Positions 1 to 64,000 of a DNA stretch of 64,000 bases are shown here, in pieces. The notes beneath the pieces are model-generated. The model did no database searches. It was not told where the DNA came from and saw nothing but the letters and a program-made list of their open reading frames with translations. Location of the stretch: positions 514,069 through 578,068 of the forward strand of contig CAVRZA010000006.1 in NCBI GenBank assembly GCA_963725665.1, given 5' to 3'. Origin of the DNA: an uncultured Actinomycetes bacterium. Lineage in GTDB: Bacteria; Actinomycetota; Thermoleophilia; UBA2241. Numbering within the stretch: the stretch's first letter is position 1; every line of letters begins with the position of its first letter. The position numbers and the translations under genes are program-made.

Positions 1-374
1 CGTTCACCCGCCGTAGTCCGGCCGCGGCGAGTTCAGCGGCGAAGCGCGGCAGGAGCAGACCGTTCGTCGTGAGTGAGAGATCCGCGACGCCTTCGAGCGC
101 GGCCAGCATGCGCACGAGATCGACCACTCCCCGCCGCACGAGCGGCTCCCCGCCGGTGATACGCACCTTGCTGATCCCCACCTCGACGGCCGCACGAGCC
201 ACCGCCTCGAGCTCCTCGTAGGAAAGGATCTCGCTGTGGTCCCGCGCGGGCACGCCCTCCGGCGGCATGCAGTACGTGCAGCGCAGATTGCAGCGGTCGG
301 TGACCGACAGACGCAGGTAGTCGACGCGCGAGTCGCGCGCGTCGTAGACCGGAGTGCAGAGGAACGCGGTCCAT
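1..374 (-). CDS. moaA: GTP 3',8-cyclase MoaA, N-terminal part (runs off the window; 1-nt frameshift just after the ATG)
   Basis: Manual translation of the minus strand gives VDYLRLSVTDRCNLRCTYCMPPEG...KVRITGGEPLVR...LSLTTNG, i.e. the CxxxCxxC motif and MoaA signatures. It is absent from the ORF track. The ATG at 374 is one base out of frame. Confidence 0.9.
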
Positions 375-440
375 AGCAGGCAAGATGCGGGGTCGACCCG
401 CCCCCATAGTGTACCGCGCCGGCGCCGCGGCGTCAGCGGC

Positions 441-644
441 TCACTTCATGACCATGACCTCGGTCGCCTTGATGACGGCTGTGACCGAGTCGCCCTCCTT
501 GATGGCGAGGCTTTCCACCGAGTGCCGCGTGATGGCGGACACGACCTCCTGCCCGCCGACGTCGATGACGACTTCGGCCATCACCGCACCGAGAGTGACA
601 CTCTTGACCGTCCCCTGCAGCTGGTTGCGCGCGCTGATGGGCAT
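441..644 (-). CDS. mop: Molybdate/tungstate-binding TOBE protein (Mop/ModG, molbindin)
   Basis: MPISARNQLQGTV...SAITRHSVESLAIKEGDSVTAVIKATEVMV is the Mop signature; GGAGGG RBS upstream. Confidence 0.93.
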   Translation of the reverse strand: MPISARNQLQGTVKSVTLGAVMAEVVIDVGGQEVVSAITRHSVESLAIKEGDSVTAVIKATEVMVMK

Positions 645-776
645 GATTCCCTCCTTCCGGACCTTCGCGGAACATCGTACCTACCCTCGGGTATGGCCCC
701 CGCCGGGCCACCCCAAACGCGGTCCTCGCGTCAGCCGAACGGCGGCAGGACACCGGCCTGCGGTAAGATGCCGGTC

Positions 777-1202
777 GTGAAGACTCGTGTGCTCACCGTC
801 CTCCTTCTCGTCGCCCTGGCGTTGCTGGCGACAGGTTGTAGCGCCGGTTCGAGCTCTGCCGAGAAGCCGGCGGCCGTCGACACGCAGCTCGGGCCCGATG
901 AGCCGAACGCGGTAATCAGCTGGAGCGAGGCGTCAAGTAGGGTGGGCCAGGTGATCACGGTCGAGGGACCGATCGTCGCCACCCGTCACCGTGCCGGCAA
1001 GACCCTCCTCATCATGGGCTTCGGAGCCGCGGATCCTGGTCGCTTTGTGGTCGTCATCCCCAACTCGTTGAAGAAGGCCTTTCCAGAGCCTCCCGCCGCT
1101 TTCTTCGCCGATCGCCTCGTCCGTGTGCAGGGCAGGATCGTCGACGACGGCGGCGTGCCGTCCATCACTGTCACGAGCGCCAAGAAGATACGCGCGGAGT
1201 AG
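777..1202 (+). CDS. Lipoprotein with an OB-fold-like domain
   Basis: Hydrophobic signal peptide with lipobox LATGC, followed by EASSRVGQVITVEG...VRVQGRI (OB-fold-like). The GTG start lies 7 nt after a TAAGAT -10 box. Confidence 0.65.
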   Translation: MKTRVLTVLLLVALALLATGCSAGSSSAEKPAAVDTQLGPDEPNAVISWSEASSRVGQVITVEGPIVATRHRAGKTLLIMGFGAADPGRFVVVIPNSLKKAFPEPPAAFFADRLVRVQGRIVDDGGVPSITVTSAKKIRAE

Positions 1203-1229
1203 TCCTTAGTCGAGAACTCGTACCCCACC

Positions 1230-2327
1230 TCAGCCGCGACGCGGGATGGAGGAGTGCTTGAGCAGGACGACCGCCCCGCCTTCAGGCCTCGAGGAGTGGT
1301 CAAAGGACGCGAACCTATGCAACCGCCGGGCCATAATCGGACCCGGAGCCGCCAGCGCGGCGACGACGATCAGGGCGAACACCAGGTAGAGGTCGTCGCG
1401 AGAGCCCGCGGAGGAAGCGGCGACCTCTTGGCCGGCTCCTCCGGCGCCCGACGCCTGCCCCGCGTCCACAGGGGAGAGCGACGCGATGGGAAACCCACTG
1501 ACCCATGTACCGGGCTCGCCCGCGGCGGCGGGAGCCTTGACGGGCGATGTCGTCGAGGCGCCCACAGCCCCGCCGCCCTGATTGTTGGCCGACCCGTCGC
1601 CGCTGCCGTTCCCGCCGCCTGATCCGGACCCGCTCCCACTCCCAGCACCGGAGCCACCTCCATCGTTGCCCAGCCCGCTCTCGCCCGAGGGGGGATTCTC
1701 CGCGGCGCTGTGCGTCGGCTTTGGCTTCCGCGTGGGCTTTGGGCTGGGCTTCTCGGGAGGGACGTAGTCCCTGTGCCACACCCGGATGTCGGAGATGAGG
1801 AGCGGCGACGACAGCGTCACCAGCAGCGGTGGCGAGGCCGCCGGTGCCGGCTGGTTGAGCGTGAAGCGCAGCCTGAGCGTGATGCCCCGGCCGTGCGCGA
1901 CCAGGTCAATCGCCTGCAGCTGGACCCCAGCCTGGCCGCTGGGTGTCTGCCCGGACCCCGCGTTGAACCAGTGGTCGCCGCCATCGAGGCTGTAGGAGAT
2001 GAACAGGTTCCAGGCTCCGCGGTCCAGCGAGTCACTCTGGTAGCTCCACTGGAGGGCGGTGAACTGCTGTTCGCGCAGGCCGGGGTCCATGCTCAGGACC
2101 TCCGTGAACGCGTCCGCTGTGTACGGGAGGTCCGAGGGGGGCTTGGCCGGAGCGAAGGCGAGGACCTGCTGCCCCGTGCCTGCGTCGAGCGTAAGGCCGT
2201 CCGCCTCCGGCGTGACGATCAAGAACGGACCGCTCAGTTCGTCCGCCGCGGCGAACGGCGGCGTAGCCAGCAGGAGGAACGACGCGAGCGCCGTGAGGGT
2301 GGCGAGCAACACCGCGAGCCGCCTCAT
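1230..2327 (-). CDS. Secreted protein with Pro/Lys- and Gly/Ser-rich linker and C-terminal membrane anchor, function unknown
   Basis: Signal peptide, beta-rich domain containing SYSLDGGDHW (Asp-box-like), GS-rich linker, then a TM helix followed by RR. Its start overlaps the tupC stop (ATGA). Confidence 0.7.
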   Translation of the reverse strand: MRRLAVLLATLTALASFLLLATPPFAAADELSGPFLIVTPEADGLTLDAGTGQQVLAFAPAKPPSDLPYTADAFTEVLSMDPGLREQQFTALQWSYQSDSLDRGAWNLFISYSLDGGDHWFNAGSGQTPSGQAGVQLQAIDLVAHGRGITLRLRFTLNQPAPAASPPLLVTLSSPLLISDIRVWHRDYVPPEKPSPKPTRKPKPTHSAAENPPSGESGLGNDGGGSGAGSGSGSGSGGGNGSGDGSANNQGGGAVGASTTSPVKAPAAAGEPGTWVSGFPIASLSPVDAGQASGAGGAGQEVAASSAGSRDDLYLVFALIVVAALAAPGPIMARRLHRFASFDHSSRPEGGAVVLLKHSSIPRRG

Positions 2328-3436
2328 GGCCGCCTGCCCTCACCGTGTCCGCGCGACACCACCTGGATCGCGGTCGCCTTGACCGCCGCATACAGCTCCT
2401 GTCCCTGGCCCACCCCCAGATCCTCGCAGGCGGCCCGGGTCACGAGAGCATCCATCCGCCCACCCTCCCACCCCAGGGTGACCAGCATGGACCGTCCGGC
2501 CGGCCGGATACTCCTCACCTCAGCCTCGACGATGTTGCGCAGGCTCGTTCCCAAGTCGGGAGGACGCTCCACGAAGAGGATGACGTCCTCAGGATGGATG
2601 CAGGCGAAGGCCGGTCCCGGCTCGGCCTGGGAACAGGTGAGACTGGCACCCCCAGGAAGCACGAATCGGGAAGCCCCCGCCAGCCCGTTCTCGATCACGC
2701 CTTCCAGCCACACGTCGATGCCGAGATAGTCGGCGACCGCCGACGAGGCCGGGCTGTCGAAGACCTGGGCGCGGCTGCCCTCCTGCAGCACGCGCCCTTC
2801 GGCGAGGAAGGTGACGCGGTCGGCGACCGTGAGGGCCTCTTCGGTGTCGTGCGTCACCCAGAGGACGGCCATCGAGAGGCTGGCGAAGATCCGCTGCAGG
2901 TCGGCGAGGAGCGCGCGTCGCATCGGCGGATCGAGCGAAGCCATCGGCTCGTCGAGGAAGAGCGCGGCCGGCTCGACCGACAGGGCGCGCGCGATGCTCA
3001 CGCGTTGCGCCTCGCCGCCCGACAGCCCAGTCCTGCGCCGATCGGAGAGGTGGCCGATGCCCAGGAGCTCCAGGGCTGCGGCTGCGCGGCGATGAAGGTC
3101 CTTGCCGCGCACGCCGCGCAGCCGCAGCGCGCTCTCGACGTTGCCGCGTACCGTCGTCGACAGGAGGTAGGCGTGCTGGAAGACCGCAGCCGTGCGGCGG
3201 CGTAGCCGCAGGCGATCGCCGCCGCTGCGTACTTCCTGGCCCTCGAAGTGCAACAGCCCCTGCGCCGGCTCGAGGCCGTTGAGCGCACGCAGCAGCGTGG
3301 TCTTGCCGGCGCCGTTCGGGCCCAGCAGCACGTGCACCTCGCCCCGCTCGAGCGTGAAACGCTCGACGCGCACCAGCTCCTTGCCGTCGCGGACGACGGC
3401 GAGGTCGTGGGCCTCGATGATGGGTCCGTCGGTCAT
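2324..3436 (-). CDS. tupC: Tungstate ABC transporter ATP-binding subunit with C-terminal TOBE domain
   Basis: GPNGAGKT, LSGGEAQR and LFLDEP motifs; C-terminal TSLRN...AVKATAI TOBE domain; in operon with tupA and tupB. Confidence 0.85.
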   Translation of the reverse strand: MTDGPIIEAHDLAVVRDGKELVRVERFTLERGEVHVLLGPNGAGKTTLLRALNGLEPAQGLLHFEGQEVRSGGDRLRLRRRTAAVFQHAYLLSTTVRGNVESALRLRGVRGKDLHRRAAAALELLGIGHLSDRRRTGLSGGEAQRVSIARALSVEPAALFLDEPMASLDPPMRRALLADLQRIFASLSMAVLWVTHDTEEALTVADRVTFLAEGRVLQEGSRAQVFDSPASSAVADYLGIDVWLEGVIENGLAGASRFVLPGGASLTCSQAEPGPAFACIHPEDVILFVERPPDLGTSLRNIVEAEVRSIRPAGRSMLVTLGWEGGRMDALVTRAACEDLGVGQGQELYAAVKATAIQVVSRGHGEGRRP

Positions 3437-4137
3437 CAGGCGAACCGCGCTCCCCGCTGCTGGACGATGGTCATCGCGTAGTTGGTCGAGAAGCTCAGGA
3501 GCAGCAGCACGACGGCCAGGGCGATGGCAGTGGCGAACTCTCCCATTCCTACATACTGGACGATGCCCGTAGTGAGCACCTGTGTCTGCCCCTTGATGTT
3601 CCCCCCAACGATCATCACCGCACCGACCTCTGAGATCACGCCGCCGAAGGCCGCCATGACCGCGGCCATCAGCGCCACGCGGATCTCACGCAGGAGGAGC
3701 AGGAAGGTACGCCAGCGCCCGGCACCCAGGGCCATGATCTGCAGCCTGAACCCCTGGTCGAGCTGCTGCAGCGCGGCCAGCGACAAGCCGGCGACGATCG
3801 GGAGGGCGATGAGGACCTGCGCGATGATCATCGCCTGCACGGTGTACATGAGGGCGAGGTCACCGAGGGGTCCGCTGCGCCACAGGAAGAGCGCCACCAC
3901 GAGGCCGACGACGACGGGCGGGACGCCCATCCCGGTGTTGACAACGGCCACCAGGAGACGCCGGCCGGGGAAGTGCCTCAGAGCAAGGATGGCACCGAGA
4001 GGTACGCCGAAGACGAGCGCGAAGGCGAGAGCGCTGAACGACACTTCGAGGGAGCGCAGTGCGATCTCGAGGACTTCCCGGTCACCCCCGACCAGCAGGC
4101 GCAGGGCCTGGTAGAGACCCTGGAAGATCAGGTCCAC
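3436..4137 (-). CDS. tupB: Tungstate ABC transporter permease
   Basis: NTGMGVPPVVVGL...ISEVGAVMIVGGNIKGQTQVLTT matches TupB; GTG start after AAAGGAG. Confidence 0.9.
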   Translation of the reverse strand: MDLIFQGLYQALRLLVGGDREVLEIALRSLEVSFSALAFALVFGVPLGAILALRHFPGRRLLVAVVNTGMGVPPVVVGLVVALFLWRSGPLGDLALMYTVQAMIIAQVLIALPIVAGLSLAALQQLDQGFRLQIMALGAGRWRTFLLLLREIRVALMAAVMAAFGGVISEVGAVMIVGGNIKGQTQVLTTGIVQYVGMGEFATAIALAVVLLLLSFSTNYAMTIVQQRGARFA

Positions 4138-4194
4138 TTGGCGTCTCCTTTCCATCGCTCCAGGGCCCAAAGGACGTCGCGCCACCCAAGATGG

Positions 4195-4234
4195 GGGCGG
4201 CGGGCGCCCTTCACCTGAAGAGCGCCCGCCGCCC
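4195..4234. terminator. GC-rich stem-loop between tupA and tupB (attenuator or mRNA stabiliser)
   Basis: GGGCGGCGGGCGCCCTTCA-CC-TGAAGAGCGCCCGCCGCCC. Confidence 0.55.
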
Positions 4235-4287
4235 GGTCACGCCGTACGAGCCCGCTTCCCGCTCCGCAGGCTCGTTGTGATCTCAGC

Positions 4288-5268
4288 TCACGGAGCGGGT
4301 GTCGCGGGCGGGACCACCGTCTGGCTCACGACATAGGAGTTCGGGAAGAACAACTGCACGTTCTTCACCTTGTAGGCGGCGATTGCCTTCTGTCCGTTGG
4401 AGCTTGCGAGCCACTCGGCGAGGAACTCCGCCCCGGTGCTGTTCACGTCGTTGTGCTGGGCCTGATTGACGAGGTCGATCGAGTACTGGTTCTTCAGATC
4501 GGCGGTGCTCGTCAGAAGCCTGCGAAGAGGCGGGGCGAGCGGATCGACACCGGGCCCGCCGTACCTGTTCTTGATCCAGGTGGACATATCGGTGAGCGTG
4601 TACGCACCGTTGCCCTTGTTGGCGTTCGCTGTCACTTCCAGCGTCTGCAGCATGCCCTGCCCGGTCATGATGTACCAGGCGGGAGGATTCGCGGGGTCGA
4701 TCGTGATGCCGGCCGCCTGCCAGATCGCCAACTCCTTCTTGTTCGTGCCGGAATTGTCGCCGCGGGAGACGAAGGCCACTTTGCCCGTCTTGGCGCCCCA
4801 CGCTGCGATCTTCTTGAAGGCTGCGACGGCGGAATGCGTGGCCGAAACGCCCGCCGGGTCGCGCTTGAGGGTCGTGTTCCACGGGCCGACGACCGTGAAG
4901 TAGTTGTAGGCGATGGGCAGGCGCATCGTCAGGTCGCCCGAGGCCAAGAGGGCCTTCTCGTCGGGCGGCGCGTGCACGATGATGACGTCGCAGTTGCCAG
5001 CTGCCGCGGCGGCAAGGGCCTGACCCGAGCCCACCGAGATGATCTGCACGTCGATGCCCGGGTAGCGGGCCTCCCAGAGGGGCAGCAGGTAGTCGAGCAG
5101 ACCGGAGTCATTGACGCTGGTCGTTGTCTCGAGGATCAGCTTGCTGTAGGTCGGCGCCTGCAGCACCTGGCCCTGCTGTGTTGCGAAGCCTGTGGCGGCG
5201 CCGATCGCCAGGACGGCGACGGCGACCACGAGCAGGCTCGCGACGATCAGTCTCTTGCGGTGAACCAT
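4288..5268 (-). CDS. tupA: Tungstate ABC transporter substrate-binding protein
   Basis: TTTSVNDSGLL, VGSGQAL, VHAP, FVSRGDNSGT and AYTLTD motifs of TupA; signal peptide. Confidence 0.92.
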   Translation of the reverse strand: MVHRKRLIVASLLVVAVAVLAIGAATGFATQQGQVLQAPTYSKLILETTTSVNDSGLLDYLLPLWEARYPGIDVQIISVGSGQALAAAAAGNCDVIIVHAPPDEKALLASGDLTMRLPIAYNYFTVVGPWNTTLKRDPAGVSATHSAVAAFKKIAAWGAKTGKVAFVSRGDNSGTNKKELAIWQAAGITIDPANPPAWYIMTGQGMLQTLEVTANANKGNGAYTLTDMSTWIKNRYGGPGVDPLAPPLRRLLTSTADLKNQYSIDLVNQAQHNDVNSTGAEFLAEWLASSNGQKAIAAYKVKNVQLFFPNSYVVSQTVVPPATPAP

Positions 5269-5372
5269 GGCTCCTCCAACGGACGGTTACGGTCCTCATC
5301 CGAGACGCTCGGCCACGGGAGAATGGGGGGCAGGAGACCAGCACAGCGGGCGTGATACGAGCGGACCATCTG

Positions 5373-5474
5373 CCTCTCCTTTCCACGCTGGGAGACACGG
5401 CGCTTTCGCGCTGTACCCTGCCGGCGCAAGCTCCATAGGCCCTCGGACCCTTAGGACTCAAGCGCTCGGAGAGG
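5373..5474 (-). ncRNA. Moco-motif riboswitch, P3-less (tungsten cofactor, Wco/Tuco-type) variant
   Basis: Reverse complement reads CCUCUCCGAGCGCUUGAGUCCUAAGGGUCCGAGGGCCUAUGGAGCUUGCGCCGGCAGGGUACAGCGCGAAAGCGCCGUGUCUCCCAGCGUGGAAAGGAGAGG. It has P1 CCUCUCC/GGAGAGG, CCUAA...UAUGG, AGGGU, a GAAA tetraloop, CUCCC and UGGAAAGGAG, and lies upstream of tupABC. Confidence 0.88.
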
Positions 5475-5513
5475 GCTCAAACGTTAGCGCACGACGAGAG
5501 GACCAGTCAACCG

Positions 5514-5560
5514 GCAGGCGGGGCGGGGAAGGCCTTCACGGCCTTCCCCGCCCCGCCTGC
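5514..5560. terminator. Perfect 21-bp hairpin downstream of the aldehyde dehydrogenase pair
   Basis: GCAGGCGGGGCGGGGAAGGCC-TTCAC-GGCCTTCCCCGCCCCGCCTGC. Confidence 0.7.
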
Positions 5561-5614
5561 GGCTGGACGCGTACCCAGGCTGTCAGTCTGGCGGAGCGCC
5601 GGCCAGGAGCGTGC

Positions 5615-7120
5615 TCACGGCCCCATCCCGTCGCGACGGGGTGCGTCGAGCGGCGAGTGGCCCGTCTCCCATTCCATCTCGCGGATGGCGACCATCTTCA
5701 GCTCGGTCATCTCGTGGATGGCATACTTGACGCCCTCGCGTCCCATCCCCGACCCCTTGATGCCGCCGTACGGCATGTGGTCCACGCGGAAGGTGGGCAC
5801 CTCGTTGATCATCACGCCGCCCACCTCGAGGTGCTTGGCGGCGTAGAGGGCCTTGTTGATGTCGTTGGTGAAGATCCCCGCCTGCAGACCCATCTCGCTG
5901 TCGTTGGAGATCTCGATGGCCTCGTAGAGGTCGCGCGCCTTCATGATGGAGATGACCGGGCCGAACACCTCGCGCGCGCAGACCTTCATCTCGGGCTCGA
6001 CGTCCGTCAGCACTGTGGGCCGCAGACGACCGTCGGCATCGACGCCTCCGGTGGCGAGCGTCGCGCCCTGATCGAGCGCCTCCCGGACCCACGCCTGCAC
6101 GCGCTCGGCCTCGGACGCGCTGATGAGCGCGGCGACGTCGGTCGTATCATCGAGCGGGTCGCCGACCTTGAGCGCCGCGACCGCCGGCACAAGCTCGTCC
6201 ATGAACTCGTCGTAGACGCGCTCATGGACCACGACCCGCTGCACCGAGATGCAGGTCTGGCCGGAGTTGGAGAAGCCGCCAGCCACGATGCGCTGCACGG
6301 CCAGGTCGAGGTTCGCGTCCTCGTCGACGATCGTCGCCGAGTTGTTGCCGAGCTCGAGGGTCACCATCTTCATGCCGGCGTCGCCGGCGATCTGGCGTCC
6401 CACAGGCGGGCTGCCGGTGAAGCTCACCATGTTGACGCGCTCGTCCTTCACCAGCTTCGTGCCCAGCGTGCTGCCCGGACCGACGACCACCTGCAGCACG
6501 TCGTCGGGCAACCCGGCCTCCTCGAGGAGCTCCGAGAGGAAGAGCGCCGTGAGCGGCGTCGTCGAGGCCGGCTTGAGCACGACGACGTTCGCGGCCGCCA
6601 GCGCCGGCGCGACCTTATGAGCCACCAGGTTGAGGGGGAAGTTGAACGGCGAGATGGCAAGGACGACGCCGCGCGGCTCACGGATCGTCCACCCGAAACG
6701 GTTCTCACCCGAGGCGTCGGCGTCCATCTGCACGATCTCGCCGCCCGTGCGCTTGGCCTCCTCGCTCGCCCAGCGGAAGGTCGACGCGCCGCGCCTGGCC
6801 TCGACGCGCGCGTCCTTGAGCGGCTTGCCCCCTTCGAGAGCGATGATGTGCGCGATCTTCTCCGCGTTGTCCTCGATCAGGTGCGAGGTCTTCTCGAGGA
6901 TCTGCGCGCGTCGCCAGGCCGGAGTCCAGCGCCAGGTGCCGAGAGCGGCGCGCGCCCGGTCGAGCACCAAGTCGGCCTCGTCGAGGGTGCAGGTGGCGAT
7001 GCGCGCCACCTCGCTGCCGTCCCAGGGGCTGTTGACCACGAGCGGCTCGCCGCTCCCGAGGGGCGGCTTGAGCTTCACGTCGAGGAGCAGGAGCTCCTTG
7101 TTGGTCGTCACCACGTCCAC
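5615..7120 (-). CDS. NAD(P)-dependent aldehyde dehydrogenase
   Basis: ISPFNFP, SFTGS, LELGNN, GQTCIS (catalytic Cys) and EVFGP motifs. Confidence 0.92.
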   Translation of the reverse strand: MDVVTTNKELLLLDVKLKPPLGSGEPLVVNSPWDGSEVARIATCTLDEADLVLDRARAALGTWRWTPAWRRAQILEKTSHLIEDNAEKIAHIIALEGGKPLKDARVEARRGASTFRWASEEAKRTGGEIVQMDADASGENRFGWTIREPRGVVLAISPFNFPLNLVAHKVAPALAAANVVVLKPASTTPLTALFLSELLEEAGLPDDVLQVVVGPGSTLGTKLVKDERVNMVSFTGSPPVGRQIAGDAGMKMVTLELGNNSATIVDEDANLDLAVQRIVAGGFSNSGQTCISVQRVVVHERVYDEFMDELVPAVAALKVGDPLDDTTDVAALISASEAERVQAWVREALDQGATLATGGVDADGRLRPTVLTDVEPEMKVCAREVFGPVISIMKARDLYEAIEISNDSEMGLQAGIFTNDINKALYAAKHLEVGGVMINEVPTFRVDHMPYGGIKGSGMGREGVKYAIHEMTELKMVAIREMEWETGHSPLDAPRRDGMGP

Positions 7121-7160
7121 TGATCGTCCTCCTTCTGTCCCCCGGCCCCCGTCGTGCGTC

Positions 7161-7198
7161 GGCGAGGCGGAGCGGCGCCCGCGCCGCTCCGCCTCGCC
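7161..7198. terminator. Perfect 18-bp intergenic hairpin between the two ALDH genes
   Basis: GGCGAGGCGGAGCGGCGC-CC-GCGCCGCTCCGCCTCGCC. Confidence 0.6.
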
Positions 7199-7212
7199 CG
7201 TGCCGCGTCAGA

Positions 7213-8811
7213 CTACCTGCAGTTCTTGCAGAACTTGACCCACTCGTCGACCTTGCCCTCGTCGTGGATATCGAGCTCAAAAGCACGGAACTCGGTCACG
7301 GGCTTGTGATCGCCCTCGACCTTCTCCTTGCCGCGCTGGTAGACGCCCAGCGGCTGGTCGGTCAAGTCGATGTTGATCTGCTTGAGCTCGCTGTACTCGT
7401 CGAGGCCGTAGGTGCCCAGCTCGCGGCCGATGCCGCTCTGCTTGTAGCCGCCCCACGGGGCCTCGCTGTAGGTTGGATGGTACGTGTTGACCCAGGTGAT
7501 GCCGGCGCGCAGCTTCTTTATCACGCGCATGGCGCGCGTGACGTCCTTCGTCCACACCGCGCCGGCGAGACCGTAGATCGTGTCGTTGGCGATCCGCACG
7601 GCCTCTTCCTCGGTCTCGAACGGGATCACCACCAGCACGGGCCCGAAGATCTCCTCCTGGGCGATCCTCATCTTGTTGTCGACGTCGACGAAGATCGTCG
7701 GCTCGAAGAAGTAGCCCTTCTCGCCGATGCGATGACCGCCGGTGGCGAGCTTGGCGCCCTCGCCGAGGCCGATCTGCACGTACTTCTCGACCGTGCCCAA
7801 CTGCTGCCTGGAGACCAGCGGACCCATCTCGCTGTCTGACTCGAGCGCCGGGCCCACCTTGATGGCCATCGCCCGCGACACCAGCTCGCCGACGAACCTG
7901 TCGTAGATGGAACGCTGCACGATGGCCCGCGAACCCGCCGAGCACACCTCACCGGTGCCGGCGAAGATGCCGATCAGCACGCCGTCGATGGCCGCCTCGA
8001 AATCGGCGTCCTCGAAGACGACGTTGGGGCTCTTGCCGCCGAGCTCGAGGCCGACCTTCTTCACGGTCTCGGCGCCCTGCTTCATGATGTGCTTGCCGAC
8101 CTCGACGCTGCCGGTGAAGGCCACCATGTCGACCTGCGGCGATCTGGCGAGGTAGTCGCCGACCTCGCCGCCGGAGCCGGTCACGACCTGGAAGACGCCC
8201 TCGGGCAGACCGATGTCTTCGAAAGCTCTCGCCAGCTCGAGCGTCGTGATCGGCGACACCGTGGCCGGTTTGAGGATCATCACGTTGCCGGCGGCCAGCG
8301 AGGGCGCCAGCTTCCAGGCGGCCATGAGGATGGGGTAGTTCCAGGGAGTTATGCCTACCGTTACGCCTACCGGCTCACGCACCACCATGCTGAGGCTCTC
8401 GCCCGGCACCTCGAGCGTCTGGCCATGCTGCTCGACGGCGAGGCCGGCGTAGTAGTCGAAGGTGTGCGCGCAGTCGTTCATGTCGAGGAGCGAGTCCTCG
8501 TAGAGCTTGCCCATCTGGCGGCTCTCGAGGCGCGCCCATTCCTCGGCGTGTTCGCGGATCGCGTTGGCGACACGGCGCAGGTATCTGGCGCGGTCCTCTG
8601 CCGTCGTCTTGCCCCACGGCCCCTCATCGAAGGCCTTGCGCGCCGCCTGTATGGCGCGCTCGGCGTCGTCTACCGTGGCCTTCGGTACCCGCGCTACGAC
8701 CTCTTCAGTCGACGGGTCGACTACCTCGCTTGTCTCGCCGCTCGAGGAGTCGACCCACTCGCCGGCGATGAACATCTGGTATGTCCGTACTTCTTCTTTG
8801 ACAGTAGCCAC
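7213..8811 (-). CDS. Aldehyde dehydrogenase, betaine-aldehyde/aminoaldehyde dehydrogenase-like
   Basis: ITPWNYP, AFTGS, LELGGKSP, GEVCSAGSR, EEIFGPV and WGGYKQSGIGRELG motifs. Confidence 0.9.
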   Translation of the reverse strand: MATVKEEVRTYQMFIAGEWVDSSSGETSEVVDPSTEEVVARVPKATVDDAERAIQAARKAFDEGPWGKTTAEDRARYLRRVANAIREHAEEWARLESRQMGKLYEDSLLDMNDCAHTFDYYAGLAVEQHGQTLEVPGESLSMVVREPVGVTVGITPWNYPILMAAWKLAPSLAAGNVMILKPATVSPITTLELARAFEDIGLPEGVFQVVTGSGGEVGDYLARSPQVDMVAFTGSVEVGKHIMKQGAETVKKVGLELGGKSPNVVFEDADFEAAIDGVLIGIFAGTGEVCSAGSRAIVQRSIYDRFVGELVSRAMAIKVGPALESDSEMGPLVSRQQLGTVEKYVQIGLGEGAKLATGGHRIGEKGYFFEPTIFVDVDNKMRIAQEEIFGPVLVVIPFETEEEAVRIANDTIYGLAGAVWTKDVTRAMRVIKKLRAGITWVNTYHPTYSEAPWGGYKQSGIGRELGTYGLDEYSELKQINIDLTDQPLGVYQRGKEKVEGDHKPVTEFRAFELDIHDEGKVDEWVKFCKNCR

Positions 8812-9131
8812 TTTCTCAGCCCTCCTGCCCGGAGACGATTGCTCGGATGCTCGGGGCGGCGCCGGTCACATCGACGGACGTACCCTCGCGGAGCTCAGAA
8901 AGCACCCTCGGGAAACGGGTGCGGGGCGTCGCGACCAGCGCAGCTCGTCCATGCACACATACCCACGGCGCCCGGGGGCGTTAACATCGCGGTCGCAGGG
9001 CAAACTTGCGACCCGCCGCCGGACGGGACGACTCGCTAGCGCAGGAAGGTCGCGCGTAGCGCCGGCGGCGGCGGAAGACGCAGCCGCCGGCAGCCACGAA
9101 CGGCTACGGACGGGACGCTCGAGCTAGAGGA

Positions 9132-9317
9132 TCAGAAGCAGCCGAGCTGGCAGGCGATGATCTTGATGCCGAGCTCGTTGCAGCTCTTGCCGACTTCGGC
9201 CAGCGAGACCTCGAGGTCGTTGGCGATCTTGAACGCCTCGGGGCACGGAAGTCGCTTCTCCTCACCGGAACGCGCCTTCAGGACCTCTATCAGTCTGGGG
9301 ATATTGCCGGCGACCAT
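9132..9317 (-). CDS. Small conserved Cys-containing protein (LPCxxAFxIA...CQLGCF family)
   Basis: LPCPEAFKIANDLEVSLAEVGKSCNELGIKIIACQLGCF; ATG lies 8 nt after TACACT. Confidence 0.75.
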   Translation of the reverse strand: MVAGNIPRLIEVLKARSGEEKRLPCPEAFKIANDLEVSLAEVGKSCNELGIKIIACQLGCF

Positions 9318-9425
9318 GGCGCCCAAGTGTAGCAGCCGTCGGCCGCGCCTGCTACAAGTTGGCGCAACACCCGCGTCGCGCTTGGCCGTCTCGGCGTGAC
9401 CGTCAGGCGGCGGTCTCGGCCAGGC

Positions 9426-9662
9426 TCATCCGCCGCCGATGTGTGGGAAGAGGGCGACCTCGTCGCCGGCCTTCAGCGGCGACGAGAGCGTGCCGTGCAG
9501 CCCGTTTACCAGGATCAGCCCGACCGCGGCCGGCGGCAGCTCGAGGCCGGCGACGAGGTCGCCCACCGACGCCGCCGACGCCGCCGCCTGGGCGACACTT
9601 CGCCCGACCCGTTCGTCGAGGCCCCCGAACAGCCGCACCGTGATCGCCGCGTTCTCGCCCAT
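9426..9662 (-). CDS. MoaD/ThiS family sulfur-carrier protein
   Basis: ITVRLFGGL...ILVNG...LKAGDEVALFPHIGGG, ending in GG. Confidence 0.88.
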   Translation of the reverse strand: MGENAAITVRLFGGLDERVGRSVAQAAASAASVGDLVAGLELPPAAVGLILVNGLHGTLSSPLKAGDEVALFPHIGGG

Positions 9663-9811
9663 CGTCCCATTGTAGCCCGGGCCGGCGGTGCGCAGTCTCA
9701 TTCTCTTCCCTGCGTGTGCCGATAGAGAGGGGGACGACCGAAGCGGGCGAAGCCGCCCTGCACCAGGGGGTCGCGGGCGGTCGCGGGGATGACGGAGTGT
9801 CCCTTGGACAG

Positions 9812-10744
9812 ATGAGCGAAGAAGAACACGTCGTGGCGCCGGCGAAGGCCGACCCGAAGAGCAACGGATCCGACAGCGACGCCCTCAGGCAGCTTGAGAA
9901 GATCCTCCTGGCCAAAGTCGACGACGCCGTCAACGGCATCCAGCGCAAGCGGCTCGCCGATGGGCCCCGCGAGCACCTGGAGGTGCTGCGCGCGCTCCTC
10001 AAGGCTCAGGTGAGCGCCTACGTCGAGCACTTCGTCACCAAGGCGACCCTGTTCTCGCACACATCGACCATGTACGCCGGAGAGGTCGGCACGCCGGGCG
10101 TCATCTCGACCACGCTGCGCGGGCTCATCGAGGGCCATACCCTCACCACCTCCCAGGCCAAGCTGCTCGCCCGCTGCGTGGCCGAGCGACGGACGCTCAT
10201 CGTCTTCGGCGATCGGGCAACGGGGAAGTCGACCCTCCTAAACGCGCTGTTCGAGCTCATCTCGGTCGACGAGCGCTTCGTCTCGGTCGAGCGCGACGCC
10301 CACTTGCCGGCCTTGAAGCAGCGCTCGTTCTGCGTTCGCCTCACGATGGACGACGACACCGACATCGCCGCCCTGTTCGCCAAGACGGAGAAGATGCAGC
10401 CCAGCAGGCTGGTCGTGGGCGAGCTCCACGGCGACGAGATCCTGCACTTCTTCGACCTGCTCTATCGCAATGCGAAGGTCGGCGGCATGGCGACCCTGCG
10501 CGCGGATTCGGTGCGCGAGGCGGTCGAGCTCCTGCTGGCGCATCTCGAGCCGGAGCTCGAACGCGAGCCGGCGCGCCGCCTGCTCGCCCAGACCAAACCG
10601 GTCTTCGCCCACATGTGCAGCGACGAGCACGGGTGTCCGCGTCTCGCCGCGGTCTGGAGCGTCGCGGGGCTCGACAACGAGGGCGAGCTCCTGCTCCGCG
10701 AGGAGACGGCCGAGGCCTCCGCCCAGCTCGTCGCGGAAGCCTAA
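9812..10744 (+). CDS. CpaF/TadA/VirB11-like secretion ATPase (stand-alone)
   Basis: Walker A GDRATGKSTLLNAL, ERFVSVE Asp-box region, PSRLVVGELHGDE Walker B, GGMATLRADS. Confidence 0.75.
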   Translation: MSEEEHVVAPAKADPKSNGSDSDALRQLEKILLAKVDDAVNGIQRKRLADGPREHLEVLRALLKAQVSAYVEHFVTKATLFSHTSTMYAGEVGTPGVISTTLRGLIEGHTLTTSQAKLLARCVAERRTLIVFGDRATGKSTLLNALFELISVDERFVSVERDAHLPALKQRSFCVRLTMDDDTDIAALFAKTEKMQPSRLVVGELHGDEILHFFDLLYRNAKVGGMATLRADSVREAVELLLAHLEPELEREPARRLLAQTKPVFAHMCSDEHGCPRLAAVWSVAGLDNEGELLLREETAEASAQLVAEA

Positions 10745-10923
10745 GCTCGCGCGTAGACCTCGGGCCGGGCGGAGGCCTCGGCCCGTTCGCAGGCCCCAGA
10801 CCAACCGCAGGCCTCAGCCGTCTGTCGTCCACGCGCGAGGCCGGCCAATGTCCACTCGCATCGACCGCCGCGGCCTAGTCCGCCAGGGCCCACGGTCCTA
10901 TCCTTGAGTGCGTCGCACCGGAC

Positions 10924-10932
10924 TGGTATAGT
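10924..10932 (+). promoter_or_regulatory. Extended -10 promoter element for the rpsF operon
   Basis: TGG-TATAGT upstream of the S6:S18 leader. Confidence 0.5.
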
Positions 10933-10980
10933 GCCGGGGTTTGCCGCCGTCCGGCGGCTTTGCCGCCTTTACGGCGGCAT

Positions 10981-11030
10981 CACCCCTGCTCCAGCAGAGA
11001 GGCTGGGGCCGCCTGAGACCGCAGGAGGTG
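10981..11030 (+). ncRNA. S6:S18 ribosomal protein leader RNA (autogenous control)
   Basis: CACC-CCUGC pairs with GCAGG-A-GGUG, which sequesters the SD. Inner hairpin UCCAGC/GCUGGG is followed by the conserved CCG loop. Directly upstream of rpsF. Confidence 0.8.
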
Positions 11031-11036
11031 AGTCTT

Positions 11037-11336
11037 CTGAACAAGTATGAGCTCATGCTCATCATCGACCCCGGCGCGGAGGACGATCGCAAGGCCGAGA
11101 TCGTCGACCGAGTGCGCGCTACCATCGAGAAGGCCAAGGGCAAAGTGGCCGGCGCCGACGAGTGGGGCAAGCGCAAGCTGGCCTACGAGATCAAGGGCCA
11201 GACCGAAGGCATCTACAGCCTCGTCACCTTCAACGCCACGCCCGCGGCCCTCAGCGAGGTCGAGCGCGTGCTGGGCATCACCGACGACGTCCTGCGCTTC
11301 ATGACGGTGCGGCTCGACGCAAGAAGTCAGAGCTAG
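11037..11336 (+). CDS. rpsF: 30S ribosomal protein S6 (probable CTG start)
   Basis: NKYELMLIIDP...WGKRKLAYEIKG...VLRFMTV. Confidence 0.95.
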   Translation: MNKYELMLIIDPGAEDDRKAEIVDRVRATIEKAKGKVAGADEWGKRKLAYEIKGQTEGIYSLVTFNATPAALSEVERVLGITDDVLRFMTVRLDARSQS

Positions 11337-11353
11337 TCCGAAGGGAGAGCAGC

Positions 11354-11800
11354 ATGGCCGGATCGATCAACCGCGTCATCCTCGTCGGCAACCTCACGCG
11401 AGATCCCGAGTTGAGGGCAGCCGGCAGCACGAGCGTGTGCACCATGCGCATCGCCGTCAACGACCGCGTCAAGGACCCCGCCACGGGCGAGTGGGGAGAC
11501 CGGCCCAACTACTTCGACGTCGACGTCTTCGGAGCGCAGGGCGAGCGCTGCAGTCAGTGGCTGAGTAAAGGCCGGCAGGTCGCCGTCGAGGGCAAGTTGC
11601 GCTACCGCGAGTGGGAGTCGCAGGAGGGCCAGAAGCGCTCCGCCGTCTCGGTCGTGGCCGACAACGTGCAGTTCATCGGGCCGCGCGAGGGCGCGGCCGC
11701 CGCGGGCGGCCGCGCACAAGGCGGCCCGGGCGTCGGCTTCACCGACGACTTCCCGGTCGACCAGACCGACGCCGCCGACGAAGACGACATCCCGTTCTGA
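11354..11800 (+). CDS. ssb: Single-stranded DNA-binding protein
   Basis: INRVILVGNLTRDPELR...DDIPF. Confidence 0.97.
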   Translation: MAGSINRVILVGNLTRDPELRAAGSTSVCTMRIAVNDRVKDPATGEWGDRPNYFDVDVFGAQGERCSQWLSKGRQVAVEGKLRYREWESQEGQKRSAVSVVADNVQFIGPREGAAAAGGRAQGGPGVGFTDDFPVDQTDAADEDDIPF

Positions 11801-11902
11801 GACAGAGCGCTGCGGGCCCGCACCGAGGCGTCCGCACAAGGTATGTGAGTCGATCGCGCGGCGGTCCGGACCTGTGACCGCCGCGCGATGAGAGGACAGC
11901 GA

Positions 11903-12163
11903 ATGGCACGCCAGAGGTTGCGCGGCCGCGATGGGACGAAGCCGCCAAGTGCGGGGTCGCGGCGGCGCCACTGCTTCTTCTGCAAGGAGAAGATCGAAGA
12001 CGTCGACTGGAAGGACCACGGCCTCCTGCGACGTTTCATGAGCGACAAGGGCAAGATCCGTTCGGGGCGCGTCACCGGCGCCTGCCGCCGCCACCAGGTT
12101 CAGGTCGGCAGCGCCATCAAGCGCGCCCGCGAGATGGCGCTCCTGCCCCACGCCACCCGTTAG
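11903..12163 (+). CDS. rpsR: 30S ribosomal protein S18 (Zn-binding C+ form)
   Basis: HCFFCKEK...DWKD...[16 protein letters not shown]...[12 protein letters not shown]. Confidence 0.96.
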
Positions 12164-12171
12164 GAGACGTC

Positions 12172-12618
12172 ATGGAAGTGATCCTGCTGCAAGACGTGGA
12201 GACCCTGGGAGAGAAGGGCACGCTGGCCAACGTGAGCAAGGGCTACGCGCGCAACTTCCTGCTGCCGAAGGGCTTGGCCGAGGTCGCGACGCCGGGCAAG
12301 ATCGCCGAGTTCAGGCGCCGCGAGGACGAACGCCAGTACCACGAGCGGCGCCTCGTCGAGCAAGCGTCCGACATCGCCTCCACCCTCAACAGGACGGTGC
12401 TCACGATCCCCGCGCACGCGGGCGAGGGCGAGCGCCTCTACGGCTCGATCACCGCGGCCGACGTCGCCGACGCCATCTGGGAAGCGCGCAAGCTGCGCGT
12501 CGACAAGCGCAAGGTGCGCCTCGACGAGCCTATCAAGAGCCTCGGCACCTACATGATCGACGTCGAGCTGGCGGAGGGCGTGGTCGTCGCCGTCAAGACG
12601 ATGGTGGTGCCCGAGTAG
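12172..12618 (+). CDS. rplI: 50S ribosomal protein L9
   Basis: MEVILLQDVETLG...GYARNFLLPKG...LYGSIT...PIKSLG. Confidence 0.97.
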   Translation: MEVILLQDVETLGEKGTLANVSKGYARNFLLPKGLAEVATPGKIAEFRRREDERQYHERRLVEQASDIASTLNRTVLTIPAHAGEGERLYGSITAADVADAIWEARKLRVDKRKVRLDEPIKSLGTYMIDVELAEGVVVAVKTMVVPE

Positions 12619-12796
12619 GACAGTCACCTGGCCGCCGGCACGGTCGTCGGCGACCACTGTGATCACCGGCCACAGTGTACGCGGGGCGGCCGCCGGTCGC
12701 CGCCCAAGATGCGTCCGCCGAGTGTGCCATTCTGGCCTATAGAAACCCGGCCCTCGAGTCCGTAGACTCTGCCTTCTATCACTACGCGGAGGAGTC

Positions 12797-15406
12797 TTGG
12801 CGGTACGCAACATCGAGCAGGTCCTCGGCCACGTCCCCCCGCACAACCTCGAGGCCGAGGAGTCTGTGCTAGGGGCGATGGTGATCAGCCCCAACGCCAT
12901 CGTCGCCGTCACCGAGATCCTCAGCCCCGACGACTTCTACCGCGACTCGCACCGGGCCATCTACCGCTGCATCCTCGCCCTCTACGCGCGCGGCGACGAG
13001 GTCGATGCGGTCACGCTGAGCGCCGAGCTCGAGCATGAGGGCATCCTCGAGAAGGTCGGCGGCAAGGCCACCGTGCACACGCTCGTCGAGATCGTCCCCG
13101 CAGCGGCCAACGCCCGCCAGTACGCCGAGATCGTGCGCGAGACGAGCGTGCTGCGGGCGCTCATCCAGGTGGGCCAGGAGATCGCCGAGCTCGGTTACCA
13201 GCACCCCGACGAGTCGACCAGCCTGCTCGACAAGTGCGAGCAGAAGGTCTTCGCCATCTCGCAGCAGCGGCGCACGAGCGAGTTCGCGCACATCCGCGAC
13301 ATCCTCAAGCGCAACTTCGAGCGCATCGAGCTGCTGCAGAAGGACGCCAGCGTCAGCGGACTCGCCTGCGGCTTCCCCGGCATCGACCGGCTTACGGGCG
13401 GCTTCCAGCCGTCGAACCTCGTCGTGCTCGCCGCCCGTCCCAGCATGGGCAAAACGTCGCTGGCCCTCAACATCGCCCACAACGTGGCCGTCGAGGGCAA
13501 GGCGCCGGTGGCCGTCTTCAGCCTCGAGATGAGCTCGCAGGAGCTCGGTGAGCGCATGATCTGCTCGGCGGCGCGCGTGAGCTCCCACAAGGTGCGCACG
13601 GGCGCGCTGTCGGGCGACGACTACGCGAAGCTCATCCAGGTGGTGGGCGAGCTCGAGAAGGCCGACATCTTCATCGACGATTCGGCCGGGCTCAACATGT
13701 TCGAGCTGCGCGCCAAGGCGCGGCGTCTCGCGGCCAAGAAGCCGCTCGGGCTCGTTATCGTCGACTACCTGCAGCTGATGATGGGCGACGGGCGGGCCGA
13801 GAACCGCCAGCAAGAGGTGGCCGCCATCTCCCGCTCGCTCAAGCAGCTGGCGCGCGAGCTCGAGATCCCCGTCATCGCCGTCTCGCAGCTCAACCGCTCG
13901 CCCGAGGTGCGCCAGGACAAGCGGCCGCAGCTCAGCGACCTGAGAGAGTGTCTCGCCGGCGATACACTCGTCACCATCAGTGGCACGGGTGACCGCGTGC
14001 CGTTCCGCGACTTGGCAGGAGAGAAGGATGTCGCGGTCTGGTCGCTCGATTCCCACCTGCATCTGCGCCAGGGGGTCATGACAGAGGCTTGGCAGACCGG
14101 TAGACGCAGCATTCAACGCCTCGTTCTCGCCTCCGGAAGAGAGATCTCGGCCACTGAGAACCATCCCTTCCTCACCGTGAACGGCTGGCGGTCGGTGTCG
14201 TCCTTGCGTGCGGGGGACTGCCTCGCGGCGGCCCGCTCGATTCCCGAAGCCTTCAGCCCCCAGACGCGAGAAGACCACGAGCTCGTCCTTCTCGCACACC
14301 TTCTCGGCGATGGCTGCACGAGTCGCAGCCCCGTCTACTACTGCTCATCTGATGAGGCGTGCCTGGCAGCTGTGGAGAAGGCCGCTGATCGCATGGGCGT
14401 CTCGACATCGCGCACACAAGGCCGTGGCGTGACCTATGTGCACTTCCCGATGAAGGGCCCGGCGGGAAGAGGCCTCACGAGCCCACTGTACGACTGGCTG
14501 CGCGCGCACGGGCTGTACGGCAAGCGCGCTCACGAGAAGCGTCTGCCACCGTTTGTCCATCGACTGTCGGACTCGCAGGCTCGACTTTTCTTGCGCCACC
14601 TGTGGGCAACGGATGGGTCTGTGACAACGGCTTCGTCAGGCCGCGTAAGGATCTACTACGCCACGACAAGCGAGGATCTCGCTCGCGACCTGGCCACGCT
14701 CCTTCTGCGGCTGGGAATCGGCGCCCGCCTGCGGTCCGTGAGCAGTGAAGGAAACCGGCGGATATGGACGGTCGACGTCTCTGGCCGTGGTGACCAACTG
14801 ACGTTTCTTGCCGCCGTGGGCGTGCACGGAGTACGAGGAGAGCAGGCCAAGCAGGCGAGCCGGGCACTACGCGGCGTGGGCAATCCGAACGCCGATGTCA
14901 TACCGCCAGAAGCTTGGAATCACGTACGTGGAGCGATGCGAGCAGAGGGCGTAACGACGAGGGAGTTGGCGCGACGGCTGGGGATGGCCTACTGCGGAAG
15001 CAAGCTATATCGGGCTGGTCTGTCGCGGTCGCGAATGGCCCGCGTCGCTGCGGCGGTTCCCTGCGACTACCTGAGCGACCTTGCCTCATCGGATGTCCGC
15101 TGGGACCGCATCGTCTCGTCAAAGCCAGCAGGGACGGTCGATGTCTACGACGCCCGCGTGCCGCAGACCCACTCGTTCCTCGCGAACGATCTTGTTTCGC
15201 ACAACTCGGGCGCAATCGAACAAGACGCCGACCTCGTCATGTTCATCCACTCCGACCCCAAGGACGAGACCAAGCGCGGCACGGTCGAGGTCATCATCGC
15301 CAAGCACCGCAACGGACCCACGGGCACGGTGCGCCTCGGCTTCGTCAGCGACTACACGCGCTTCCGCCATCTGAGCACTGAGGAAGAGCGGCGCTACGAA
15401 GGCTGA
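12797..15406 (+). CDS. dnaB: Replicative DNA helicase DnaB containing an intein
   Basis: PPHNLEAEESVLG, AARPSMGKT, IVDYLQLM, SQLNR, SDLRE|...|SGAIEQDAD and IAKHRNGPTG motifs. Confidence 0.97.
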   Translation: MAVRNIEQVLGHVPPHNLEAEESVLGAMVISPNAIVAVTEILSPDDFYRDSHRAIYRCILALYARGDEVDAVTLSAELEHEGILEKVGGKATVHTLVEIVPAAANARQYAEIVRETSVLRALIQVGQEIAELGYQHPDESTSLLDKCEQKVFAISQQRRTSEFAHIRDILKRNFERIELLQKDASVSGLACGFPGIDRLTGGFQPSNLVVLAARPSMGKTSLALNIAHNVAVEGKAPVAVFSLEMSSQELGERMICSAARVSSHKVRTGALSGDDYAKLIQVVGELEKADIFIDDSAGLNMFELRAKARRLAAKKPLGLVIVDYLQLMMGDGRAENRQQEVAAISRSLKQLARELEIPVIAVSQLNRSPEVRQDKRPQLSDLRECLAGDTLVTISGTGDRVPFRDLAGEKDVAVWSLDSHLHLRQGVMTEAWQTGRRSIQRLVLASGREISATENHPFLTVNGWRSVSSLRAGDCLAAARSIPEAFSPQTREDHELVLLAHLLGDGCTSRSPVYYCSSDEACLAAVEKAADRMGVSTSRTQGRGVTYVHFPMKGPAGRGLTSPLYDWLRAHGLYGKRAHEKRLPPFVHRLSDSQARLFLRHLWATDGSVTTASSGRVRIYYATTSEDLARDLATLLLRLGIGARLRSVSSEGNRRIWTVDVSGRGDQLTFLAAVGVHGVRGEQAKQASRALRGVGNPNADVIPPEAWNHVRGAMRAEGVTTRELARRLGMAYCGSKLYRAGLSRSRMARVAAAVPCDYLSDLASSDVRWDRIVSSKPAGTVDVYDARVPQTHSFLANDLVSHNSGAIEQDADLVMFIHSDPKDETKRGTVEVIIAKHRNGPTGTVRLGFVSDYTRFRHLSTEEERRYEG
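13949..15205 (+). mobile_element. 419-aa intein with LAGLIDADG homing endonuclease
   Basis: Starts CLAGDT; block B ATENHPF; LAGLIDADG-like LLAHLLGDG and FLRHLWATDG; block F VYD; ends SHN followed by Ser+1. Confidence 0.95.
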
Positions 15407-15452
15407 CGCCGCTCCTGCCCGGCGATAGGTCCGCGAGACCAGCGAGGTGTCC

Positions 15453-16286
15453 ATGAGCCACGTGATGTTAAACGGAGCGCTCCTCGACGAACGCGAGGCG
15501 ACGGTCTCGGCCCTCGATCAGGGCCTCACCCACGGCGTCGGGCTGTACGAGACGATCAAGATCGCCGATCGGGCCTGCGCCTTCTTCGACGAACATTCCG
15601 GGCGCCTCGAGAAGGGTCTCGCCGCGCTGCACATCCCGTGCCCGTTCACCCGCGACGACCTCGCGCGACAGATCCTCGCGGTGGCCGCCGGCAACGACGT
15701 CCGCGATGGGGCGTGCCGGCTGCTCGTCACGGCGGGACCGCCCTGGGGCGAGCCGACGCTGCTCGTGCAGACCGATGTGCGCGTCTTTCCGGAGCGCCCG
15801 CTCACCGCGATCTCCTACCGCATCGCGCGCGCGGCGGCGGCGTTCAAATCGAACAGCTTCGTGCCCTCGCTGGTCGCCAAACGGGCAGCCGAGGCGGCCG
15901 GCGCCGACGACGCGATCTTCGTCGACGACGACGGCCGCATCCTCGAAGCCACCACGGCGAACTGCTTCGTGCACCGCGGCGGTGTCCTCACGACGCCGCC
16001 CCTCGATGGCTCGATCCTCCCCGGTGTCATCAGGGGCAAGATCATGGAGCTCGCCGAGGCCGACGGCATGGCTGTGGCCGAGCGGCACATCCGCATCAGC
16101 GAGCTGACGCCCAACGACAGCGTGCTGCTCACGAGCAGCGTGCGTGGCATCGTGCTCGTGTCGTCGGTCGATGGAGTGCCCCTGCGGCTCGATGAGGACC
16201 TGCGAAGGCGGCTACGCTCGCTCCTCGGCGCAGCCGAGCGGACGAGCGCAGCCGCCTTCGCCGAGCGCTACGGCGTCAGGGCCTGA
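15453..16286 (+). CDS. Class IV PLP aminotransferase (IlvE/PabC-like)
   Basis: DQGLTHGVGLYET, FKSNSF, ILEATTAN, ILPGVIR and LTSSVRGI motifs. Confidence 0.88.
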   Translation: MSHVMLNGALLDEREATVSALDQGLTHGVGLYETIKIADRACAFFDEHSGRLEKGLAALHIPCPFTRDDLARQILAVAAGNDVRDGACRLLVTAGPPWGEPTLLVQTDVRVFPERPLTAISYRIARAAAAFKSNSFVPSLVAKRAAEAAGADDAIFVDDDGRILEATTANCFVHRGGVLTTPPLDGSILPGVIRGKIMELAEADGMAVAERHIRISELTPNDSVLLTSSVRGIVLVSSVDGVPLRLDEDLRRRLRSLLGAAERTSAAAFAERYGVRA

Positions 16287-16366
16287 CCGAACGCCGTCCG
16301 CAGGCGCAGAGCGCGGTCATCGCTGTCGCGACGCCGTCTGGCGAAGCCCTCCTGAGACGCGCCTGC

Positions 16367-17237
16367 CTACGCCGTCACCCGGCGCAGCGCCTCCCGGTAC
16401 TTCTCGGCCGTCTTCGCCACGATCTCGGGCGGCAATTCGGGCACCGGCGGCTGCTTGTCCCAGCCGATAGCTCTCGAGGTAGTCGCGCACGAACTGCTTG
16501 TCGTAGCTCGGCTGCGGCTTGCCCGGCTCGTAGGTGTCGGCCGGCCAGAAGCGCGACGAGTCGGGGGTGAGCGCCTCGTCGATGAGGATGAGCTCCCCGT
16601 CGAGCAGGCCGAACTCGAACTTGGTGTCGGCAATGATGATGCCCCGCTGGCGCGCGTAGTCGGCGGCGAAGGAGTAGAGCGCCAGCGAAGCGTCGCACAC
16701 CTTGGCCGCCAGTTCCGGGCCGAGCAAATCGATCGTCTTCTCGAAGGGGATGTTCTCGTCGTGGGTGCCGGCCTCGGCCTTGGTCGACGGCGTGTAGATC
16801 GGTTCGGGCAGCTTGCTCGACTCGACCAGCCCCCCAGGCAGCGCGATGCCGCACACCGTCCCCTGGGCGCGGTACTCCTTGAGCCCTGAGCCGGCGAGGT
16901 AGCCACGGACGATGGCCTCGACCGGCAGCGGGCGGGCGCTCTTCACAACGATGGAGCGCCCCCGCAGGTGCTCCTTCGCGGCGTCGCGGGCGAAGGGGTC
17001 GCGGTCGACGAGATGGTTGGCGATGATGCCGGCCGTCTTGTCGAACCAGAAGTTCGAGAGCTGGGTGAGGACCTCGCCCTTGCCGGGGATCGGCGTCGGG
17101 AGCACGTAGTCGAAGGCCGAGATGCGGTCGGTGGCCACGATGAGCAGGTCACCTTCGGCAAGGCGGTAGACGTCGCGCACCTTGCCGCGGTTGACCAGCG
17201 TGAGGTCGCTCTCGTTCGACTCGAGCATCGCGCTCAT
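16367..17237 (-). CDS. purC: SAICAR synthetase (1-nt frameshift near 16470)
   Basis: RGKVRDVY, TDRISAFD, IIADTKFEFG, TPDSSRFW and SYDKQFVRDYL. The C-terminus IGWDKQPPVPELP...KYREAL is in an adjacent frame. Confidence 0.95.
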
Positions 17238-17316
17238 CGACTTCCCTCTCCTTCCGTCGCGCTCATCTGCCTCTCGCTCCCTTAGTCTGGCCCGTCTCTT
17301 CCCCGCCCCTTCTCGG

Positions 17317-19108
17317 TCAGCCGCTCGTCGAATCGCTCTTTGCTCCCCTGAGCTGGATCACCGCCAGCAGCGCCTCGGCCGCCTCGCGCGGCCCGCTGCT
17401 CTCGCGCCCGGGAACGCCGAGGCGGGTGCGTAGCTGGCCGACGAAGACGCCGGCGTCAAAGGCGGCTGCGAACGTCTTCGTGGCGATCTCGTCGTGTTGC
17501 TCGACCCGCTGTGCGGGCCCGAAGATGTTGGCGAAGTAGTTGCGCACGAGGCCGGTCGAGGTGGTCGTGCCCTTCGACATCGCCACGCCCTCGCGGAACA
17601 CCCGCAAGGCCGCGTCCGCGTCGCCGAAGCGCTCGACGATGGGGTGGCCGGCGTCGACCTCCTCGTGGTTGTTCGCATACAGGAGCAGGTCGACGGGATA
17701 CCCGTGCAGCACCTCCTCGAGCGTGGTCACCGGCAGCACGACGCGCGCGTTCACCTTCTGCGGGCTCATGATGATGGCGCGATCGACCTGGCCGAACGCG
17801 TAGCCCCGCTGCAGGTCGTCGAGGCGCACGAAGGCGCCGATCTCGCTGCCGTACCCGAGCAGGCCCCGACCCGGCTCGACCTTGAGCGAGCCCATGTCGT
17901 CGGCGATCACACGCAGCTCGGCGACCTTCTCCTCACCCAGCAGGCGCAGGGCCTCGAGCGACTCCGACTTGCCGGCTCCGGTGTCGCCGATGAGCAGCAC
18001 ATTGGCCGCCGACCCGTCGCGCAGGGCGACGTGCACGAAGGCGCCGTGGAAGGGCATGCGCCCACGGCGCATGATCGCCAGGTTGTGCAGCGTGAGGACC
18101 ATCTTCTTGAGATAGCCGAAGTAGCCGAAGCGCTCCTCGAGAGGCGCGGCGGCGACGAGCAGCCCGGTGGCCGCGTCGTCGAAGAAGACCGTGGGCATAT
18201 CGCCGAAGCGCGCCAGCGTCTCGGGCGGCGCCCCGAAGACGTAGATGGCATCGGGGCCGGCCGCTATCTGGTCGTCCGAGGCGATCTCGAAGAGATTGGC
18301 CAGCGACAGGCCGAGGCTCGAGAAAGAGCTGGTGCACGAAGACGAACACGACCAGCGGACCGACGACCGCCGGATAGCAGACCCACCGGCTGCGGTCGAG
18401 CTCCACTCCGGCCAGTGGATCCTCGCGCACCTCCAAGAACCGGCCCGTGCGCGTGTTCATCGGCGGGTCCAGCAACAGCGGCGGATACATGAGCACGTGG
18501 CGCACGAAGGGGATGCCCTCTAGACGCCCGTGGTAGGGCTCGCGCGCACGCCACTCCCGGCGCACGGCGATCACGCCGACCTCGGCGCCGGCGGCGACCT
18601 GGCGGTACACGCGCGGGTGGTCGCCGGTCACGTTCTCGGCGAGGTCGCGATAGAGGTCGCGCACAAGGCCACCCAAGATCTCGACCGTGGTGTTGAAGGT
18701 CCGGTAGGGACGCCGGTCGTGCGCGTCGGGGCCGGCCTCAGAGTGCGAGATCATGAAGCGGTCGAAGCCGCGCCAGAAGTCGTAGAGCCCCTCGATGAGC
18801 TCGTGCAGCGCCCGCCGGCGCGCCAGGAGCGCCTCGCCCTCCGGGGAGGCGTTGGCGAGGCGCTCCAGCGGGTTATTGGCCAGCAGGCGCAGCCAGTCGA
18901 TCAGCCGGGCGCGCTGGCGCGCGTCGCTGCCCTCTACGCCGAGGGCCTCGAGCACCGTCGGGTTGTGCGCACGAAGGTGATCGACGTAGAGCTCGACGAC
19001 GCGCGCGAAGGCGACGCTCTCCACGAGCTCCTGCGTCGTCGAACAGACGGTGCGCTCGGTGTGGAGGACGATCTGTCCGGGGTCGACGTCGAGACGGAGC
19101 AGCGACAT
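17317..19108 (-). CDS. PEP-carboxykinase-like/HPr-kinase-superfamily P-loop protein (frameshift near 18320)
   Basis: Two ORFs join into about 590 aa: PRVYRQVAAG...LGLSLANLFEI...YFGYLKKMVLTLHN...PFHGA...GDTGAGKSESLEA...IADDMGS...GSEIGAFVRLDDL. Confidence 0.7.
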
Positions 19109-19212
19109 GGCCGCAAGACTACCACGGGCCGCTGGGAGCGACGCATGGCGAGCGGACGCGAGTGAGCGGCTACAAACCCGTCCGCTCGAGACGGCCGTGC
19201 GAGCGGCTCCGC

Positions 19213-19975
19213 CTAAGGCCGCCGGGCGACCAGGAACCAGCTCGCGTGGTGGTGAGCGGACCCGTCGGCGTGCGGCTCGTCGTACTCGCGCTCGCTCAGT
19301 TCCTCGACGGACAGGAAGGAGAAGTCCTCGCGCAGCTCCTGTTCGCGGCAGAAGTGGAGGTAGACCGGGCGTGCAAAGGAGTCCCGCTCGCCGGGCACCG
19401 GCTCTCCCTCGCCATAGTGCTGAGGGTCGTTCGTCGAGAGCGTGCTCAGGAAGAGAAGGCCGGCGGGCTTCAGGAGGGCGCCGAGCGCCCTCCTGAAGCC
19501 CGCCCGCTCCTGCGGCCCGAGAAGCTGATAGAGGTTCGCGGCGAAGACGACGTCGAATGCCGCGCGCGACCCCTGTCGCACCTCACGTTCGATCTCGTCG
19601 AAGCCGGCGCGGCGGAACTCGACGGCCGGCTTCGACTCCGCCGCCCCGGCCGTCGCCGCCGCTGCCGTACGTCCCCGCGCCGGCCTCAACGGCCCCGCGC
19701 GCAGAGGTACGAGCGGCCGCGATCCCCTCGGCCGAAGGATCGGCGCCTAGGACCGGCGCGTGCAGCTCGCGCGAGAGATAGCGGCTGTCGCGACCGTAGC
19801 CACAACCGATGTCGAGGATGGAGAGGCCGGGACCGGCCGTCGCCAGCAAGCGCTCGACCGCGACGGCGGCAAGCTCGCTGGGGCGATCGCCCCAGGGTCT
19901 GCCGCCGTCGCGGTAGGCGTCGTCCCAGCGCGTGCTCACGGCCGTCGGGCTCGCCGACAACTCGACCCGACGCAC
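19213..19975 (-). CDS. Class I SAM-dependent methyltransferase (frameshifted)
   Basis: WDDAY...PWG...LDIGCGYGRDS in one frame; FDVVFAANLYQLL...LKPAGLLFLS in the next. Confidence 0.75.
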
Positions 19976-20067
19976 GCCCCGGCCGCCGACGTGACGGCAG
20001 ACCCACGACTTCCACCACGCGGCCCTGCGCCTCGGTGATCTGCCAGACCGCCACGCTCCGGCAGGAC

Positions 20068-20487
20068 TCAGGCGCCGCCAGAAGGCGTGAGCTCAGACGT
20101 GCAGAACGCGCAGCGCTTCGCCTCGATGGGGATCTCGCTCAGGCACTCCGGGCACTGCTTGGTGGTCGCATCGGCCGGCGCCTGACCGCGCGCGCGGCGC
20201 TCGGCGAGCTTGTTCATCGGCACGACGACGACGAAGTATATGGCCGCCGCTATGAGCAGGAACGAGATGATGGCGTTGATGAACGAGCCGTAGCGGAACG
20301 TGCTGCCGTTGATGGTGAAGGTGAGCTGCGAGAAATCTGGCTGGCCGAAGATGGCGGCGATGAGCGGCGTGATGATGTCGGCCACGAACGCCGTGATCAG
20401 CGCCCCGAAGGCGGCGCCGATGACCACCGCGACGGCCAGATCGACCACGTTCCCGCGCAAGATGAAGTCGCGGAATCCCTTGATCAT
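20068..20487 (-). CDS. mscL: Large-conductance mechanosensitive channel with C-terminal zinc ribbon
   Basis: GFRDFILRGNVVDLAVAVVIGAAF; ends with CPECLSEIPIEAKRCAFC. Confidence 0.95.
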   Translation of the reverse strand: MIKGFRDFILRGNVVDLAVAVVIGAAFGALITAFVADIITPLIAAIFGQPDFSQLTFTINGSTFRYGSFINAIISFLLIAAAIYFVVVVPMNKLAERRARGQAPADATTKQCPECLSEIPIEAKRCAFCTSELTPSGGA

Positions 20488-20722
20488 GACTCCTCCCCAT
20501 GAAGGCTCTTACCGTCGTGACCGCAGCGCTTCTGGTGGCGGCCATCCGGTCCTTAGTACCACACTGCCGCGAGGAGAAGCCTACCCCATCGGCCGCGCGC
20601 CCTCTACGCTCGCGCCGTTGAGCCGTCGGGGACCGGCGGGCCGCGCGGAGCCAGTGCCTCCCAGGGCCCGCGCGCTGTACGCGCGATCGCATCAGCGAGG
20701 GTCTCCGAGCGTCCTTCGGCCG

Positions 20723-21146
20723 TCAGCCCCCCGGCATCGCGTCGAGGACGCCGCGCAGATACCAGTACAGGTCGGTCTCGGTGTCGAGACGGATCGGCGG
20801 CTGATCCGCTTGAGGCCCGGCGACCCAGCTGCCCAGGCTGACGTCCGGCCCGACGTCGAGCTGCAACCGCCGCCCGCCGTTCAGATCGACGACCAGGCGC
20901 GTGACGGCATCCGGCGGTACGTCGCTCGTGTCTCGTTCCATCGAGCCGAACCCAGGCGGCCAGCTCGGGGGCGGGGCTGGCCAGGGTGCCGACCACGACG
21001 GGACCCTCGAGACTCTCGACCCGCGCCGCGACGACCTGATCTTGCGTGAATTGGAATGGGTACTCGTCGCGCCTGAATGACCACACGCCCACCACGACGA
21101 CGATCGCGCTGAGGACGACGAGAGCGATGAAGGCCGCGCGGCGCAC
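20723..21146 (-). CDS. Hypothetical membrane-anchored protein (probably frameshifted)
   Basis: N-terminal TM segment in ORF 20604..21146 with a plausible continuation in ORF 20723..20941. Confidence 0.45.
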
Positions 21147-21187
21147 CCGGGAAGGCTGGTCAGCCGACAGTGTCGACGCCGGCCATG

Positions 21188-22039
21188 TCAGATCAGCTGC
21201 CTGCGCGCGGCTCGCTTGGCCAGCCAGGCCTCGATAGCGGCCAGGACGACCTCTTTGCCCAGGTCGTTGTACGTCTCGTGCAGGTAACCGTCGTAGCGCA
21301 GCACCGTCTTGTCTTGAATGGTCACCTTCTGGACGAACGACTCGATGGCGGCAGGGTCGGCGACGGGGTCGTCGGGCGAGTAGACGACGAGCAGAGGGCC
21401 CGAAAGGGTCTCGGCGCGGCGTCTTGCGCGCGCCTGCGCCTTGAGCGTCTCCTCAGCCCAGCCGACCGTCGCCAAGTTGCCCACGAGCGGGTCATCCTCG
21501 TAGGCTGCCGCCACGTCGGGATCGCGCGACAGCATCTCTCCCTTGACGGGGTTGCGGATAGGAGAAGTGGGCGTGAGCTTCGCGGCCAGGTGCACGAACC
21601 GTGCGCGCCACTCCGGCACCTGGATGCGCAGCTTGAGGAACGGCGAGGAGAGGATCAGTCCGACGGGTCCCTTTGGATCCTGCTCGACGTAGGTCAGCGC
21701 GACGAGGCCGCCGAAGCTGTGTCCGAAAAGAGTGACTCGCTGGCGCGGAGCGTTCTCCTTGACGAGGTCGAAGAAGACCGCCGTGTCCGCTACGTAGTCG
21801 TCAAAGACATCGACGTGACCGCGTGTCCCGTGGGAGCGCCCGTTGCCGCGCAGATCGTAGGCATAGACAGCGAAGCCGTGCGTCGCGAGATGCTCGCCGA
21901 CCGAAGCGAGCCGGGCGCTGTGGTCGCCATACCCCGGGATCAGAGCGACCGCCTCTTTGGGCTCACCATCCGGCAGCCAGGCGCGATAGAAGAGCTGAAG
22001 ACCGTCGGGGGCCGCGAAGGTCTGCTCGGTCGTTTTCAT
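21188..22039 (-). CDS. Alpha/beta hydrolase, lysophospholipase/monoacylglycerol lipase family
   Basis: YDLRGNGRS, GHSFGG nucleophile elbow, and HE near the C-terminus. Confidence 0.9.
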   Translation of the reverse strand: MKTTEQTFAAPDGLQLFYRAWLPDGEPKEAVALIPGYGDHSARLASVGEHLATHGFAVYAYDLRGNGRSHGTRGHVDVFDDYVADTAVFFDLVKENAPRQRVTLFGHSFGGLVALTYVEQDPKGPVGLILSSPFLKLRIQVPEWRARFVHLAAKLTPTSPIRNPVKGEMLSRDPDVAAAYEDDPLVGNLATVGWAEETLKAQARARRRAETLSGPLLVVYSPDDPVADPAAIESFVQKVTIQDKTVLRYDGYLHETYNDLGKEVVLAAIEAWLAKRAARRQLI

Positions 22040-22219
22040 TGACCCTTCCCTGTGTCGCCGCGTGCGGGGCTTGTACTCGGGTCCACAATGCTACCATCCT
22101 GCGCTCGGTCGCCACCCTGCTACCTTGCTAGAACGGTCCGCAGTTGAGTTGTGGCGGCGAAACGACGATAATCCCGCGTGGGAACCTTCTTCCCGTCCGG
22201 AACCTCCCCCCGCCACCGT

Positions 22220-24939
<2,720 letters not shown>

Positions 24940-24983
24940 CGACCGCGGCACGCAGACGGGCGAGACTCGCGTCGATCCGTGCC

Positions 24984-25205
24984 CTACAGCCTCTCGAACT
25001 CGTCGACGGTAAGTCCTGCCTGGCGGATGATGCTGCGCAGCGTGCCCACAGCTACCTCGCGATGCCTGGGCACGACGACGGTGCGCGGTCCCGTTGCATC
25101 GCTCTTGGCGAACTTCACGTGACTGCCCCGAACGCTTACGACGTTGAAGCCCGCCCTGCCGAGCCTCCGCCTGACCTAGTCGAACGAAAGTGGCCTAAGC
25201 GGCAC
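24984..25205 (-). pseudogene. hicA: HicA-family toxin with in-frame TAG at codon 10
   Basis: Manual translation: MPLRPLSFD*VRRRLGRAGFNVVSVRGSHVKFAKSDATGPRTVVVPRHREVAVGTLRSIIRQAGLTVDEFERL (GSH, VPxH and GTLRSIIRQAG motifs). Confidence 0.85.
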
Positions 25206-25401
25206 GGATCTTGACGCGCAGCTTCCTCACAGGCGATGGTGCGGCGGCGGTAGGCTCGAGAAAGTGAAGCTCGAGGGCCTCCCGGAGGTTCGCGAGCGCC
25301 TCCTCTTCGGTGCGACCCTGGCTCGCCACGTCGACCTCGAGGCACTGAGCGACGTACCATCCGTCCTCTTGGGCGACCACAGCCGAGAACTCACGTTCCA
25401 T
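25195..25401 (-). CDS. hicB: HicB-family antitoxin, short form without DNA-binding domain
   Basis: FSAVVAQEDGWYVAQCLEVDVASQGRTEEEALANLREALELH. Confidence 0.88.
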   Translation of the reverse strand: MEREFSAVVAQEDGWYVAQCLEVDVASQGRTEEEALANLREALELHFLEPTAAAPSPVRKLRVKIRAA

Positions 25402-25529
25402 CTCATCCATAGTAGGAAGCCGATCCTCCCCTCACAAGGGCGATGTTTGCGTGTCCAGGCTACCATTCCATGATACGACCCGGGACACGGGTCCACGACC
25501 CTGAGTGGGCTGCCGTACGTCGAGTCGAC

Positions 25530-27131
25530 CTAGGCCGCCGGCCGCTCCTGCTCGCCCTCGAACGACTCGCCCTCGAAGCCAGCGCCGCCGACGGCCCGCG
25601 CAGCGGTCGCACCGGCCACGCCTTGACCCGGTTCCTCGACGACTCCGCTCGCCGTGACCTCGGAGCCCCTGAGCATGGTGATCGTCAGGACGACGCCCGT
25701 CAGCGTGATGGCGAGGAGCACGATGAAGGCGATGTGGAAGCCGTGCACGAGCGCGGCAGCTCCCGTCGCCGCCGAAGGGGCGTGACTTGTCAGGTAGTTG
25801 GAGGTTGCGGTGGTCGCGATCGTCGTGATCGCAGCCAGGCCGACGGCGCCGCCGATCTGCTGGCTCGTGTTGATCATGCCCGATGCGGCGCCCGCCTCAC
25901 CGGGCCTGACCCCGGTCAATGAGGAGATCTGGATCGGCACGAAGGTGAGACCGAGGCCGACGCCGCCGATGAGGAAGCCCGGCAGGATGTCGCTCACGTA
26001 GCTGCCGCCCACCGGCAGACGAGCGTAGAAGACGATCGCGAGACTCACCAGCAGCAAGCCGGCCGTCAGCACGATCCGCGGGCCGAGCCGGGTCACCAGG
26101 GCCTGCGCCACGACGGCCACGACGACCAGGGTCACGGTGCTGGCCACGTAGGCGACGCCGGTCCTCATGGCGGAGTAGCCCAGCACCTGCTGCATGTACA
26201 GCGTGAGCAGGAAGAACTGCGAGAAGAGCGCCCCGCCGACCAGCAGTCCGACGAGGTTCGCGGTGCGCGGCACCGGCAGCCGCAGCACTCTCAGCGGCAG
26301 AACCGGATTGCTCGTCCGGAGCTCGATGACGACGAAGGTCACGAGCAGCACCCCCGAGAGGGCCAGCAAGAAGACGGTCTCCGTGGCGGACCAGCCGATC
26401 TGCGTCGCTCGCGTGAGCGCGTAGACGAGCACCATCAGGCCGCCGGTGACGGTGACGGCTCCCCAGACGTCGAAACCGCGGCGTCCGATGGGGTTGCCGG
26501 CCGGTTCACGCGTGAGGAGGAACGGCGTGAGGCCGATCAGCGCGGCGCCGATCGGCACGTTGACGTAGAAGATCCACTGCCAACCGAAGGCGCTGGTCAG
26601 CACCCCGCCGAGCAGGGTCCCCGCGGCGGCGCCACTCCCGGCGATGCCGCCCCAGATGCCCAGCGCGAGGTTGCGCTCGCGGCCCTCGGTGAACGTCGTC
26701 GCAAGGATCGACAGCGCTGCCGGCGACAGCAGGGCGCCGCCCAAGCCCTGGAGGGCCCGGAACGCGATCAACGACCCCTCCGACCAGGCGAAGCCGCACA
26801 TGAGCGAAGCACCAGTGAAGACGGCAAGGCCGGTCATGAAGACCAGACGCCGGCCGAGCCTGTCAGCGAGGCGGCCACCGAGCAGCAGGAAGCCGCCGAA
26901 CATGATGGCGTAGGCCGTCAGGACCCACTGCAGGCTCTGGTTGGTGAAGTTCAGATCGGTGCGGATCGACGGCAGGGCGACGTTCACCACGGCGATGTCG
27001 AGCACGACCATGAACTGGGCGACGCAGATGGCCGCCAGGATGTACCACTTGCGCCGGTCCCAAGCCGACCGGGCGTTCTCAGGATATGCGGCCTCGCGGC
27101 CGGCAGGTGCGGATGTCGCGGGGGTAGCCAA
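25530..27131 (-). CDS. MFS drug:H+ antiporter, DHA2 family (14 TM)
   Basis: FMVVLDIAVVNVALPSI, GGRLADRLGRR, WQWIFYVNVPIG and QQIGGAVG motifs. Confidence 0.92.
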   Translation of the reverse strand: MATPATSAPAGREAAYPENARSAWDRRKWYILAAICVAQFMVVLDIAVVNVALPSIRTDLNFTNQSLQWVLTAYAIMFGGFLLLGGRLADRLGRRLVFMTGLAVFTGASLMCGFAWSEGSLIAFRALQGLGGALLSPAALSILATTFTEGRERNLALGIWGGIAGSGAAAGTLLGGVLTSAFGWQWIFYVNVPIGAALIGLTPFLLTREPAGNPIGRRGFDVWGAVTVTGGLMVLVYALTRATQIGWSATETVFLLALSGVLLVTFVVIELRTSNPVLPLRVLRLPVPRTANLVGLLVGGALFSQFFLLTLYMQQVLGYSAMRTGVAYVASTVTLVVVAVVAQALVTRLGPRIVLTAGLLLVSLAIVFYARLPVGGSYVSDILPGFLIGGVGLGLTFVPIQISSLTGVRPGEAGAASGMINTSQQIGGAVGLAAITTIATTATSNYLTSHAPSAATGAAALVHGFHIAFIVLLAITLTGVVLTITMLRGSEVTASGVVEEPGQGVAGATAARAVGGAGFEGESFEGEQERPAA

Positions 27132-27479
27132 CGCACTCTCCTTGCCTCGGCCGGAAACGTCGGCACCCTCTGCTCTTCAGCTCTCTGCGGCGGCAGCCGC
27201 CGCGCCCGGCACGCTTCTACTGAAAAGGCGAACCGCGAGGGCTGCGAAGGCCACCCGCGGCGCTCTTGTCTTGCGGCGCAGGCTTCCCCGTGTCGCCTGT
27301 CCCTAACCAAAACGAGCGTCGCCGCGCTCGTTTCTCAGGTGGGGACGGTCATCCCTCGGGCGGGCCGTCGCAGCCCGCGCCGCCGGCAGACCGCCCACGG
27401 TCGGAAGACCGGGCCAACGGTTTCCCCGATTGCGGTCAGGGAAGGTGGCTACTCTCGGCAACTACCCAAAGGAGAGGCT

Positions 27480-27800
27480 GTGGCGAGGTACATGTGGCGC
27501 GCCGGATACACGGCGGAGGGGACCAAGGGCCTCCTGAAAGTGGGAGGCAGCAACCGGCGTCAGGCGGTCGAGCAGCTGGTGAAGAAGGCCGGCGGCACAC
27601 TCGAGGGTTTCTACTACGCGTTCGGAGAGGACGACGTCATCGTCATCGCCGAGCTCCCCGACAACACGACGGCGGCGGCGGCCGCGCTGACCATCTCGAG
27701 CTCGGGAGCCGTGCGCGTCACGACGACGGTGCTGCTGACCCCCGAGGAGATAGACGAGGCGACCCGCAAGCAGGTCGACTACCGGCCCCCGGGCTCCTGA
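27480..27800 (+). CDS. GYD domain protein
   Basis: YTAEGTKGLLK...GGTLEGFYYAFGEDD...TTVLLTPEEID...YRPPG; AAAGGAG RBS. Confidence 0.85.
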   Translation: MARYMWRAGYTAEGTKGLLKVGGSNRRQAVEQLVKKAGGTLEGFYYAFGEDDVIVIAELPDNTTAAAAALTISSSGAVRVTTTVLLTPEEIDEATRKQVDYRPPGS

Positions 27801-27883
27801 GGCCGGCAGCGCTGGAACACACGCCGGGCACCACCCGGGCGGGGCGGCGGGGGCGGTCGAACGACCGCCCCGGCGCTCGTTCA

Positions 27884-27915
27884 TTGACGACCGCCGCCTC
27901 ACGGCGTTGTAGACT
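27884..27915 (+). promoter_or_regulatory. MerR-type promoter (20-nt spacer containing a dyad)
   Basis: TTGACG-N20-TAGACT with CGCCG-cctca-CGGCG in the spacer, upstream of the MerR remnant. Confidence 0.6.
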
Positions 27916-27945
27916 GAGGCACTCGCCCGCGACGACCTCGGCACG

Positions 27946-28398
27946 GTGCCTGTGGACAGAGGGGAAGACGACCTCATCCCGATCCGCCGCTTCGCCGGGC
28001 TCACCGGCATCCTCGTGCGCCTGCTGCGCGACCTCGACCTGCCCCTGAGCGAAGTCAAGGAGCTGGTCACGCGCGGTGGCGACGAGCAGCTGCGTACCCT
28101 GCTCGCGCACCACCGCGAGCGCATCGTCGAGCGCCACGCGGCGCTCGAGCGCATCCTGGCACGCATCGACGTCGCGCTCGACCAGGGCCGCGGCCTGCTG
28201 GCGTACGAGATCGAGCTCGTGACGCTCGAGCCGCGATGGGTGGTCAGCCGCCGGGCGCACGTCCGCCGTCCGCAGCTTCATGAGCCTCACCGATTCTACG
28301 ATTCTCCGGCACAGCGGCCGGCATTGCGACGGGGGTCAGAAGGCAGCGGCAACCAGGAGGCAGCGCTACGACAGAAGGTGAGCGGACCCGCCGTCTAA
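27946..28398 (+). pseudogene. Internally deleted and truncated MerR-family (BmrR-like) regulator
   Basis: LIPIRRFAGLTGI joins directly to LVRLLRDLDLPLSEVKEL, so the HTH core is missing. The coiled coil and the start of a GyrI-like domain follow, then the sequence degrades. Confidence 0.65.
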
Positions 28399-28546
28399 GA
28401 GACGAGTGATGGCACGGTCCGTTCCCCGCTCTCCGTGCAGGCGGGGGCGATACCGTGCCGATCCCACGTCCGAGCCCAAGGCGGCACACGAACGCGAAGG
28501 GGAGACCTTCTAGTCTCCCTCGCAGAGCCATCGAAGGGGGAAAAGC

Positions 28547-30382
28547 ATGACGGTTCGTCTGATCTTCAGGTCGCGACTCCTCTTACTCGTGGTCGCGATC
28601 CTGCTCGTCGCAGGCCTCATGTGGGGGTTAGGAGGTGCACTGGCCGCCAGTTCGAGCCCCAGCCCGACCAGCGGGAAGATCGTGCTCAAGGTCGGCTGGT
28701 TGACCGAGCCCGACAACCTGAACCCGTTCATCGGCTGGGCCAACTCGTCGTACGAGATCTGGGGGATGAACTACGACTTCCTCTTCGGTTTCGGGGCGAA
28801 CGAACAGCCGACGCTCGACGTGGCGAGGGAGTTCCCGACCCAGCAGAACGGCGGCATCTCACCCGACGGCAAGGTCTGGACAGTCCACCTACGCCCCGAT
28901 CTGAAATGGCAAGACGGGACTCCGTTGACCGCCGACGACGTCGCCTTCACCTACAACTACGTCGTCAAGAACCACATGGCGCTGATGGCCATCACTACTC
29001 TTGGCATCAAGGAGGCAAAGGCCGTCGACCCGACCACGGTGCAGATCGTCTGTTCGCATCCCAAGGCCGACATGGAGCACATCTTTCTGCCCATCCTGCC
29101 CAAGCACATCTGGGAAAGCGTCCCCCCCGACAAGGCTCAGAGCACGTACGCCAACAAGCTACCGATCGTCGGCAGCGGCCCCTTCCAGACGGTCGAGTTC
29201 GTGCGCGGCAAGTACCTGAAGATGGCCAGGAACCCCAACTGGTGGGGCAAGCGACCGACGATCGATGAAGTCCTCTTCGTGACTTACCAGAACGCCAACG
29301 CCATGGTCGACGATCTCAAGTCGGGAACGATCGACGCCGCCTGGGGTATCCCGACGGCGCAGTTCGCGGGGCTCAAGGCGACGGAGGGCATCGCGGCCCT
29401 CAACTACATCTACTACAACTGGGACTATCTCAACTTCAACGCCTACGACCAGCCCAGCTCGCTGGGCAACCCCGTGCTGCGCGATTGGCGGTTTCGTCAC
29501 GCCCTGAACTACGCCGTCGACAGGCCACAGCTCTGCAAGGTCGCCTTCCAGGGCTACGGCATCCCCGGTACCACCATTCTGCCGTCCGGCATGTGGAGCA
29601 ACCCCGACTACCATTGGCAGCCGCCGGCCGACCAGGCCTACACCTTCGATCTCGCCAAAGCCAACCAGCTGCTCGACCAGGCCGGCTACACGCGGGGCGC
29701 GAACGGCGCTCGCCTTTTCAAGGGTAAGCCGATCAGCCTGCGGCTATGGGCCATGACCGACAGCCCCGAGGCCCAGGCAGAGGGCAGGCTGATCACCGGC
29801 TGGTTCCAGCAGCTCGGCCTCAGGATCACGTTCTCGGTGCTCGAGCGCGGCACCCAGCAGGCCCATCTGTGGAACTTCAAGGGCAACGCCTACGCGCCCG
29901 ACTTCGACATGTACATCGACGACTGGGCGGGCTACTCGGATCCCGGCCAGACGCTGGCCGCCGAGACGACCTCGCAGATCGGCTACGCCAACGAGCCCTG
30001 CTGGTCGAATACCCTCTACGACAGGCTCTGCAACGACCAGGCGGCGACCCTCGATCTCCAGCAGCGCAAGGCGATCATCTGGCACATGCAGCAGATCATG
30101 TATCAGCAGACGCCATGGATGCTGCTCAGCTACCCCGACTACCTCGAGGCCTACAACACGAGCAGGTGGACGGGCTGGACGCGGGTGATGAACGGACGCG
30201 GACCGGCCTTCTACACCGCTGGCAACAACGACTCCTACCTGAACCTGCAGCCGCAGACGGCCGCAACGAGCGGCGGTGCCAACCTTCCAGTGATCGTCGG
30301 CGCCGTCGTGGCCGTCGCCGTCGTGGCCGCCGTCGCCGTGTGGCTGCTCAGAAGGCGGCGCACCAAGGCCGAGGAAGTCTAG
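28547..30382 (+). CDS. Peptide/nickel ABC substrate-binding protein (family 5) with C-terminal TM anchor
   Basis: EPDNLNPF, WQDGTPLTADDVAFT and VGSGPF motifs; C-terminal TM segment followed by RRRR. Confidence 0.9.
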   Translation: MTVRLIFRSRLLLLVVAILLVAGLMWGLGGALAASSSPSPTSGKIVLKVGWLTEPDNLNPFIGWANSSYEIWGMNYDFLFGFGANEQPTLDVAREFPTQQNGGISPDGKVWTVHLRPDLKWQDGTPLTADDVAFTYNYVVKNHMALMAITTLGIKEAKAVDPTTVQIVCSHPKADMEHIFLPILPKHIWESVPPDKAQSTYANKLPIVGSGPFQTVEFVRGKYLKMARNPNWWGKRPTIDEVLFVTYQNANAMVDDLKSGTIDAAWGIPTAQFAGLKATEGIAALNYIYYNWDYLNFNAYDQPSSLGNPVLRDWRFRHALNYAVDRPQLCKVAFQGYGIPGTTILPSGMWSNPDYHWQPPADQAYTFDLAKANQLLDQAGYTRGANGARLFKGKPISLRLWAMTDSPEAQAEGRLITGWFQQLGLRITFSVLERGTQQAHLWNFKGNAYAPDFDMYIDDWAGYSDPGQTLAAETTSQIGYANEPCWSNTLYDRLCNDQAATLDLQQRKAIIWHMQQIMYQQTPWMLLSYPDYLEAYNTSRWTGWTRVMNGRGPAFYTAGNNDSYLNLQPQTAATSGGANLPVIVGAVVAVAVVAAVAVWLLRRRRTKAEEV

Positions 30383-32055
30383 TGGGCGCGGCGCCGGGCG
30401 AAGCCGGCGCGACGCGCCCGGCCGACATCGTCTTTCGCAACGGGTCCGTCTACACGGCGAGCGCCGGGCGCCCCAGGGCGCAGGCGGTCGCCTTGGCGGC
30501 CGGCCGGATCGCCTTCGTGGGGCGCGACGAGGAGGCCCTACGCTACGTCGGCTCGCGCACCCGCGTCGTCGACCTCGGCGGACGCCTCATGCTCCCCGGC
30601 TTCATCGATAGCCACGCCCATCCTTCGGAGATGGTCGAGTACGTGTACGGTGTCGGCCTCAAGGGGCTGGACGCGATCGACCGCTACAAGCAAGCGGTGC
30701 GCGCGTTCGCCACGGAGCACCCAGAGCTCTCGGGCATCCGCGGCTGGGGCTGGAGCAACGTGATCGCTCCGGGGACGGGGCCCCGCGCCGTGGACCTGGA
30801 CGAGGCCGTTGGTGACCGGCCGGCGATGATGCGCTCCGAGGACGGACACTCGCTGTGGGCCAACACGGCCGCTTTGCGGCTCGCCGGAGTCACGGCGGAG
30901 ACGCCTGATCCGCGCAACGGCGTGATCGAGCGCGACATAGCGTCGGGCGAGCCGACGGGCACCCTCCGCGAAGGGGCGATGCAGCTCGTGCAACGCGTCT
31001 TCCCGCCCTACACCGTGGATCAGTGCGCGGCCGGCCTGCGCTGCTTCCAAGAGGATGTCGCTGGGCTGCTAGGCATCACGACGGTCTTCAACGCCATGAG
31101 CGTCCCCGGCGACCCCGTGCTCGAGGCCTTCGAGAGGCTGCAGACCGAGGGCGAGCTCACCGTGCGCTACCGTGCCGGCCTCTGGCTGCAATCGGACCTG
31201 CCGCTCGGCGAACAGCTGCGCGCCGCGGTGGCCGAGCGCGCCAAGCACTCAGGGTCGCTGTTCAAGACTGAGACCGTCAAGCTGTTCGCCGACGGCGTCG
31301 TCGAGGGTCACACGGCCTACCTCGACGAACCCTACGCCGACGCCCCGGGCGACCGGGGGTTCCCCGAGTGGTCGGCCGAGGCCCTGACCGAGGCGTCGAT
31401 CGCCGCCGCGCGTGAGGGCTTTCAGCTCCACTACCACGTCATCGGCGATGCGGCGGCGGCGATGGCGCTCGACGCCATCGCCGCCGCACAGGCGGCCGGG
31501 ATGACGCGCGGACGCCCCGGCGTGACCCACGTGCAGCTCGTCCGCCAGGCCGACTTCCGACGCTTCGCCGATCTCGGGGCCGTCGCCATCCCCAACCCCT
31601 ACTGGTTCCTCAGGGACGACTACTTCTACGACCTGCAAGTGCCCTACCTCGGTGCGGACCGGGCGGACCACGAGTACCCCATGCGCAGCTTCTTCGAGGC
31701 AGGGGCACACGTGGCCTCGGCGAGCGACTTCCCGGTCACGGCACCACCCGCTCCGCTCGTAGGCATCCAGATCGGTGTGCTGCGCTGGTACCCCGGCGAG
31801 GCCGAGCCGGGCGACGTGCTCTGGCCCGACGAAGCGGTCTCCGTCGAGCAGATGATCGACAGCTTCACCATCGAGGGCGCCTACGCTCACTTCCTCGAGC
31901 ATGAGACGGGCTCGATCGAAGTGGGCAAGGCGGCCGACATGATCGTGCTCGACCGGGACATCCTCACGGTCCCGCCCGATGAGATCGGCGGAAGCTCAGT
32001 GCTCCTCACGTTGTTCGGCGGCAAGGCCGTCCACGGCAGCCTCTCGCTCGAGTAG
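30382..32055 (+). CDS. Amidohydrolase 3 family (YtcJ-like)
   Basis: LPGFIDSHAH, VKLFADG, HVIGD, HVQL, SDFPV and GSIEVGKAADMIVLD motifs. Confidence 0.9.
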   Translation: MGAAPGEAGATRPADIVFRNGSVYTASAGRPRAQAVALAAGRIAFVGRDEEALRYVGSRTRVVDLGGRLMLPGFIDSHAHPSEMVEYVYGVGLKGLDAIDRYKQAVRAFATEHPELSGIRGWGWSNVIAPGTGPRAVDLDEAVGDRPAMMRSEDGHSLWANTAALRLAGVTAETPDPRNGVIERDIASGEPTGTLREGAMQLVQRVFPPYTVDQCAAGLRCFQEDVAGLLGITTVFNAMSVPGDPVLEAFERLQTEGELTVRYRAGLWLQSDLPLGEQLRAAVAERAKHSGSLFKTETVKLFADGVVEGHTAYLDEPYADAPGDRGFPEWSAEALTEASIAAAREGFQLHYHVIGDAAAAMALDAIAAAQAAGMTRGRPGVTHVQLVRQADFRRFADLGAVAIPNPYWFLRDDYFYDLQVPYLGADRADHEYPMRSFFEAGAHVASASDFPVTAPPAPLVGIQIGVLRWYPGEAEPGDVLWPDEAVSVEQMIDSFTIEGAYAHFLEHETGSIEVGKAADMIVLDRDILTVPPDEIGGSSVLLTLFGGKAVHGSLSLE

Positions 32056-32104
32056 CACGCGCCGGGAGAAGGCCGAAGAAACCGATCCCGCAGAGGGTCT
32101 GCGA

Positions 32105-32136
32105 GGGCGCGACGGGGCCTCGGCCCCGTCGCGCCC
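32105..32136. terminator. 15-bp hairpin after the amidohydrolase gene
   Basis: GGGCGCGACGGGGCC-TC-GGCCCCGTCGCGCCC. Confidence 0.55.
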
Positions 32137-32290
32137 GCGCGAGCCAAGGTGTAGGTTGTGGCTGCGGCCGCGCCACGCGCCGAGGAGCCAGCAGGACTAC
32201 TCGACGCAAAGCCGCAGCCGCAGATGGAGCCCGGGCCCAGACGACGAGGCCACGGGCCTTGAGCGACGAGTGTGGAAGGGTCGTGGGAGC

Positions 32291-33501
32291 ATGAGAGTCC
32301 TGCAGCTTGGAGTCGGTTCGGTGGGGGAGGTGACGGCCAGGATCGTCGCCGCCGAGCCGGCGGTCGACGCAGTCGTGCTGGCCGACCTCGACGAGACGCG
32401 TTGCGCCGAGGTGGGCGGGCTCATCGGCCCCAAGGCCTCGCCGCTGGTCCTCGACGCGAACGACGGCGACGCGCTGGCGCGCGCTCTGGCCGACGTCGAC
32501 CTGGTCATCAACGCGTTGATCCCGCGCTTCAACCTCGCGGTCATGGAGGCGTGCCTCGAGACAGGCACCCACTACCTCGACATGGCGGCCGGCGGACCGC
32601 GCGACGTCGTCGGCACGGCGGACGTCGACGAGGAGCTCGCCCTCGACGCACGCTTCCGCGACAAGGGGCTGGCGGCGCTGGTGTTCTTCGGCATCGACCC
32701 CGGGGCGAGCGACGTCTTCGCCCGCTACCTCTACGACGAGCTCGACACCGTCGAGTCGCTGACGGTGCTCGACGGCGACAACGGCGCCGTCGAGGGCTAC
32801 GACGTGGCCTGCGGCTTCTCGCCCGACACGATGATCGAGGAGTGCCTGCTGCCGCCGCAGAGCTTCACCGACGGGCGCCTGGTGCGGCACGAGCCCCTGA
32901 CGCGCACGTTCGAGTTCGACTTTCCCGTCGGCGGGACGCCTGCGCGTGTGGAACGTCGACCACGAGGAGTCGCAGCTCATGGCGCTGCACCTGGGCGACA
33001 AGGGGCTGCGGCACGCCGACTTCTTCATCGCCCTCGACCCCGGCTTCGTGGAGCTGCTGCGCAACCTGCGCAAGCTGGGCCTCGACAGCCCGCAGCCGAT
33101 CGAGTTCAAGGGGGCCACGTTCTCGCCGCGCGAGTTCGTGCTCTCGCGCCTGCCGCGGCCGGTCGACCTCAAGGGACACATCAGCGGCGAGGTGTGCGTC
33201 GGCACCTTGGCCATCGGGACGAAGGGCGGCCGCCGCATCGTCCGCTTCGCGTACAACGTGACCTCGCACGGCGACGCCTTCGCGCGCATGGGCGCGCAGG
33301 GCACCGGTTACCAGACCGGGGTGCCCGCCGCGGCGGCGGCCACGCTGCTGGCACAGGGAGCGATCTCCGAGCGCGGCGTGCTCGCGCCCGAGCGGCTCGA
33401 CCCGCACGACGTTCCTCGCCGAGATGACGCGGCTCGGGTGCCCCTGGCAGGTGACCGATCTCGACCCCCAGGCGGTCGAGCCGCTCCTGGCCGTCCTCTA
33501 A
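32291..33501 (+). CDS. Saccharopine dehydrogenase/carboxyspermidine dehydrogenase family (2 frameshifts)
   Basis: LGVGSVG, HYLDMA, GIDPG, VDHEE, YQTGVP and GVLAPERLDP motifs; frames change near 32930 and 33408. Confidence 0.8.
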
Positions 33502-33524
33502 GAGCAGCGGGAGGGGTGGACGCG

Positions 33525-35021
33525 ATGAGCACGCTGGAGCCAGCCGGCCGGCCGGCGCCGGCGCAGCAGGGCGGCCGGCCGGCCATCGAGCCACTGAAGG
33601 TCGCACGCCCCGTCAGGTTCCAGAACGACGACGAGCTCGACCGGCTTCGCGAGGCGACGCTGCACGTGCTCGAGCACGTCGGCGTCACGTTCCCCTCTCC
33701 CCGCGCCCTGGAGCTGCTGAGCGGCCACGGGGCGCGCGTCGACGACGCGCACGCAGGTCGTCAGGTTCCCGCCCGACCTGGTGCTGCGCGCGATGGCGAC
33801 GGCGCCGCGCTTCTACACGCTGGGAGCGCGCGACCCGGCCTGCGACCTGCGCTTCGCGAAGGGTGTCAGCTACCTCACCAACGACGGCTGCGGGCACCTC
33901 GTCCTCGACATCGGCAGCACGACCACCAGGCCCTCGACCAAGGACGACGTGGCGGCCGCGGCCCGCGTCTGCGACCACCTGTCGGCCGTCTCCTTTCTGT
34001 GGCCGATGGTCTCGGCCCAGGACCACGGCGCCACCGCCCCGCTGCACGAGATCGACGCCATGTGGAGCAACAGCGTCAAGCACGTGCAAGGGTTCGTGCA
34101 CGGGGCGGCGGCCGCGCGGCGCGCCGTCGAGATGGCCACGATCGTGGCCGGCGGCGAGACGGCGCGGCGCGCGCGGCCGCCGCTCTCGGCCATGGTGTGC
34201 ACGGTCTCCCCCCTCATGCAGGACCGCGAGGCGATCGAGGCGGCCCTGGAGTTCGCCGCCGCCGGCATCCCCGTCGGCTTCACGTCGATGCCTACCATGG
34301 GTACGACGGCACCGGCGACGATGGCCGGCCTGCTCGCCGTCGCCGACGCCGAGGTCGTGAGCGCGACCGTCCTCGTGCAGCTCGCGGCGCCCGGCGCGCC
34401 GGTCTTCCACTCCATCCTGCCGGCCACCTGCGACCCGCGCACGGGAGCCTACGTGCCCAAGCCGCTCAACCGTTACGGACGCCAGGCGGTCGTCGAGATC
34501 GCCCATCACTGGGGCGTGCCGTCACAAGTGGGCGCCTTCGGCACCGGCTCTCGCGAGCCGGGGACGTGGCAGGCGGCCGCCGAGAGCGGGCTCGACCTGT
34601 ACCTGGTGGCCCTCGCCGGCGCCGACATGATCGCCGGCATCGGCCTCCTCGACGGCTCCACCGTTCTCGCCCTCGACAGCCTGCTGCTCGACGCCGACCT
34701 CTATCACCGCACCCGCTACGCGCTGCAGCGCCTGCCGATCGACGACGAGACGCTGGCCCTCGACACCGTGACGCAGGTCGGACCCGGCGGTCACTACCTG
34801 GGGACCAAGCACACGCGACGCCACCTGCGCGACACCGTGGTGCCGGGCCTGCAGCACGAGACCGGTCCCGATGGGGAGTACCGCGACCCGCTCGCGGTGG
34901 CCCGCGAGCGGGTCGCCTGCGATCCTCGAGCACCACCATCCGGAGCCGCTGCCGGACGATCGGCGCGCCGGCTCTCGACGAGGTGCTCGCAGCCGCCGAC
35001 CGCGAGGCCGCCGGACAGTGA
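33525..35021 (+). CDS. Trimethylamine methyltransferase (MttB) superfamily, non-pyrrolysine (frameshifts near 33750, 34920 and 34970)
   Basis: ATLHVLEHVGVTF, KHVQ, VSPL, MGTTAPATMAG, GADMIAGIGLLD, IDDETLALD...VGPGGHYLGTKHT. Confidence 0.85.
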   Translation: MSTLEPAGRPAPAQQGGRPAIEPLKVARPVRFQNDDELDRLREATLHVLEHVGVTFPSPRALELLSGHGARVDDAHAGRQVPARPGAARDGDGAALLHAGSARPGLRPALREGCQLPHQRRLRAPRPRHRQHDHQALDQGRRGGRGPRLRPPVGRLLSVADGLGPGPRRHRPAARDRRHVEQQRQARARVRARGGGRAARRRDGHDRGRRRDGAARAAAALGHGVHGLPPHAGPRGDRGGPGVRRRRHPRRLHVDAYHGYDGTGDDGRPARRRRRRGRERDRPRAARGARRAGLPLHPAGHLRPAHGSLRAQAAQPLRTPGGRRDRPSLGRAVTSGRLRHRLSRAGDVAGGRRERARPVPGGPRRRRHDRRHRPPRRLHRSRPRQPAARRRPLSPHPLRAAAPADRRRDAGPRHRDAGRTRRSLPGDQAHATPPARHRGAGPAARDRSRWGVPRPARGGPRAGRLRSSSTTIRSRCRTIGAPALDEVLAAADREAAGQ

Positions 35022-35193
35022 CGACAGCGGGGCGCCGCCGTCGCAAGCGACGCGGCGCCGCCGTCTCGAGCGACGCGGCGCCCCCGGGTCGCCTCCGTGT
35101 CGTTGCCGTCGCCGCGGGCGCATCGGTAGACTGCCGCTAGTCGCGGAGCTCCTTCTTCGACTGCGCACACTGACCGCTGCCCGAGGAGGCCCC

Positions 35194-36508
35194 ATGAAGG
35201 TGCTCGTCGTCGGTGGTGGAGGGCGTGAGCACGCGCTCGTCCACGCCTTCGCCTCGTCGAACCTGGCCACCCAGCTCTACTGCGCGCCGGGCAACGCCGG
35301 CATCGCGCAGGAGGCGGAGTGCGTGCCGATCGGGGGAGAGGACATCGAAGCGCTGCTCGCCTTCGCGCGCGGCGAGCGCATCGACCTGACGGTCGTGGGA
35401 CCCGAGGCGCCGCTCGTCGCCGGCGTCGCAGACGCCTTCGAGGACAACGGCCTGGCCGTCTTCGGCCCTTCGCGGGCGGCCGCGCAGCTCGAGGGGAGCA
35501 AGCTCTTCGCCAAGCAGATCATGGCCGACGCGGGGGCGCCGACCGGCGGCTACGCGCGCTTCACCGACCACCGGTCGGCGCTCGACCACCTCGCCGGCGC
35601 CTCCTACCCGCTCGTGGTGAAGGCCGACGGCCTCGCGGCCGGCAAGGGGGTCACGGTGGCGCAGACGCGCGACGAGGCCCAGGCGGCAGTCGAGGAGGCC
35701 CTCGTCGCGCGTCGCTTCGGCCTGGCCGGCGAGGTGATCCTCATCGAGGAGTTCCTGGCGGGACCCGAGGTCTCGCTGCTGGCCCTCTGCGACGGCACCA
35801 CCGTCGTGCCCATGGCTCCCGCGCAGGACTACAAGCGCATCTTCGCCGGCGACCAGGGACCAAACACCGGCGGCATGGGCAGCTACTGTCCCGTACCGGG
35901 CTTCTCCTCCGACACCGCCGACATGATCGTCGAGGAGATCTTCCAGCCCGTGCTCGCGGCGCTCGTCAAGCGCGGCATCTGGTACCGCGGGGTGCTCTAC
36001 GGCGGCCTCATCGTCACCGACGCCGGCACGAAGATCCTCGAGTTCAACGTGCGCTTCGGCGACCCCGAGACGCAGGCCATCCTGCCGCGCCTCGACTCCG
36101 ACCTGCTCGAGCGCGTGCCTGGCCACGGCGAGGGGCGAGCTTCGCGGAGCGAAGCTCGCCTGGAAGCCCGACGCCTGCGTCTCGGTCGTCATGGCCTCCA
36201 AGGGCTACCCCGCGTCGAGCTCGAAGGGCGACGTCATCAGCGGCCTCGACGCGGCCGCCGGCATGGACGGCGTGGCCGTCTACCACGCCGGCACGGCGTT
36301 CGAGGACGGTCACACCGTCACGGCCGGCGGCCGCGTCCTCGCCGTGAGCGCGCTCGGCGAGTCGTTCGCCGCCGCCCGCGACCTGGCCTACGACGGGGTG
36401 AAGAAGATCTCGTTCCCGGGCATGCAGTGGCGGCCCGACATCGCCGAGCGCGCCGTCACGGCGGAGCAGGGCGAGCTGGAGCTCTTCCCGCCCGGCGTGC
36501 TCGCCTGA
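35194..36508 (+). CDS. purD: Phosphoribosylamine-glycine ligase (frameshift near 36117)
   Basis: [35 protein letters not shown] and RFGDPETQ; C-terminus ASKGYP...HAGT...TAGGRVL. Confidence 0.95.
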
Positions 36509-36619
36509 GACACCGCGAGCGCGACGACAGCAGTAGGATGACAACCTAGCGGCAAGACGGCCCCGCGGCGCCCTCTTGCCCTGCTCGATCTACGCCGGCA
36601 CGGGAGCGAAGGAGGGGCG

Positions 36620-37069
36620 GTGGAGCGCACGATGTCCGAAGTCGAGGCCATGCTGCAGGGCATCGAGATGTCACCCAAGCTGGTGGCCATCATCATGGGC
36701 AGCGAGTCCGACCGCGAGGTCATGGAGGCGGCCGCCCGCGAGCTCGACGAGCGCAAGATCTCCTACGAGCTGCACGTGATGTCGGCCCACCGCGACCCCG
36801 ACAAGGTCGCCCAGTTCGCCAAGCAGGCGCAGGCGAGGGGCTTCAAGGTCGTCATCGCGGGGGCGGGCAAGGCGGCCGCGCTGCCGGGCGTGATCGCCAG
36901 CCACACGAACCTGCCGGTGATCGGCGTGCCGATCAAGACGAGCGACCTCGGCGGTCTCGACTCGCTGCTCTCGATCGTGCAGATGCCTCCCGGCGTGCCC
37001 GTCGCCTGCGTGGCCATCAACGGAGCGCGCAACGCCGCCATCCTGGCGGCGAAGATCCTCAACGTGTGA
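36620..37069 (+). CDS. purE: N5-CAIR mutase
   Basis: [25 protein letters not shown] and [12 protein letters not shown] motifs. Confidence 0.96.
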
Positions 37070-37181
37070 CGCCAACGCGCCCGGAGGCGCGTCGAAGCGG
37101 TACAGTGAGAACTCCATATCCCGTGCTCGAGTACTTCCTCTGACGATCCTCGCAACCGCAGCACGACCCCAGGAGGTCGCA

Positions 37182-37556
37182 GTGAGAACTTACACAGCCC
37201 CCGACGCCGCCGCCCCCGTCGGCCCCTACTCGCCCGCCGTCGAGGCCGGCGGCTTCGTCTTCGTCTCGGGTCAGATAGCTCTCGACGCCGCGGGGCAGAT
37301 GGTCGGCTACACCGCCCCCGACCAGGCGCGGCGGGCGCTCGACAACCTCAGACGCCTGCTCGCCGTAGCGAGCCTCGACCTTTCGGCCGTCGTCAAGACG
37401 ACCATCTTCCTCACCGACCTGGCCGATTTCGCCGCCGTGAACGAGGTCTACGCGGACTACTTCTCGGAGCCGTTCCCGGCACGCTCGACGATCCAGGTCG
37501 CCGCCCTGCCCAAGGGGGCCAAGGTCGAGATCGAGGCCATCGCGACGCGCACATGA
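37182..37556 (+). CDS. RidA/YjgF family reactive intermediate deaminase
   Basis: PVGPYSPAV, FVSGQI, VVKTTIFL and PARSTIQVAALPKGAKVEIEAIA motifs. Confidence 0.92.
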   Translation: MRTYTAPDAAAPVGPYSPAVEAGGFVFVSGQIALDAAGQMVGYTAPDQARRALDNLRRLLAVASLDLSAVVKTTIFLTDLADFAAVNEVYADYFSEPFPARSTIQVAALPKGAKVEIEAIATRT

Positions 37557-37575
37557 GGGCCGCGACGACAAGAGC

Positions 37576-38290
37576 ATGACGCGTCGCCGCCTCTACTTCT
37601 TCCTCTGGATCGCCGCCGGCGTCGCGGCGGCGATCGCCGTCACGGTGATGGTGCGCAACGAGATCGCCATCCTGCACGGCCCCAGCGGCGACTTCGCAGG
37701 CTACTGGCTCAACGACCAAAGCCGTCCCGCGCAGCGCGTGTGGTCGATCGAGACCGAGGACGGCGAGTACACCATCGGCGGCTTGCGCATGGGAGGCCAC
37801 GTGGCAGGACCGGCGACGTTGGAGGGCGCCGAGCTCGTGGTCAAGGACAGCACGACGGGATCGCGGTGGGAAGCCAGGCTGCAGCTCGAGCAGGACGGCG
37901 AACGCATCGCGGTGCGCGTCTCGCGCAACGGCAAGGTCGTGCGCCGGCTCACGCTGCGCAAGCTCCCGACACCGTCGACGCCCAACGTCGACTGGAGCGC
38001 GTTTCCCAGCGGCTTCGCAGCGCGCACCATCGAAGAGGGGATCAGGGCCCTCGAGCTCGGCATCGAGGCCTACCGCATCGACAGAGGGAGCTACCCGCCG
38101 GTCGTCGCCGTGCGCCCCGGCGGCACGCTGCGCGAGTTCGTCGACGGCTGGCCGGTCAACCCGATGACGGACAACCTCATGAAGCCCGGCGCGACTGCCC
38201 GGCGACTACCTCTACACCCAGGGAGAGACCGGGCAGAGCTACACGCTCGCCGGCCTGCTGCCCGACGGCACCCAGTTCGTCGTGCCCTGA
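37576..38290 (+). CDS. Membrane-anchored protein with GspG/pilin-like C-terminal domain (frameshift near 38197)
   Basis: N-terminal TM segment; EEGIRALELGIEAYRIDRGSYPP...WPVNPMT...GDYLYTQ...SYTLAG. Confidence 0.55.
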
Positions 38291-38297
38291 GGCGAGG

Positions 38298-39624
38298 TTG
38301 AGCGCCGGCGGCGGGTGGGATGAGGAAGCGGCGCCGGGCGGCGATGCCAACCGCCGCCGCTTCCTCATCCTCGGCGTGCGTCTGGATCGCCTACCTCATG
38401 GTCTACACGGCGCGTCTCAGCGTCGGTCCGCTCTCGCCGTTCCTCAAGGACGCCTTCGACCTCTCCAACGCCCAGGTCGGCATGCTCATCAGCGCCACGG
38501 CGATCACCTACGCGCCCAGCCTCATCGTCGCCGGCTGGCTCGTCGACCGCGTCGGCGTGCGGCGCATGCTCGTGAGCGGCACGCTCATCGCGCCGGCTCG
38601 GTCTCTCTGCTCTTCTTCGCCACAGTCGTACGCGTCGCTGCTGGTGCTGCTGGCGTTGTCGAGCATCGGCGCCGGCTGCATCTTCCCCTCCGCCGTGAGC
38701 GCCGTGATGCGCTGGTTCCCGCTCCGCGAGCGAGCCACGGCGATCGGCGTGAACCAGACGGCCATCAACGTGAGCGGCATCCTCGGAGCGGTCACGCTGC
38801 CCACGATCGCCGGTCACCTCGGCTGGCAGTACGGCTTCCTCGCCATCGCGCTCATGGGCCTCGTCGTCGCGGTGGTCTGCATCGTCGGCTACAGCGACCC
38901 GCCCGGGCGTGGGGTCGGCGCAGCAGGCGCCGGGAAGCCGGGGCGGAGGCCGCCGGCGTGCCGCGCGGAAGGGCGGCCGGATACACCGCCTCGCCCCTCG
39001 ACCCGGCGCCTGCTCGCCTCGCGCGACGTCTGGCTGCTCGGCCTGTTCGGCCTCTTCCTCGGCGCCGTCGAGTACTCGACGCTCGCCCACCTCGTGCTCT
39101 ACACGAAGGTGCAGTACCTGTTCGGCGCCGTGACGCGCCGGCCTGCTGCTCGCCCTCTGCCAGGCCTCGGGCGCCGTCGGCAAGCCGCTCGCCGGCTTCG
39201 TGAGCGACCGCCTCTTCGACGGCCTGCGCCGCCCGGCTCTGCTGGCCATGGCCGCCCTGACGCTGGCCGTCTGCCTCGTGTTGGCCTTCGCCGGCGGCCA
39301 CCTGGGGTGGGGCGATCTACCTGGCCGTGGCGGCTCTCGGCTTCGGGGCCGTCGGCTGGGGTGGTGTCTTCGGCACGGCCGCCGGCGAGATCGGCGGCCC
39401 TGCCGGCGCCGGCCGCGTCGCGGGGTTGACGGCGGCCGGCGTCAACGTGGGCATCATCTTCGGTCCGCCGCTGTTCGGCTACGCCGTCGACGCCTCGGGC
39501 TCCTACCTTCCCTCGTGGCTCCTGATGGCCGCTCAGCGCAGCGCTCGCCATGGCCTTCCTGGCCTTCTGGCGCGAGCCCCACGTGACGCGGGCCGAGCTC
39601 GTGCCGGCGCTGGTCGACGCCTGA
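38298..39624 (+). CDS. MFS transporter (several frameshifts)
   Basis: GWLVDRVGVRR, WFPLRERATAIG, SDRLF and GIIFGPPLFGYAVD spread across frames. Confidence 0.8.
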
Positions 39625-39839
39625 CGCCGCGCATCCCGCCCCTCTACCCGTCGCAGCGAGGCGCCGATGGTCCGCGTCTGCTCGCTCCTGTGAGAGAATC
39701 GCGGTCAAGGCGTGCCGTCCGCGGCGCGCGGCGAGTCCGCGATGTGCAGCACAGGTCGCGCGCGGGCGCACGCGCGCGGCCCGCGGCCGGCGTGGCCGGA
39801 GCGGCACGCCGTCACACGGCGAGGAGGAGGGAGGCAGCC

Positions 39840-41141
39840 ATGATCGAGCGCTACACCCTGCCCGAGATGGGCGCCCTCTGGACCGACGAGGCGCGCATGC
39901 GCGCCTGGCTCGCCGTCGAGATCGCCGCCGTGCGCGCCTGGTCCACGCTGGGCAAGGTACCGCCCGAAGCCGTGACCGAGATCGAGGCGAAGGCCGACTT
40001 CGACCCCGCGCGCGTGGCCGAGATCGAGAAGACGACCGACCACGACGTCATCGCCTTCTTGACCAACGTCGCCGAGTACGTGGGCCCGGCCTCGAAGTAC
40101 GTCCACTACGGCATGACCTCCTCGGACATGCTCGACACCGGGCTCGCGCTGCAGCTGCGCGACTCCGGCGCGCTGCTGCAGCGCGACCTCGTCGCTCTGG
40201 GCGAGGTCCTCAAGCGGCGCGCCTTTGAGTTCCGCGACACGGTGCAGGTGGGACGCACACACGGCGTGCACGCCGAACCCATCACGTTCGGCATGAAGCT
40301 CGGCATCTGGGCGTTCGAGGTGGCACGCCACCTCGAACGCCTCAAGCGGGCGACGGCCGACGTCGCCGTGGGCAAGATCAGCGGCGCCGTCGGCGCCTAC
40401 AACAACATCGACCCACGCGTCGAAGAGCTCGTTTGCGCGGAGATCGGCCTGACCCCCGAGCCGATCTCGAGCCAGGTCGTGCAGCGCGACCGCCACGCCG
40501 CCTTTCTCACGACCCTCGCCCTTGTCGGCAGCTCGATCGAGAAGTTCGCCGTCGAGATCCGGCACCTGCAGCGCACCGAGGTGCGCGAGGCCGAGGAGGC
40601 CTTCAAGAAGGGCCAGAAGGGCTCCTCAGCCATGCCGCACAAGCGCAACCCCATCCTCTCCGAGCGCATGGCGGGCTGCGCGCGCGTGCTGCGCGGCAAC
40701 GCGCTCGTCGGCATGGAGAACGTCGCCCTCTGGCACGAGCGCGATATCTCGCACTCGAGCGCCGAGCGCATCGTGCTGCCCGATTCCTGCATCTTGCTCG
40801 ACTACATGCTGCAGAAGTCGACCAAGCTCATCGACACGCTCGTGGTGAGCCCGGAACGCATGCTCGCCAACCTCGATCTCTCACACCGTCTCGTCTTCAG
40901 CGAGCGCGCGCTCCTGGCGCTCATCGACAAGGGGATGCTGCGCGAGGACGCCTACCGCGTGGTGCAGGAGAGCGCCATGAGGGCCTGGCAGGAGGACCTC
41001 GACTTCGGCGCGCTGCTCAAGCAGAACGAGGCCGCGCGCGCCGTCATGAGCGAGGACGAGATCGACCTCGCCCTCGACCCCTCGCGGAACACCGGCGGGC
41101 ACGACGTCATCTTCGCCCGTCTCGAGCGGCTTTCGTTCTAG
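39840..41141 (+). CDS. purB: Adenylosuccinate lyase
   Basis: MIERYT, HYGMTSSD, GRTHGVHAEP, GSSAMPHKRNP and ERDISHSS motifs. Confidence 0.98.
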   Translation: MIERYTLPEMGALWTDEARMRAWLAVEIAAVRAWSTLGKVPPEAVTEIEAKADFDPARVAEIEKTTDHDVIAFLTNVAEYVGPASKYVHYGMTSSDMLDTGLALQLRDSGALLQRDLVALGEVLKRRAFEFRDTVQVGRTHGVHAEPITFGMKLGIWAFEVARHLERLKRATADVAVGKISGAVGAYNNIDPRVEELVCAEIGLTPEPISSQVVQRDRHAAFLTTLALVGSSIEKFAVEIRHLQRTEVREAEEAFKKGQKGSSAMPHKRNPILSERMAGCARVLRGNALVGMENVALWHERDISHSSAERIVLPDSCILLDYMLQKSTKLIDTLVVSPERMLANLDLSHRLVFSERALLALIDKGMLREDAYRVVQESAMRAWQEDLDFGALLKQNEAARAVMSEDEIDLALDPSRNTGGHDVIFARLERLSF

Positions 41142-41232
41142 CCGGCGGCAAGAGCGAAGCTCTCCAGTCGCGGCTCCATCGCGCCGATAAGCTCTTCGAG
41201 AGCCCCGTCCGGGGCGGGCGCTGGGAGGTCCG

Positions 41233-41952
41233 ATGGCATTCTGCGAGAGCTGCAACGCCGAGGTGCGCGACGACGCGTGGGTGTGCGGTCGCTGCGGCGC
41301 ACCGATGAAAATGGAGCAGCAGGCCATCGCCGCCTCGGACACCACGAACCCGTACGTCTTCTCAGAGCAGGCGCAAGCGGAGCCTCAGTACCAGCCGCAG
41401 CCCTCAGCGACTGTCCGTACCACGACCGGACCCTCAGCGAATGCCGGGACCAAGACCTCGGGGCTCAGTGGACTGACTCTCTGGGTCATTGTGGCAGCAG
41501 TCGTCGTGATCGCCGGTCTGGCCCTCTGGTTCCTTCTCTTCAACAACGGCGACGCAAAGAAGTTCGTCGGCACCTGGACGCCTGTGACCAGCGTTAGCGG
41601 CACCAGCGCGGGACTCGTCGCCGACGGCGGCCGCCTCGTCGTCTCGCGAGCGGACGGCAAGCTCACCGTCACCGCCATCGACGGCAAGGGCCAGAGCATC
41701 GGCCCGCTCAAGGCCGCCTTGAAGCGCGGCAAGCTCGAGTTCGGTCTCGAGTACGCGGGGGCCGACCAGCAGGAACAGCTCAAGACCCAGCTCGTGAAGG
41801 CTTTCATGGGAATGCTCGTGAAGGACTTCCACGCCACGATCAGCGCCGGGCCCGCCGGCACCGTCTACATCAGCTACTCCGGCAAGACCACGAACGACTC
41901 CCTCAAGAGCGCGACGAACGCCGTCCAGTTGCGCCGCGTCTCGGCACACTGA
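41233..41952 (+). CDS. Zinc-ribbon domain membrane protein
   Basis: FCESC...CGRCG, Pro/Thr-rich linker, TM helix, then an extracytoplasmic domain. Confidence 0.75.
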   Translation: MAFCESCNAEVRDDAWVCGRCGAPMKMEQQAIAASDTTNPYVFSEQAQAEPQYQPQPSATVRTTTGPSANAGTKTSGLSGLTLWVIVAAVVVIAGLALWFLLFNNGDAKKFVGTWTPVTSVSGTSAGLVADGGRLVVSRADGKLTVTAIDGKGQSIGPLKAALKRGKLEFGLEYAGADQQEQLKTQLVKAFMGMLVKDFHATISAGPAGTVYISYSGKTTNDSLKSATNAVQLRRVSAH

Positions 41953-42033
41953 CCACCCGATCCAGCCGTCGCCGACACTGGTTACACCACCCCCGAGGGA
42001 GTATTGTTGACGTAGCGAGCCAAGGGGGTGGCA

Positions 42034-42237
42034 ATGCCACGTCAGGTCTTCTGCTCCGAGTGCCACGAGGACTTTCGCGCGTCCTCGATCTTCGTTCACC
42101 GGCCCCTCCTCACGCATTGCCCCTACTGCGGAGCGTCGCTCGAGCCCGCGACGGGGAGTGTCGCCGACCACGTTCTCCTCGACCCCGGCCACGACCCCTC
42201 GCCGGCCAGTCCCCCGCCGATCCATCGCGCCGCCTGA
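42034..42237 (+). CDS. Small zinc-ribbon protein
   Basis: CSEC...CPYCG; AAGGGGGTG RBS. Confidence 0.6.
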   Translation: MPRQVFCSECHEDFRASSIFVHRPLLTHCPYCGASLEPATGSVADHVLLDPGHDPSPASPPPIHRAA

Positions 42238-42395
42238 CAGCGCGCCGGCGCGCGCCGAAGGGGTCTGCAGAGGCACAACGACGGCGCGCTCCCCGAGGAG
42301 TAGAGTGTAGGGGGACCACATGAGCGCGCCGGGGGCTGCCCGCGGGCTGCCCCGGCGCAGCTCCTCCGTGGGAGCTACGAACGGAGCATCTCGAG

Positions 42396-42911
42396 ATGCC
42401 CGCAGACGACAGTCACAGACCCAGCCTTCTGGCGCCGTGGCTTCGCCACCCGGCGCGGGCCGTGCCGCCGCGCGCCCGCAGCCTGCTCAGGAGGGCCTCG
42501 ATCCTCGGACAGATCGGCGCCGCGGCAGGCGCTCTGTCGGCGTTCTGGCTCGATGCCTCGAGCGCTCAGTACCACGGCGGGACGGCGGACGTCACGGGCT
42601 GGGGCATGGGTATCTTCATCCTCGCCGCCCTGCCCCTCTGGCTCGCGGCGCGCAATATCGACAGCCACCCGCGGCTGGTGTCGATCCTGCTCGTAGTCTG
42701 TGGCGTCTGGCTCGCGGCGCCGTCACTCTGGGGGCTCCTCGATCCGGCGCTGTTCGTTGCTCCCGAGTACATGGTCGAGCCCACCAGCGCGCCCGAGGGC
42801 ATCCAGATGATCTGCTCGCTCGTTCTCATCTCGGGGGCGCTGCTGCTGATCGCCGCGTACTTCGGCTTCAGAGCCCACTCCCTGTTGTCCAGCAGAGAGT
42901 CCCAGGCCTAG
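42396..42911 (+). CDS. Hypothetical 4-TM membrane protein
   Basis: Four hydrophobic segments and coding-like GC3. Confidence 0.6.
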   Translation: MPADDSHRPSLLAPWLRHPARAVPPRARSLLRRASILGQIGAAAGALSAFWLDASSAQYHGGTADVTGWGMGIFILAALPLWLAARNIDSHPRLVSILLVVCGVWLAAPSLWGLLDPALFVAPEYMVEPTSAPEGIQMICSLVLISGALLLIAAYFGFRAHSLLSSRESQA

Positions 42912-43005
42912 GCGACCGCGTGAGCGGGCAGACTCGGACAGGGCCGACGACCGGTCACCTCGCCGCCTGCCCAAACGGAAGGCGCGCTGCGAAAGGAGAG
43001 ACGCG

Positions 43006-43557
43006 ATGGCCGAGAGTAGTGTGAAGGGCGAACAGGTGTCCGTCGAGCGCTCCGTGGTGGGGCTCGTCAGGAGCACGACGGCGACGCTGCATCAGAGCGC
43101 GGGGATGGTGGTCTTCGACTCGGGGACGACCGAGATCAGGCAGGGCGCCGCAGTCGCGGCCGGGGCCTGGGGCGACCTGCGCATCTCGATGGGCGCCTGT
43201 GTCGCCGCCGTCTCACGCAGGAACGTCACCATCGAGCGGGGCTACGGACAGTGGATCATCGGCGCCGGCGACATGACCGTGACCCAGGGCGGCGCGATGA
43301 CCATGATGGCCGGCAAGTCGATCAGCGTGACTCAGGGTGGAGCGGCCCTGCTTCTCACTCAGTCGGCGCGCGTCGAGCACGGCAACGTCGGCCTGCTGAT
43401 CTCAGGCAGGACCGAGTTCGCCGACGGCTCGCGCGTGCTGCTGCGGCCGGCCGGCGCCGCCGCCTTGGGAGGGGCGCTTGGAGCTGCGTTCGCCCTCATC
43501 TGCCTCCTGTTCGGGCGTCGCTTCTGCCGCCGCTGCCCCGGGGCAAGCGGCTCGTAG
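43006..43557 (+). CDS. Hypothetical protein with Gly-rich ~15-aa repeats and C-terminal TM segment
   Basis: AAAGGAG RBS; repeated VTQGGA-type units. Confidence 0.65.
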   Translation: MAESSVKGEQVSVERSVVGLVRSTTATLHQSAGMVVFDSGTTEIRQGAAVAAGAWGDLRISMGACVAAVSRRNVTIERGYGQWIIGAGDMTVTQGGAMTMMAGKSISVTQGGAALLLTQSARVEHGNVGLLISGRTEFADGSRVLLRPAGAAALGGALGAAFALICLLFGRRFCRRCPGASGS

Positions 43558-43630
43558 GAACGCACGCGGCGGGCCTCGGGGGACGAAGCCCGAGGACGTC
43601 GCCGGGGCACGAGGGCGGCCAGGAGGCCAG

Positions 43631-44596
43631 ATGAAGGCGATCGTGGTTCGTGAGTTCGGCGAGCCGGGGGTACTGCGCCTCGAAGAGGTGCCCGACCCCC
43701 GGCTCGCCGGCCCCGACGAGATCCTCGTCGACGTCAAGGCCGTCGGTGTAAACCCGCTCGAGGCATACATACGAAGGGGGACCTATCCGCCGCACCCGCC
43801 GATGCCTTACACGCCGGGCTCCGACAGCGCCGGCCTCGTCGCCGAGGTGGGCAAGAACGTGACCCAGTTCAAGCCGGGTGACCGCGTCTACACCTCAGGC
43901 TCGCTCACCGGCACCTACGCCGAGAGGGCGCTCTGCCTGACGGCGCACGTGCACCGCCTCCCGGCGCCGACGAGCTTCGCCCAAGGCGCCGCGCTCGGCA
44001 TGCCCTACGCCACGGCCTATCACGCCCTGTTCCACCGCGCGCAGGCCGTGCCCGGCGAGACAGTGCTCGTGCACGGCGCCAGCGGCGGCGTCGGTCTCGC
44101 CGCCGTCCAGCTCGCCGCGGCGCGCGGCATGACCGTCTTCGGCACGGCCGGGAGCGAGGAGGGGCGCCGCCTCGTCCTCGAGCAGGGGGCGGCTCGCGCC
44201 CTCGACCATGCCGACCCGGCGCACTTCGACGAGATCCTCGACCTCACGCAGGGCTACGGCGTCGACGTCGTCATCGAGCTGCTGGCCAACGTGAACCTCG
44301 GCCGCGACCTCACCGTCCTCGCCCCACGCGGGCGAGTCGTCGTCGTCGGCAGCCGCGGCGCCGTCGAGATCACCCCTCGCGACCTCATGAACCGCGAGGC
44401 CGACATCTACGGCATGCGCATGCCGAACGTCTCGCTCGAGGAGCTCGCCAGCATCCACGCCGGCGTCGTCGCGGGGCTCGCCAACGGCACACTCTTCCCC
44501 GTGGTCGCACAAGAGCTCCCCCTGGCGGAGGCCGGCGCGGCGCATCGCGCGGTGATTGAGCGGCGCCACCTCGGCAAGATCGTGCTGCTTCCCTGA
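43631..44596 (+). CDS. NADPH:quinone oxidoreductase (zeta-crystallin/MDR family)
   Basis: MKAIVVREFGEPGVL, TAYHAL, VHGASGGVG and HLGKIVL motifs. Confidence 0.92.
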   Translation: MKAIVVREFGEPGVLRLEEVPDPRLAGPDEILVDVKAVGVNPLEAYIRRGTYPPHPPMPYTPGSDSAGLVAEVGKNVTQFKPGDRVYTSGSLTGTYAERALCLTAHVHRLPAPTSFAQGAALGMPYATAYHALFHRAQAVPGETVLVHGASGGVGLAAVQLAAARGMTVFGTAGSEEGRRLVLEQGAARALDHADPAHFDEILDLTQGYGVDVVIELLANVNLGRDLTVLAPRGRVVVVGSRGAVEITPRDLMNREADIYGMRMPNVSLEELASIHAGVVAGLANGTLFPVVAQELPLAEAGAAHRAVIERRHLGKIVLLP

Positions 44597-44630
44597 GGAC
44601 GACGGCGGTCCCTGACCCTCTGACGGTCCC

Positions 44631-45299
44631 CTAGATCTTGACCTCGCCCTGCTCCCGCCACCCGAAACCGGGCGTCCTCTTGGTCTCGCGCCGCGGCCGA
44701 TGCGCCTTGACGCGCTTGATCGAGGCGAGGTAGGCGCGCGCACCCCTGCGCCCGTTGCGCGTCTCGAAGGACGTCTCGTCGATGGCCTCGACCTCGAAGC
44801 CGTCCTCTTCACGGAAGGTGTCCGTGATCTCCGAGCCGTGGATGCGCCGCGGCCCCCAGTCGCCGGGCTCGTGCTCGGAGAAGCAGAGCATGAAGTAGTG
44901 GCCGTCGACCTCGAGCACAGCCTGCAGCCCCGCGACGAGCGGCCGGCGCTCTTCGTCGGAGAGGCTGTGGAAGAGGCCGCAGTCGATCACCGTGCCGAAC
45001 GAGCGGCCGATCGCCGCCAAGTGGAGGGCGTCGTGCACGGCGAACTGCGGCTTGGTGCGCCAGCGGCTGGCGCGTGATTTCTCTTGCGCGCGCTCGATGG
45101 CGAGCGGCGCGCTGTCTATGCCCAGCACGTCGTGGCCGTGCCGTGCCAGGTAGATCGCGTTGTCGCCCGTGCCGCAGCCGATGTCGAGCACGCTGTCCCC
45201 GATCTCTCCCGCACGCTCGAGCCGCGCCACGACGAGCTGGCGACGACCGATGTCCCAGGGGGGCGTGCCGCGATACGCGTCGTCGAACCAACCGCTCAT
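44631..45299 (-). CDS. Class I SAM-dependent methyltransferase
   Basis: PPWDIG, VLDIGCGTG and TVIDCGLFH motifs. Confidence 0.88.
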   Translation of the reverse strand: MSGWFDDAYRGTPPWDIGRRQLVVARLERAGEIGDSVLDIGCGTGDNAIYLARHGHDVLGIDSAPLAIERAQEKSRASRWRTKPQFAVHDALHLAAIGRSFGTVIDCGLFHSLSDEERRPLVAGLQAVLEVDGHYFMLCFSEHEPGDWGPRRIHGSEITDTFREEDGFEVEAIDETSFETRNGRRGARAYLASIKRVKAHRPRRETKRTPGFGWREQGEVKI

Positions 45300-45435
45300 A
45301 CAGTAGACGGGCGTCGCCCGGCGAGGCTGCCGCCCCGACCGTGCGCCCGGTCACCTCACTTGCACTCGTCTAACAGTTCACGGATTGCCGCTGCAAGCGG
45401 GGCCAATGCCCTCCTGCTTCCCGCGCACGGCGTCA

Positions 45436-45476
45436 CGACAGAGGCCCGCCGCCGAAAGGGCGGCGGGCCTCTGTCG
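45436..45476. terminator. Perfect 18-bp hairpin terminator
   Basis: CGACAGAGGCCCGCCGCC-GAAAG-GGCGGCGGGCCTCTGTCG. Confidence 0.7.
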
Positions 45477-45510
45477 CTCGGTCAGGGAGGGGGCGTAACC
45501 AGGTCGCCCG

Positions 45511-46206
45511 TCAGTGCTGCGGCGGCGCGAGGTTCCGGTTCTTCGTGATGGCGAGGGAAGTCTTGCTGCCGGTGGCGCCGTAGGGGATGAACTGCGCGGT
45601 GATCGTCGCCCAGCAATCCACGGGGGTCGAGGACGCGTTCCAGTCAAGCCGTACGGAGAAGGTCCGAGCCCCAGCCGTGACAGGGAAGACCCCGATGTTG
45701 CCGATCGCCCACTCGTCGCCCGAAGGTGAGTCGGTGTTGTTGTAGGGCGAATGGGTGGCGGCCGTGTCGTCCCAGACCCGCACGCCGACTGCGCCGTTGG
45801 CGCCGAACGTATCGATCCAGCCATTGACGAGCACGAAGCCCGTCGTTGGCGCGGTGAGCGAGACCGTTGCGACCGTGCCGGTGGCTCCGGCGCCTATAGT
45901 AGTAGAGCCGGATCCCAATCCGACCCTGCCTAGTGACGAGAGTGCGGAGGCCTTGATGTCGGCCAGGGTCAGAGTGTAGTTCTTGACCTTCGCGCTCGTG
46001 ATGGCACCGGTCCTGACCTTCGCGCTCGTGATGGCACCGGTCTTGACCTTCGCGGTCGTGACGGCACCGGTCTTGAGTTGCTGGGTGCCCACGCTGCCGG
46101 CCGGCAAGACGATCGCGGCATAGCCCGTGCCGGCCAGTGAAAGCACGAGCGCGATGCAGGCCACGATCATGGCTGGCGAGGGCCGGTGACGGATGATGCG
46201 ATGCAT
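45511..46206 (-). CDS. Secreted protein with 10-aa GA(V/I)T(T/S)AKV repeats
   Basis: SPAMIVACIALVLSLAGTGYAA signal peptide, then repeats, then a beta-rich C-terminal domain; AGGGAGG RBS. Confidence 0.75.
   Translation of the reverse strand: MHRIIRHRPSPAMIVACIALVLSLAGTGYAAIVLPAGSVGTQQLKTGAVTTAKVKTGAITSAKVRTGAITSAKVKNYTLTLADIKASALSSLGRVGLGSGSTTIGAGATGTVATVSLTAPTTGFVLVNGWIDTFGANGAVGVRVWDDTAATHSPYNNTDSPSGDEWAIGNIGVFPVTAGARTFSVRLDWNASSTPVDCWATITAQFIPYGATGSKTSLAITKNRNLAPPQH
45981..46076. repeat. About 3.2 copies of a 30-nt coding tandem repeat
   Basis: Three copies of tc(t/c)tgaccttcgcg(c/g)tcgtga(t/c)ggcaccgg plus a partial fourth. Confidence 0.9.
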
Positions 46207-46277
46207 TGGCTACCTCCCTTTTGACTCGATCCCACGACGGTCCTGACCCGACTATGATAGTCCAAAACCCGACGAAC

Positions 46278-46320
46278 TGAACCGCCCCGGGTTCAGTGGA
46301 GACTCTGTTGTTTGAGTGCT
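46278..46320 (-). mobile_element. Solo right end of an IS3-family (IS51/IS6110-like) element
   Basis: TGAACCGCCCCGGGTTCAGTGGAGACTC resembles IS6110/IS629 terminal inverted repeats. The minus strand reads ALKQQSLH*, like an orfB C-terminus. No transposase is present in the window. Confidence 0.75.
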
Positions 46321-46356
46321 TCGTCGTCCTCTCAGCCGGCCTTCTTCAGCAGCCTG

Positions 46357-47933
46357 CTACACTCCCACCGGCTGCCCTGCGCGGGCGTCTGGGCCGCGCT
46401 GCTCGCGCGCCAGCGCCTCGGCGCGCCGCGCAAGCTCCTCGATGGTTCCCGAGAAGATGCGACCGTGAACTGGGTAGAGGCCGTACCAGTAGCCGAAGCC
46501 GGGGAGGCCCTTGGGGGCGAAGAAGGCGGTCTGCGTGAGGAGGCTGTCGCCGGTCGCGCCGCCGCCCCCTGGGGGCCGACGGGCAACACCTCGAACTGCA
46601 GCCACGCCAGCCCGGGCAGCTTCATCTCGGCGCGAAGCCGCAGCAGCCTGTCGGGCTCGACGGCCTCGACGCGCCAGAAGTCGAGCGCATCCCCAGGGCG
46701 GAGCTCCGCCGGGTCGCGACGCCCGCGCCGAAGACCGACGCCGCCGACGGCGATGTCGAGCAGACCGCGGAGCTGCCAGAGGGCGTTCGCGTAGGGCCAG
46801 CGCCACTCGCCGCCCACGCGACAGAAGGTCTCGAAGACCTCGTGCGGCGAGGCCGCGACACGGCGCTGGCGGCGCTCGATCATCATCCCTTCCTCGGTCA
46901 CCAGGGACACGGGGGCCATGTCTCCCTCGCTGCTCGCCAACGAGTCGGTCCAGGACGTGGCGACCCGGCCGGACTCCAGGCTGTCGAGCGCCTGGCGCAC
47001 CGCCTCGCGGTAGTCGAGCGGATGGATGTCGGGGAACAGCTGCGCAGCGAGGTCGTCGCGCACGACGACCTCGCTGCGCAGCCCCTCGATCAGCGGACGC
47101 GCGATCGTGCTCGGGATGGGCGTGACGAGGTGCACCCAGTACGAGGAGAGGCGCGGCGTGAGCACCGGCACCGCGATCAGATGGCGATTGAGCCCGCGCA
47201 CCTCCGCGTAGCCGGTCATCATCTCGCCGTAGGTCAGCACATCGCTGCCGCCGATCTCGACGATCTCGCCGGCGCTCTCCGGCACCTCCAGGGCAGCGAC
47301 GAGGTAGGCGATCACGTCGCGCGCCGCGATCGGCTGCACGCGGGTGTAGACCCACTCCGGGCACACCATCACCGGCAAGCGCTCGGTGAGGTAGCGGATC
47401 ATCTCGAAGGAGACACTGCCCGAGCCGACGACGATGGCGGCACGGAACTCGGTGACGGGCGGGCCGCTGCGACGCAGCTCGTCGCCCGTCTCCTGACGTG
47501 AGCGCAGGTGCTGCGAGATGTCCTTCTCGGGGTCGCCGAGGCCGCCGAGGTAGACCAGGCGCTGCACGCCGGCACGGCTCGCAGCGGCCGGCGAACGCGC
47601 CGCAGCCGCCACGTCGCGCTGGCGGTACCCCCCGCCACCCATCATGCTGTGCACGAGGTAGTAGGCGGCCTCGACGCCGCCCAGGGCGGCGTCGAGGCCG
47701 CCCGGAACCAGCACGTCGCCGCGCACCGCCTCGACCTGCTCGTACCACGGTCGCCCGCGCAGGCGCGAGGGGTCGCGGGCGAGACACCGCACACGATAAC
47801 CGGCCTCGAGCAGCGCCGGCACGAGCCGGCCGCCGATGTAGCCGGTCGCCCCCGTCACCAACACAAGGGGTCTCTCGCCGGCCGCCTGTGTGCGTCCGCT
47901 GCGGCTGCCGGCACGTCGCTGCTTCGCGGCCAT
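46357..47933 (-). CDS. NAD(P)-binding SDR plus DUF2867 protein (YbjT-like; frameshift near 46555)
   Basis: VTGATGYIG, YYLVHSM, VGSGSVSFEM, DFWRV and RAEMKLPG; C-terminus TAFFAPKGLPGFGYWY is in an adjacent frame. Confidence 0.88.
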
Positions 47934-48102
47934 CGCGTCCTCCCCGGGGTGATCACATGGCAGCCCCCATACTACCCTCCACCCATCTTGGGCGCTCGAC
48001 AGGCCCCATGCCCGGGACCGCCCCGGCACTCACAGCGCGCCCGATGCGGTCGCGCGACAGAGACCCTCAAGCCCGACGCCCGAGTCTGCCGATGCTGCCC
48101 TC

Positions 48103-48621
48103 ATGGACGTCCAACGGGCCACGGGCGAGCAGCCGACGAACACGACGCGGCGGCGCAGGCGCCACGGGTTCACCAAGCGCGACTGGATCGGTGACTGCCT
48201 CATCACGATCGCCGGCGGCCTGGTGATCGTCGCCGGCGTCGTCCTACCTTGGGCCAACGACGACGCCGGGCACCAGGTGAACCTCAGCCTCACCAAGCCC
48301 GAAGCGATCAGAGGGGCGCTGGAGACCGACTGGGGGATCGCCGTGCTCATTCTGGGCATCGCGGTCTTCGCGCTGGGCGCGTTGATGCTGGCTCTGGGGC
48401 CGCGGCGTCTCGCCGCGCCCTGCGGCGCAACGATCGCCGTCGCCGGCGTGGCCGTCGTTGTGGTCGCGTTCCGCGCCGCCGCCCCGATGGCGGGGTTCTT
48501 CAAGCCGGGGCTCGGCATCTACATCGATGTACTGGCCGGCATCCTGCTGGTGCCGACCGGGTTCGCGGTGGCCGTCGTCGGCTACATCCTCGCCGCCGAG
48601 GCGAGCGAGACTACGCGCTAG
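48103..48621 (+). CDS. Hypothetical membrane protein
   Basis: Four TM segments with LPW and PGLGIY motifs. Confidence 0.6.
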   Translation: MDVQRATGEQPTNTTRRRRRHGFTKRDWIGDCLITIAGGLVIVAGVVLPWANDDAGHQVNLSLTKPEAIRGALETDWGIAVLILGIAVFALGALMLALGPRRLAAPCGATIAVAGVAVVVVAFRAAAPMAGFFKPGLGIYIDVLAGILLVPTGFAVAVVGYILAAEASETTR

Positions 48622-48627
48622 CGGCGA

Positions 48628-48792
48628 TCACTCCTCGACCGGCTCGAACATGTCCTTAGCGGCGCCGCAGGTCGGGCACTCCCAGTCCTCGGGCAGATCC
48701 TCGAAGGCCGTGCCCGGAGGGATGTCGCCGTCGGGATCGCCGACTTCGGGGTCGTAGATGTAGTCGCACAACGTACAGGCCCACTTCTGCAT
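48628..48792 (-). CDS. Rubredoxin
   Basis: [49 protein letters not shown]. Confidence 0.97.
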
Positions 48793-48932
48793 GCTGACCT
48801 CCGACTGGGACGGGTTCGGGGCGTGCCGTGGCACGAATCCTAGCATCGTTCTGCGCGGCAAACTGTGCGATGATGCCCGGGCAAAATGCTCCGGCATCGC
48901 GACGAGGCAGCCGATCGGAGGCGCACGACAGC

Positions 48933-50009
48933 ATGACGGCAAGGAGCAGGGCGATCCGGAGCGCGGCGGGCCGCGGCGAGACAGAGGCCGAGGGCGGCCC
49001 TTACCGCCGCTTGTACAGGATCGCCGGCGCGATCGTCCAGGTCGAGTCGCCGATCCCTTTCAGCGACACGACCTTCGAACCGAAGTTCGTCGCCTTCCGA
49101 GCCGACGGCCCCCCGTCGGACGTGGAGGCCGGCGCCGAGGCCGGCGGGGACCCGCCCGACCAGCCGATCCGCATCAGGCATCACTTCGCGCTGCCCGACG
49201 AAGCCGTGCGCCGCTGCGAGCGGCGGCGCGAGGTCTACCGCGAGGCTCCCTGGGCCGTGTTCCGCGCCGAGGACTCGTGGGTCTACGAGGGCATCCTGCC
49301 GAGCGGCGAGGCGCAGCTCTGGTGCGTCGTCGTGGCCGACGAGGACCACTCCCACATCGACATCTACCACCCCGACGAGACCGCCTTCCGCCGCGGCGGG
49401 TGGCACTCCCTGAGCATGCTGCCCACCGACCAGATCGTCCTCGCCCGCTCGCTCGCCTCGCGGCAGGCCTGCTACCTGCACTCGAGTGCGGTCATCCTCG
49501 ACCGGCAGGGATTCGTTTTCGTGGGCCACTCCGACGCCGGCAAGACCACGATCTCGCGCCAGCTCACGGCCGGCGGGGCGGAGCTGCTCTGCGACGACCG
49601 CAACATCGTGCGCCGCTGGCCCGACGGCTTCCGCCTGCACGGCACCTGGAGCCACGGCGACATCCCCGAGGTCAGCGGCAGCGAGGCTCCGCTGAAGGCG
49701 CTGCTGTTCCTGAAGCAGGCCGAGCGCAACAGGCTCGTCCCGCTCGCGGAGCGCGACGCCTTCTACCGCCTGACCTCGTGCGTCGTGAGGCCGCTTCTCA
49801 GCGCCGACTGGTGGGAGCAGACGCTCGACCTGCTGGAACGGCTCGCGCGGGAGGTGCCCTGCCACGAGCTGGAGTTCGACACGAGCGGCGAGGCACCCGA
49901 CCTGGTCGCCTCGCTCTTGCGGAGTGACGGGCCGTCGCCGGCGACCTCGAAGGGCGCCCCGGCGAGCATCTCGAACCCCAAACGAGAGGACACATGGAAC
50001 CTCAAGTGA
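48933..50009 (+). CDS. HPr-kinase-related (RiPP-type) kinase
   Basis: [18 protein letters not shown] (P-loop) and LLCDD motifs; first gene of the RRE/radical SAM cassette. Confidence 0.8.
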
Positions 50010-50302
50010 CGCTCGACGCCGTCGTCGTCGCCTCGCAGGACGTCGTGGCGCGCCGCATCGAGGACGAGCTCATCCTGGTCCCGTTGGTCGGCGACATCGG
50101 CAACCGGGACGACGAGCTCTTCTCGCTCAACGACACCGGCATGAAGATCTGGGACTGCCTCGATGGGCAGCGCACGCTGCGCGACGTGGCCGCCGAGCTG
50201 GCCGAGCGCTACGACGACCCGGGGGGCGAGATCGAGGCCGACGTCATCGGCCTCGTGAGTGAGCTCGCGAGGAGGCGCCTGGTCGTTGTCCGCGAGGCCT
50301 GA
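49994..50302 (+). CDS. PqqD-family RiPP recognition element (RRE)
   Basis: VVARRIEDELILVP...LFSLNDTGMKIWDCLDGQRTLRDVAAELAERYD...IEADVIGLVSEL. Confidence 0.92.
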   Translation: MEPQVTLDAVVVASQDVVARRIEDELILVPLVGDIGNRDDELFSLNDTGMKIWDCLDGQRTLRDVAAELAERYDDPGGEIEADVIGLVSELARRRLVVVREA

Positions 50303-51379
50303 GAACCCCGCCGCCGCACTCTGTCCCGACTGCGGCGTGCCCCTGAGCTGGCGCAGCCGGGTCCGCTGCCGGGAACGTCCGCCCCGACCTGCCGCGCAGG
50401 AGCTGCGCCTCGAAGCGCCGTCCACCAGCATCCTCGTCACCGACGTCGTGGTCGCTCGTGCCCTTGCCAAGAAGGGATCGTTGACCCTGGTCGGGTCTGG
50501 CGCCTGCATGGAGCCGGCCATCAAGGACGGGGACGCGGTGCGCGTCGACCCCGTGGAGCTCCGCGAGGCGAAGGTCGGTCAAGTGGCGGTCTTCCGGCGC
50601 GACGGCGCGCTGCTCGCGCACCGCATCGTGAGCAAGGGCGGCGACGGCAAGGCGCACCTGGTGACCAGGAGCGACGCGAACACCGGGGCAGACGATGGGC
50701 CCCTCTACGAAGACGACTTCGTCGGTGTCGTGGCCGCGATAGAGCGGCGGGGGCGGCCGCGCCGCCTCGCGGCGCGGCCGCCCGACGAGCCCGCCTGGCG
50801 GCGCAGCGCCCGGACGCGCTATCTCGCCGCCCGGCGCAGGGCCACCCTCGCCGCCATGCGTGGCCTGTCGGCCGCCCAGCGGCTGCCGGCCTACCGCTCG
50901 CTCGCCTCGCGCGCACTCGCGCCCTCGCGGCGCGGCGCGCGCATCGTCGTGCGCCTGCCCCTGCACGCCGCCCAGACGCACGACCTGCACCGCGAGCTCG
51001 CACTCGACGAGGCCCTGACGGCCGTGCGCGAGGGCGCGCCGGCCCCGACCGGTTCGAGCTCGCCCTCCTAGGCGACGACGCCCGCCGCGGCGGCAAGGTA
51101 CACCTCGCCTCGCTGACGGTCGTGCGCCTGCCGGAGGGCTGCCCCGAGGCCGGGTGGTGGCTCGTCGACCTCGACACCCGCCTGCGCCGCCGCGCCGCGG
51201 GGCTCGAAGAGCCCCTGCTCGGCGCGGCGGCCTCTCTCCTCAGAGCCATCGGCGGGCGCGAGCTCAAGGCCGACCCCGAGGTCCTGACCGGCTACGAGCA
51301 GGACCTCCTGCGCCGCAACGGCTTCAAGCTGCAGGCGTCTTCACCCAGCCCCGTCCTCGAGCGTATCCTCGCGAGCTGA
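50286..51379 (+). CDS. S24/S26-like peptidase fused to a GNAT-like C-terminal domain (frameshift near 51050; start uncertain)
   Basis: GSGACMEPAIKDGDAVRV...GQVAVFRRDGALLAHRIV...TRSD...D; C-terminal GWWLVDLDTRLRRRAAGLEEPLL...LLRRNGF. Confidence 0.7.
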
Positions 51380-52549
51380 TGGACCAGCGATCGCACGAAC
51401 CGAGCATGAACGCGCGAGCGGACCGACCGAGCAAGTACGTGACCGAGACGCAGATGCCGCGCCTCGACCTGTGGGCCAAGCTGGCCGAGCGGCGCAAGCC
51501 GGCGTCCTTCGAGCTCGAGACGACGGCCCGCTGCAACAACGACTGCCGCCACTGCTACATCAACCTGCCTGAGAACGACGCCGAGGCCGAGGCGAAGGAG
51601 CTGACGCTCTCTGAGACCCTCGACATCGCCCGCCAGGCGACGGAGCTGGGGGCGGTGTGGTGCCTCGTCACGGGCGGCGAGCCCCTGCTGCGCGACGATT
51701 TCGCCGACCTCTACCTCGGCCTCAAGAAGCTCGGCCTGCTGGTCTCGGTCTTCACCAACGCCTGCCTCGTGACGCCCGAGCACGTCGAGCTCTTCGGCCG
51801 CTACCCGCCGCGCGACATCGAGGTCACCGTCTACGGCGCAACCGAGGCGACCTACGAGCGCGTCACGCGCCGCAAGGGCTCCTTCGCAGCCTTCCGGCGC
51901 GGCCTCGACCTGCTCCTCGACGGCGGCGTGCCGGTGCGGCTCAAGGCGATGGCGCTGCGCTCCAACGTGCACGAGTTCGACGAGATGGCCGCCTTCTGCC
52001 GCAAGCACACCAAGGACTACTACCGCTTCGACCCACTCATCCACCTGCGCTACGACGGCGACCCGCGGCGCAACGAGGAGATCCGCGGAGAACGGTTGAC
52101 CCCGCGCGAGATCGCCGAGCTCGAACGGCGCGACCCGGAGCGTCTGAGCTACATGCGGGAGCACTGCCATGAGCTGATCGAGGACTCGCCAGGAGTCGGC
52201 CGATCGCAACGCCCTCTTCACGTGCGGAGCGGGGCTCGAGTCCTTCACCGTCACCTACGACGGCCGCTTGCGCCTGTGCTCGGCCCTGGGTCACCCCGAC
52301 TGCGTCTACGATCTGCGTTCCGGCAGCCTGAAGGAGGCATGGTCCGAGTTCATCCCCTCCGTACGGAACCTGCGCTCCTCTGACCCCGACTTCCTGGCTC
52401 GCTGCGCCTCGTGCCACCTCGTGAACCTCTGCCTGTGGTGCCCCGCGCACGCCTTCCTCGAGGCAGGTAAGCTCGATGCCGTGCCGAATGACTTCTGCGA
52501 GTCGGCGCTTGCTCGGGCCGGGGTGCTCGGCCACGGCGAGACCGATTGA
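51379..52549 (+). CDS. Radical SAM/SPASM peptide maturase (frameshift near 52200)
   Basis: ELETTARCNNDCRHCY, TGGEPLLR and FTN motifs; SPASM region FTCGAG...LRLCS...CASCHLVNLCLWCP...FC. Confidence 0.9.
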
Positions 52550-52574
52550 CGAGTGGCGGAGCCATTACGATAAT
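52546..52574 (+). promoter_or_regulatory. Near-consensus sigma70 promoter for the precursor peptide gene
   Basis: TTGACG-N17-GATAAT. Confidence 0.7.
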
Positions 52575-52622
52575 GCGCGAAGCGTGCCGACAACGGCGCA
52601 ACGACAACGTCGGGGAGCCAGC

Positions 52623-52781
52623 ATGCCGAAACCGCCTGGAAGACGCCGAATCTGACGGTCATAGCACGGGGCAAGCCTGAGGAGAAGGTCCTTCTCGCCT
52701 GCAAGATGGGCGGCAGCGGCCCCGGCGGGCATCTGCGCCAGGTCCGAGCAACTGCGCAGCACGTTGGCTTCAGCTAGCTGA
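52623..52781 (+). CDS. Putative RiPP precursor peptide (~50 aa; needs a +1 correction after codon 3, and the C-terminal frame is uncertain)
   Basis: GGGGAG RBS, then ATG CCG AAA [+1] ...AWKTPNLTVIARGKPEEKVLLACKMGGSGPGG. It ends ...GFS* or ...STLASAS*, with extra Cys codons (ICAR, NC) in neighbouring frames. Confidence 0.75.
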
Positions 52782-52803
52782 CAACGGCGTGTTTCTCTTC
52801 CCA

Positions 52804-52840
52804 TCGGCCGACGACCTCCGGCGCGGGAGGCTTCGGTCGA
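52804..52840 (+). terminator. Stem-loop 3' of the precursor gene
   Basis: TCGGCCGA..CCTCC-loop-GGAGG..TCGGTCGA. Confidence 0.45.
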
Positions 52841-52900
52841 CCGTTTCGCGGGCAGTAGCGGCTCGCTGATCTCCGCCTCGATCCTTCTGGCGCCGGCCCG

Positions 52901-54113
52901 ATGAGCGGCGAGTCAGCCGCAACACGGTCCGGAGCTCGCCCTCCTGCTTCTCCTGCTCAAGGACCCGGCAGATGCCGAGTCGGCACACATCGCCACTGCG
53001 CTCCGTTCCGTAGATGAGGCAGCCTTCAGCGACCTGTGCCTTCGCCACCGCTTGACCGCGCTGGTCGTACGCCGACTGGTGCAGGCAGGCGTTCCGCCGG
53101 AGGAGCTCGACGGGCTGCAAGCCGACGCGGAGACCCTTCGACGGCAAAGCCTCCTCATGTTCGCGGCACTCGTGCGCCTGGTGCACCGATTCAACGAGTG
53201 CGAGATCCCGTGCCTGGTGTTCAAGGGCCCAGTGTTGTCGGAACTCGCCTACGGCGACCTCTCACTGAGGAGCTTCGTCGATCTGGACCTGCTGCTGCCA
53301 CGAGGGCAGCTTCGCCGAGCCGTCGAGCGCTTGACCACGGCCGGTCTCGTCCCCTCGGTGCCGCTGCCTGACAACGAGGCGTACTTCACGCGCTGGGGCA
53401 ATCAGTTCGAACTGGCCGATGACCAGGGAGACATTCACGTCGAGCTCCATTGGGAGTTGGAAGCCGGGCTGCAGGGGTCGCCTCTCGGCTGCGACGAGCT
53501 GCTGCGGCGTTCGCAGACGATCGACGTCGGTGAAGTGAGCCTGCGGACTCTGTCGCTGCCCGACCAGCTTCTCATGCTGGCCATCCACGCAGCGAAGCAC
53601 CGCTGGCTTCCACTAGAGCCGCTGATAGCCTTCGGCCGGCTCGTCGAAGCCCACCCGCAGCTCGATTGGGCGGAGACGCTGCGCTTGGCGACCGACAGCG
53701 GCACGCGGCGGCGGTTCCTGCTCACCATCGCGCTGACGAAGTCGTTCACCGCCGCCGCCTTTCCCGCGTGGCTCGTCGACTCGGCCGAGCGGGAGCCGGG
53801 GCTCGACGCGCTGAGGCGACGCGTCGAAGATGACTACTTCGCCGACAAGCCGTACCGCGCGGACTTGCCCGAGCGCCTGGGGGAGCTGCGCTGGGAGTTC
53901 GCCATCCGCGAGCGGCGGCGCGACGCCATCGAAGAGACCGTCAAGCGCCTCTTCTGGCCCCGGCCGGAGGACTGGGAGGCCGTGCGGCTGCCCGAGTCGC
54001 TGCTCTGGGCCTACTACGGGCTGAGGCCGATCAGGCTGGCCGGCAAGTTCGCGCGCGGTGGTCTTGGGCGGGCGCGCGAGCGCCTCGGCGCTCGCGCGCC
54101 CGCCCGCAACTGA
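52901..54113 (+). CDS. Nucleotidyltransferase family protein (NTP_transf_5-like, as in lasso/RiPP clusters; early frameshift)
   Basis: LVFKGPVLSELAYGDLSLRSFVDLDLLL, VELHW, LAIHAAKHRW and LYYxLRP-type C-terminus. The frame extends upstream as PELALLLLLL. Confidence 0.85.
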
Positions 54114-54184
54114 GCCCACATTTGCGACCACCATCCGTGTCGCCTATCATGGCGACATTCGTATGGACCTGGGGAGCTGCTAGG

Positions 54185-55805
54185 GTGGAATCTGGAAGCC
54201 CCAACCTGACCCTCCGTGACGCATTCAGCATCGTCTGGCGGCGCAAGTGGCTGATCGTGTTCATGGTGGTGGCCCTAACGGCCGCCGCCTACTCATTCTC
54301 GGCGCGTCAGCCCAAGCAGTATGTGGCCTCGACGAAGCTCATGTACGAGAAGCAGATCGACGTGGCGAACCCCCTCACCGGCAACAGCTACACCGATCCC
54401 GGCGAGCGCAACCTCGAGCTGCAGAGCGTGGGCGAAGCGCTGCAGAGCCCCGAGGTGCAGCGCTTCGCCGGCCAGAAGATGGGCGGACTGCCCCCCGAGG
54501 CCAGCTTCAGCATCACCGCGACGCCCGTCAGCACGAACCAGAACTACAGCAACGTCGTCGAGATCTCGGTCCAGTCGCAGGATCCCAACCGGTCGGCGCG
54601 ACTGGCAAACGCCTACGCGGCCGGCTTCATCGAGTGGCGCAAGCAGCAGGAACGGCAGCAGATCACGCGCGCCATCACGGTGCTCGACCAGAAGATCAAG
54701 GCGTACGGCGCGGGGGCCGCAAACGTGCCCGACTACATCTCGATGCAGCAGCGCCTGCACGACCTGCAGATCCTCTACGCCACCGTCACCGGCAACTACA
54801 CCGTCATCACCCCGGCGGTGCCCGACCCGACGCCGGTCGCGCCGCGGCCGATGCGATCGGCCGCCCTCGGCTTCGCCGTCGGCCTCTTCGCCGCGATCGG
54901 CCTCGCCTTCTTGCTGGAGCAGCTCGACACGCGCGTGCGCACCGTCAACGACGTGAGCGCCTCGCTCGACCTGCCCGTCCTCGGCCGCATCCCCGAAGTG
55001 GCCAGCCAGAGCGCTGCGCCAGGGCTCCATCATCGCCGCGCACGACCCCGACAGCGCCACCGCCGAAGCCCTGCGCGTGCTGCGCACGAACCTCGAGTTC
55101 ATCGGCGTCGACGGCGACGTCAAGTCGTTGCTGATAACGAGCTGCGGCCAGGGCGACGGCAAGACCCTCACCGTCTGCAATCTCGCCTTCACGCTGGCCA
55201 TGGCCGGCAACCGGGTCGTCGTGGTCGACGGCGATCTGCGCCGCCCCAAGGTGCACACCTACTTCAAGCTCTCCAACGACATCGGCCTCTCGACGGTTAT
55301 CAGCGGCAAGACGCCTCTGGTCGAGGCGCTGAGACCCTACGAGACCTACGTGTCGGGGAACAACGGCGACAACGGCAAGCAGGCCGCGAAGGGCAGCCGC
55401 CTGCTCGTGCTGACCGCGGGTCCCAAGCCGCCCAACCCGGGCGAGATGATCGCCTCACGCCGTCTCGACGTCTTGATGCGCGAGATCAAGGGCGCGCACG
55501 TCGATTTCGTGCTTGTCGACTCGCCCGCCTTCATGCCGGTGGGAGATGCCGGCGAGCTGGCGCGCAGCGTCGATGCCTGCGCCCTGCTGGTCGACATGGC
55601 CACCATCACGAAACCGCTCCTCGAGGAAGCCAGGGAGTTCCTGCGCCGCGTGCCCTGCCAAAAGGCCGGCATCGTGGCGGTGCGTGAGAAGGCCGGCTCG
55701 CGCTACTACCGCTCGGGCTACTACCTCCACGAAGAGCTGACACGGCCGCGCGGGGGGGACATGACAGCCACGACAGGAGCTAGGGTTTGCCCGTCTGGGA
55801 AGTAG
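54185..55805 (+). CDS. Polysaccharide co-polymerase/tyrosine autokinase (Wzz-Wzc/CpsCD fusion; frameshift near 55015)
   Basis: WRRKWLI, Pro-rich TM region PVAPRP, EALRVLRTNL, SCGQGDGKT, VDGDLRRP, VDSP and a Tyr cluster RYYRSGYY. Confidence 0.85.
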
Positions 55806-57256
55806 TGCTTCACCACGACGTCAGGGCGCCTGACTTCCTCTCGACCCATCACCTCGTCACCCGCTATTTCCTTCGTCGTGCCCTCAGCGTCGCGGCCCTC
55901 ATCACCATCGACGCCGGCAGCATCTTCATCGCCATGCTCTTCCTGCAGGCGCTCCTGCCGCTCGGCGTCGCGCCGGGTCCCGACATGCTTCACGTGCTCC
56001 CGTTCATCCCCATGGCTCTGTTGGTGTTCGCCCTCTACGGCCTCTACGGCACGCGGCGCCGGCGGCACGATTGGGTGCACATCCTCAAGGCGGGCAGCTA
56101 CGTCGTCCTCGTCGACGATCGTCGTGCGCGTGCTGACCAACCTGCACCCGCACGCGGGCCTGCTGATGGTCTGGGCCCTGGGGCTGCTCCTGTTGCTCGC
56201 CGGCCGCTACGCCTACGACTACCTGCTCAAGCTCATCTACGGCGGGCAGGTCGACGTGGAGCGCGCCTTGCTGCTCGGCGGTTGCGAGGCGTGCAGCGAG
56301 GTGGTCGAGTCGCTGCGCCCCCCGCGCGACTGCGCGAGCGCACGGCTGATCGGCGTCGTCGGTGAGGAGACGCATCCCCGCGAGTGGCAGGACGCCGCCG
56401 GCCTGCGCTCGCTCGGGTCGTACGAAGACCTCGAGCGCATCGTCGACACGCAGCACGTGGACCAGCTCATCGTGGCCGACTACGAGATCGAGCGGCGCCA
56501 CCTGCCCGCGCTCATCGAGCTCTGCCGGCGCAGGGACCTGGACCTCAAGCTGGCCAACCTCGAGATGCGCTTCGGGCCGGGCAGCGTCTGCCTCGTCCCC
56601 GGCATCGAGGAGCCCATCTTCGTCGTGCGCGAGTCGTTCACCGGCGCGCTCCCGTGGTTTGCCAAACGGATCGCCGACCGGCTGGCGGCGGCGCTCCTCC
56701 TCGTGCTGCTCTCGCCCGTGTTCCTGGTCATCGGCGTCCTCATCAAGGCCACGTCGCCGGGACCCGTGTTCTTCGTCGACACGCGCGTCGGTCTCGGTCA
56801 GAAGACCTTCAGGTGCTTCAAGTTCCGCACCATGTACGAGAACGCAGCCGAGCTGCAGGCCGAGCTGGAGGCGCGCAACGAGGCCGACGGGGCCATCTTC
56901 AAGATCAGGGACGACCCGCGCGTCACGCCGCGTCGGGCGCTTTCTGCGCGCCGAGCCTCGACGAGCTGCCGCAGCTCATCAACGTGCTGCAAGCGGCGAC
57001 ATGAGCCTGGTCGGGCCGCGGCCGCTGCCGCTGCGCGACAACGAGCTGCATGCGAGGCCTGGCACAAGCGCCGCCACGTCGTGCTGCCCGGCATCACCGG
57101 CCTGTGGCAGGTCAGCGGGCGCAGCGACACCTCGTTTCGACGAGATGATCGACCTCGACTTCCAGTACATCGAGATCGTGGTCGCTCTGGCTCGACCTCT
57201 CCATCCTCTGGCAAGACCGCTGGGCGGCCGTCCTCAGGTCGCAGGGCGCCTACTGA
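55787..57256 (+). CDS. Polyprenyl-phosphate glycosylphosphotransferase (WcaJ/WbaP-like; multiple frameshifts)
   Basis: [43 protein letters not shown] and [13 protein letters not shown] motifs. Confidence 0.88.
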
Positions 57257-57283
57257 TGACGCACGTCGCAGAAAGGAGCGACC

Positions 57284-58231
<948 letters not shown>

Positions 58232-58237
58232 CCGGAC

Positions 58238-59878
58238 TTGGCTGACGACGAGCTCCGGAGTGAGCGGCCCGGGCGACGCGGGCCGGACCGCACCGGAGGC
58301 CGAGGCGACAGCCGGAGCGAGATCAGCAGAGCCTCACCGCCGCGACCGTCCACGGCCTCAAGTGGAGCTACACCTCCACGTTCGTCAACGCCGTGCTGCA
58401 GATCGGCGTCACGGCCGTGCTCGCCCGCCTGCTCACGCCGAGCGCCTTCGGCCTGGTGGCCATGGCGGGCGTCTTCCTGCGCTTCGGCCAGTACTTCGCG
58501 CAGATGGGCGCCGGCCAGGCCGTGGTGCAGCGGCCCGAGCTCAGCGAGCGCGACGTGCACAGCGCGTTCACCTCGTCGCTGCTCGTCGGCGCGGCCTTCT
58601 GCGGCGCTGTTCGTGGCCCTGGCGCCGCTGGCCGCGCTGCTCTTCCCGCGACACCCCCGGCGTGGTCGCCGTGACGCGAGTGATGTCGCTCACCTTCGTC
58701 ATCGGCGGCCTCACGGCCGTGACGCAAGGCCTCCTGCGACGCCGCTTCGCCTTTCAGCGCCATCGCCCTGACCGAGATCGGCACCTTCGTGCTCGGCTAC
58801 GCCCTGGTGGGCCTGATGCTCGCCGTTCTTGGGGTTCGGCGCCTGGAGTCTCGTCGCCGCGTCACTTAGTCGCGGGCGCGCTGGCGGCCGCGATCTACCT
58901 GGTCCTGTGCCGCCGCGACATCGGCTTCGGTCTGCCAGTGGGCTCCCTGAAGTCGATCTACTCGTTCGGGGGCCGCGTGTCGCTCATCGGCTTCGGTGAG
59001 TTCATCGGCAGCAACCTCGACACCCTGTGGGCGGGCCACTTCTTAGGCTCGGCGGCCACGGGCCTGTACACACGCGCGACCAACCTCGCCAACGTGCCGC
59101 TGTACTACCTCACCACGAGCCTTTCTCGGGTACTCATGCCGGCCTACAGCCGCATCCAGTCCGAGCGCGAACGGCTCGAAGTCGGTCTACCTGACGACCA
59201 TCACCGTGGTCGGCGCCATCGCCATGCCGATCTCGTGGGGCGTCGCGGCCGCCGCCCACGAGGTCATCGTCGACGCTGCTCGGGCGGTCAGTGGCTGGCG
59301 CGCCGTGCCGGTGCTGGCCGTTCTGGCACTCGCCGTGCCCTTCACCCTCCTCACCACTTCGGCGCCATCCTCTGCGAGGCAACGGCGACCCTGAACGTGA
59401 AGATCGCCATCACGGTCGGCCGCATCGGATGGCTCGCCGCCCTGTTCGTGGTGTCTGGCGCGCTTCGGCATCGTCGGCATCGCCACGGCGTTCGCACTCT
59501 CGGAGCTCGACCACCCACGTCGCCTACCTGCTGGTGATGAGGCGGCTGCTGACGCTCAGCCTCGCCGACCTGCGGCGGGCCTATTCACTAGGTCTGGCCG
59601 CCGGCGTCGTGACCGGGCTGGCGCTGCTTGGCCTCCACGCCGGCCTCACCGGCCTGGGCTGGCCGGCGCCGGCGGTGCTCGCCGTGCAGGTCGCGGTCGG
59701 AGCTCTCTGCTTGCTCGGCACCGTCACCAAGGCGCGCGAGGGGGTGGTGTGGCGGGAGATCCGCACCCGACTCAGCGAGGCCGGCCACGGGCCCAAGGTC
59801 TCGGGTGTCACGGCATGGATCATCGGGCGAATGGACTCTCTGGCCGGAGGTACGGCTCCGAAGCCTCCTGCTGGCTGA
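58238..59878 (+). CDS. Wzx-type polysaccharide flippase (WzxC-like; multiple frameshifts)
   Basis: VLARLLTPSAFGLVAM, QMGAGQAVVQR, NLDTLWAGHFLGSAATGLYTRA and RVLMPAYSRIQ motifs. Confidence 0.85.
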
Positions 59879-60150
59879 CCGACCCGATCATCCGGGCAGG
59901 CCGGCCGACGGCGATGGTGTCGGGGGGCACGTCGTCTGCCACCACGCTTCCAGGGGCCGCGTCGTCCGTTGCCGCAATTTGCGAGCCCTCGGACGAGCTT
60001 GCGCTCGAGCATCTCAGCGATCTGTCCTCGGCACCTGGTACCAGGCATCGTTTCGAAGGGAATACGGCTCTTGCCAATGAGCACCGGGTCGAACTTCGGG
60101 GCTGGCACCAGAACCACCCGGAGAGATACCGGGAGGCGCCGAATGAGCGG
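59860..60150 (-). pseudogene. Degenerate hexapeptide-repeat acyltransferase fragment
   Basis: Only the C-terminal motif is recognisable: APGSVVADDVPPDTIAVGRPARMI. Confidence 0.45.
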
Positions 60151-60189
60151 TCCGCCGTCCCTACGCATTCATTCCGCGGACAAGCCGCT

Positions 60190-61109
60190 CGGACCCGCTC
60201 CACTGCTCCAATCCATGTAGACGCCACGCGCGGTCGACGTCGAGGAGGCAACCAAGGATCCTTGGCACGAATGGCGTTGGAGCACGCCTTGCAGATTGTC
60301 GCATCATCGAAGCCGTCGAGTTGGTTGGCCTGCACCAGACTGCGCATCCCGTCTGAGTCGAACAGCGAGGAATAGGGCTGCGACAATAGGTTACCCAGCG
60401 GGTGACTGAGGCCGTAGTCCATGCAGCATAGAACCACATCACCGTTCGGCAAGACGACGTTGTGATCGTAGCTGGGCGTGGATTGGCATGCGACCGGATA
60501 ATGGTGCCTAACCTGAGCAGCGCGATCCTCGTCAACTGTACCTGCCCGGGATTGGGCCAAGAAATGGCCTAACCGGCGAGGCAAAAGGTCCGCAACTGCC
60601 GGATGCACCCTGCCATTCGGGCTCATGGTCATCATCTGCAACCCTCCGCGATTGCCGCGCCGCCGCATGAGCGAGTCATCGACGAGAGGACTTCCGCCAC
60701 GTGAGCGTGGTACTCGGGAGACGGACGAAACCCGCTCCATGTTGTCTTGGGCATCCGGAAGGTGCAGGCAAAACGGGTTCTCACGGGTAAAGTGGTCCAG
60801 GTGTTCGATTAGTGACGCAACACCTCCATCCGACATGCCCACCAATGTCGTGTATACGGCAACACGGTGCCCCTTTTCGAGGACGTGGAGGAACATCCCG
60901 GTCGCTTCGCGCGCAGACCAAGGCTCGGCCATCCCCGAGAAATCGATGCGCACGTCGTCGGGGACGGTCGACATCACGGACCTGAAGTCCTTAAGGGTGA
61001 GTTCGCGGGCGGCTCCTCGCGGATAGCGCGAGTGCAGCAGCCGCTGCGGACAGCAGCGGCATGCGAGAGGGCAACCGACCACTGTCGTGATCTCTAAAGT
61101 CGGACGCAT
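60190..61109 (-). CDS. Radical SAM protein with SPASM/twitch domain in the polysaccharide locus (end uncertain)
   Basis: LEITTVVGCPLACRCCPQ, FSGMAEP, SRAG, and C...HNVVLPNGDVVLCCMDY...LGNL...CKAC. Confidence 0.8.
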
Positions 61110-61309
61110 TTCACCCGCTTTCTGCCTCGGCGCTTGCTTCTGGCCGCATCGCTGCACTGCACAGGGTTCCGCGGTTCGCCATCAAGACTCGCCTTGGTGT
61201 AAGCGTGCTCGCTGTGCCAGTCGGCCGAGGCGGCTCGCCACGGTCAGCATGTCCAGCGTCAAGTCCTGTGCCGTGCGCAGGATCGGCCTCGCAGTCCGCT
61301 CATGCCACC

Positions 61310-61950
61310 TCATCGTTCGTACGCCGTCCATCCGTATGCGCTCGTAGGTGCTTCGAGCGTCGGATCGATACGACGATAGAGTTCGATCTTCCTCAGCACC
61401 AGGTCAGGCTTCGCTGACCCGTAGTGCGCAATCCTGAAGTGTGTCGGTCGCGCCAGGCCCCTGACGTCCAAGATCAGACCGTTGTTGAATGGCAGCATCG
61501 CAAAGCGCGCCGTCGGAGTGTCGCGCCACATGACGCGGTCATGCCCTGCCAAGTACCACAGCCAGAAGGGACGCACCGAATTCTGTGTCGTTCACCATGT
61601 GGAAGCGCCTGAACCAGTACTTCGTCCACAGCCGAGACGCCATCATCTTCTCGACCACAGGACGCGTCAGCGCAGCCTCGGGTATCTCATCAACGTCGAG
61701 CCACACCATCCAGTCGGCCTTGCGTTCTCTGGCGAGCGTCAGCAGAAGGTTCTTGTCTCGCCCTTCATCGAAACCGACCGTCTCGGCAATTCGAGTCACC
61801 AGACTGCAGCTTCGACAGGATCTCCATGGTCGCATCGGTCGAGCCGTTGTCCACGACGACGACCTCGTCGGCGAAGGTGGACACGGCAGATAGCCAGTCT
61901 GCAAGGTAGGGCTCCCCATCCTTCACCCTAAGGAGTGCGATGAGTCGCAT
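61310..61950 (-). CDS. Glycosyltransferase family 2 (frameshifted; true end uncertain)
   Basis: MRLIALLRVKDGEPYL...VVVDNGSTDAT in one frame; FDEGRDKN...WMVWLDVDE in another. Confidence 0.75.
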
Positions 61951-62089
61951 GGCCCCCATCCCTACCCTCCTTATGGCAAGCCGCACAAGCCGACCAGCCA
62001 GCCGGTAGGTGGCCCGGGTTCCGCTTTGGCCAGGCAGAGCGTCCCGCAGTCGCCGCACTGGCGGCCGCGTCCCGCGGATTGGTGTAACC

Positions 62090-62574
62090 TCCGCGTGACT
62101 CCTCGTCTCTAAAGTTCACCTCATCGGAGCCAGCAGCGCGGCGACCACCTCCTTCTGACGGCGTCAGAAAGAGCGGCGCGATCTCACGGCCGCCTACCAG
62201 TTTTACTGCAAGAAAACGCTGGTCGGCGCTCATGGCGCCCGGGCCGATGCCCTGGCCAGCATGGAAGTCGTCCTCGCGCAAATCCAGCACTACAAGGATC
62301 TGCCGCAGGATGTTCCCGGACTTCACGGCTTCTGCAACAAGCAGGATGAACGCTTCGTGGACAGTCGGGGAAAGATCATGTGGAAAGACGGCGAGGCCGC
62401 ATTCAATTTCGGAAAATACAAAGGGGAATTTTCCGCACCATGGTCAAAGATCACCGCGACTACATGGAGTGGATGGTCAATGAAGGGAAATTCCCTCAGG
62501 ACGTCATCGACATCATCTGGCGCGCCCTGCGCGACGATTTTCCAACCAAGGTAAAAACCGCGGATCCCGCGTAA
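62090..62574 (+). CDS. 3'-5' exonuclease (DnaQ/epsilon-like), C-terminal fragment, frameshifted
   Basis: ERRDLTAAYQFYC..L.GAHGA.AD...FNFGKYKG...YMEWM. Confidence 0.7.
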
Positions 62575-62646
62575 CTCGGACGCCCCTCGGTCTTTTGATA
62601 TAATCCGTTTATGGTTGCCCGCCAAACCCCATCGCTTTCCCCAAAA

Positions 62647-64000
62647 ATGACCCTCTCTCCTGAGCACGAGGTCGAAATTCGACTGTTTGGGGAGAGCATC
62701 CGGAATCTCGAGGGTGGTCAGCTCGATTCCGACGATTTCCGCCGCTTCCGCCTGGAAAACGGAGTCTACGGCATCCGAAACTCCACCGACGAGCACATGA
62801 TCCGCATCAAGATTGGTGGAACCTCACGTCGGATGAGCTGGATGTCGTCGCCGATGTCGTCAACAAGTACACCCGGGCAAGCTCGGTCACGTCACGACCC
62901 GCCAGGCGATCCAGATCCACCGAATTCATCGCCGCGACGTCCTGGCCGCGCTCAAAGCCTTTGCCGAGTGCGGTCTGACCACCCGGGAAGCCTGCAAAAG
63001 TGCATCGCCAACGTCACCGCCTGCCATTTTGCCGGCACCTCTCCGGAGGAAGCGTTTGATGTGCGCCCCTACGCGGAAACGGTGGCCAATTACTTCCTGC
63101 GCAACCCGCTTTGCCAGAACATGCCGCGGAAGTTCAAAATCGCTTTTGAGGGCTGCCCGACGGATCACATCCGCATTCCCATCCATGATTTTGGCGCCGT
63201 GGCCAAACTCAGGGACATTGACGGGAAAAAGGTCCGGGGATTCCAGTGCTACATCGGCGGCGGCCTTGGAGCCACACCGAACTCCCGCACAGCTCTCGAA
63301 GATTTCACTCCCGAAGAGCTGCTGATCCCCAGCATAGAAGCCACGATCCGCATTTTTGACCGCCACGGGAACCGCAAAGACAAGGCCCGGGCGCGCCTGA
63401 AGTTCGTCCTGAAAGAGTGGGGCATCGAGAAAATGCGCGAAGCCATACTCGAGGAACGCAAAATCGCGATCCTGACGCGTTCCGGCCGGGTTCCCAATTT
63501 CACGATCAATCCCAACGCCTTCGACGAATCGGCTCCGGTCGTCGAACTTCCGGCCTCGATTCCCGTACCCCAGGACGCCGGATATACCCGCTGGGCCCTG
63601 ACCAATGTAAAGCGACAGAAACAGGTCGGCCATGTGTCGGTTCTGGTGCGCTGTCTCCTCGGGGATATGACCGTCCCCCAGATGCACGCGCTCGCGGCGA
63701 CCGCCCGAAAATACTGCGGAGGCCGTCTGCGCACAGCGATCACCCAGAATATGGTCATGCAGTGGGTTCCAGAGAAGGCCCTCCCTTTGGTCTACGCCGA
63801 GCTCCTGAAGGCAGGACTCGCCGAAGCCAACGCGGAACGGGTGGCCGACATCACCCGCTGCCCGGGCGCCGACACCTGCCAGATCGCGATTACCCATTCT
63901 CGAGGCCTGGCCGCGGCCCTCACCCCCATTTTCAGCAATGGACTGGCCACAGCGGAGGAGCTTCAGGACATCAAAATCAAGATTTCCGGTTGTTTTAACT
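62647..64000 (+). CDS. Siroheme sulfite/nitrite reductase, N-terminal part (frameshifts at the 5' end; runs off the window)
   Basis: FRRFRLENGVYG, MIRIK, HVTTRQAIQ, REAC...NVTAC, MPRKFKIAFEGC, IGGGLG, RARLKF, DITRCPGADTCQIAIT and IKISGC; TG-N-TATAAT promoter at about 62596-62604. Confidence 0.88.
   Translation, partial: MTLSPEHEVEIRLFGESIRNLEGGQLDSDDFRRFRLENGVYGIRNSTDEHMIRIKIGGTSRRMSWMSSPMSSTSTPGQARSRHDPPGDPDPPNSSPRRPGRAQSLCRVRSDHPGSLQKCIANVTACHFAGTSPEEAFDVRPYAETVANYFLRNPLCQNMPRKFKIAFEGCPTDHIRIPIHDFGAVAKLRDIDGKKVRGFQCYIGGGLGATPNSRTALEDFTPEELLIPSIEATIRIFDRHGNRKDKARARLKFVLKEWGIEKMREAILEERKIAILTRSGRVPNFTINPNAFDESAPVVELPASIPVPQDAGYTRWALTNVKRQKQVGHVSVLVRCLLGDMTVPQMHALAATARKYCGGRLRTAITQNMVMQWVPEKALPLVYAELLKAGLAEANAERVADITRCPGADTCQIAITHSRGLAAALTPIFSNGLATAEELQDIKIKISGCFN

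What the first reader, a model, noticed from the sequence alone, without database searches (positions are those of the whole stretch)
52546..52840. Hidden RiPP precursor missed by the ORF track, with its own promoter and 3' hairpin
Seen in sequence: TTGACG-N17-GATAAT, then RBS GGGGAG, then ATG at 52623. Adding one base in the A/C run after codon 3 gives MPK(T/P)AWKTPNLTVIARGKPEEKVLLACKMGGSGPGG. The WxxPxL motif resembles the YxxPxL RRE-binding motif of lasso leaders. The core is Gly/Ser-rich, with one certain Cys and two more Cys codons (ICAR, NC) in neighbouring frames. Both possible ends are Ser (...GFS*, ...STLASAS*). A dedicated promoter plus stem-loop is the usual way a precursor is expressed in excess over its enzymes. 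From memory this resembles WxxPxLxVLxRGxPEExVLxxCK peptides found beside radical SAM genes in anaerobes, and I know of no characterised product.
Basis: partly seen in the sequence, partly recalled or inferred. Interest (0 to 1): 0.85.

Follow-up and report, generated by a model that had tools for sequence, protein, structure and literature searches.

The report
Frame-broken precursor of an unnamed RiPP family
The stretch holds a small peptide gene, broken by frameshifts in this assembly, from a very large, unnamed family of peptides that radical SAM enzymes are predicted to cross-link.

Summary
Window 52637-52705 encodes a leader (W-K-T-P-N-L...P-E-E...C-K) that matches a peptide family I recovered from related cassettes. 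A family HMM scores it E 7.5e-13, and it is the only hit in the 64 kb. Using the neighbouring radical SAM/SPASM gene as bait, 60 of 80 related loci from many bacterial phyla and Methanothrix archaea carry 107 such small ORFs. A profile finds 3,552 protein clusters in public data. None is named, and none is in Pfam or NCBIfam. Family members end in Ser or Thr in 94 of 97 cases, and 82 of 97 end C-x5-S/T. The cassette also holds a PqqD leader-binding protein, an HPr-kinase-fold protein, an S24-type peptidase (fused to GNAT in relatives) and an NTP_transf_5 protein. I infer a thioether-type cross-linked peptide whose C-terminal Ser is phosphorylated, as in paeninodin-type lasso peptides. This copy is not intact. 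ATG 52623 is one base out of frame, and a family-typical Cys core needs three more shifts. Reads must decide between assembly error and decay. The promoter-like site is real. The 3' hairpin is no better than chance.

The parts
52546..52574 (+). Promoter-like site TTGACG-N17-GATAAT. It overlaps the TGA stop of the rSAM/SPASM gene (52547-52549).
   Evidence: 10 of 12 consensus matches. 1 site found against a mean of 0.0 in 50 shuffles. Unique in the window, 0 of 100 shuffles. Function untested.
52612..52617 (+). Shine-Dalgarno-like GGGGAG, 5 nt before ATG 52623
   Evidence: Read directly from the sequence.
52623..52636 (+). Start codon ATG and first codons (M-P-K...). This frame stops after 10 codons. 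It is one base out of register with the leader frame, so an indel must lie within 52626-52636.
   Evidence: Family starts lie 3-14 residues before the Trp and are Lys/Arg-rich.
52637..52705 (+). Leader-coding part, from W-K-T-P-N-L to C-K. All eight near-invariant family positions are present (W, P, L, R, E, L, C, K).
   Evidence: Family HMM E 7.5e-13 on HMM positions 4-38. Alignment A4. tblastn to the loci gave 98 hits with E<0.01 in 56 of 80 loci.
52706..52781 (+). Core-coding part, with ambiguous frame. The leader frame gives a 23-residue Cys-free core ending GFS + TAG (52775-52777). Cys codons lie at 52734 (ATG frame) and 52753 (third frame). An alternative end, ...ASAS + TGA, is at 52779-52781.
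   Evidence: A family-typical C-x(2-10)-C-x5-S/T-stop reading needs three single-base shifts. Such a reading is possible in only 177 of 20000 random window positions and 253 of 20000 Markov sequences.
52804..52840 (+). Imperfect GC-rich stem-loop 3' of the peptide gene, with no U tract
   Evidence: dG -23.5 kcal/mol, z -1.37, and 20 of 200 shuffles fold as well. Terminator scan found 0.
48933..50009 (+). HPr-kinase/PEPCK-fold P-loop protein (ScmC-like). Its relatives carry the precomputed Pfam accession PF27840.
   Evidence: NCBIfam ScmC 28.4 bits and HprK_rel_B 22.1 bits, both below their cut-offs. Model pLDDT 80.4. Foldseek hits to PEPCK and HprK/P. Invariant G-H-S-x-A-G-K-x-T. PF27840. Present in 56 of 80 loci.
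49994..50302 (+). PqqD-family RRE (leader-binding chaperone)
   Evidence: Pfam PqqD E 6.1e-16. Present in 68 of 80 loci. Complex model with the leader scored 0.49 against a best control of 0.01, which is weak support.
50259..51379 (+). S24/S26-type peptidase gene with a C-terminal extension, frameshifted between 50756 and 51107. Its TGA overlaps the rSAM ATG at 51379.
   Evidence: Pfam Peptidase_S24 E 2.9e-5 and NCBIfam sigpep_I_arch E 4.7e-13. tblastn with L077:6479-7510 hits two different frames. Relatives are S24+GNAT fusions. Homologues occur in 67 of 80 loci.
51379..52549 (+). Radical SAM/SPASM maturase, with one frameshift between 52179 and 52208
   Evidence: Pfam Radical_SAM E 2.8e-21. 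SPASM-type Cys motifs in the 52268-52549 frame. Homologues hit two frames. 245 relatives at 57-69% identity.
53052..54113 (+). NTP_transf_5 'uncharacterised nucleotidyltransferase'
   Evidence: Pfam E 4.6e-42. Present in 28 of 80 loci.

Best explanation
Window 52623-52777 is one copy of the precursor-peptide gene of a large, unnamed RiPP family. The family is built as follows: Met, a few Lys/Arg, then W-x-x-P-x-L-x-V-L-V-R-x-x-P-E-E-x-V-L-x-x-C-K, then a hypervariable 18-51-residue core with usually 2-3 Cys, ending C-x5-Ser/Thr. It belongs to the cassette around it: an HPr-kinase-fold protein, a PqqD RRE, an S24-type peptidase, a radical SAM/SPASM enzyme and NTP_transf_5. The mechanism below is inferred except where marked. 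The conserved leader docks on the PqqD protein, which presents the core to the radical SAM/SPASM enzyme. That enzyme cross-links the core cysteines (sacti- or ranthipeptide-like thioethers are my best guess, about 0.55). The HPr-kinase-fold protein phosphorylates the invariant C-terminal Ser/Thr, and the NTP_transf_5 protein may decorate that phosphate, as in paeninodin and pseudomycoidin (about 0.5). The S24 peptidase removes the leader. Where a GNAT is fused, it acetylates the new N-terminus or the invariant Lys (about 0.35). Shown here: family membership of the leader, co-occurrence of the genes, and the conserved C-terminal pattern. In this assembly the gene is not translatable as written. 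The ATG is one base out of frame, and a family-typical core would need three further single-base shifts. I lean towards consensus or assembly error (about 0.55) over real decay (about 0.35) or a single shift with an atypical Cys-free core (about 0.1).
For: The leader matches a family HMM at E 7.5e-13, and this is the only hit in the 64 kb. All eight near-invariant residues are present. With the adjacent rSAM as bait, 245 relatives were found and 80 loci kept. Of these, 60 carry 107 family ORFs, up to 12 per locus. In 8 loci a copy lies within 600 nt 3' of the rSAM gene, as here. Among 97 full-length members, 94 end in Ser/Thr, 82 end C-x5-S/T, 91 have the C-K junction, and 95 have 2-5 core Cys. 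A profile search of 1.84 billion representatives gave 3,552 hits at E<=1e-3 and 1,581 at E<=1e-10. Co-occurrence in loci that hold precursors: PqqD 54 of 60, HprK-like 48 of 60, NTP_transf_5 25 of 60. S24-type peptidase occurs in 67 of 80 loci. The kinase-like protein has the HprK/PEPCK fold and an invariant Walker-A-like motif. HPr-kinase homologues phosphorylate the C-terminal Ser of lasso precursors, and a nucleotidyltransferase glycosylates that phosphate (passages of PMC8498205). The closest solved relative of the rSAM is the sactisynthase SkfB, at E 1.3e-10. Frameshifts also break the peptidase, rSAM, Wzz, sugar-transferase and epimerase genes, so indels are common in this assembly. The start spacing fits the family if one base is missing.
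Against: As assembled there is no in-frame start, and the in-frame core has no Cys, which only 1 of 97 family members shares. Four indels in about 130 nt is far above the window's general density of at least 6 in about 9 kb, so simple random error does not explain it. No product, cross-link or phosphorylation has been observed for any member. The kinase-like protein does not reach any Pfam or NCBIfam HPr-kinase model. The rSAM reaches no curated family cut-off, so its chemistry is a guess. 20 of 80 loci showed no precursor, although 6 of them are under 9.5 kb long. NTP_transf_5 was detected in only 28 of 80 loci.
Confidence: 0.85

Rival explanations
1. The copy is a genuine pseudogene. The precursor, and perhaps the whole cassette, is decaying in this organism, and the indels are real.
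For: At least one and probably four frame breaks lie in about 130 nt. This is far denser than elsewhere in the window. The peptidase and rSAM genes of the same cassette are also frameshifted. No second precursor copy exists in the 64 kb.
Against: All eight near-invariant leader residues are intact, with no substitutions. Unrelated polysaccharide genes in the same window are also frameshifted, which points to the assembly. The promoter-like site, RBS and ATG are intact.
Confidence: 0.33
2. Only the start is affected (one indel). The true product has the in-frame, Cys-free, Gly/Ser-rich core ending GFS, which would make it an atypical family member.
For: It needs only one correction. The in-frame end is Ser, as in the family. 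One family member without core Cys exists.
Against: 95 of 97 members have 2-5 core Cys and 82 of 97 end C-x5-S/T. The Cys codons in the other frames reproduce that pattern, which happens in only about 1% of null sequences.
Confidence: 0.1
3. It is a lasso-peptide precursor, as the YxxPxL-like leader, the PqqD, the HPr-kinase-like gene and the nucleotidyltransferase gene might suggest.
For: Intact family members gave sub-threshold leader matches to paeninodin-family and rhodolasso models (E 0.066-0.68). PqqD has weak matches to lasso PqqD models (33.4 bits against a cut-off of 70). The tailoring genes are as in paeninodin/pseudomycoidin clusters.
Against: No asparagine-synthase-like cyclase and no transglutaminase-type B2 protease were found among the ORFs scanned in window 33.8-64 kb, nor among 34 ORFs of loci L077, L004 and L026. 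The conserved enzyme is a radical SAM/SPASM, and the core's conserved residues are Cys.
Confidence: 0.03
4. It is the precursor of a peptide-derived redox cofactor (PQQ- or mycofactocin-like) rather than of a secreted natural product.
For: There is a PqqD plus PqqE-like rSAM pairing. The rSAM is 57-69% identical across phyla and domains, a degree of conservation that would suit a housekeeping-type function. The C-terminal pattern is fixed.
Against: Cores are hypervariable and often multi-copy, with up to 12 per locus. This is typical of diversifying natural products and not of cofactors. PqqE, PqqD and mycofactocin models all score below their cut-offs. The Glu-x3-Tyr of PqqA and the C-terminal Val-Tyr of MftA (both recalled) are absent.
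Confidence: 0.06
5. It is a chance open frame in GC-rich intergenic DNA, or part of a minus-strand gene.
For: High-GC DNA gives many spurious ORFs. Three minus-strand ORFs overlap the region.
Against: HMM E 7.5e-13 with all invariants present. The minus-strand ORFs 52306-52704, 52565-52804 and 52770-53186 have no Pfam match, even at E<=1.
Confidence: 0.01

Closest known systems
Sactipeptide / ranthipeptide systems (radical SAM/SPASM maturase with an RRE acting on a Cys-containing precursor, e.g. SkfB, AlbA, StsB, PapB)
   Same: A short precursor with a conserved leader and a Cys-containing core. A SPASM-type radical SAM next to it. A PqqD-like RRE. The closest solved sequence relative of the maturase is SkfB, and the best NCBIfam row is StsB.
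   Different: The maturase reaches no curated family cut-off (70.7 bits against 625 for StsB). The RRE is a separate protein. The precursor family has its own leader and a fixed C-x5-Ser/Thr end. The cassette adds an HPr-kinase-fold protein, an S24 peptidase (with or without GNAT) and NTP_transf_5. The cross-link chemistry is unknown.
Phosphorylated / phosphoglycosylated lasso peptides (paeninodin, pseudomycoidin)
   Same: A precursor ending in Ser, an HPr-kinase homologue, a nucleotidyltransferase and a PqqD-type leader binder in one cluster (passages of PMC8498205). The leader has a similar Lys-rich N-terminus and an aromatic-x-x-Pro-x-Leu motif (sub-threshold matches).
   Different: No lasso cyclase or B2 protease was found; a radical SAM/SPASM is present instead. 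The kinase-like protein matches HprK only at fold level, not the Pfam or NCBIfam HprK models.
SynChlorMet (SCM) cassette of NCBIfam/TIGRFAMs (ScmC, ScmD, ScmE, ScmF)
   Same: The same kinds of parts: an HprK-like ScmC, a PqqD-like ScmD and PqqE-like radical SAM/SPASM proteins. These are among the best NCBIfam rows.
   Different: All scores lie far below the equivalog cut-offs: ScmC 28.4 against 125, ScmD 30.2 against 100, ScmE 60.3 against 400, ScmF 64.4 against 400. It is a related architecture and not the same system.
PQQ biosynthesis (PqqA/PqqD/PqqE)
   Same: A Trp-x-x-Pro leader motif bound by PqqD (the PqqA motif is recalled). PqqD and a PqqE-like rSAM are adjacent.
   Different: PqqD scores 39 against a cut-off of 46, and PqqE 64.6 against 381. 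The core is Cys-based, hypervariable and multi-copy.

Membership tests
The W-x-x-P-x-L...P-E-E...C-K precursor family defined here (alignment A1) | Leader with near-invariant W, P, L, R, E, L, C, K | tested here: met
   All eight are present in window 52637-52705. HMM E 7.5e-13.
The W-x-x-P-x-L...P-E-E...C-K precursor family defined here (alignment A1) | In-frame start 3-14 residues before the Trp | tested here: not met
   ATG 52623 is one base out of frame, and no ATG/GTG/TTG lies in frame before 52706. It would be met if one base were added in 52626-52636.
The W-x-x-P-x-L...P-E-E...C-K precursor family defined here (alignment A1) | Core with at least 2 Cys, ending C-x5-Ser/Thr | tested here: inconclusive
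   The in-frame core has no Cys but ends in Ser. The pattern is readable only across three frames, with a null frequency of 0.9-1.3%. In the family, 82 of 97 members end C-x5-S/T.
The W-x-x-P-x-L...P-E-E...C-K precursor family defined here (alignment A1) | Lies in a cassette with the conserved rSAM/SPASM and PqqD | tested here: met
   It lies 74 nt after the rSAM stop. 8 loci share this position.
RRE-dependent radical SAM/SPASM RiPPs (sacti-/ranthipeptide-like) | Radical SAM enzyme with a SPASM domain | tested here: met
   Radical_SAM E 2.8e-21. The SPASM match in the window piece is weak (E 0.0092, below cut-off), but Pfam SPASM is found in the orthologues L077 and L004.
RRE-dependent radical SAM/SPASM RiPPs (sacti-/ranthipeptide-like) | RRE that binds the leader | tested here: inconclusive
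   The PqqD domain is present. The complex model scored 0.49 against a best control of 0.01 and was rated weak support. That mark was reached by 58 of 80 solved complexes and 2 of 110 mismatches. The runs agree in at least 84% of contacts, and the partner's pLDDT is at least 55. Similar RRE-leader complexes are solved, so the pass may reflect likeness.
RRE-dependent radical SAM/SPASM RiPPs (sacti-/ranthipeptide-like) | Cys-to-carbon thioether cross-links in the product | not testable with these tools
   Needs mass spectrometry or NMR of a modified peptide.
Lasso peptides | Asparagine-synthase-like cyclase and transglutaminase-type leader protease in the cluster | tested here: not met
   Neither was found among the ORFs scanned in window 33.8-64 kb, nor among 34 ORFs of L077, L004 and L026.
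SynChlorMet cassette | Proteins reach the NCBIfam equivalog cut-offs for ScmC, ScmD, ScmE and ScmF | tested here: not met
   28.4 against 125, 30.2 against 100, 60.3 against 400 and 64.4 against 400. The rSAMs of L004, L077 and L026 are also below cut-off.
HPr-kinase-type RiPP kinases acting on a C-terminal Ser (paeninodin type) | HprK/PEPCK P-loop fold with a Walker A motif | tested here: met
   Foldseek hits to PEPCK (E 1.7e-7) and HprK/P (E 2.7e-5 to 3e-4, target-normalised TM up to 0.53). G-H-S-x-A-G-K-x-T is invariant in 13 sequences.
HPr-kinase-type RiPP kinases acting on a C-terminal Ser (paeninodin type) | Sequence membership in an HPr kinase family model | tested here: not met
   No Pfam family at E<=0.01. 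Only HprK_rel_B at 22.1 bits against a cut-off of 200. PDB HprK at E 0.069. Relatives carry PF27840, whose name I could not read.
HPr-kinase-type RiPP kinases acting on a C-terminal Ser (paeninodin type) | Substrate ends in Ser, and the Ser is phosphorylated | not testable with these tools
   The Ser/Thr end is shown (94 of 97). Phosphorylation itself needs an assay.

The most novel reading that the evidence does not exclude
The family is a new RiPP class spread across many anaerobe-rich bacterial phyla and Methanothrix archaea. In it, a PqqD-guided radical SAM/SPASM enzyme cross-links a hypervariable Cys core. The invariant C-terminal Ser/Thr is then phosphorylated by an HPr-kinase-fold enzyme (often fused to a second radical SAM domain) and further decorated by an NTP_transf_5 enzyme. 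An S24 peptidase-GNAT fusion cuts off the leader and acetylates the product. This would carry the C-terminal phospho-Ser tailoring logic, known only from lasso peptides, into radical SAM peptides, and would give thousands of unnamed small ORFs a function.
Probability: 0.3. Interest if true: 0.8.

Novelty: new variant of a known kind. Interest (0 to 1): 0.62.

Why it matters
Thousands of small ORFs in public genomes and metagenomes are labelled 'hypothetical protein' or not called at all: 3,552 clusters at 50% identity. They would become recognisable as precursors of one RiPP family with a defined leader, a defined C-terminal handle and a defined enzyme set. The cassette joins radical SAM cross-linking with the C-terminal Ser kinase/nucleotidyltransferase tailoring so far described only for lasso peptides. 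That combination makes a directly testable prediction: mass shifts of -2 Da per cross-link and +80 Da on the last Ser. A family model would also let annotation pipelines find these genes, including copies broken by indels as in this window. For this window, the practical message is that the assembly carries frequent indels, so the precursor cannot be used as written.

Tried and rejected
1. A word-indexed protein search with the window peptide found no candidate. The family only appeared after I fetched related cassettes.
2. Pfam and NCBIfam scans of the window peptide and of 10 intact members gave no family. Only sub-threshold rows appeared.
3. The PqqD-leader complex model gave weak support only: score 0.49, best control 0.01. 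The mark was reached by 58 of 80 solved complexes and 2 of 110 mismatches. The runs agree in at least 84% of contacts, and the partner's pLDDT is at least 55. I do not count this as evidence.
4. The terminator idea failed: 0 sites, and the hairpin is not better than shuffles. The exact-seed inverted-repeat search found none.
5. Lasso, SCM, PQQ, mycofactocin and GeoRSP memberships were all rejected on scores or missing genes.
6. Literature searches found no paper describing this cassette or peptide family. The term sets were: radical SAM + PqqD + HPr kinase + nucleotidyltransferase; SynChlorMet; HPr kinase + SPASM + precursor peptide; HprK-related kinase; HPr kinase/ranthipeptide/sactipeptide/radical SAM/RiPP; PadeK/ThcoK/PsmK/lasso peptide kinase/RiPP kinase; PF27840. 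The 2026 Crp paper (abstract and outline seen) concerns a different system in Methanococcus voltae. PMC10288494 (term search in text) and PMC4289311 (one passage) do not mention the cassette. The library lacks most subscription journals, and I did not open supplements, so prior description elsewhere is not excluded.
9. tblastn with the L026 peptidase-GNAT against the window gave no row at E<=1e-3, but gave E 5e-7 when run with a laxer cut-off. I rely.
10. Pfam found no GNAT domain in window 51020-51379.
Full report
**1. What is in the sequence**

- TTGACG-N17-GATAAT lies at 52546-52574, GGGGAG at 52612-52617 and ATG at 52623.
- The promoter-like match is the only one in the 64 kb, and none of 100 whole-window shuffles has one. 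The local scan found 1 site against a mean of 0.0 in 50 shuffles.
- The ATG frame stops after ten codons (MPKPPGRRRI*).
- The neighbouring frame is open from the TAA at 52571 to the TAG at 52775. It reads ...ETAWKTPNLTVIARGKPEEKVLLACKMGGSGPGGHLRQVRATAQHVGFS*. It has no ATG, GTG or TTG before the Met at 52706.
- The other two frames hold ...GICARSEQLRSTLASAS* and ...APGPSNCAARW....
- The 3' stem-loop (52804-52840, -23.5 kcal/mol) exists, but 20 of 200 shuffles fold as well. It has no U tract, and the terminator scan found nothing.

**2. The neighbourhood is a RiPP-type cassette**

All genes lie on the + strand.
- 48933-50009: an HPr-kinase-like/ScmC-like protein.
- 49994-50302: PqqD (Pfam E 6.1e-16).
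- 50259-51379: an S24/S26-type peptidase gene.
- 51379-52549: a radical SAM/SPASM gene (Radical_SAM E 2.8e-21).
- 52623-52777: the peptide.
- 53052-54113: NTP_transf_5 (E 4.6e-42).

No lasso cyclase or B2 protease was found among the ORFs scanned from 33.8 to 64 kb.

**3. The assembly carries many frameshifts**

Homologues hit the following genes in more than one frame.
- The rSAM gene: two frames, with the break between 52179 and 52208.
- The peptidase gene: two frames, with the break between 50756 and 51107.
- The Wzz-type gene: two frames, with the break near 54966-55000.
- The sugar-transferase domain: split over two frames.
- The epimerase domain: split over three frames.

That is at least six breaks in about 9 kb. 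A frame error in a 155-nt gene is therefore not surprising. Four would be.

**4. The peptide belongs to a real, large family**

- A word-indexed search with the peptide alone found nothing.
- I then used the unbroken N-terminal 284 residues of the rSAM as bait in 185,579 species genomes. This gave 245 relatives, of which the best 80 loci were kept, at 57-69% identity.
- By their record titles the loci come from Actinomycetota, Chloroflexota, Acidobacteriota, Planctomycetota, Omnitrophota, delta-proteobacteria, Chlorobiaceae, Lentisphaerae, WOR-3, a spirochaete family and Methanothrix-type archaea.
- tblastn with the window peptide hit 98 places in 56 of these 80 loci at E<0.01.
- An HMM built from the hits found 107 small ORFs in 60 of 80 loci, with 1 to 12 per locus. 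It found exactly one hit in the whole window, the frame 52574-52774, at E 7.5e-13 and 48.8 bits, covering the leader positions only.
- Of the 20 loci without a hit, six are shorter than 9.5 kb.

**5. Anatomy of the family**

These counts come from 97 full-length members in 56 loci.
- The start codon lies 3-14 residues before the Trp, and the N-terminus is Lys/Arg-rich.
- The leader is W-x-x-P-x-L-x-V-L-V-R-x-x-P-E-E-x-V-L-x-x-C-K. The C-K junction is present in 91 of 97.
- The core is hypervariable and 18-51 residues long, with 3 Cys in 67 members and 2 Cys in 22.
- The last Cys lies six residues from the end in 82 of 97.
- The C-terminal residue is Ser in 85 and Thr in 9.
- The window's leader keeps all eight near-invariant positions.
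- If one base is missing between 52626 and 52636, the start would sit five residues before the Trp, as in MPKKKW of L077.

**6. Size and naming**

- A profile of 92 members found 3,552 representatives at E<=1e-3 and 1,581 at E<=1e-10 among 1.84 billion cluster representatives.
- In the named collection, 373 proteins matched. Every name shown among the 120 listed is 'hypothetical protein', and none has a Pfam domain.
- Pfam and NCBIfam have no model for the family. Ten intact members gave only sub-threshold leader matches to paeninodin-family, rhodolasso and SSH RaS-RiPP models.
- Seven literature searches found no description of the cassette or the motif. The library lacks most subscription journals, and I opened no supplements.

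**7. The cassette is conserved**

- Within the DNA held, PqqD is present in 68 of 80 loci, the HPr-kinase-like protein in 56 of 80 and NTP_transf_5 in 28 of 80. S24-type peptidase homologues occur in 67 of 80, and both halves of an S24-GNAT fusion in at least 31 (domains by Pfam in L004 and L026).
- Among the 60 loci with a precursor, 54 have PqqD and 48 have the kinase-like gene.
- Some loci add one or two more radical SAM genes. In L004 and L077 the kinase-like domain is fused behind a radical SAM domain. L004 also has an ABC transporter.
- None of the rSAM proteins reaches any curated NCBIfam cut-off, including SCM, GeoRSP, StsB, PapB, PqqE and mycofactocin.
- L026 is syntenic with the window as far as the Wzz gene.
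- Most precursors lie upstream of the rSAM on the same strand (75 copies). In 8 loci a copy lies within 600 nt downstream, as in the window.

**8. The kinase-like protein**

- The model from 13 sequences has a mean pLDDT of 80.4.
- It resembles PEP carboxykinase (E down to 1.7e-7) and HPr kinase/phosphatase (E 2.7e-5 to 3e-4).
- G-H-S-x-A-G-K-x-T is invariant.
- By sequence alone, HprK in the PDB scores only E 0.069.
- Its relatives carry the precomputed accession PF27840.1. This is absent from the local Pfam copy, so I could not read its name.

**9. How it most likely works (inference)**

- The leader docks on PqqD. Modelling gave only a weak pass: 0.49 against a best control of 0.01. Solved RRE-leader complexes could explain that pass.
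- The rSAM/SPASM enzyme cross-links the core Cys residues. Its closest solved relative is the sactisynthase SkfB, at E 1.3e-10.
- The family ends in Ser/Thr in 94 of 97 members, and the cassette holds an HPr-kinase-fold protein and NTP_transf_5. This combination mirrors paeninodin and pseudomycoidin. There, an HPr-kinase homologue phosphorylates the C-terminal Ser of the linear precursor, and a nucleotidyltransferase adds hexoses to that phosphate (passages of PMC8498205).
- The S24 peptidase is the obvious leader peptidase. The fused GNAT may acetylate the new N-terminus or the invariant Lys.

**10. State of this copy**

- The in-frame core has no Cys, which only 1 of 97 members shares.
- A family-typical end can be read only across frames: Cys codon at 52734 in the ATG frame, Cys codon at 52753 in the third frame, and Ser 52772 plus TAG in the leader frame. 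That reading needs three single-base shifts.
- The same test succeeds in 177 of 20,000 random window positions and in 253 of 20,000 Markov sequences. The pattern is therefore unlikely to be chance (about 1%).
- However, four indels in about 130 nt greatly exceeds the window's general rate.
- Possible causes are an error hot spot (for example a strain-variable core or collapsed paralogues; this is speculation), real decay, or a single shift with an atypical core. Only the reads can decide.
- Irregular copies also occur in some loci, for example L045, L066, L079 and L034.

**11. Verdict**

The 3' hairpin is not above chance, and the lasso analogy does not extend beyond the leader and tailoring genes.
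- The peptide belongs to a known general kind, the RRE-dependent radical SAM/SPASM RiPP. It represents a new variant: an unnamed precursor family with a fixed C-terminal Ser/Thr, and a cassette that borrows the kinase/nucleotidyltransferase tailoring known from lasso peptides.

Noticed in passing
window 48933-50009; loci L004:9196-11157, L077:717-2690: Relatives of the HPr-kinase-like protein carry a precomputed Pfam accession, PF27840.1, that is not in the local Pfam copy, so I could not read its name. In many relatives the domain is fused behind a radical SAM domain (PF04055+PF27840, about 575-657 aa).
   Followed up: partly
window 59820-61157 (-): A second SPASM-domain ORF (Pfam SPASM E 8.6e-9) with a CxxxCxxC-like N-terminus lies inside the polysaccharide-synthesis gene cluster, apart from the RiPP cassette.
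   Followed up: no
window 54122-59537: A polysaccharide cluster (Wzz/tyrosine-kinase, Bac_transf sugar transferase, UDP-sugar epimerase/decarboxylase-like, flippase) follows the cassette, as in locus L026. Several of its genes are split over two or three frames. This shows how frequent indels are in this assembly.
   Followed up: partly
window 33781-36549 (+): One 922-aa ORF joins an MTTB (trimethylamine methyltransferase) domain to GARS_N/GARS_A (PurD) domains. This is an odd fusion and may be another assembly artefact.
   Followed up: no
L038 (Dehalococcoidia MAG), L061: Precursor genes are strongly amplified in some loci, with 12 copies in L038 and 7 in L061. The leaders are near-identical and the cores differ.
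   Followed up: partly
L062:489-656 and L062:2157-2348: The two precursors of L062 lack the x5-Ser tail (they end ...CSF and ...CIG), and no HPr-kinase-like gene was found in the 14 kb held. This hints at a link between the kinase and the C-terminal Ser. It is not conclusive, because the contig starts at the locus start.
   Followed up: partly
window 48628-48942 (-): A rubredoxin gene (NCBIfam RubredRD 98.1 bits, above its cut-off) diverges from the cassette. It could supply electrons to the radical SAM enzyme. However, a tblastn with it hit none of the 80 related loci at E<=1e-5.
   Followed up: partly
loci L001-L080: The rSAM/SPASM maturase is unusually conserved, at 57-69% identity over about 250 residues between bacterial phyla and Methanothrix archaea. 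Its substrates' cores, in contrast, are hypervariable.
   Followed up: no
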